From the NCBI RefSeq assembly GCF_004010195.1, contig NC_057751.1:16191880-16225050 (forward strand): 33,171 bases of DNA, given 5' to 3'. Every line of letters begins with the position of its first letter. Position 1 is the first letter of the stretch. Position numbers and translations under genes: made by a program. Shown here piece after piece: positions 1 through 33,171 of this stretch. Origin of the DNA: Chiloscyllium plagiosum (taxonomy: Eukaryota). Below the pieces are notes generated by a model. It saw only the letters and a list, made by a program, of their open reading frames with translations. It had not been told where the DNA came from and did no database searches.

Positions 1-972
1 GGGAGAGGGGGGACGGCGAGAGTGACTCCTCCGGGGGGGGGCGGCATGGTGTTGGGGAAGGGGGGGGGAGCGAGTGTGCAGAGTCTACCCAATGCCCCCC
101 GGTAACAGGACAGCTCACCGCACCTGTTGCTAGCGTCAGCCCCCGGAGGTGCGCACGTTGGGCTGCCCCACTGAGCCCCGGTCTGGCTGCTGGGTGAGGG
201 AAGGCTATGGCGGGCCTGTGGGTAGGTGACGACGAGGGGCATTATTTTCCGTCAAGCATGTGCACCTCACCTGTTGAGAAATAAGGAGGAAAGTCTCCCT
301 CCCCTCCCCAGGGGAAGTTTCAGCACACCGTTGCTGTCATGTTGCTGCAGGCTGGTGCTGATTGTACATTGCTACGTTAAATTAAAGAATATTTGTGGGC
401 TGGCCATCGCTGGCCACCCGTATGTGTTTGTGTCCCTTCACTGTGTGAATTCACCTTCTCTGCTGAGTCATCCTACAGCTACTTCCCTCTCTAAGGACAA
501 GGGGCAGCAGCTACATGGGGACCCCTCACCGTTCCCGACTCTCAAATATATCAGCCGTTCCTTCAGGGTTCAGAATCCTGGGCCTCCCTTCCTCAGGGTG
601 CTGGGTGGGGGTCCCTACACCCACCCCCAGTTCAAGATGGGGAGCTTCTCCCCACTTCAACAGGGCAATTTTGGTGTGGAAGAAATGGGGAACTGTCCAG
701 GGCAAAGAATTCCAAGGTGTTTGCAGTCTTGAGTGAAGACATTTCTCGTTGCAGTCCTAAATGTCAGCCCCTAAGCATGAGACTGCATGTACCCTCCCAG
801 TTTGAAATTTCCCTGGTTGAGGGGAGATTCGAGGAGTTGGAAGAGGGGTGACTGACCCTGTCAAAATGCCCCTTCACGATTGAATCTTTTTTAAACAAAA
901 CTGGGTTTGGCGGAGTCCAAATGGGCAGAGGTTAAAGCTTTCTGTTTCTCAAGCAGCCAGCAGCTGGACAGG

Positions 973-1610
973 AGAGTTGTAGAGATGTACAGCACGGAAA
1001 CAGACCTTTCGGTCCAACCCATCCATGCTGACCCAGATATCCCAACCCAATCTAGTCCAACCTGCCAGCATCCGGCCCATATCCCTCCAAACCTTCTCTC
1101 TCGTTCTGGACTCCCCCACCCCAGAGAAAAGACTTTGCCTATTTACCCTACCCATGCCCCCTCATGATTTTATAAACCTCTATAAGGTCTCCTCCTCAGC
1201 CTCCGACACTCCAGGGAAAACAGCCCCAGCCTGTTCAGCCTCTCCCTATAGCTCCAACCCTGGAAACAGGTTTGGGAATCTTTTCTGAGCCCTTTCACAT
1301 TTCACAACATCCTTCCGATAGGAAGGAGACCAGAATTGCACGCAATATTCCAACAGCGGCCTAACCCATGTCCTGTACAGCCGCAAAATGACCTCCCAAC
1401 TCCTGTACTCAATACTCTGACCAATAAAGGAAAGCATACCAAATGCCGCCTTCACTATCCTATCTACCTGCGACTCCACTTTCAAGGAGCTATGAACCTG
1501 CACTCCAAGGTCTCTTTGTTCAGCAACACTCCCTAGGACCTTTATCATTAAGTCCTGGCTCTAATCTGCCTTTCCAAAATGCAGTGCCTCGCATCTATTT
1601 ACATTAAACT
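973..1610 (-). mobile_element. CR1-type LINE 3' fragment with internal deletion
   Basis: ORF 1246-1548: QRDLGVQVHSSLK...LYRTWVRPLLEYCVQFWSP is the CR1 ORF2 C-terminal region; 3' tail GGACCGAAAGGTCTGTTTCCGTGCTGTA. Confidence 0.9.
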
Positions 1611-2609
1611 GAGCTTGTGGATGCTTTAATTAATGCCTCCTAACGATATTTGTGAAAGACAGGAAGGTGCAAGGTCGCAGGGAGGAAGTGAAGTGATGGC
1701 CTGGTTCTAGACTCCTAAGACTTAGGATGCCAGCTAACAAACAAGCTGACTTCACTAATGCCACAGACCTGTAGCTGGAGGCTACGGTAATGCAAAGGGT
1801 TAGCTAGATGCTGCTTATATGTTCTGATTCTTCCACTCCGCCCACTCACTGAGTTCCAGAACCCCACCAACCCCACTCTACTCCCCTGTTAGCCAGGTGC
1901 CTTCCGTCTGTGTGGACAGATCACCTCAAGTGACGGCTGGGGATGGGGAGAAAGTGCTGAGCCCAGCCCGTGAATGGCTTTTTAAAGGAGTAATCGCCCG
2001 TGTTGCAAAATGAGCGGGGTGGGGGGGGGTATAACACAATCTGTCGTGCACCACATCTTCCGAAGCGCTTTACGCAGTGTCTGCGATGCCTCAGGGCGCG
2101 TTAAGCATTCATTGGAGTCCGTCTTGTGGGGTGTTGCTGTGCAAACGCCAGGGGATTTCGCAGTGGGTCGTATTAATCCTCTCGTCGGCCGATTTTTTTT
2201 TTCTCTCAGCGGAGGAGCCAGTTCTCGAGAAGCCCCCTTGTTGCAGTGTCAAGTGTGGGGGAGGAAAGCTCACCAAATGTTTGCAGGGTCTGCGGAGGAG
2301 AAGTCAGGTTCCTAATTATCCTCCGTGTCAACCTCTTCGGGGACACGAGAGGGCAAGTGGGGCTTCTAGCCCAGAGGTGGGGACGCTACGCCTTTCAGGG
2401 AAGGTTTAGTTCCATTATTCAACCCTGACAGCGAAGCAATGACCGCACTTATTCCCTGAGCTCTCTGAGACTGGTTGGAGCACTTCCCATCAGTGCCTGC
2501 ATTCAAATCCGCCAACAGTATATCTGCATTACTCGGTATGGTGGGCCCTTGTTATGGTGGAGGGCTTAATGCTGAATTTATGTGTCCTCTTCTGTCCTGG
2601 TGCCCCTCC

Positions 2610-2890
2610 CAGCTCAATCGGTTGTCCCCACACTCACAAACACCCACCCCCTGACGCTCAGTAGCAGCAGTGGGTACCATCTACAAGACGCACTGCAGCA
2701 ACTCACCAAGGCTCCTCAGACAGCACCTTCCAAACCCCACGGCCACTTCCATCGGGAAGGACAAGGGGCAGCAGGTACACGGGAACACGACCCCCTCCCG
2801 CAAGTTCCCCTCCGAGCCCCTCACCGTCCGCGACTCGGAAATGTATCGGCCGTTCCTTCAGTGTCGCTGGGTCAGAATCCTGGGACTCTG
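2610..2890 (+). mobile_element. 3' fragment of a second CR1/L2-group LINE family (other copies ~470-720 +, 4928-5203 -, 31625-31718 +, 32885-33171 -)
   Basis: Shared sequence ACGCTCAGTAGCAGCAGT..ACCATCTACAAGA..CAGACAGCACCTTCCAAACC..AAGGACAAGGGGCAGCAG at five loci; encodes RSVAAVGTIYKTHCSNSP..LRQHLPNP, which resembles a LINE ORF2 C-terminus. Clade assignment is tentative. Confidence 0.65.
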
Positions 2891-3422
2891 AAGATGTGGG
2901 GGACCCAGAGTCGAGAGGGCGATTGAGCAACTTGTATGTCTCCAGAATATATCCTGGTATGGAAAACTGGGAGGGAGTTTTCAGTCACAGCAAAGTGTTT
3001 GTGGATGTGGGCAGAAAATTGATAAATGAACAGGTATTAAATCTTAAAATTAAATCGGAAAATCTCTGTGAAGGGCAGAAGGCTTAACACCATGACTTTC
3101 AGTTACGCAGCAGGGTCGCAGTTTAATGTGTTTGTATTGTAGAGACAACCTCGATTATGCATCGATTAAACTCCCCCTCCACCCATTAGCGAAGAAAGCA
3201 TTTTGGACCAACATTTGCAATTAAAAGCCTTCCCCCCCTCCCCTCGAGTCAATTCTGAGGCTGGGCACTTTGACAAAGTGAGTCACCCCTGCAGAGATGG
3301 ATTAGTGAACAGAGATGTGACCATCTTTGCCTGACTCATTTGGCGGTGTGCCTGCAGAGGGGATTATGGCTGTTGGCGTGATCCTTTGGAGGGGCCCTGC
3401 TGGCTTCTTAATGGCTGTGTTG

Positions 3423-3430
3423 TATATAAA
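3423..3430 (+). promoter_or_regulatory. TATA box of GnRH1 promoter (TATATAAA)
   Basis: TATATAAA at 3423-3430, an initiator-like TCA with A at 3451 (26-28 nt downstream), then a strong donor AAG|GTAAGG at 3480/3481; fits the 4-exon GnRH gene plan with non-coding exon 1. Confidence 0.65.
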
Positions 3431-3450
3431 CGGCCCCTGATCCCAAAGTC

Positions 3451-3480
3451 AGCGCCTGTCTCCTCGTCAGCTCTCGCAAG
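3451..3480 (+). other. gnrh1: Putative non-coding exon 1 (5'UTR) of GnRH1
   Basis: Lies between the TATA/Inr and donor CAAG|GTAAGG. The coding exon has an acceptor (TTTGTTTTTACCGGTCGGCAG|G, 5466/5467) 20 nt before the ATG, which requires an upstream exon. TSS position is inferred. Confidence 0.55.
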
Positions 3481-3780
3481 GTAAGGGAGTTCTGTCAGAG
3501 ACTGTGTCGGGAGAGAGACCGTCTGGTTAACAAAGGGGGTTGGCAAGCAGAGGGGGAAAGTGGAGGGATGTCTCCTCCAGCAGGAAGTGGTGGGGAGGGA
3601 GAACAGATTCATGTTGAAATGGAGAAGGACTGCAGAATTCTGAGGTGCAGGGGGGGGCTGGGTTTCTTGATGCACAAACAGACCAAGCACAGGCAAATGG
3701 GGCCAGTTTCGTTTGGGCTTCCGGTCGGCATGGATTGGTTGGGCCGAAGGGTCTGTTTCCGTGTGTGTGTGACTCAGAGT

Positions 3781-4053
3781 AAGATGTGAAACTTGGAAAG
3801 GGCGCAGAAAAGGAGGGTCTACACTATAGGGAGAGGCTGAACAGGCTGGGGCTGTTTTCCCTGGAGCGNNNNNNNNNNNNNNNNNNNNNNNNNNNNNNNN
3901 NNNNNNNNNNNNNNNNNNNNNNNNNNNNNNNNNNNNNNNNNNNNNNNNNNNNNNNNNNNNNNNNNNNGCAGGTGGGACTAGATTGGGTTGGGATATCTGG
4001 GTCAGCATGGACGGATTGGACCGAAGGGTCTGTTTCCGTGCTGTACCACTCTA
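3781..4053 (+). mobile_element. CR1 LINE 3' fragment (spans N gap 3869-3967) in GnRH1 intron 1
   Basis: YRERLNRLGLFSLE and the CR1 3' tail; an older tail lies at ~3694-3780. Confidence 0.8.
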
Positions 4054-4927
4054 AGTAACATGAAAGTTAGCTTATTGCAAAGGGTAGGTCAAGAGGTCTT
4101 GCTATGAGTTTGAAAGTCATGGGTGAGGTGACTGCTCAGTTCGAACCCTCTCCACTTGCGTCAGACCATTCGAAACATTAAGGTGGTAAATTTGGCCATG
4201 GTTATTTCTCAACCCCAGTCTCCTGCCTTCTCCCCTTACCAACCAAGGGTGGTGGTGGGCGGGGGTCCGTGTTTTGAGGAAAGGTTGTGTTTCAATCCAT
4301 TATCGAGACAGATCCGATCCTGGGAGGGGAGGTGCATGCTGGGAGGCTGAACCTCGGCACAGGGAGCACCATTTTGAAATGTTCAGACAGGGGTGGAGGG
4401 TCGAGTGAGGAGGGATGTCTTCCCTCAGAGCAATAGCTTGGTGTGTGGGAGTTCCTGCTCCATCTGAGAGTGGAGGGGAACTGGATTGCGATCAGCCTGT
4501 TTTAGGTAGCCTCCCTGTCAGCTCGACAAAGGAAGGGCTGAAAAACATTCTATCGAGGTTCGATCCAGTGATGACCGTAAGTTAATTGTGGCTGGAAATT
4601 CTTCTTGACCAGTACAGGAGGCTTTGGAGATCTGAGCTTGTAATGTGCACCTCTGTAAATTAAAACGCTCCGCAAATACATCGGCTCCAGTTCCATCCTC
4701 GACTGCCTGCCTTTCCAGAATAGTCCGGCCAGGAGGCGTCCGTGATTCAGGGAGGTCGGAACGCTTTCTGTGTAGGTAGCTGAACGCTTAAAGGGTTGCA
4801 AGATTAGGCAACACGCATGTTGGAGTAAAATCTCACCCCAGCTTGCAGATTGACGGAGAATTGGGACGGCCGCTGCTGAGGTATCAATCCCCACCATCAC
4901 TCGTTGGAATAAGGCTGATTTATTTCT

Positions 4928-5203
4928 GAGTGAGGGGCTCAGAGGGGAACTCGCCAGGGGGGTGGTGTTCCCATGTACCTGCTGCCCCTTGTCCTTCTAA
5001 ATGGAAGTGGGGTTTGGAAGGTGCTGTCTGAGGAGCCTGGGGGTGGAGGGAGTGGGGGTTTGTGGGTGTGGGGACAATCGAGGGGGGGGCTGCTTTGTCC
5101 CTGGATGGTGTCGAGCTTCTCGAGTGTGGTTGGAGCTGCCCCACCCCCCCCCCATCCAGGGCAAGTGGGGAGTATTCCCTCACACCCTCCTGACTTGGGC
5201 CCC
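4928..5203 (-). mobile_element. Second-family LINE fragment in GnRH1 intron 1
   Basis: MREYSPLA...AAPTTLEKLDTIQ...HSLHP; reverse complement of the 2610-2890 family. Confidence 0.65.
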
Positions 5204-5239
5204 TTCAAATTCTGACGGTTTTAATCAAACAAAGATGGT

Positions 5240-5274
5240 CGCCTGTTAAAGAAAAGACTTTTCTTTAACAGGCG
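5240..5274. repeat. Perfect inverted repeat, 17-bp arms, 1-nt spacer
   Basis: CGCCTGTTAAAGAAAAG-A-CTTTTCTTTAACAGGCG. Confidence 0.95.
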
Positions 5275-5486
5275 GGGTTAGCGAGCTCTTTTTCTTTCCT
5301 CAAAGTGTTTCCGCTCAGCTCAGGGGAACGATGGAACAGAGTCGCGAAACGGTTCCGCCTTTATTTTCGGATTCATGACCACCAGCCGCCATTTTGAGCG
5401 GGGGCGGTGGTTGGGAAGAGAAAAACCGTGAGACACACTGAGGCGTTTGTTTTTACCGGTCGGCAGGTCCGCTCCCTCCACTCACG

Positions 5487-5627
5487 ATGTCGCCTGCAAC
5501 CAAGCCACTGGTTCTCCTTCTCCTGGTGTCCGCCATCTTTGTGAGCCTGTCGCCCGCACAGCACTGGTCCTTCGACCTGCGTCCTGGAGGGAAACGAGAG
5601 GCCGCTGACGCTGTCGTCTTCCAGAAT
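5487..5627 (+). CDS. gnrh1: GnRH1 prepro-hormone exon 2: signal peptide (24 aa), decapeptide QHWSFDLRPG (5559-5588), GKR processing site (5589-5597), start of GAP
   Basis: Translation MSPATKPLVLLLLVSAIFVSLSPA-QHWSFDLRPG-GKR-EAADAVVFQN: hydrophobic signal, QHWS....PG-GKR GnRH signature, Leu7-Arg8 as in GnRH1. Phase-0 donor AAT|GTAGGT after FQN (human exon 2 ends FQE). Exon starts at 5467. DOCK5 synteny supports the GnRH1 paralog call. Confidence 0.96.
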
Positions 5628-5660
5628 GTAGGTACCTCAATTTCACCTGCCCATCGGGTG

Positions 5661-6458
5661 CACCTATCCTGCACATCCCTGGGCACTGTGGGTAATTTAG
5701 CATGGCCAATCCACCCTAACCTGCACATCCCTGGGCACTATGGGTAATTTAGCATGGCCAATCCACCCCTAACCTATACATCCCTGAACACTATGGGTAA
5801 TTTAGCATGGCCAATCCACCCTAACCTGCACATCCCTGGGCACTNNNNNNNNNNNNNNNNNNNNNNNNNNNNNNNNNNNNNNNNNNNNNNNNNNNNNNNN
5901 NNNNNNNNNNNNNNNNNNNNNNNNNNNNNNNNNNNNNNNNNNNNNNNNNNNNNNNNNNNNNNNNNNNNNNNNNNNNNNNNNNNNNNNNNNNNNNNNNNNN
6001 NNNNNNNNNNNNNNNNNNNNNNNNNNNNNNNNNNNNNNNNNNNNNNNNNNNNNNNNNNNNNNNNNNNNNNNNNNNNNNNNNNNNNNNNNNNNNNACCTGC
6101 ACATCCCTGAGCACTATGGGTAATTTAGCATGGCCAGTCCACCCTGACCTGCACATCCCTGAGCACTATGAGTAATTTAGCACGGCCAATCCACCCTAAC
6201 CTGCACATCCCTGAGCACTATGGGTAATTTAACATGGCCAATCCACCCTAACCTGCACATCCCTGAGCACTATGGGTAATTTAACATGGCCAATCCACCC
6301 TAACCTGCACATCTTTGGACTGTGGGAGGAAACTGGAGCACCCGGAGGAAACCCATGCAGACACGGGGAGAATGTGCAAACTCCACACAGACAGTCGCCC
6401 TGAGGCTGAGTCCTTGGCGCTGTGTGGCAGCAGTGCTAACCACTGAGCCACCGTGCCG
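5661..6458 (-). mobile_element. HE1-like V-SINE with internal 52-bp tandem array (5661-6314, interrupted by N gap 5845-6094) in GnRH1 intron 2
   Basis: A-box head GGCACGGTGGCTCAGTGGTTAGCACTGCTGCC at 6458-6425; V-domain; at least 7 visible units of the same 52-mer; no 3' tail. Confidence 0.9.
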
Positions 6459-6663
6459 TCACTCTAATCCCCTTAGCCCATATCCTCCACCTTCCTGACA
6501 ACATTTCCGGCTTCTCCAGTCTCGCCCCCCCCAACTCCTGCCCATCTCGAAAGCCGCGGGCTGTCGATGTTCCCGGGGGAGGGTGGCGTTCCCTCTCGGA
6601 AAGTGCGTGCGCGCGGGTGTCCCACAGCGGCGTCCTGACACTGGCCATCTTGTGCTGTTTCAG

Positions 6664-6741
6664 CCGAGCCGGGAAACTGAACCGGCGTTGCAAGCCAGGA
6701 GGACGGAGATGTTCCCCCCGGACTGCCCCAGCCGCGTCCTG
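6664..6741 (+). CDS. gnrh1: GnRH1 exon 3 (GAP middle: PSRETEPALQARRTEMFPPDCPSRVL)
   Basis: Acceptor TCTTGTGCTGTTTCAG|, 78-nt open phase 0-0 exon, consensus donor CTG|GTAAGT; one Cys, as in GAP1. Confidence 0.85.
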
Positions 6742-6929
6742 GTAAGTGTCGTCCGCAGCGAGCCCTGCCGTCGTCTGGGTCGGGATCGGTCCCGTGCATC
6801 AGTCTAACTCGATCCGATTTATCCGATACTGATCCGAACTTTCCCAGCTGACTTTCTGCACCCCGTCAGTCGCTCTGAGGACTGGGAAACTTTGCAAAGG
6901 ATAGTTGAAGTGAGTGGGGAAAGGTCGGG

Positions 6930-7280
6930 GAGATGGAGTACAATGTGAATAAATGTGGAGTCATCCATCTTGGGAGGAGTAACAGTAACATGAACAGTAG
7001 GAACTTGCGGCACGCCGCTGTGCAGAGGGACCTGGGTGTCCTTGTGCATGAATCTCGGAAGGCTGGTCATAGAGATATACGGCCTGCAGGTACGGCAGGT
7101 AATGAGGAAGGCAGATGGAGCTCTGTCCTCCATTGCTAGAGGGATGGAGTTTAAAAGCAGGGAGGTTATGGTACAGGGAGCTGGTGAGGCCACACCTGGA
7201 GAACTGTGTGCAGTTTTGGTCTCCACACTTGAGAAGGGATGGACGGGCACTGGAGGGGGTGCAGAGGAGATTCACTGGGT
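6930..7280 (+). mobile_element. CR1 LINE fragment (diverged) in GnRH1 intron 3
   Basis: MEYNVNKCGVIHLG...QRDLGVLVH...[15 protein letters not shown]...VQRRFT across frameshifts. Confidence 0.85.
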
Positions 7281-7577
7281 TTGATTCTCCCCCCCCCACC
7301 CAAAACTACCCTGCCCCCCCCATCCCACCTGTTCAGGGCGGGATACTGGCTGATCTGGCGAAATCCAGAAAAGGTTTTCCCTGATGTCCACCTCAAGCCG
7401 AATTTGAAGTTGATTTTCTGCCTTCAGATTGAGCCTACTTGCTGGGGAATGCCTCCTTTCCTCTCAGAGCTGGAGGTAGAGGAGCAGGAATAGAGGGCAT
7501 TGAATAGGATCATAGGTTGACCATCGACCTCACCTCACCGCTGAACCCGCCCCCCTCACCTGCGGTTTTCCCTCTAG

Positions 7578-7610
7578 GCAAAACTTACGCCAAGGATGAA
7601 GAAACCGTGA
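7578..7610 (+). CDS. gnrh1: GnRH1 exon 4 coding part (AKLTPRMKKP*)
   Basis: Acceptor GGTTTTCCCTCTAG|, 10 codons then TGA (7608-7610); ends in KK-x like human GAP (..QKKI); AATAAA 82 nt downstream. Total precursor 83 aa. Confidence 0.8.
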   Translation, partial: AKLTPRMKKP

Positions 7611-7691
7611 CGTGGAATTGGAAGACGCCTTCGATGGTTGATATCTGGTCCATTCGGCAACGTTTACCGGGTTCCTGACCCCTCAGAAAGG

Positions 7692-7697
7692 AATAAA
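7692..7697 (+). terminator. GnRH1 polyadenylation signal AATAAA
   Basis: AATAAA after a short 3'UTR, followed by GU/U-rich downstream sequence (TGGTTTCTGTGCCTTTT). Confidence 0.75.
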
Positions 7698-7937
7698 ACA
7701 TTTTGGACTCTGGTTTCTGTGCCTTTTATTAATTCACACAAATGCTCCCCCCCAACTCCGTGGGGAAGGAGTTCTTTGGACTGCACTCACAGGAAGCTGG
7801 GAACTTGGGCAAGATTGGCCATTCTGCCCATCTAACCTGCTGTGCTCTACGACTGACCCTCAATCTCGCCGCCGCACTCCCCGCGCTCTCTTTCCCCTCA
7901 CAGCCTTTAGAAATTGATCTCATTCCACAGTCTGAGA

Positions 7938-8300
7938 GCCACAGAGACGTACGGCTACGCAAACAGACCCTTCGGCCCAACTCGTCCATGCCGACCCAGA
8001 TATCCCAACCCAATCTAGTCCCACCTGCCAGCACCTGGCCCATATCCCTCCAAACCCTTCCTATTCATATACCCATCCAAATGCCTTTTAAATGTTGCAA
8101 TTGTACCAGCCTCCACCACATCCTCTGGCAGCTCATTCCATACACGTACCACCCTCTGTGTGAAAAAGTTGCCCCTTAGGTCTCTTTTATATCTTTCCCC
8201 TCTCACCCTAAACCTATGCCCCTCTAGTTCTGGACTCCCCAAACCCCAGGGAAAAGATGTCTATTGACCCTATCCATGCCCCCTCGTGATTTTATAAACC
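7938..8300 (-). mobile_element. CR1 LINE 3' end
   Basis: GHRFRVRGERYKRDLRGNFFTQRVVRVWNELP plus 3' tail. Confidence 0.9.
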
Positions 8301-9449
8301 TCGATGAGGGGAGGCAATAGCCGAGTTGTCTGACTGCTGATCCCGAGACCCAAGTAATGATATGGGTCCCACTTTCCCCACACTAGGCCCGAAGCCTGTG
8401 GTGGGTTGGGGAGACAGAGGCAATGGGTTTGGTCGAAGGTATGGATCTAGCAGCTTAGAGGGAGGTGAGCAGCCGAAGGCACGGCCTCCGATGGGGAAAC
8501 TGGGGGAGGGAAGGAAGTCACTGACACCCCCGGAGGGTTTCGGAGTCTCCTCGAGCCAGGGTCAGAGAGCACGCGCTGTGTGACGACGAGGGATGGCAAT
8601 GTTAAAAGTGAGGTCTCGCCAGACGTCAAGCCAATGGCGGTCATTGCTTTTAGATTAGATTCCCTACAGCGTGGACACAGGCCCTTCGGCCCAACAAGTC
8701 CAACACCAACCCTCCGAACAAGCTACCCATTACCAGTCTCAGACAGCAACCCTGTTGTCACACGGTCTCATCTGAGCATTGAATTAAATGTCCCCTTGTT
8801 TATCCAGCTCTGCGATTGTAAAGAAACACCTCAATTGTTCATTTGTGAATCAACCTGCTATTGCCTGAGTTAGTTAAGGTCTCGCTGCGGCCTACCCCCC
8901 CCCCCCCCTTTCCCCAGTGATTGAGAAGGTTAACTCCGTTAGCAGAGGTAACTCTGTCAGAGTCACATAGAACATAGAAGAATACAGCGCAGTACAGGCC
9001 CTTCGGCCCTCGATGTTGCGCCGATCCAAGCCCACCTAACCTACACCAGCCCACTATCCTCCATATGCCTATCCACGGTGCTGGACTTTAGTGACAGACT
9101 GGACAGCATGTGTCCAGGTTCACTTCTGCGGATTGAGGAGTTAATTCGGGGGAGGATTACTGCCGAGGACGTGTGGGTTGTTATTTGACACGTCTTTCGA
9201 CCTCGTTCCCGCTGTGGTGTTCGGAAGGCCAAGGCTTTCGAGGCTGGAAGATGTGGGAATCGAAATCAGAATCCGGTCAGCGGACCTGCTGCTGGGTTTG
9301 ACTCAGAGAGTCACTTCCAGCGTGAAAACAGACCCTTCACACGGCCCAACCAGCCCATGCTGAACATAATCCCCAAATTAAACTAGTTCCCCCCAGCCTG
9401 CTCCTGGCCCATATCCCTCTAAACCTTTCCACATGGTCCAGCACTTCCT

Positions 9450-10773
9450 CGATGCTCTCAGAGTGGAGGCCTGTGGCCAGTGGAGTGCCACAAGGATCGG
9501 TGCTGGGTCCACTGCTTTCCGTCATTGATATAAATAGTCATGGAGATGTACAGCATGGAAACAGACCCTTCAGTCCAACTCGTCCATGCTGACCCAGATA
9601 TCCTAAATTAATCCAGTCCCGTTTGCCAGCACCCGGCCCATATCCCTCCAAACCCTTCCTATTCATATACCCATCCAAATGCCTCTTAAATGTTGCAATT
9701 GTACCAGCCTCCACCACTTCCTCTGGCAGCTCATTCCATACACGCACCACCCTCTGCGTGAAAAAGTTGCCCCTTTTATATCTTTCCCCTCTCACCCTAA
9801 ACCTATGCCCCTCTCGTTCTGGACTCACCCACCCCAGGGGAAAAGACTTTGTCTATTTACCCTATCCGTGCCCCCTCATGATTTTCTAAACCTCTATAAG
9901 GTTACCCCTCAGCCTCCGACACTCCAGGGAAAACAGCCCCAGCCTGTTCAACCTCTCCCTGTAGCTCAAACCCTCCAATCCTGGCAACATCCTTGATTTG
10001 GATGTGAGCATAAGAGATACAGTTAGTAAGTTTGCAGATGACCCCAAAATTGGAGGTGTAGTGGACAGCGAAGAGAGTTACCTCAGATTACAACAGGATC
10101 TTGANNNNNNNNNNNNNNNNNNNNNNNNNNNNNNNNNNNNNNNNNNNNNNNNNNNNNNNNNNNNNNNNNNNNNNNNNNNNNNNNNNNNNNNNNNNNNNNN
10201 NNNNNNNNNNNNNNNNNNNNNNNNNNNNNNNNNNNNNNNNNNNNNNNNNNNNNNNNNNNNNNNNNNNNNNNNNNNNNNNNNNNNNNNNNNNNNNNNNNNN
10301 NNNNNNNNNNNNNNNNNNNNNNNNNNNNNNNNNNNNNNNNNNNNNNNNNNNNNNNNNNNNNNNNNNNNNNNNNNNNNNNNNNNNNNNNNNNNNNNNNNNN
10401 NNNNNNNNNNNNNNNNNNNNNNNNNNNNNNNNNNNNNNNNNNNNNNNNNNNNNNNNNNNNNNNTGGGGTGGGGGAGTCCAGAACTAGAGGGCATAGGTTT
10501 AGGGTGAGAGGGGAAAGATATAAAAGAGACCTAAGGGACAACGTTTTCACACAGAGGGTGGTACGTGTATGGAATGAGCTGCCAGAGGATGTGGTGGAGG
10601 CTGGTACAATTGCAACATTTAAGAGGCATTTGGATGGGTATATGAATAGGAAAGGTTTGGAGGGATATGGGCCGGGTGCTGGCAGGTGGGACTAGATTGG
10701 GTTGAGATATCTGGGTCGGCATGGACGGGTTGGACCGAAGGGTCTGTTTCTGTGCTGTCCATCTCTATGACTA
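9450..10773 (+). mobile_element. CR1 LINE (RT core to 3' tail; N gap 10105-10463) interrupted by an inverted CR1 at 9536-9994
   Basis: SGVPQGSVLGPLL..IN (to 9535) resumes as DLDVSIRDTVSKFADD at 9995; 3' end and tail at 10464-10773. Confidence 0.85.
9536..9994 (-). mobile_element. 5'-truncated CR1 LINE nested in the opposite orientation
   Basis: RMLPGLEG... through GHRFRVRGERYK..NFFTQRVVRVWNELP to the 3' tail at 9536. Confidence 0.88.
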
Positions 10774-13700
10774 TATAACTCCAACCCTCCATTCCCAGCG
10801 CCATCGTGGTAAATCGTTTCTGAATCCTCTCCAGTTTAAGAACATCCAACCTATAATGAGGTGACCAGAACTGCACACCAGAACCCCAGAAATGGCATCA
10901 CCAATGTCCTGTACATCCTCAACATGGCTTCCAAACTCCTATAGCTCCTCTGGTCTCTCCCTCCGGAGTGAACTCCCTCAATTCTGGAGTCGCTTCGAGC
11001 ATTGATCGGAAAGAGAGGGGTTTCTGAGGGGGTCTCAAACTCTCCACCTCTCGTTCTTCCTGGGAAGGGAACCTAGTCTGCATGAGTCATTGAGGACGAA
11101 CTGGAAGTCATTGGCGGGGTTTAGATCTGGAATCCTTTCCCTGTGTGAATTCCCATTCCCCGTCAAACTGCCTAATTCCGAGTGAAAGCAGTTAACAAGT
11201 ACTGTCTCGTGTGGTACCAGTTTGAGGACAGGAGAATGTCTGCTCGCATACATGGCCCTGACAGTTCTCCTGATTAAATCCTCCCTCCATTGTCAACATG
11301 ATGAAAAAAAAAGACCAGAGGGACACACTACCCACTGTACACATCTTATTTAATATGGTTGGCTTCAGTACCTGGGACACCTGCTTCAATAATGTTTCTT
11401 TCTTTTAAAAAAAAATCAGTATATTTACAAACTTTACACCTTAATTTTGTTAAAACCTAATAAACTTTTTTTTAAAAATCAAGTAGCTAATGGTGGAGTG
11501 CTTTACTGTGTCAGGAAGCCTGTCCACAGACGGCCTAGTTGGCAGGCTTCAGGCCTTGTGTGAGTAGAGAGGGAGGTAGCCTACACTGAAATGGCCTTGG
11601 GGGTTATAAAGAGCGTTCGGTTTTAGATTTAGAGCGTGGTTAGTGGGTGTGTCTGACAGAGACACGATTTTCCAGATACATTTCCGGACCTGGAGAAAAC
11701 ACTGCCTCTTTTCTCTCTCAGCCCACAAGCTGCGCTGCAAAATCTCACTTGACCTTGCTGCGACCCATCTTTTTGCAGTTTTTTTCTTGGGATGCGATGG
11801 GGGTGGGGGTGAGGGGTTGGAGAGGGCCACAGGGAGACGACGTGACTGTTCGAGACACGTGGTCCGCTCGCCTCTCCGTGTGTGACCAGGCCTTTGACAC
11901 GGAGCAGAACTGGTCTACATCCCGAAATGGAGCTGCGTTCCACGTGAGGGAGAACGGGACACCGTCTCTTGTCACTGCTCTGGGGACGCGGCCTTGTTAG
12001 GTTGGGTTGGGGGGGGGTGGGAGGTGGAAAACAGCTCAGCAAGGCTCCATCTCGCAATGGCGGCCTGGCCAAATAGCCCCCTTCCAGTTGAGGATTGTAG
12101 CAGCAAATAAGGTACATTCACAAAAAATATCTCAACCTGTCCGTGTCATAACCGGTTGTGGGGGGGGGGGAGCCCTCTCACGTTTCCCTCGCGTGCGTAT
12201 CCAATTTTAGCGAGATCGTCCAGCGATGAGCTGCCGATGGCCGAGTTGAGCCTTGCCACAAAATGGCCGCCTGTTGCCAAAGCGTGCGCTCGTCAGGACA
12301 AATACAGGGACGCACAAGGTTCAAGCCACCGTGACAGTTCATGCTGCGGGACAAAAGTTGTGGGGTGGGGGGAAGTCACACGTTTGCTGAACAGCTCCCC
12401 CGAGTGCGGCAACAGCGGTGCAGACAATCAGTCAATCTTGCCGCATGGCCAACTGGCGCTCGACGGAAGTGGCGGCCATTTCCGTGTCCATGGAAACGAG
12501 AGGAACACGTGCCTTTTCGGAATTTACTGAGCTTTCTCCCTGGCCAATCACGGTTGACTCGCTGAAGAATTAGCTCCCTTTCTGCCCTGGAGCAGAAACG
12601 GTTATGCTCCCTTATAATTCGCGCGTATAAGGGAGCACGGGTCTAAATGACCACCGGTCGCATCGAAAGAAGGCAAGTCCATCACTGGGAGGATTGCCTA
12701 GGAGTGCAAGGGATGATGGGAAAAGATGAAGACTTGGCGCAAGATGACGATGCTTGTTCAAAGAGGTAGCACCAGACCTATGGGCCAAATTTCTCCGCCT
12801 GTTGCCGTAAAATGTACGCGATAGGGTCCATTTCGATTTTGATCTTCCGAGCAGATGCTCACTGTCCGTTCGATTTCGAGTCCGTGCAAAGTTTGCAGCC
12901 AACCAAGGAATAATTTGTCACGCGTTAGGTTGAATTTTCAACGCGCGCGCCCGAGCGCGACTTTGTCTCGGGCGATTTTTACTCGTCGTCTGTTTTGTTC
13001 CGTCGACAGGAAAGAATTCTGGTGGACGCCAACCGCACGAAATGGTGGCCACTCCAGAAAATGGCAGCACGTTGGGCCTGACTGAAGCCAACCAATCGTC
13101 TTCCACATAGATCGCTCCCAGCCTGCCCCCAGGGCTCGATTTGTGATTGGCTAAGCATGCACCCAATGGGAGCTGCGTTGATTGTCCTAGCGTCACCCTG
13201 GCAACAGGGGAGGGGCCCAACTGCAGTGGACTGGCCTGAGGCTGCTGGGACATTTAATGCTCTAATGGCGCCCTGGAGGAGAGGGGGGAGGGGACAGCTT
13301 ATTCCAATAGGGCCAGTGGCGTAATTATTAAAGTGACCATGCTGCTATATTCTTACAGATTTAGAACCTTAAATTAACAAACCCATTTCTCTTTCGCTTT
13401 TGACTGGTAGTGGGGGGGGGGGGGGGGAACCGTTCATATTCTTATTTTGACTCAGAGTTGTTGGGATTTGGAATGTGTTGCTTGGGAGAGTGGTGGAGGT
13501 TTGAGAATATTTCTACATTTGAAAGGGATGGATTTAGAGAGTCACTGTGAGAGGGCTGGAGAGTGCGTAGCTCTTTCAGGACACGATGTGCTTAATGGCC
13601 ATCCACACTGTCAAATTCCATGATTCTGCTTTGCGAGTTATTCCGGAGAGGCAACCGAGCCGTGTGTGCCGATATAGCGGAGGTTGGTTGCTTGGTGGGA

Positions 13701-13796
13701 CGCGGATTACATCTTTCCATGATCTTTTCCTTCTGTCTATTCCCCACCTTTCGTATCCTCTGCCCCCTCACCCCCAGGGCCAACTGTTGGAACAAA

Positions 13797-14022
13797 CGCT
13801 CACACACACACACACACACACACACAGACTAACCAACACACTCTCTGACACACATACACTAACACACAGACATACACACTCTCTCTAACACACACAAACA
13901 CAGACTAACACACACATTCACACACACATTACACTCTGACCCACAAAGACTAACACACATTCACTCTCTAACACACACAGACTAACACACACTCACTCTC
14001 TAACACACACAGACTAACACAC
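13797..14022. repeat. Degenerate (CA)n / ACACACAGACTAAC microsatellite
   Basis: Read directly; abuts the 52-bp array. Confidence 0.9.
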
Positions 14023-17000
14023 ACTATGGGTAATTATGCACGGCCAATCCACCCTCACCTGCACATCCCTGAGCACTATGGGTAATTATGCACGGCCAAT
14101 CCACCCTCACCTGCACATCCCTGAGCACTATGGGTAATTATGCACGGCCAATCCACCCTCACCTGCACATCCCTGAGCACTATGGGTAATTATGCACGGC
14201 CAATCCACCCTCACCTGCACATCCCTGAGCACTATGGGTAATTATGCACGGCCAATCCACCCTCACCTGCACATCCCTGAGCACTATGGGTAATTATGCA
14301 CGGCCAATCCACCCTCACCTGCACATCCCTGAGCACTATGGGTAATTATGCACGGCCAATCCACCCTCACCTGCACATCCCTGAGCACTATGGGTAATTA
14401 TGCACGGCCAATCCACCCTCACCTGCACATCCCTGAGCACTATGGGTAATTATGCACGGCCAATCCACCCTCACCTGCACATCCCTGAGCACTATGGGTA
14501 ATTATGCACGGCCAATCCACCCTCACCTGCACATCCCTGAGCACTATGGGTAATTATGCACGGCCAATCCACCCTCACCTGCACATCCCTGAGCACTATG
14601 GGTAATTATGCACGGCCAATCCACCCTCACCTGCACATCCCTGAGCACTATGGGTAATTATGCACGGCCAATCCACCCTCACCTGCACATCCCTGAGCAC
14701 TATGGGTAATTATGCACGGCCAATCCACCCTCACCTGCACATCCCTGAGCACTATGGGTAATTATGCACGGCCAATCCACCCTCACCTGCACATCCCTGA
14801 GCACTATGGGTAATTATGCACGGCCAATCCACCCTCACCTGCACATCCCTGAGCACTATGGGTAATTATGCACGGCCAATCCACCCTCACCTGCACATCC
14901 CTGAGCACTATGGGTAATTATGCACGGCCAATCCACCCTCACCTGCACATCCCTGAGCACTATGGGTAATTATGCACGGCCAATCCACCCTCACCTGCAC
15001 ATCCCTGAGCACTATGGGTAATTATGCACGGCCAATCCACCCTCACCTGCACATCCCTGAGCACTATGGGTAATTATGCACGGCCAATCCACCCTCACCT
15101 GCACATCCCTGAGCACTATGGGTAATTATGCACGGCCAATCCACCCTCACCTGCACATCCCTGAGCACTATGGGTAATTATGCACGGCCAATCCACCCTC
15201 ACCTGCACATCCCTGAGCACTATGGGTAATTATGCACGGCCAATCCACCCTCACCTGCACATCCCTGAGCACTATGGGTAATTATGCACGGCCAATCCAC
15301 CCTCACCTGCACATCCCTGAGCACTATGGGTAATTATGCACGGCCAATCCACCCTCACCTGCACATCCCTGAGCACTATGGGTAATTATGCACGGCCAAT
15401 CCACCCTCACCTGCACATCCCTGAGCACTATGGGTAATTATGCACGGCCAATCCACCCTCACCTGCACATCCCTGAGCACTATGGGTAATTATGCACGGC
15501 CAATCCACCCTCACCTGCACATCCCTGAGCACTATGGGTAATTATGCACGGCCAATCCACCCTCACCTGCACATCCCTGAGCACTATGGGTAATTATGCA
15601 CGGCCAATCCACCCTCACCTGCACATCCCTGAGCACTATGGGTAATTATGCACGGCCAATCCACCCTCACCTGCACATCCCTGAGCACTATGGGTAATTA
15701 TGCACGGCCAATCCACCCTCACCTGCACATCCCTGAGCACTATGGGTAATTATGCACGGCCAATCCACCCTCACCTGCACATCCCTGAGCACTATGGGTA
15801 ATTATGCACGGCCAATCCACCCTCACCTGCACATCCCTGAGCACTATGGGTAATTATGCACGGCCAATCCACCCTCACCTGCACATCCCTGAGCACTATG
15901 GGTAATTATGCACGGCCAATCCACCCTCACCTGCACATCCCTGAGCACTATGGGTAATTATGCACGGCCAATCCACCCTCACCTGCACATCCCTGAGCAC
16001 TATGGGTAATTATGCACGGCCAATCCACCCTCACCTGCACATCCCTGAGCACTATGGGTAATTATGCACGGCCAATCCACCCTCACCTGCACATCCCTGA
16101 GCACTATGGGTAATTATGCACGGCCAATCCACCCTCACCTGCACATCCCTGAGCACTATGGGTAATTATGCACGGCCAATCCACCCTCACCTGCACATCC
16201 CTGAGCACTATGGGTAATTATGCACGGCCAATCCACCCTCACCTGCACATCCCTGAGCACTATGGGTAATTATGCACGGCCAATCCACCCTCACCTGCAC
16301 ATCCCTGAGCACTATGGGTAATTATGCACGGCCAATCCACCCTCACCTGCACATCCCTGAGCACTATGGGTAATTATGCACGGCCAATCCACCCTCACCT
16401 GCACATCCCTGAGCACTATGGGTAATTATGCACGGCCAATCCACCCTCACCTGCACATCCCTGAGCACTATGGGTAATTATGCACGGCCAATCCACCCTC
16501 ACCTGCACATCCCTGAGCACTATGGGTAATTATGCACGGCCAATCCACCCTCACCTGCACATCCCTGAGCACTATGGGTAATTATGCACGGCCAATCCAC
16601 CCTCACCTGCACATCCCTGAGCACTATGGGTAATTATGCACGGCCAATCCACCCTCACCTGCACATCCCTGAGCACTATGGGTAATTATGCACGGCCAAT
16701 CCACCCTCACCTGCACATCCCTGAGCACTATGGGTAATTATGCACGGCCAATCCACCCTCACCTGCACATCCCTGAGCACTATGGGTAATTATGCACGGC
16801 CAATCCACCCTCACCTGCACATCCCTGAGCACTATGGGTAATTATGCACGGCCAATCCACCCTCACCTGCACATCCCTGAGCACTATGGGTAATTATGCA
16901 CGGCCAATCCACCCTCACCTGCACATCCCTGAGCACTATGGGTAATTATGCACGGCCAATCCACCCTCACCTGCACATCCCTGAGCACTATGGGTAATTA

Positions 17001-18797
17001 TGCACGGCCAATCCACCCTCACCTGCACATCCCTGAGCACTATGGGTAATTATGCACGGCCAATCCACCCTCACCTGCACATCCCTGAGCACTATGGGTA
17101 ATTATGCACGGCCAATCCACCCTCACCTGCACATCCCTGAGCACTATGGGTAATTATGCACGGCCAATCCACCCTCACCTGCACATCCCTGAGCACTATG
17201 GGTAATTATGCACGGCCAATCCACCCTCACCTGCACATCCCTGAGCACTATGGGTAATTATGCACGGCCAATCCACCCTCACCTGCACATCCCTGAGCAC
17301 TATGGGTAATTATGCACGGCCAATCCACCCTCACCTGCACATCCCTGAGCACTATGGGTAATTATGCACGGCCAATCCACCCTCACCTGCACATCCCTGA
17401 GCACTATGGGTAATTATGCACGGCCAATCCACCCTCACCTGCACATCCCTGAGCACTATGGGTAATTATGCACGGCCAATCCACCCTCACCTGCACATCC
17501 CTGAGCACTATGGGTAATTATGCACGGCCAATCCACCCTCACCTGCACATCCCTGAGCACTATGGGTAATTATGCACGGCCAATCCACCCTCACCTGCAC
17601 ATCCCTGAGCACTATGGGTAATTATGCACGGCCAATCCACCCTCACCTGCACATCCCTGAGCACTATGGGTAATTATGCACGGCCAATCCACCCTCACCT
17701 GCACATCCCTGAGCACTATGGGTAATTATGCACGGCCAATCCACCCTCACCTGCACATCCCTGAGCACTATGGGTAATTATGCACGGCCAATCCACCCTC
17801 ACCTGCACATCCCTGAGCACTATGGGTAATTATGCACGGCCAATCCACCCTCACCTGCACATCCCTGAGCACTATGGGTAATTATGCACGGCCAATCCAC
17901 CCTCACCTGCACATCCCTGAGCACTATGGGTAATTATGCACGGCCAATCCACCCTCACCTGCACATCCCTGAGCACTATGGGTAATTATGCACGGCCAAT
18001 CCACCCTCACCTGCACATCCCTGAGCACTATGGGTAATTATGCACGGCCAATCCACCCTCACCTGCACATCCCTGAGCACTATGGGTAATTATGCACGGC
18101 CAATCCACCCTCACCTGCACATCCCTGAGCACTATGGGTAATTATGCACGGCCAATCCACCCTCACCTGCATATCCCTGAGCACTATGGGTAATTTAGCA
18201 TGGCAATCCACCCTAACCTGCACATCCCTGGGCACTATGGGTAATTTAGCATGGGCCATCCACCCTAACCTGCACATCCCTGGGCACTATGGGTAATTTA
18301 GCACGGCCAATCCACCCTAACCTGCACATCCCGGAGCACTATGGGTAATTTAGCATGGCGAATCCACGCTCACCTGCACATCCCTGAGCACTATGGGTAA
18401 TTTTGCACGGCCAATACACCCTCACCTGCACATCCCTGGGCACAATGGGTAATTTAGCATGGTCAATCCACCTTAACCTGCACACCCCTGAGCACTATGG
18501 GTAATTTAGCATGGCAATCCACCCTAACCTGCACATCCCTGAACACTATGGGTAATTTAGCACGGCCAATCCACCCTCACCTGCACATCCCTGAGCACTA
18601 TGGGTAAGTTAGCACGGCCAATCCACCCTCACCTGCATATCCCTGAGCACTATGGGTAATTTAGCACGGCCAATCCACCCTCACCTGCACATCCCTGAGC
18701 ACTATGGGTAATTATGCATGGCCAATCCACCCTCACCTGCACATCCCTGAGCACTATGGGTAATTTAGCATGGCCAATCCACCCTAACCTGCAAATC
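14023..18797. repeat. 52-bp tandem array (~92 units) derived from the HE1/V-SINE interior; 79 identical units at 14023-18130, then ~13 diverged units
   Basis: Unit ACTATGGGTAATTATGCACGGCCAATCCACCCTCACCTGCACATCCCTGAGC. Lines repeat with the expected 780-nt period; the first variant is at 18172. The array runs directly into a SINE head at 18798-18927. Confidence 0.97.
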
Positions 18798-18927
18798 TTT
18801 GGACTGCGGGAGGAAACCCACGCAGACAGAGGGGAGAGTGTGCAAACTCCACACACAGACAGTCGCCTGATGCTGGAATCGAACCCGGGTCCCTGGCGTC
18901 GCTAACCACTGAGCCACCGTGCCACCC
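18798..18927 (-). mobile_element. HE1-like tRNA-derived V-SINE head (parent of the 52-bp array)
   Basis: Minus strand GGGTGGCACGGTGGCTCAGTGGTTAGC (A box)...GGGTTCGATTCC (B box)...TGTGTGGAGTTTGCAC...CAGTCCAAAGA; 3' tail missing. Confidence 0.88.
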
Positions 18928-19125
18928 ATTTTGTTACTAACCATAGTTTTTGTTGTTTTTCTTGTTGCTAACTTGTTGTTCCTAACTGTTTATTGCTATT
19001 TCTTTTCTGACCTGCTGTTTGTTAGTCTTTGTTACTAACTGTATGTTGCTATTTTTCGGTATTAATCTTTTACGACTAAGTTTTTGTTGCAAACGTTTTG
19101 TTCCTAATTTTGTTGTTGCTACTTT

Positions 19126-19531
19126 GAGTGGAGCGTATGCGTTCTAAGGAGAGGCTGAATAAGATGGGGGTTGAGGGATGACCTTTTAAAGTTTATAAAA
19201 TTAATTCTCAAGTCATAGATCAAAGCAAATAGCGGATGTCTGCTCCTGAGGTTTGGGGGAGTTCAATACAGAGGGCACAGGAGATAGATTTAAAAGGTAT
19301 CTGAGGTACAGCTTTCTCACACAGGGTGGTTTGTATGTGGAACAAACTGATGGGGAAGTGATAGATGCAGGTACAGTTCCACTTAAAGGACGTCTGGACA
19401 GATTCATGAACAGGAAAGATTTATAGGGATTGGGCGGGGGGGGGGGGCGAAACACTGGCAAGCGGGAATAATTTAGCTTTGGAAATTCGGTTGGCATGGA
19501 TGACTTGCCTTTGAAGGGGCTGTATGACTCG
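19126..19531 (+). mobile_element. Old CR1 LINE 3' fragment
   Basis: Degenerate GAGAGGCTGAAT...GAGGGATGACCT...TTTCTCACACAGGGTGGT...GAAGGGGCTGTATGACTC. Confidence 0.7.
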
Positions 19532-19567
19532 AAAATGTATAATCTGTAAAACATTTCGTTCCTTTTC

Positions 19568-20455
19568 GAGTCACAGAGATGTACAGCAACGGAAACAGAC
19601 CCTTCGGTCCAACCCGTCCGTGCCGACCCAGATATCCCAACCCGATCTAGTCCCACCTGCCAGCACCCGGCCCATATCCCTCCAAACCCTTCCTATTCAT
19701 ATACCCACACAAATGCCTCTGAAATGTTGCAATTGTACCAGCTTCCTCTGGCAGCTTATTCCATACACGTACCACCCTCTGTGTGAAAAAGTTGCCCCAT
19801 AGGTCTCTTTTATATCTTTCCCCTCTCACCCTAAACCTATGGCCTCTAGTTTTGGACTCCCCAACCCCAGGGAAAAGACCTTGTCTATTTACCCTATCTA
19901 TGCCCCTCATAATTTTATAAACCTCTAAAAGGTCACCCCTCAGCCTCCGACGCTCCAGGGAAAACATCCCCAGCTTGTTCAGTCTCTCCCTGTAGCTCAA
20001 ACCCTCCAACCCTGGCAACATCCTTGTAAATCTTTTCCAAACCCTTTCAAGTTCCCTATACCTACCAGCCTTCCCTTTCACCCTGACAGGAATATACTTT
20101 CTCTGGATTCTCGTTACCTCATTTCTGAAGGCTTCCCATTTTCCAGCCTTTACCTGCGAACATCTGCCCCCAGTCAGCTTTCGAAAGTTCTTGCCCAATA
20201 CCGTTAAAATTGGCCTTTCTCCAATTTAGAACTTCAACTTTTAGATCAGGTCTATCATTTTCCATCGCTATTTTAAATCTAATAGAGTTATGGTCGCTGG
20301 CCCCAAAGTGCTCCCCCACTGACACCTCAGTCACCTTATTTCCCAAGAGTAGGTCAAGTTTTGCACCTTCTCTAGTTGGTACATCCACATAGTGAATCAG
20401 AAAATTGTCTTGTACACACTTAACAAATTCCTCTCTATCTAAACCCTTAACACTA
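19568..20455 (-). mobile_element. CR1 LINE with a large internal deletion joining the endonuclease/linker region to the ORF2 C-terminus
   Basis: PTREGAKLDLLLGN...GEHFGASDHNSIRF (APE end) and KYIPVRVKGKAGRYR fused at ~20053 to LERVWKRFTRMLPGLEG...VWNKLP plus tail. Confidence 0.88.
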
Positions 20456-20871
20456 TGCTATTGTTGCTAATTTTCTGTTACTAATTGCTGTTACTTTTGT
20501 TGCTAACATTTTGTTGCTAACCTGTCATGAATATTTTGTTACCCAGATTTTGTTGCTAATCGTTTCATTGCTAATTTTTGTTGCCTGTTTTTTGTTCCTA
20601 ATTTTTTGCTACTACAAATGTTTGCCAACTTTTCGTTATGAATATTTTGTTACTAACTTCTTCTTACTAATGTTTCATTGCTAGTTTTTTTGCTACTAAT
20701 CTTTTACTACTAATGTTTTTGTCAATAACGTTTTGTCACTTCATAATGCTGACTTTCTGCGACTTTGTGTTGCTAATTTTTATGCTACGGACTTTTTGTC
20801 ACTAATTGACTTGCATTGAAAGTCCCAGATCCCTCTTTCCCACAGAGTTTCACAGTGTCTCTCTGTTTAAT

Positions 20872-21160
20872 GGCGGCACGGTGGCTGAGTGGTTAGCACC
20901 GCTGCCTCACAGCACCAGGGACCCAGGTTCGATTCCAGCCTCGGGCGACCGTCTGTGTGGAGTTTGCCCATTCTCCTCGTGTCTGCGTGGGTTTGCTCCC
21001 ACAATCCAAAGATGTGCAGGTTAGGTGAATAGGCTGTGTTAAATTGCCCGTAGTGTTAGGTGCATAGGGAAATGGGTCTGGGTGGGTTACTCTTCGGAGG
21101 GTCGGTGTGGACTTGTTGGGCCGAAGGGCCTGTTTCCACACTGTAGCGAATCTAATCTAA
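20872..21160 (+). mobile_element. HE1-like V-SINE, full length, single internal unit
   Basis: GGCGGCACGGTGGCTGAGTGGTTAGC...GGTTCGATTCC...GATGTGCAGGTTAGGTGAAT...GGGCCGAAGGGCCTGTTTCCACACTGTA(AATCT)n. Confidence 0.92.
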
Positions 21161-21749
21161 TTTTTTTTTGTTAACAACCTTTTGCTACTAATCTTTTGTT
21201 GCTAACGTTTTGTTAGGAGTGTTTTGTTACTAACTTTATGTTGCTTTTTTTTGTAACTAATGTTTTCCTGTTAACTTTTAGTTGCAAGTTATTTTCCGAC
21301 TCGTTTTTTTCCTAATTATTTTTACTGCTAACTTTTTGTCACTAAGTTTTTGTCGTTAACTTTCGGCCAGTAACTTTAGGTTGGTAATTTTTTTGTGACT
21401 GACTTTTTTGTGATTAACTTTTACGCACAGAGACTTTCAGCGCCCTCTGTGCTGCAGCGTTCCATAGTCTCTCTCTCTCTCCCCACACTGGCAGCTCTTC
21501 CAATGCACCTGGCTGAACACGTTTTTGCACTGGACGTGGCAAATTTCGCCCTCGAGACTCGACCCCCCGACCCCCCCCTCAGCGTCAGCCCACCAGGAAA
21601 TCTCGCCGACGTGCAGCTCATGGATGCAGACTCTAAACGGTTGAGCCTCACCGCCCCGTCTCCCCCTCCGACCCGAGCGCTGACAAGCCTGCCTAGTCTC
21701 ACATGCCACTAATTACGAGGCCAGTTGGCGGAGCCCTGCTCAGTGCTAC

Positions 21750-21865
21750 CTCTGTCGAGTCCCTCTGGTGCCCGTTTTCAGGATGCCTGCTCTTTGGCGG
21801 AGGCTGCGGGGGACTGCCGCAGGAATCCAGCGTAATCTCCGGGTCGCTCCGCGGCCCGGGGTAAC
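21750..21865 (-). CDS. dock5: DOCK5 penultimate (or terminal) exon: SYPGPRSDPEITLDSCGSPPQPPPKSRHPENGHQRDSTE
   Basis: TTTTGTTCGGCCTTTCCAG| phase 1, 116 nt; PPQPPPKS...QRDSTE resembles human PPPPPPKSK...QRNSTE. Donor GAG|GTAGCA is weak; read-through ends at TGA 21699-21701. Confidence 0.78.
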
Positions 21866-22678
21866 CTGGAAAGGCCGAACAAAACCTGGAGTGAGATGAC
21901 TGCGTCGGACACAGAGCGCGGGTCAGTCAGAAATGATGTCAATAGCCCTCGAATTTCGGCAGGTGGGGGCGGGCGGGGCATGATGGGAAGGTTCGCTCTC
22001 GCTGGGAGACGGGCCCTTGAGCGCTCCGAATGTGAGGAGGCCACTCAGCTCCCTCCTAGCCTGTTCCGCCATTCAATAGAATCACGCCCCTTCCCCACTT
22101 TCTCCCAAGAAACATACTCCGACTCCTTCTTTAAAAGATCCATCTGCTTTCTGCGGCAGAGAATTCCACAGGCTCCCTTCCTCAGATAAGGGGACCCCCA
22201 AAACCGTGTGTCCTACAATACCCTAGGGTGTGGTCTCGCTCCTGCACTCCAATCCCCTCGTCATGGAGGGCCCAACACCCCACTGGCCTCCCTCACTATC
22301 TGCTGCTCCTGCAAGGCCGACTTTCAGCCAGTGGGGGTAGGAGGGACGTCGCACCTCTCTCTTTCCCAATCGCTCACTGTTTGGATCTAACCATCTTCCG
22401 GTTTCGGCTCCCAAAACCTCACGCGTCAGCCTGGACGTTGTCCGGGTGTTGCTGCGCGTGAGCCCTGTAGCGCCTGAGGCGGCGCTAATGGCGTTGAACG
22501 CTGGGCAAGCATCGGCGAGCTGAATTCCGATGGAGGGAGGACGTGAGAATGTTCCGGATGGGAAGAGGAGCTTTCGTTAAGCCAAGCGAAAGGGACGCGT
22601 GGGCTGGGACGACAAAGAGAAATCTCACGCATTGTGCGTGCAGCCTCTCCGTGACGGGTGGATCTAGCCATTACATAC

Positions 22679-22808
22679 TCAGAGTGCGTGTGGTGTCTGC
22701 CGCTGTGACCGGAGAGGACACTGACTGCGAGGTGTAGACTTGCATCGAAGACTGTTGCAATTCACCAAAGGGAAGACTTTTCGGGCGCAGCTGCCTTTGT
22801 CTCGCCAG
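22679..22808 (-). CDS. dock5: DOCK5 exon: LARQRQLRPKSLPFGELQQSSMQVYTSQSVSSPVTAADTTRTL
   Basis: TTTCGTTTCTGCTTGTGTAG| ... |GTATGT, 130 nt, phase 0-1; RPKSL and TRTL|S match the DOCK5 tail. Confidence 0.82.
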
Positions 22809-23199
22809 CTACACAAGCAGAAACGAAAAACACAACCACAATGATCTCAGACCCAGACTCTCTCGCAACCTTGGCAACCGGGGCAGCGTCACACCTTCAC
22901 CCCTTCCCTGGCAACACCGACCCTGGTCCTTCCTCCCGCCCCCCCCCCCCCCCCCCCCCCCAATCCAGTACCTCAGTGTCGTGCTCCCCAGGTTTTAATC
23001 CCACACGGAAATCTGGTCATCCCTTGGAGTCCATGGGATGCCGGTATCGTTGGCTAGGCCAAGGGCTGTTCAGATTCACCCACAATGCAGTGGGGCTGGA
23101 GGCCAGAGTGGCCAATGTCCTTACCTCACACGACCATTGGCGAACCAGACAGATTTTTAATTCCGGGATTTATACGGAGTTCAAATTTGACTGGATACT

Positions 23200-23815
23200 C
23201 TGAAAAAGCTCTGAGGAGCTTTGTGACACAGAGGGGTCTTGAGGTACAAGTCTGCGACTCCCTGCAAGTGGACGAGGTGGGGCAGAAGGCGTTTGGCACG
23301 TTTGCCTTCATCGGTCGGGGCATACAAACGTCGCCAAGTTGTGTTGCTGCTGTATAAGACTTGGGTCAGGCCACCTTCGGAATCCTGGTCCTGGTCACCA
23401 CACTCTTGAAAGGATACAGGAAGGGGAGTGGGGGGGGAGTTGACCAGGATTTTACCCGGATTGGAGTGGATTAGCCACAGCAGGAGGTTGGACAAACCTG
23501 GAACATGTACCCTGGAGACACCCTGACAGAAGTCTATTCAATTATGAGGAGCCTGGATGGGGTCGATAGTCAGAGACATTATCGCAGGTCAGAAATATTG
23601 GAGGACATATGGTTAAGGTGAGGGAGGGGGAAAGTTTAGAGGAGATGTACAAGACTAGATTTTTCTAGATAAGCACCAGGAACACACTACCAGAAGCAGA
23701 TACGCTCGCTATGTTGGAAAGGCATTTAGAGAGACACATGGCCACACAGGGATATGATGATCACGTGCTGGCGGATAGGGTTAGTTCAGAATGGCAGCAT
23801 GGTCAGCACAGACTA
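23200..23815 (+). mobile_element. Old CR1 LINE 3' fragment
   Basis: Degenerate QRGLEVQV...KAFGTFAFIGRGI...CTGTATAAGACTTGGGTCAGGCCAC...; boundaries approximate. Confidence 0.7.
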
Positions 23816-24271
23816 TGACCATGAGCACAGGACTGAGCGATGTTTGATCGGTCACGTTAGGATTTGAACTCAGATTACTGTGATGCCGCCGCCCCCCCCC
23901 CGTGAATTAATCCCAGATAAACTGACGGTTGAGACATTGTGTCCCGCGCTCGTCAGGACACCTGGCAAGAGTGCCACGTTTCAAAATAACAACAATTCAT
24001 GCCACGGAGGAACTGGTTGGCAAAAATGCCTGAGTGTCGTCAGGGTGAGGAGTGGGGGAGGAAACACCCCGGGCTCCCTGGCAGTTTAAATCATCGCGAC
24101 CGTTTGAAAATTGGCACTCTTGCCAAGGGTCCTGATGAGCAGAGGATGGAGAAACCGCAGCAACTCATTTTCAGCGCTCTCCGAGGTGGGTGACATAGAG
24201 GGCGAGCAGAAAACGTAGGCAGCTCCGACAGGAACCAACCCCCAAGCAAAACTGAGGTTTGGCGTACGTAC

Positions 24272-24440
24272 GGTTTCAGCTTTATCGGGGGAGAGGTCAA
24301 TCCTCGCCTGTTTCTCAAAGATGACCTGCGATTTACTGAGGCTCAGATCCTTCCTCCTGCACTTGTTCACTTTGTGTTCGTGATCGTCTCTGCCCAAGGT
24401 TCCCTCCACCTTGTGTTCCAACAGTGGGTCCAAAACAGAG
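24272..24440 (-). CDS. dock5: DOCK5 exon: SVLDPLLEHKVEGTLGRDDHEHKVNKCRRKDLSLSKSQVIFEKQARIDLSPDKAET
   Basis: CTTGTCCCTGCAG| ... |GTACGT, 169 nt, phase 2-0, compatible with neighbours; S.L.PLLE and RKD.SLSKSQVI.EK match DOCK5. Confidence 0.88.
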
Positions 24441-24834
24441 CTGCAGGGACAAGACAATACCAAGATTCCTGTCTCCAACTGGAAAATGGCCTACCCTCGC
24501 CCTCCACCCCACTGAGAAACACCCCTTCCCTCAGCACTGCCCGCGGACTGGAGCTCTGCCCCCCACCCCCCCGAGGCTTCTGGGAGGCCTCGAGAGGTGG
24601 GAGGGGCCTCTCCCAATCTGGGCACCACCCTCCCTAACCCCCCGGAAAGTCCGGACCGACGTCGGATTGCGAACGCGCTCAAGGACGGGACCCCAATAGC
24701 TCTGTGGGATGTTTACAGGGGTTGGGGGCAAATGTTCTTCATGGGTCTCTTCATGCCCATCCATGACCTCTGACCCCCCCCCCCCCCCCACCCCCACAAT
24801 GTCCGACTCCTCAGGAATGTCCGGAAGGCGTAGC

Positions 24835-25285
24835 GGCCAATGTAGGCCATTCGGCCCATCGAGCCTGCTGCAGGTCTCCACCCCACTCCCGCTGCCTCTT
24901 ACCTCTCAATTCCCTTTCCTCCTTTATGGCCTTTGAGCAAACTTCACGACCCAGCCCTGGCAGCCCTCTGAGGTAAAGAATTCCACAAGTTCCCTCCTAT
25001 CGGCCAGAAGAAATTCCTCATCTCTGTCTTCAACGGGTGGCTCTCTGGTCCCAGACTCTCCCTCAAGGGGGAAACAATCTCTCCACATCTTCCCCCATCA
25101 CGTGCCCTCTAAGTATCTTGTATGTTCCCATATAGTCACCTCTCAGTCTTCTAAGGGAGTACTCAAGCCCCATCCTCATTGAGAGGGTCCCTCCATCCCC
25201 GGGATCAACCTTCTCTGGACTGCTTCCTCTGGCCGGTCTATCTCTGCTTGGATACAGGGCTCCCGAAACTGTTCGCGGTGTCCCA
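24835..25285 (-). mobile_element. Old CR1-like LINE 3' fragment
   Basis: GGCCATTCGGCCCATCGAGCCTGCT tail, AAGAATTCCACA...GAAGAAATTCCTCA and CCATCCCCGGGATCAACCT are typical reverse-complement CR1 3' segments; boundaries approximate. Confidence 0.6.
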
Positions 25286-25565
25286 GCTGGGGTCTCGGCT
25301 GAAGAGTGGGGGTTTGAATGATGGGGGAGGCGGTAAAAGACGCTTTCTTTTACTCTTTTGTCTCAGGGAGGGTCAACCCAACTTGGTGGGGGAGGGGGGG
25401 GCAGCCTGGCATTTTTCTGGGCATCCTGTGGTGTCCCGCCCCCTCACTCGGGCAGAGCCAATCGGAGCAGGACGGGCGAGATGGAGGCCCAGTTCGGGCG
25501 AGCTGGATTTGCATCGCCCTCCCGCACCCCGCTCCCCCTGCTGGCCGGAGGGCGCACACACCTAC

Positions 25566-25735
25566 CCGTCGGAGGCGGGCCGGGAGGAGGGGCCATCGGA
25601 GGAGGAGGAGGAGGAGCTTGACGCTGCTGAGGAGGCAACGGAGACAGTGGAGAGGCGCCACAGCGTCGACGACATGATGTACGGCAGGACCATGGATCCC
25701 GATCGGCTTCTCTTCCTGTCGATGAGAGAGGGAGC
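25566..25735 (-). CDS. dock5: DOCK5 exon (Ser-rich tail): APSLIDRKRSRSGSMVLPYIMSSTLWRLSTVSVASSAASSSSSSSSDGPSSRPASDG
   Basis: CAG| ... |GTAGG, 170 nt, phase 0-2; VLPYIMSSTL.RLS and SRP.SDG are DOCK5 tail motifs. Confidence 0.92.
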
Positions 25736-25827
25736 CTGTGGCCCGGGGGGGAAAGACGGTCAACAACGCTCGCCGAATATCCAACCTTTGCCCACACGCC
25801 AGGGACGCTCCTCCCCAGGGAGGGCAA

Positions 25828-26245
25828 GAAACGTCAACCGTCCCTTACATTTGCTAAACGGGACAGCAAACGGCCAACAACCCCGAGTATGCCGGTCATT
25901 TCCTTTTCCCCGCCCCACCCCGGGGAACAAGAAATGTCAGCCGTCCCTTACAGTCACGCGACAGGACAACCATCACGATCAATCCTGAGTGCGCTGGTAA
26001 TCCACCCCCCCACCCAACCTGTGGGTGACACAAAACCGTCAACCGTCCCTTACAGTCGCACGACAGGACAGCAATCAGCGAACAATTCTGAGTGCGCCTG
26101 TAATTCCCCCACCCCCCTACTCCCTGGTAAGGGGTGCAAACAAAAACGCCAACCCTCCCTGAAGGTCGCGTGACAGGACAACAATCGGCGAATAATCCCG
26201 AATGCACCAGTAATTCTCCCCACATCCCTTCCCCCCCCCCCCGCC
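25828..26245. repeat. ~105-bp diverged tandem repeat x4 in a DOCK5 intron
   Basis: CAACCGTCCCTTACAGTCGCACGACAGGACAACAATC...GAGTGCGC.GGTAAT.CCCC starts at ~25835, 25938, 26040 and 26150. Confidence 0.8.
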
Positions 26246-26505
26246 CTTGGGTGAACTTGGAGGAGTTGTGGGGTGGGGGCGGAGGGGAAAGGGGTGGCGT
26301 GCGGGGGTTCCCGTGGCTGGGTCCATCGGGCAACGGGAGCGACCCAATTGGGATTGACACCCTGTCCTGTCACAGGGTCAAGACCAAACGGGAGACCAAA
26401 GTGGGGTGTGGTGAGGGGGGGGGGGGGGGGGGAGGGGAGGAGGTGGAAGGGTTTCACTGATGCACTCTGCCCAGCCCCTGGCGATGACAGAAGGCGGAGA
26501 CTCAC

Positions 26506-26643
26506 CAGCGTGATGACCCCGTACAGTTTCTCCACCTTCTCCTTCAGCTCCTTGAAGCAGGCAGCGAGGCGGTTGTGCAGCGGCCTCAGCTCCTCTGTGG
26601 ATTTCTCGCCGTGGATCCGGATCCCTTCCGTCAACAACGGGAT
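26506..26643 (-). CDS. dock5: DOCK5 exon (end of DHR-2): IPLLTEGIRIHGEKSTEELRPLHNRLAACFKELKEKVEKLYGVITL
   Basis: CAG| ... |GTGAGT, 138 nt, phase 0-0; close to DOCK5 PLLTEGIRIHGEK...CF.ELKEKVEK.YGVITL. Confidence 0.95.
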
Positions 26644-27333
26644 CTGTGCGTGGGTGAGGGGTGAGGGGAAGCGGGAAAAGAGATGGGCGCACGGGAGACT
26701 GAGCGTGGCGCACCTGCCGTGACGAGCCACCTCGCTCGCGGGAAAGCTGATGCGACGGGGGGCAGCTCCACGGAAGCAAGGCCATTGGGCCCATCGCGTC
26801 ACCCCTCCCTCCCAAAACCCATTCACCGTCTCTCCCCTCCCTAATCACTGGCTCCCCCCCGACCCCCGGGGGAGAAAATGCCTTATCCATCCTTGTCTCT
26901 CACCCTTAAACGTCTCTTCGCCCTCCCCCGCCTATTCCCACATTTATTTCTCCACAATTATATATATATATTACATTACATTACATTACATTACAGTGTG
27001 GAAACAGGCACTTCGGCCACGAGGGACGCCTTCCCCCCCTTTTCATCGACATCTTGGAACGCGCAGCTCTCCCCTGCTTTTCTGAAAGGAACGGCGAGAG
27101 GATCGTTGCACTTCGGAGAAAAGGCGGGAAAGTGACAGTGGTGTTCGGCCATGATAGAGGGCGGGTCGCATCCCTGCGCAGCGCCACCGAGGGTCGCCCC
27201 TGAGAACTACATTCAGCATCAAGCTCGAACAGGGGCTGAGAGCATCTGTGCTCTACCCCGATTTACTTTGTGCGTCTGTCAGCAAGACCGGGCCTATTCC
27301 CACATTTATTTCTCCACAATTATATATATATAT

Positions 27334-27648
27334 ATTACATTACATTACATTACAGTGTGGAAACAGGCCCTTCGGCCCAACAAGTCCACACCGACCCGCC
27401 AAAGCGTAACCCACCCATGCCCCTATATTTACCCCTTACCTAACACTACGGGCAATTTAGCATGGCCAATTCACCTGACCCTGCACATCTTTGGAGTGTG
27501 GGAGGAAACCGGAGCACCCAGAGGAAACCCACGCAGACACGGGGAGGATGTGCAAACTCCACACAGTCAGTCGCCTGAGGCGGGAATTGAACCCGGGTCT
27601 CTGGCGCTGTGAGGCAGCAGTGCTAACTACTGTGCCACCGTGCCGCCC
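27334..27648 (-). mobile_element. HE1-like V-SINE, full length, single internal unit, (TAATG)n tail
   Basis: Same head, V-domain and tail as the copy at 20872-21160, in reverse complement. Confidence 0.92.
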
Positions 27649-28214
27649 AATATATCTTCATCTTTTACCCACAGCCCCACACTAACTGCGCTAAGCGCTT
27701 ATATTTTCCCTATTTCCACAGGCCGCGCGTTTATCCTATCATTCCGGCTTTTCCTTGTTACCTCGGGTTTTGCGGCGTGTTATCTGGTAGGTTTAGGTTT
27801 TGTTTTTGGGAGGAAGCGAGGGCGGTGGAGAATGAGAGTCGAGAGTGCAGCAGCGCCAGTCGGCATCCGAGGAGCGGGAGCGGTTTACGGATGCTGCCGG
27901 GTTACGACCTCGCGAGGAATTATGGGCCACGGGGAGAGGGCGGGCAAGTGGAATTGAAACGCCCATCCGCCATGATGGAGTGGACTCGATGGGCTGAATG
28001 GCCTGACTTCCACTCCTATGTCTTATGGGTCTGGGAAGGTTTTCCGGTATAAATTAACGGGATCTGCTTCTCTGCCTGTTACGCTGGCGTAACGTTCGGA
28101 TAGCGGGGGGAGACACCTGGACGCTATCCAGTCCGACGAGGGGGGATGTCAGCTTTCTCCCAGTGAGCTCCCTGTCTCATTCGGCTTGTCCGTTGTTTTT
28201 TTTTGTCTCCCTTC

Positions 28215-28776
28215 CCTATTCACGGGACGTTGGCGTCTCACCACCGTGCCCAGTTGCCCTCAGACAAAAACGGTTTGTTGAGGCCCTTTCACGGCAGCTG
28301 GGGGGGAGCCCAGCGACGAGCCGACCGCACGCCGCTGTGGTCTGGAGTCACGAGTAGGCCGGAGCGGGTAAGGGCGGCAGATTTGCTCCCCGCCAGAGGC
28401 CTGGGCACACAGGGTCTGAGCGTCCCGTTCGACATCGCCATCAGACCGGGGGGGGGGGGGGGAGAACGGGGTAAAGACCGTGGGAGAATGCCAATCACTT
28501 TGCTACCCACTTGTCGAAACAGCTCTTCCAGGGCACCTTCTGCCACCAGTCGCCACAGGCCGTGAGTTCCACTTACACCCCTTCCCCCACCACGTTGCGG
28601 GTGAAAACCTGTCCCTCAAATGCCCTCCTGCCCCTTCCCTTCAAACCGTGTCCCCTCCTTCCATCGAATTCAAATTCCACTGTCTGCCTGGCCGGGATTT
28701 GAACCCGGCTCCTCTCAACACCACCTGGGTCTCTAGGTTACAGTCCAGCGATAATACCACAAGGCCGACGCCTGCC
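28215..28776 (-). mobile_element. Deu-domain tRNA-SINE (SacSINE1-like), diverged, interrupted by a CR1-like fragment (~28480-28660)
   Basis: Minus head GTGGTATTATCGCTGGACTG...GGGTTCAAATCCC...GTGGAATTTGAATTC (28776-28665) and Deu core AAATCTGCCGCCCTTACCCGCTCCGGCCTACTCGTGACTCCAGACCACAGC (~28385-28333). Family name from recall. Confidence 0.65.
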
Positions 28777-29074
28777 TATAACCTTTGACCCCTTTAGAAA
28801 GGGGAACAGTTCCGGCCTGTTGCCTCAATGCTAGCAGGTCCTCTGTGTAGTGCGGAGACCAGAACTGCTCTCAGTACTCCTGCTCTGACCTCTAACCCTT
28901 GAGTTAAGTATTGTCCCCCCTTATTCAAAGATGTGTTTTTTTCCCCACTCAGATTGTTCACGGGATGTTTGCAAGAGTTGGCACGACCATCCCTAAATAT
29001 GACAATTTCGGGACTGCAAACATCATCTCTCAGTGCTTAGCCTGGCTCATATTAATTGATCCGACGTTCAAAAT

Positions 29075-29552
29075 GGGACACATGATAGTGAAGAAGGCAT
29101 CTTCTTTAATTGGTCAGAGTACTGAGTACAGGAGTTGGGAGGTCATGTTGTGGCTTTACAGGACATTGGTTAGGCCACTTTTAGAATACCCCACTCAATT
29201 CTGGTCTCCCTGCTATAGAAAGGATGTCTTAAACTGGAAACTGTTCAGACACGATGTTGCCAGAGGGGTTGAGCTATAGGGAGAGGCTGAACAGGCTGGG
29301 GCTGTTTTCCCTGGAGCGTCAGAGGCTGAGGGGGTGACCTTATAGAGGTTTATAAAATCATGAGGGGGCATGGATAAGATNNGTACGTGTATGGAATGAG
29401 CTGCCAGAGGAAGTGGTGGAGGCTGGTACAATTGCAACATTTAAAAGGCATCTGGATGGGGACATGGATAGGAAGGGTTTGGAGGGATACGGGCTGGGAC
29501 TGGGTTAGGTTGATTTGGCAGAGTTGGGGGTCGAAGGGTCTGTTTCTGTACC
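29075..29552 (+). mobile_element. CR1 LINE 3' fragment
   Basis: IGQSTEYRSWEVMLWLYRTLVRPLLEY..QFWSPCYRKD...VWNELPEEVVEAG plus tail. Confidence 0.85.
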
Positions 29553-29782
29553 CTAACCAAATTGGTGATCAAAGAGACCGGAAAACGGGCTGGTAGCGCT
29601 GTCAAAAACCCTCCTCTGGAGTTAGAGTCCAGAGATTCTTAAGCCTGGTTGGGGTGGAAGGGGAGAGGGGAGCAGTGCGACTGAGAGGGGTGAGGGGCAC
29701 GGCAGCCATAAATGAGGCCGTTCAGCCCCTCTGCTGAGCCACCCGACCGTGGCCTGTACAGCGCTGGAGCTCGTTCTCCTGG

Positions 29783-29813
<31 letters not shown>
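29783..29813. repeat. (CT)n microsatellite
   Basis: About 15 CT units. Confidence 0.9.
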
Positions 29814-29815
<2 letters not shown>

Positions 29816-29862
29816 GGCGATCCGCGGGGGAGGCTGTTTCTCTGGAGAGTTCATTAACCTAC

Positions 29863-29946
29863 CTGCAAAGCAATCAGCTGTTTCAACGTCTCTATCTTGT
29901 CTTGGTCTTCGGGGTGCTCTTGTAGGTACGTGGGGTGGAAGAACGC
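29863..29946 (-). CDS. dock5: DOCK5 exon: AFFHPTYLQEHPEDQDKIETLKQLIALQ
   Basis: CAG| ... |GTAGG, 84 nt, phase 0-0; matches AFFTEKYLQEHPEDQEKVELLKRLIALQ of DOCK5. Not in the ORF track. Confidence 0.93.
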
Positions 29947-30775
29947 CTGGCAGAGGACGCAGGAAAGATAGAGGTCCGACGAGAGAGAACAAAAACACGA
30001 AACAAATCAGATCGCGCCCGGCCGCAAATTGGCCAACTCTGCTGCCCACGTGGAGGCTGCTGGGTAAAGAACATTCCCTTTCCCTGAGCAGAGGACTTGA
30101 AGGGGAGCTGAAAATCGGGGTGGGGTTGGAGGAGGTGGGGGGGGGCAACTTTATCCCCAAGTGGACCCAGTTTCACTCCTTTATTGGTGGATAAGGTGGG
30201 ATAAAAGGGAGGATTGACCTTGCCCAGCACACTCATCACGACCCACGCAAGAACACCTCATCTCAAGCCATCGCAAGACTTGCTACTGGTCGGTCGGTTC
30301 CACTCGAATCGACTGGGCCGTTGCCGTGGAGAGAGAGCAATAGGGAATTATGGGACGCCCGGCAATTTGAAAATGGCACTTGGGTTCATCGCAGCCAGGG
30401 TGTGACCTCCCCTCCCCTCTTTGATCGATCAATAATTGCCATCCTTTTTTCTCAAGCCGTTAAAACTGGAGCTTGCTTGGGAGATGGGGCATTCTTGCCG
30501 TTGGGTCCTGGTGCGTGAAAGATCTTTGACAGTGAGGCTTTCTTGTTGGGCAACAACGCGTAATCCTCTGAGTGAACGTACGGTGTCTCTATCGAGTGTG
30601 CACACTACAACGCGAACGGATTCTCTTGCACGGCTCTGGCGACGCAGTCCGGATCATTCCAGGGGTTCTGTCCACCCGGGATTAAATGACCTTCCGACAG
30701 CGTTCGCTTCTGGCCTCTCTCTCTCTGGGAACCTGCCAGACCACACGCCCCTGACCCGTGGGGTAACACGCCTAC

Positions 30776-30952
30776 CTTCTCGTAATTGGCCATGCCACCC
30801 ATGACTCCGGCATCGACTATTCCTGACAGGAGCATGGAGAGGGGATGTGCCGGGAGCGATCGGTCCCAGGCGTACTGCTGCACCATGTTGCTGATTTTCT
30901 CGTTCATGCGCTCCATGGTCTCGATGGCGTTCTCCAGAGGGCTGACCTCCTC
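30776..30952 (-). CDS. dock5: DOCK5 exon (DHR-2 catalytic region): [59 protein letters not shown]
   Basis: CAG| ... |GTAGG, 177 nt, phase 0-0. [10 protein letters not shown] and GIVD..VMGG..NYEK are DOCK-A motifs; [15 protein letters not shown] is DOCK5-like. Confidence 0.95.
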
Positions 30953-31117
30953 CTGGGTCGGGGGGGGGGGCGGTGGGTGGAATCACAAACTTAGCTTTAA
31001 TGGGGGGGGCAGCTCCCATCCCTCTGAACCACCACCCACCACCCCAGCCAGCTCCGGTGCCTCTCCTGTTGTGGTCACCCTTAGGGTCTCCTGGTTAAGT
31101 TAAAGACAGCTGGAGAG

Positions 31118-31622
31118 CTGTGTGGGTGTGTGTGTGTCTGTGTCTGAGTGTGTGTGTGTCTGTGTGTGTGTCTGTGTGTGTCTGTCTNNNNNNNNNNNNN
31201 NNNNNNNNNNNNNNNNNNNNNNNNNNNNNNNNNNNNNNNATCCGACTTATGTCTGTGTCTGAGTGTGTGTGTGTATCTGAGCGTGTGTGTGTCTGAGTTG
31301 TGTGCGTATGTGTCTGGGTGTCTGTGTGTGTACCTGAGTGTGTGTATGTCTCTGTGTGTGTGTCTGAGTGTGTGTGTATGTCTGTGTTTGAATGTGTGTG
31401 TGTGTCTGAGTGTGTGTGTATGTCTATGTGAGAGAGAGTGTGAGTACATGTGTGTGAGTATGTGTGTGTGTGAGTACATGTGTGAGTGTGTGTGTGTGTG
31501 AGTACTTGTGTGTCTGTGTCTGAGTGTGAGTGTTTGTGTTTCTGTGTGTGAGTACATGTGTTTGTGTGTGTCTGTATCTGAGCGTGTGTGAGAGAGAGTG
31601 TGTCTGTGTGCATGAGTGTGTG
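31118..31622. repeat. Degenerate (GT)n microsatellite (N gap 31188-31239)
   Basis: Read directly; the source of the HT/CV-rich spurious ORFs. Confidence 0.95.
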
Positions 31623-31715
31623 GGACAGAGCAGCCCCACTTGATTATCCCCACACCCACAAACACCCACTCCCTCCACCCCCGACGCTCAGTAGCAGCAG
31701 TATATACAATCTACA

Positions 31716-32167
31716 AGATTAGATTAAATTCACCACAGTATGAAACAGGCCCGTTGGCCCAACAAGTCCACACCAACCCTCCAAATAGTCACCCACACAG
31801 ACCCATTTCCCTCTAACTAAAGTACCTAACACTATGGGCAATTTAGCATGGCCAATCCACCCTAACCTGCACATCCCTGAGCACTATGGGTAATTTAGCA
31901 CGGCCAATCCACCCTAACCTGCACATTCCTGAGCACTATGGGCAATTTAACATGGCCAATCCACCCTAACCTGCACATCCCTGAGCACTATGGGTAATTT
32001 AGCATGGCCAATCCACCCTAACCTGCACATCCCTGAAGGAAACCGGAGGAAACCCACACAGACACGGGGGGAGAATGTGCAAACTCCACACAGACGACAG
32101 TCACCCGAAGCTGGGATCGAACCCGGGTCCCTGGCGCCGTGAGGCAGCGGTGCTAACCACTGAGCCA
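31716..32167 (-). mobile_element. HE1-like V-SINE, near full length, with 4 tandem 52-bp units (31830-32037)
   Basis: tRNA-like head (TGGCTCAGTGGTTAGC...GGGTTCGATCCC), 4 units, CR1-like 3' tail ending in (AATCT)n. Confidence 0.9.
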
Positions 32168-32197
32168 ATGTCCCCCATGAACAAATCCAGTGCTCAC

Positions 32198-32284
32198 CGT
32201 CGTAGTAGCCTTGACCTCAAACCACTGGAGGATGCCCGGGAACTTATACATAGTTGTGTACGTGACCCGCTCGATCCACATTGT
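32198..32284 (-). CDS. dock5: DOCK5 exon (DHR-2): TMWIERVTYTTMYKFPGILQWFEVKATTT
   Basis: TTACAG| ... |GTGAG, 87 nt, phase 0-0; matches DOCK1/2/5 motif MWIERT...FPGIL.WFEV. Earlier exons lie in the N gap or beyond the window. Confidence 0.93.
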
Positions 32285-32884
32285 CTGTAACATAAAGAAC
32301 AGTCTTTTAAGCGTTGTCCTCTCCTGAGCCACCACGGAGGGCTGGTTATCAGTCTCTTCTCAAACTCTCGAGAGTCCTGCACCCNNNNNNNNNNNNNNNN
32401 NNNNNNNNNNNNNNNNNNNNNNNNNNNNNNNNNNNNNNNNNNNNNNNNNNNNNNNNNNNNNNNNNNNNNNNNNNNNNNNNNNNNNNNNNNNNNNNNNNNN
32501 NNNNNNNNNNNNNNNNNNNNNNNNNNNNNNNNNNNNNNNNNNNNNNNNNNNNNNNNNNNNNNNNNNNNNNNNNNNNNNNNNNNNNNNNNNNNNNNNNNNN
32601 NNNNNNNNNNNNNNNNNNNNNNNNNNNNNNNNNNNNNNNNNNNNNNNNNNNNNNNNNNNNNNNNNNNNNNNNNNNNNNNNNNNNNNNNNNNNNNNNNNNN
32701 NNNNNNNNNNNNNNNNNNNNNNNNNNNNNNNNNNNNNNNNNNNNNNNNNNNNNNNNNNNNNNNNNNNNNNNNNNNNNNNNNNNNNNNNNNNNNNNNNNNN
32801 NNNNNNNNNNNNNNNNNNNNNNNNNNNNNNNNNNNNNNNNNNNNNNNNNNNNNNNNNNNNNNNNNNNNNNNNNNNNNNNNNNNN

Positions 32885-33171
32885 GTTTGGAAGGTGGTGT
32901 CTGAGGAGCCTGGGGGGAGTTGCTGCAGTGCGTCTTGTAGATGGTACCCCCATGTCCCTGCTGCCCCTTGTCCTTCCCGATGGAAGTGGCCGTGGGGTTT
33001 GGAAGGTGGTGTCTGAGGAGCCTGGGGGGAGTTGCTGCAGTGCGTCTTGTAGATGGTACCCACTGCTGTTACTGAGCGTCGGGGGGTGGAGGAAGGGGAT
33101 GTTTGGTGAGTTTCTGCAGGGTATCTTGTAGATGGTACACACTGCTGTTACTGAGCGTCGGGGGGTGGAGG
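32885..33171 (-). mobile_element. Second-family LINE fragments with internal duplications
   Basis: A 64-bp block is repeated at 32885-32948 and 32997-33060; a 31-bp block at 33062-33092 and 33141-33171. Confidence 0.7.

Follow-up and report, generated by a model that had tools for sequence, protein, structure and literature searches.

The stretch of Chiloscyllium plagiosum DNA analyzed here (33,171 nucleotides; hereafter, the window) almost certainly carries the ordinary, intact GnRH1 gene of the bamboo shark. The gene is real but not new. Its decapeptide, QHWSFDLRPG, was published in 2018, when Gaillard et al. reported it as new in the catshark and the whale shark (PMC6135963, in the part of the paper available), in line with what the initial annotation had stated, and the exact protein is present in RefSeq. 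With both peptide and protein on record, the gene has little weight as a discovery. It leads instead to a modest question, testable since papers of 2014 and 2018, concerning the receptor binding of a GnRH1 with L-Asp6 and which of the two residues, Asp6 or Gly6, is the older one among jawed vertebrates.

Gene structure and read support

Splicing by script of three phase-0 GT-AG coding exons on the plus strand, at 5487 to 5627, 6664 to 6741, and 7578 to 7610 (141, 78, and 33 nt, each divisible by three), resulted in a prepro-GnRH1 of 83 amino acids. The donors are GT at 5628 and 6742, and the acceptors are AG at 6662 to 6663 and 7576 to 7577. All the coordinates given in the initial annotation for an intact GnRH1 hold, and so does its view of the open reading frame call as a false intron read-through, since reading on past the exon ends at a stop in the intronic repeat. 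The precursor consists, in order, of a hydrophobic leader of 24 amino acids (5487 to 5558), the decapeptide (5559 to 5588), a Gly-Lys-Arg amidation and cleavage signal common to the retrieved sharks (5589 to 5597), and a 46-amino-acid GAP, which is the layout of vertebrate GnRH precursors. The leader is a predicted signal peptide, as judged from its translation and hydrophobicity (Kyte-Doolittle mean of 3.28 in the best 11-residue stretch), and has equal length in five aligned shark precursors. Within the decapeptide, Phe5 is encoded by TTC (5571 to 5573) and Asp6 by GAC (5574 to 5576), and Gln1, Ser4, Pro9, and Gly10 of vertebrate GnRH are all present.

The distribution of the precursor over its coding exons (peptide with GAP start, central GAP, and GAP end) also matches vertebrate GnRH, the catshark included. 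The peptide exon, from 5467 to 5627, is preceded by an acceptor and includes 20 nt of 5' untranslated region and the first 47 codons. It is followed by an intron (5628 to 6663) that contains a 52-bp tandem array (5663 to 6313) and an assembly gap of 250 Ns (5845 to 6094). The exon for the central GAP encodes 26 amino acids, as in the catshark, which are identical to the RefSeq protein at 26/26 positions and to four other sharks at 5 to 8. The last exon (7578 to 7717, 3' end approximate) encodes 10 amino acids of GAP, 6 to 7 of them identical to those of the four other sharks, and carries the stop codon at 7608 to 7610 and an AATAAA signal at 7692 to 7697.

A pattern combining GnRH with its cleavage site was found a single time across the six reading frames of the window and never in 200 shuffled windows, so the GnRH match is not due to chance. 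The Pfam GnRH family (PF00446) matched residues 25 to 34 at 10/10 positions with 17.8 bits (E = 0.004), slightly below the curated cutoff of 18.5; two annotated shark precursors scored 16.6 to 16.7 bits with the same model.

Read support was evaluated over positions 4000 to 5660 in four of 24 public runs, which came from four studies and of which none is recorded as RNA. The Asp6 codon, which the initial annotation had proposed to check for GGC in place of GAC, was covered in all four runs with no alternative letter in any of them. Only one letter of the coding sequence differed, A>G at 5594, which is a synonymous change in a single contig of low depth. One contig of 392 nt from run X13 lay exactly on 5465 to 5627 without a mismatch, with 11 other letters before this segment and 218 after it. 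The latter equal 78 plus 140, that is, the two remaining exons up to 7717, which would place the transcript end 20 nt past the poly(A) signal. Contigs of runs X5 and X2 stop at 5627 as well and carry 213 and 178 more letters, which, by our reading of these minus-strand records, belong to the 3' side. Overall, contigs enter the reference at 5465 in X13, X14, and X2 and leave it at 5627 in X13, X2, and X5, and no read piece listed for the four runs within 4000 to 5660 covers 5628 to 5660. This pattern is as expected from spliced RNA, and splicing at 5466/5467 and 5627/5628 is well supported. The joints 5627/6664 and 6741/7578 are predicted from the RefSeq model, from homology, and from the lengths of the contigs rather than from read sequence. 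Contig joints listed elsewhere in 4000 to 5660 were disregarded, as this DNA is rich in repeats.

The count of three exons in the initial annotation is exact for the coding part, but the gene is likely to have a fourth, noncoding exon at its 5' end, at about 3453 to 3480 on the plus strand (start approximate), as judged from lengths, a donor, and a TATA candidate. The 11 letters of X13 and the 23 of X14 that precede 5465 are foreign to the adjoining reference, and they would extend back to 3468 and 3456 if joined at the donor after 3480, which is preceded by AG and is the only AG/GTRAG donor in 1 to 5464. The candidate TATA box of a putative GnRH1 promoter (3423 to 3430) is 57 nt upstream of this donor and is the only TATAWAW on the plus strand in 1 to 5486. 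Two GGATTA motifs (3299 to 3304 and 3361 to 3366) lie 60 to 125 nt before the TATA candidate, among three such motifs in 1 to 5486. Otx2-type sites are known from mammalian GnRH1 promoters; the proximity of this pair to the TATA candidate could be due to chance. We also observed contigs of runs X5 and X2 that span portions of the putative first intron (4345 to 4750 and 5159 to 5520) and continue into the peptide exon with no splice. These contigs could reflect retention of the first intron, use of an alternative start site, or DNA.

Identity and genomic neighborhood

The precursor of the window is identical at 83/83 residues to a C. plagiosum progonadoliberin-1-like protein with two RefSeq accessions (XP_043537645.1 and XP_043537646.1). 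The gene is therefore already annotated, and the suggestion that it might be unannotated in this species does not stand. Using the Heptranchias precursor as the query, 4/4 candidates were recovered, this 83-amino-acid protein among them. All five matches of a precursor search are named GnRH1 or progonadoliberin-1-like. In a second search with 21 matches, 11 were read and 10 of these were looked up, of which 8 fall in clusters named GnRH1 or mGnRH and 2 are unnamed. Judged from the names of the matches rather than from a tree, the closest relatives are GnRH1 and not GnRH2 or GnRH3. Among PDB sequences, the precursor matched two antibody chains (E = 0.8 to 1.5), which we attribute to chance.

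The decapeptide and the following Gly-Lys-Arg do not differ among the seven sharks recovered (Heptranchias, Carcharodon, Cetorhinus, Mustelus, Scyliorhinus, Stegostoma, and Chiloscyllium). In the GAP, 14 to 21 of 46 residues are identical between the window species and four other sharks. Relative to three of the four aligned sharks (Heptranchias, Carcharodon, and Cetorhinus), its start (5598 to 5627) is shortened by two residues, and the Stegostoma GAP has 44 amino acids. These alignments suggest a faster drift of the GAP in carpet sharks. In tblastn searches with the proteins of other sharks, the last two coding exons were matched weakly (E = 0.1 to 3.5) and were often outranked by an intronic chance match at 7454 to 7594.

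That the gene is a pseudogene, or that its Asp6 is an assembly error, is hardly conceivable. Such a reading could draw on the 250-N gap that interrupts the intron downstream of the peptide exon and on a GAP that is fairly diverged and shortened at its start, but it is contradicted by the Asp6 codon, unchanged in all four runs, and by the peptide shared among the seven sharks. The open frame, the canonical splice sites, and the poly(A) signal also argue against it.

Downstream of GnRH1, and convergent with it, DOCK5 lies on the opposite strand, as checked in two coding segments with approximate bounds. The segment at 26503 to 26640 (minus strand) best matched DOCK5 residues 1604 to 1648 (E = 4e-19), and that at 30773 to 30955 (minus strand) best matched residues 1515 to 1575 (E = 5e-24, compared with 1e-17 for DOCK2). 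DOCK5 adjoins GnRH1 in the whale shark and in bony vertebrates (PMC6135963, available part), so its position beside the window gene agrees with assignment to the GnRH1 paralogue. The known neighbor on the other side of GnRH1 is KCTD9; the window includes 5.5 kb of DNA upstream of the gene. The minus strand of 24000 to 31000 would correspond to 3' exons of DOCK5, and the plus-strand open reading frame at 25158 to 25988 has no Pfam match. The 52-bp unit of the GnRH1 intron is also present in about 92 copies, at 98% match, across 4.8 kb (14022 to 18797), the array in the intron being a shorter one, as is another at 31830 to 32036. This repeat may be a tandemly amplified part of a shark SINE, which it resembles.

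Residue 6 and its putative receptor

The initial annotation regarded an acidic residue 6 as otherwise typical of lamprey GnRH, which is incomplete. Table S4 of PMC6135963 gives Asp6 also for the GnRH1 of the elephant shark and the coelacanth, and Gly6 for that of the little skate. In addition, a RefSeq predicted model from the skate Rhinoraja longicauda (XP_078285059.1) has QHWSYDLRPG, a peptide that is absent from Table S4 and had no occurrence in the literature searched. Skates are therefore split at this position, with Gly6 in the little skate and, in the predicted model, Asp6 in Rhinoraja. With Asp6 in the elephant shark, the coelacanth, and Rhinoraja, an acidic residue at position 6 cannot be regarded as chiefly a lamprey feature. 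In cartilaginous-fish GnRH1, Asp6 is a long-standing, conserved character and not peculiar to the window species.

The history of residue 6 was evaluated by two-state parsimony (acidic versus Gly) on five hand-drawn trees that did not include lungfish or hagfish. Compared with Data Sheet 1 of PMC6135963, Table S4 of that paper has the labels of lamprey GnRH-I and GnRH-III interchanged and shows Gln at position 6 of GnRH3; the states of Data Sheet 1 were used. At the cartilaginous-fish GnRH1 node, an acidic residue was favored by one step in 5/5 trees. At the jawed-vertebrate GnRH1 node, three trees gave a tie (3 versus 3 changes on GnRH1 alone and 4 versus 4 in two placements of lamprey GnRH-I/III), and Gly was better by one step in the other two, in which lamprey GnRH-I/III lie within the GnRH3 group (4 changes for Gly versus 5 for acidic). 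The proposal that Asp6 reflects an ancestral state is thus weakly supported, by a single step in these trees, for cartilaginous-fish GnRH1, whereas for jawed-vertebrate GnRH1 an acidic state ties with Gly or needs one step more. An Asp6 already ancestral in jawed-vertebrate GnRH1, with separate gains of Gly6 in ray-finned fishes and tetrapods, appears unlikely. Its presence in a chimaera, sharks, one skate, and the coelacanth would fit such a history, as would the tied trees, but the synteny-based grouping of lamprey GnRH-I/III with GnRH3 (PMC3798812, available part) costs it the additional change. Moreover, the Gly and Asp codons are one transition apart, which makes repeated origin easy, and the sampling of the trees without lungfish also weakens this history. 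A wider version, in which the GnRH1 of jawed vertebrates originally carried both Asp6 and Arg8, a pair kept in cartilaginous fishes and the coelacanth along with a tailless type I receptor that binds the L-Asp6 peptide well, is quite doubtful. If it were true, the textbook requirement for Gly6 would have arisen later, in other lineages, the shark peptide would serve as a natural probe of the need for Gly6, and the QHWSYDLRPG of the skate model would be a candidate intermediate.

Standard GnRH processing, by a convertase, carboxypeptidase E, amidation, and cyclization of Gln1, is established. By analogy, the signal peptide would be removed after residue 24, and a prohormone convertase would cut after Lys-Arg, followed by trimming with carboxypeptidase E. 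The extra Gly would then be converted to the C-terminal amide and Gln1 would cyclize, with pGlu-HWSFDLRPG-NH2 and GAP as the predicted products. The most likely role of the peptide would be release from forebrain neurons to elicit pituitary gonadotropin release, and its most likely receptor would be a type I GnRH receptor without a tail, able to recognize Arg8 and to accommodate Asp6. Of the L-residues, Asp is one of those most compatible with turn geometry, and a contact between Asp6 and Arg8 could help binding. In the catshark, the cDNA was cloned, and expression by RT-PCR was found only in the brain, most strongly in the diencephalon (PMC6135963, available part).

Binding at the mammalian receptor involves a beta-II' turn supported by Gly6, and Arg8 confers high affinity there (PMC11768417, available part), which makes the pharmacological question raised in the initial annotation a fair one. 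Nevertheless, its statement that Asp6 implies a different receptor pharmacology is weakened by the coelacanth tailless type I receptor, for which human Gly6 GnRH1 and coelacanth Asp6/Arg8 GnRH1 were the best ligands, with poor responses to GnRH2 and GnRH3 (PMC3912137, available part). By this analogy, a type I receptor that tolerates the shark Asp6 is the most likely case, and we lean slightly toward it. A possible but less probable alternative is a co-adapted shark receptor, with a peptide that would be shark selective, weak at mammalian type I receptors, and superior in potency to a Gly6 analogue at the shark's own receptors. The turn at the mammalian receptor would agree with such co-adaptation, as would the retention of Asp6 in 7/7 sharks against a GAP so much less conserved. 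Tailless type I receptors have been reported from a chimaera, a skate (partial), and the coelacanth, and loop 3 of the chimaera receptor has PEP and not S(D/E)P, a motif tied to GnRH2 preference (PMC4232701, available part). This difference also fits a co-adapted receptor, and it leaves the receptor assignment for the shark peptide uncertain. However, the coelacanth receptor has both Gly6 and Asp6 GnRH1 among its best ligands, and the conservation among sharks extends to the whole decapeptide and not to position 6 alone. The difference between the little skate and Rhinoraja further suggests that either residue can serve. No receptor assay of the shark peptide was found in the literature searched, with most subscription journals outside its coverage. 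For studies of shark reproduction, the native Phe5/Asp6 peptide, and not an assumed mammalian one, is the practical choice.

Comparison with known GnRH systems

Compared at the protein level, the window gene shows no difference from the C. plagiosum RefSeq entries. The GnRH1 of Scyliorhinus canicula (cDNA MH468810; PMC6135963, available part) has the same decapeptide and Gly-Lys-Arg, and its coding sequence is interrupted at the same positions, the later exons having 26 and 10 amino acids. It is 51% identical to the window precursor over 93% of the query, but has 81 amino acids with a 48-amino-acid GAP, compared with 83 and 46 in the window, and three exons were described for it, whereas a fourth, noncoding one is likely here. 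For the whale shark, only the first coding exon is given in the paper (PMC6135963, Data Sheet S5). By eye, its scaffold has two more AG/GT-flanked exons that resemble those of the window and Stegostoma, as well as long noncoding stretches similar to 4600 to 5200 and 8400 to 8800 of the window.

Among more distant systems, coelacanth GnRH1 (QYWSYDLRPG) shares Asp6, Leu7, Arg8, and Gly-Lys-Arg with the window peptide and differs in Tyr2, Tyr5, and a GAP of 55 amino acids, as opposed to His2, Phe5, and a shorter GAP. Its activity on a tailless type I receptor has been demonstrated (PMC3912137). Lamprey GnRH-I and GnRH-III share an acidic residue 6 (Glu and Asp, respectively) but differ in Trp7 and Lys8, and their placement in the GnRH3 group by synteny (PMC3798812, available part) indicates that they are not the same paralogue as the window gene. 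Finally, mammalian GnRH1 (QHWSYGLRPG) shares 8/10 residues with the window peptide, together with Arg8, Gly-Lys-Arg, the precursor layout, and the DOCK5 neighbor, and differs in having Tyr5 and Gly6 where the shark peptide has Phe5 and Asp6.
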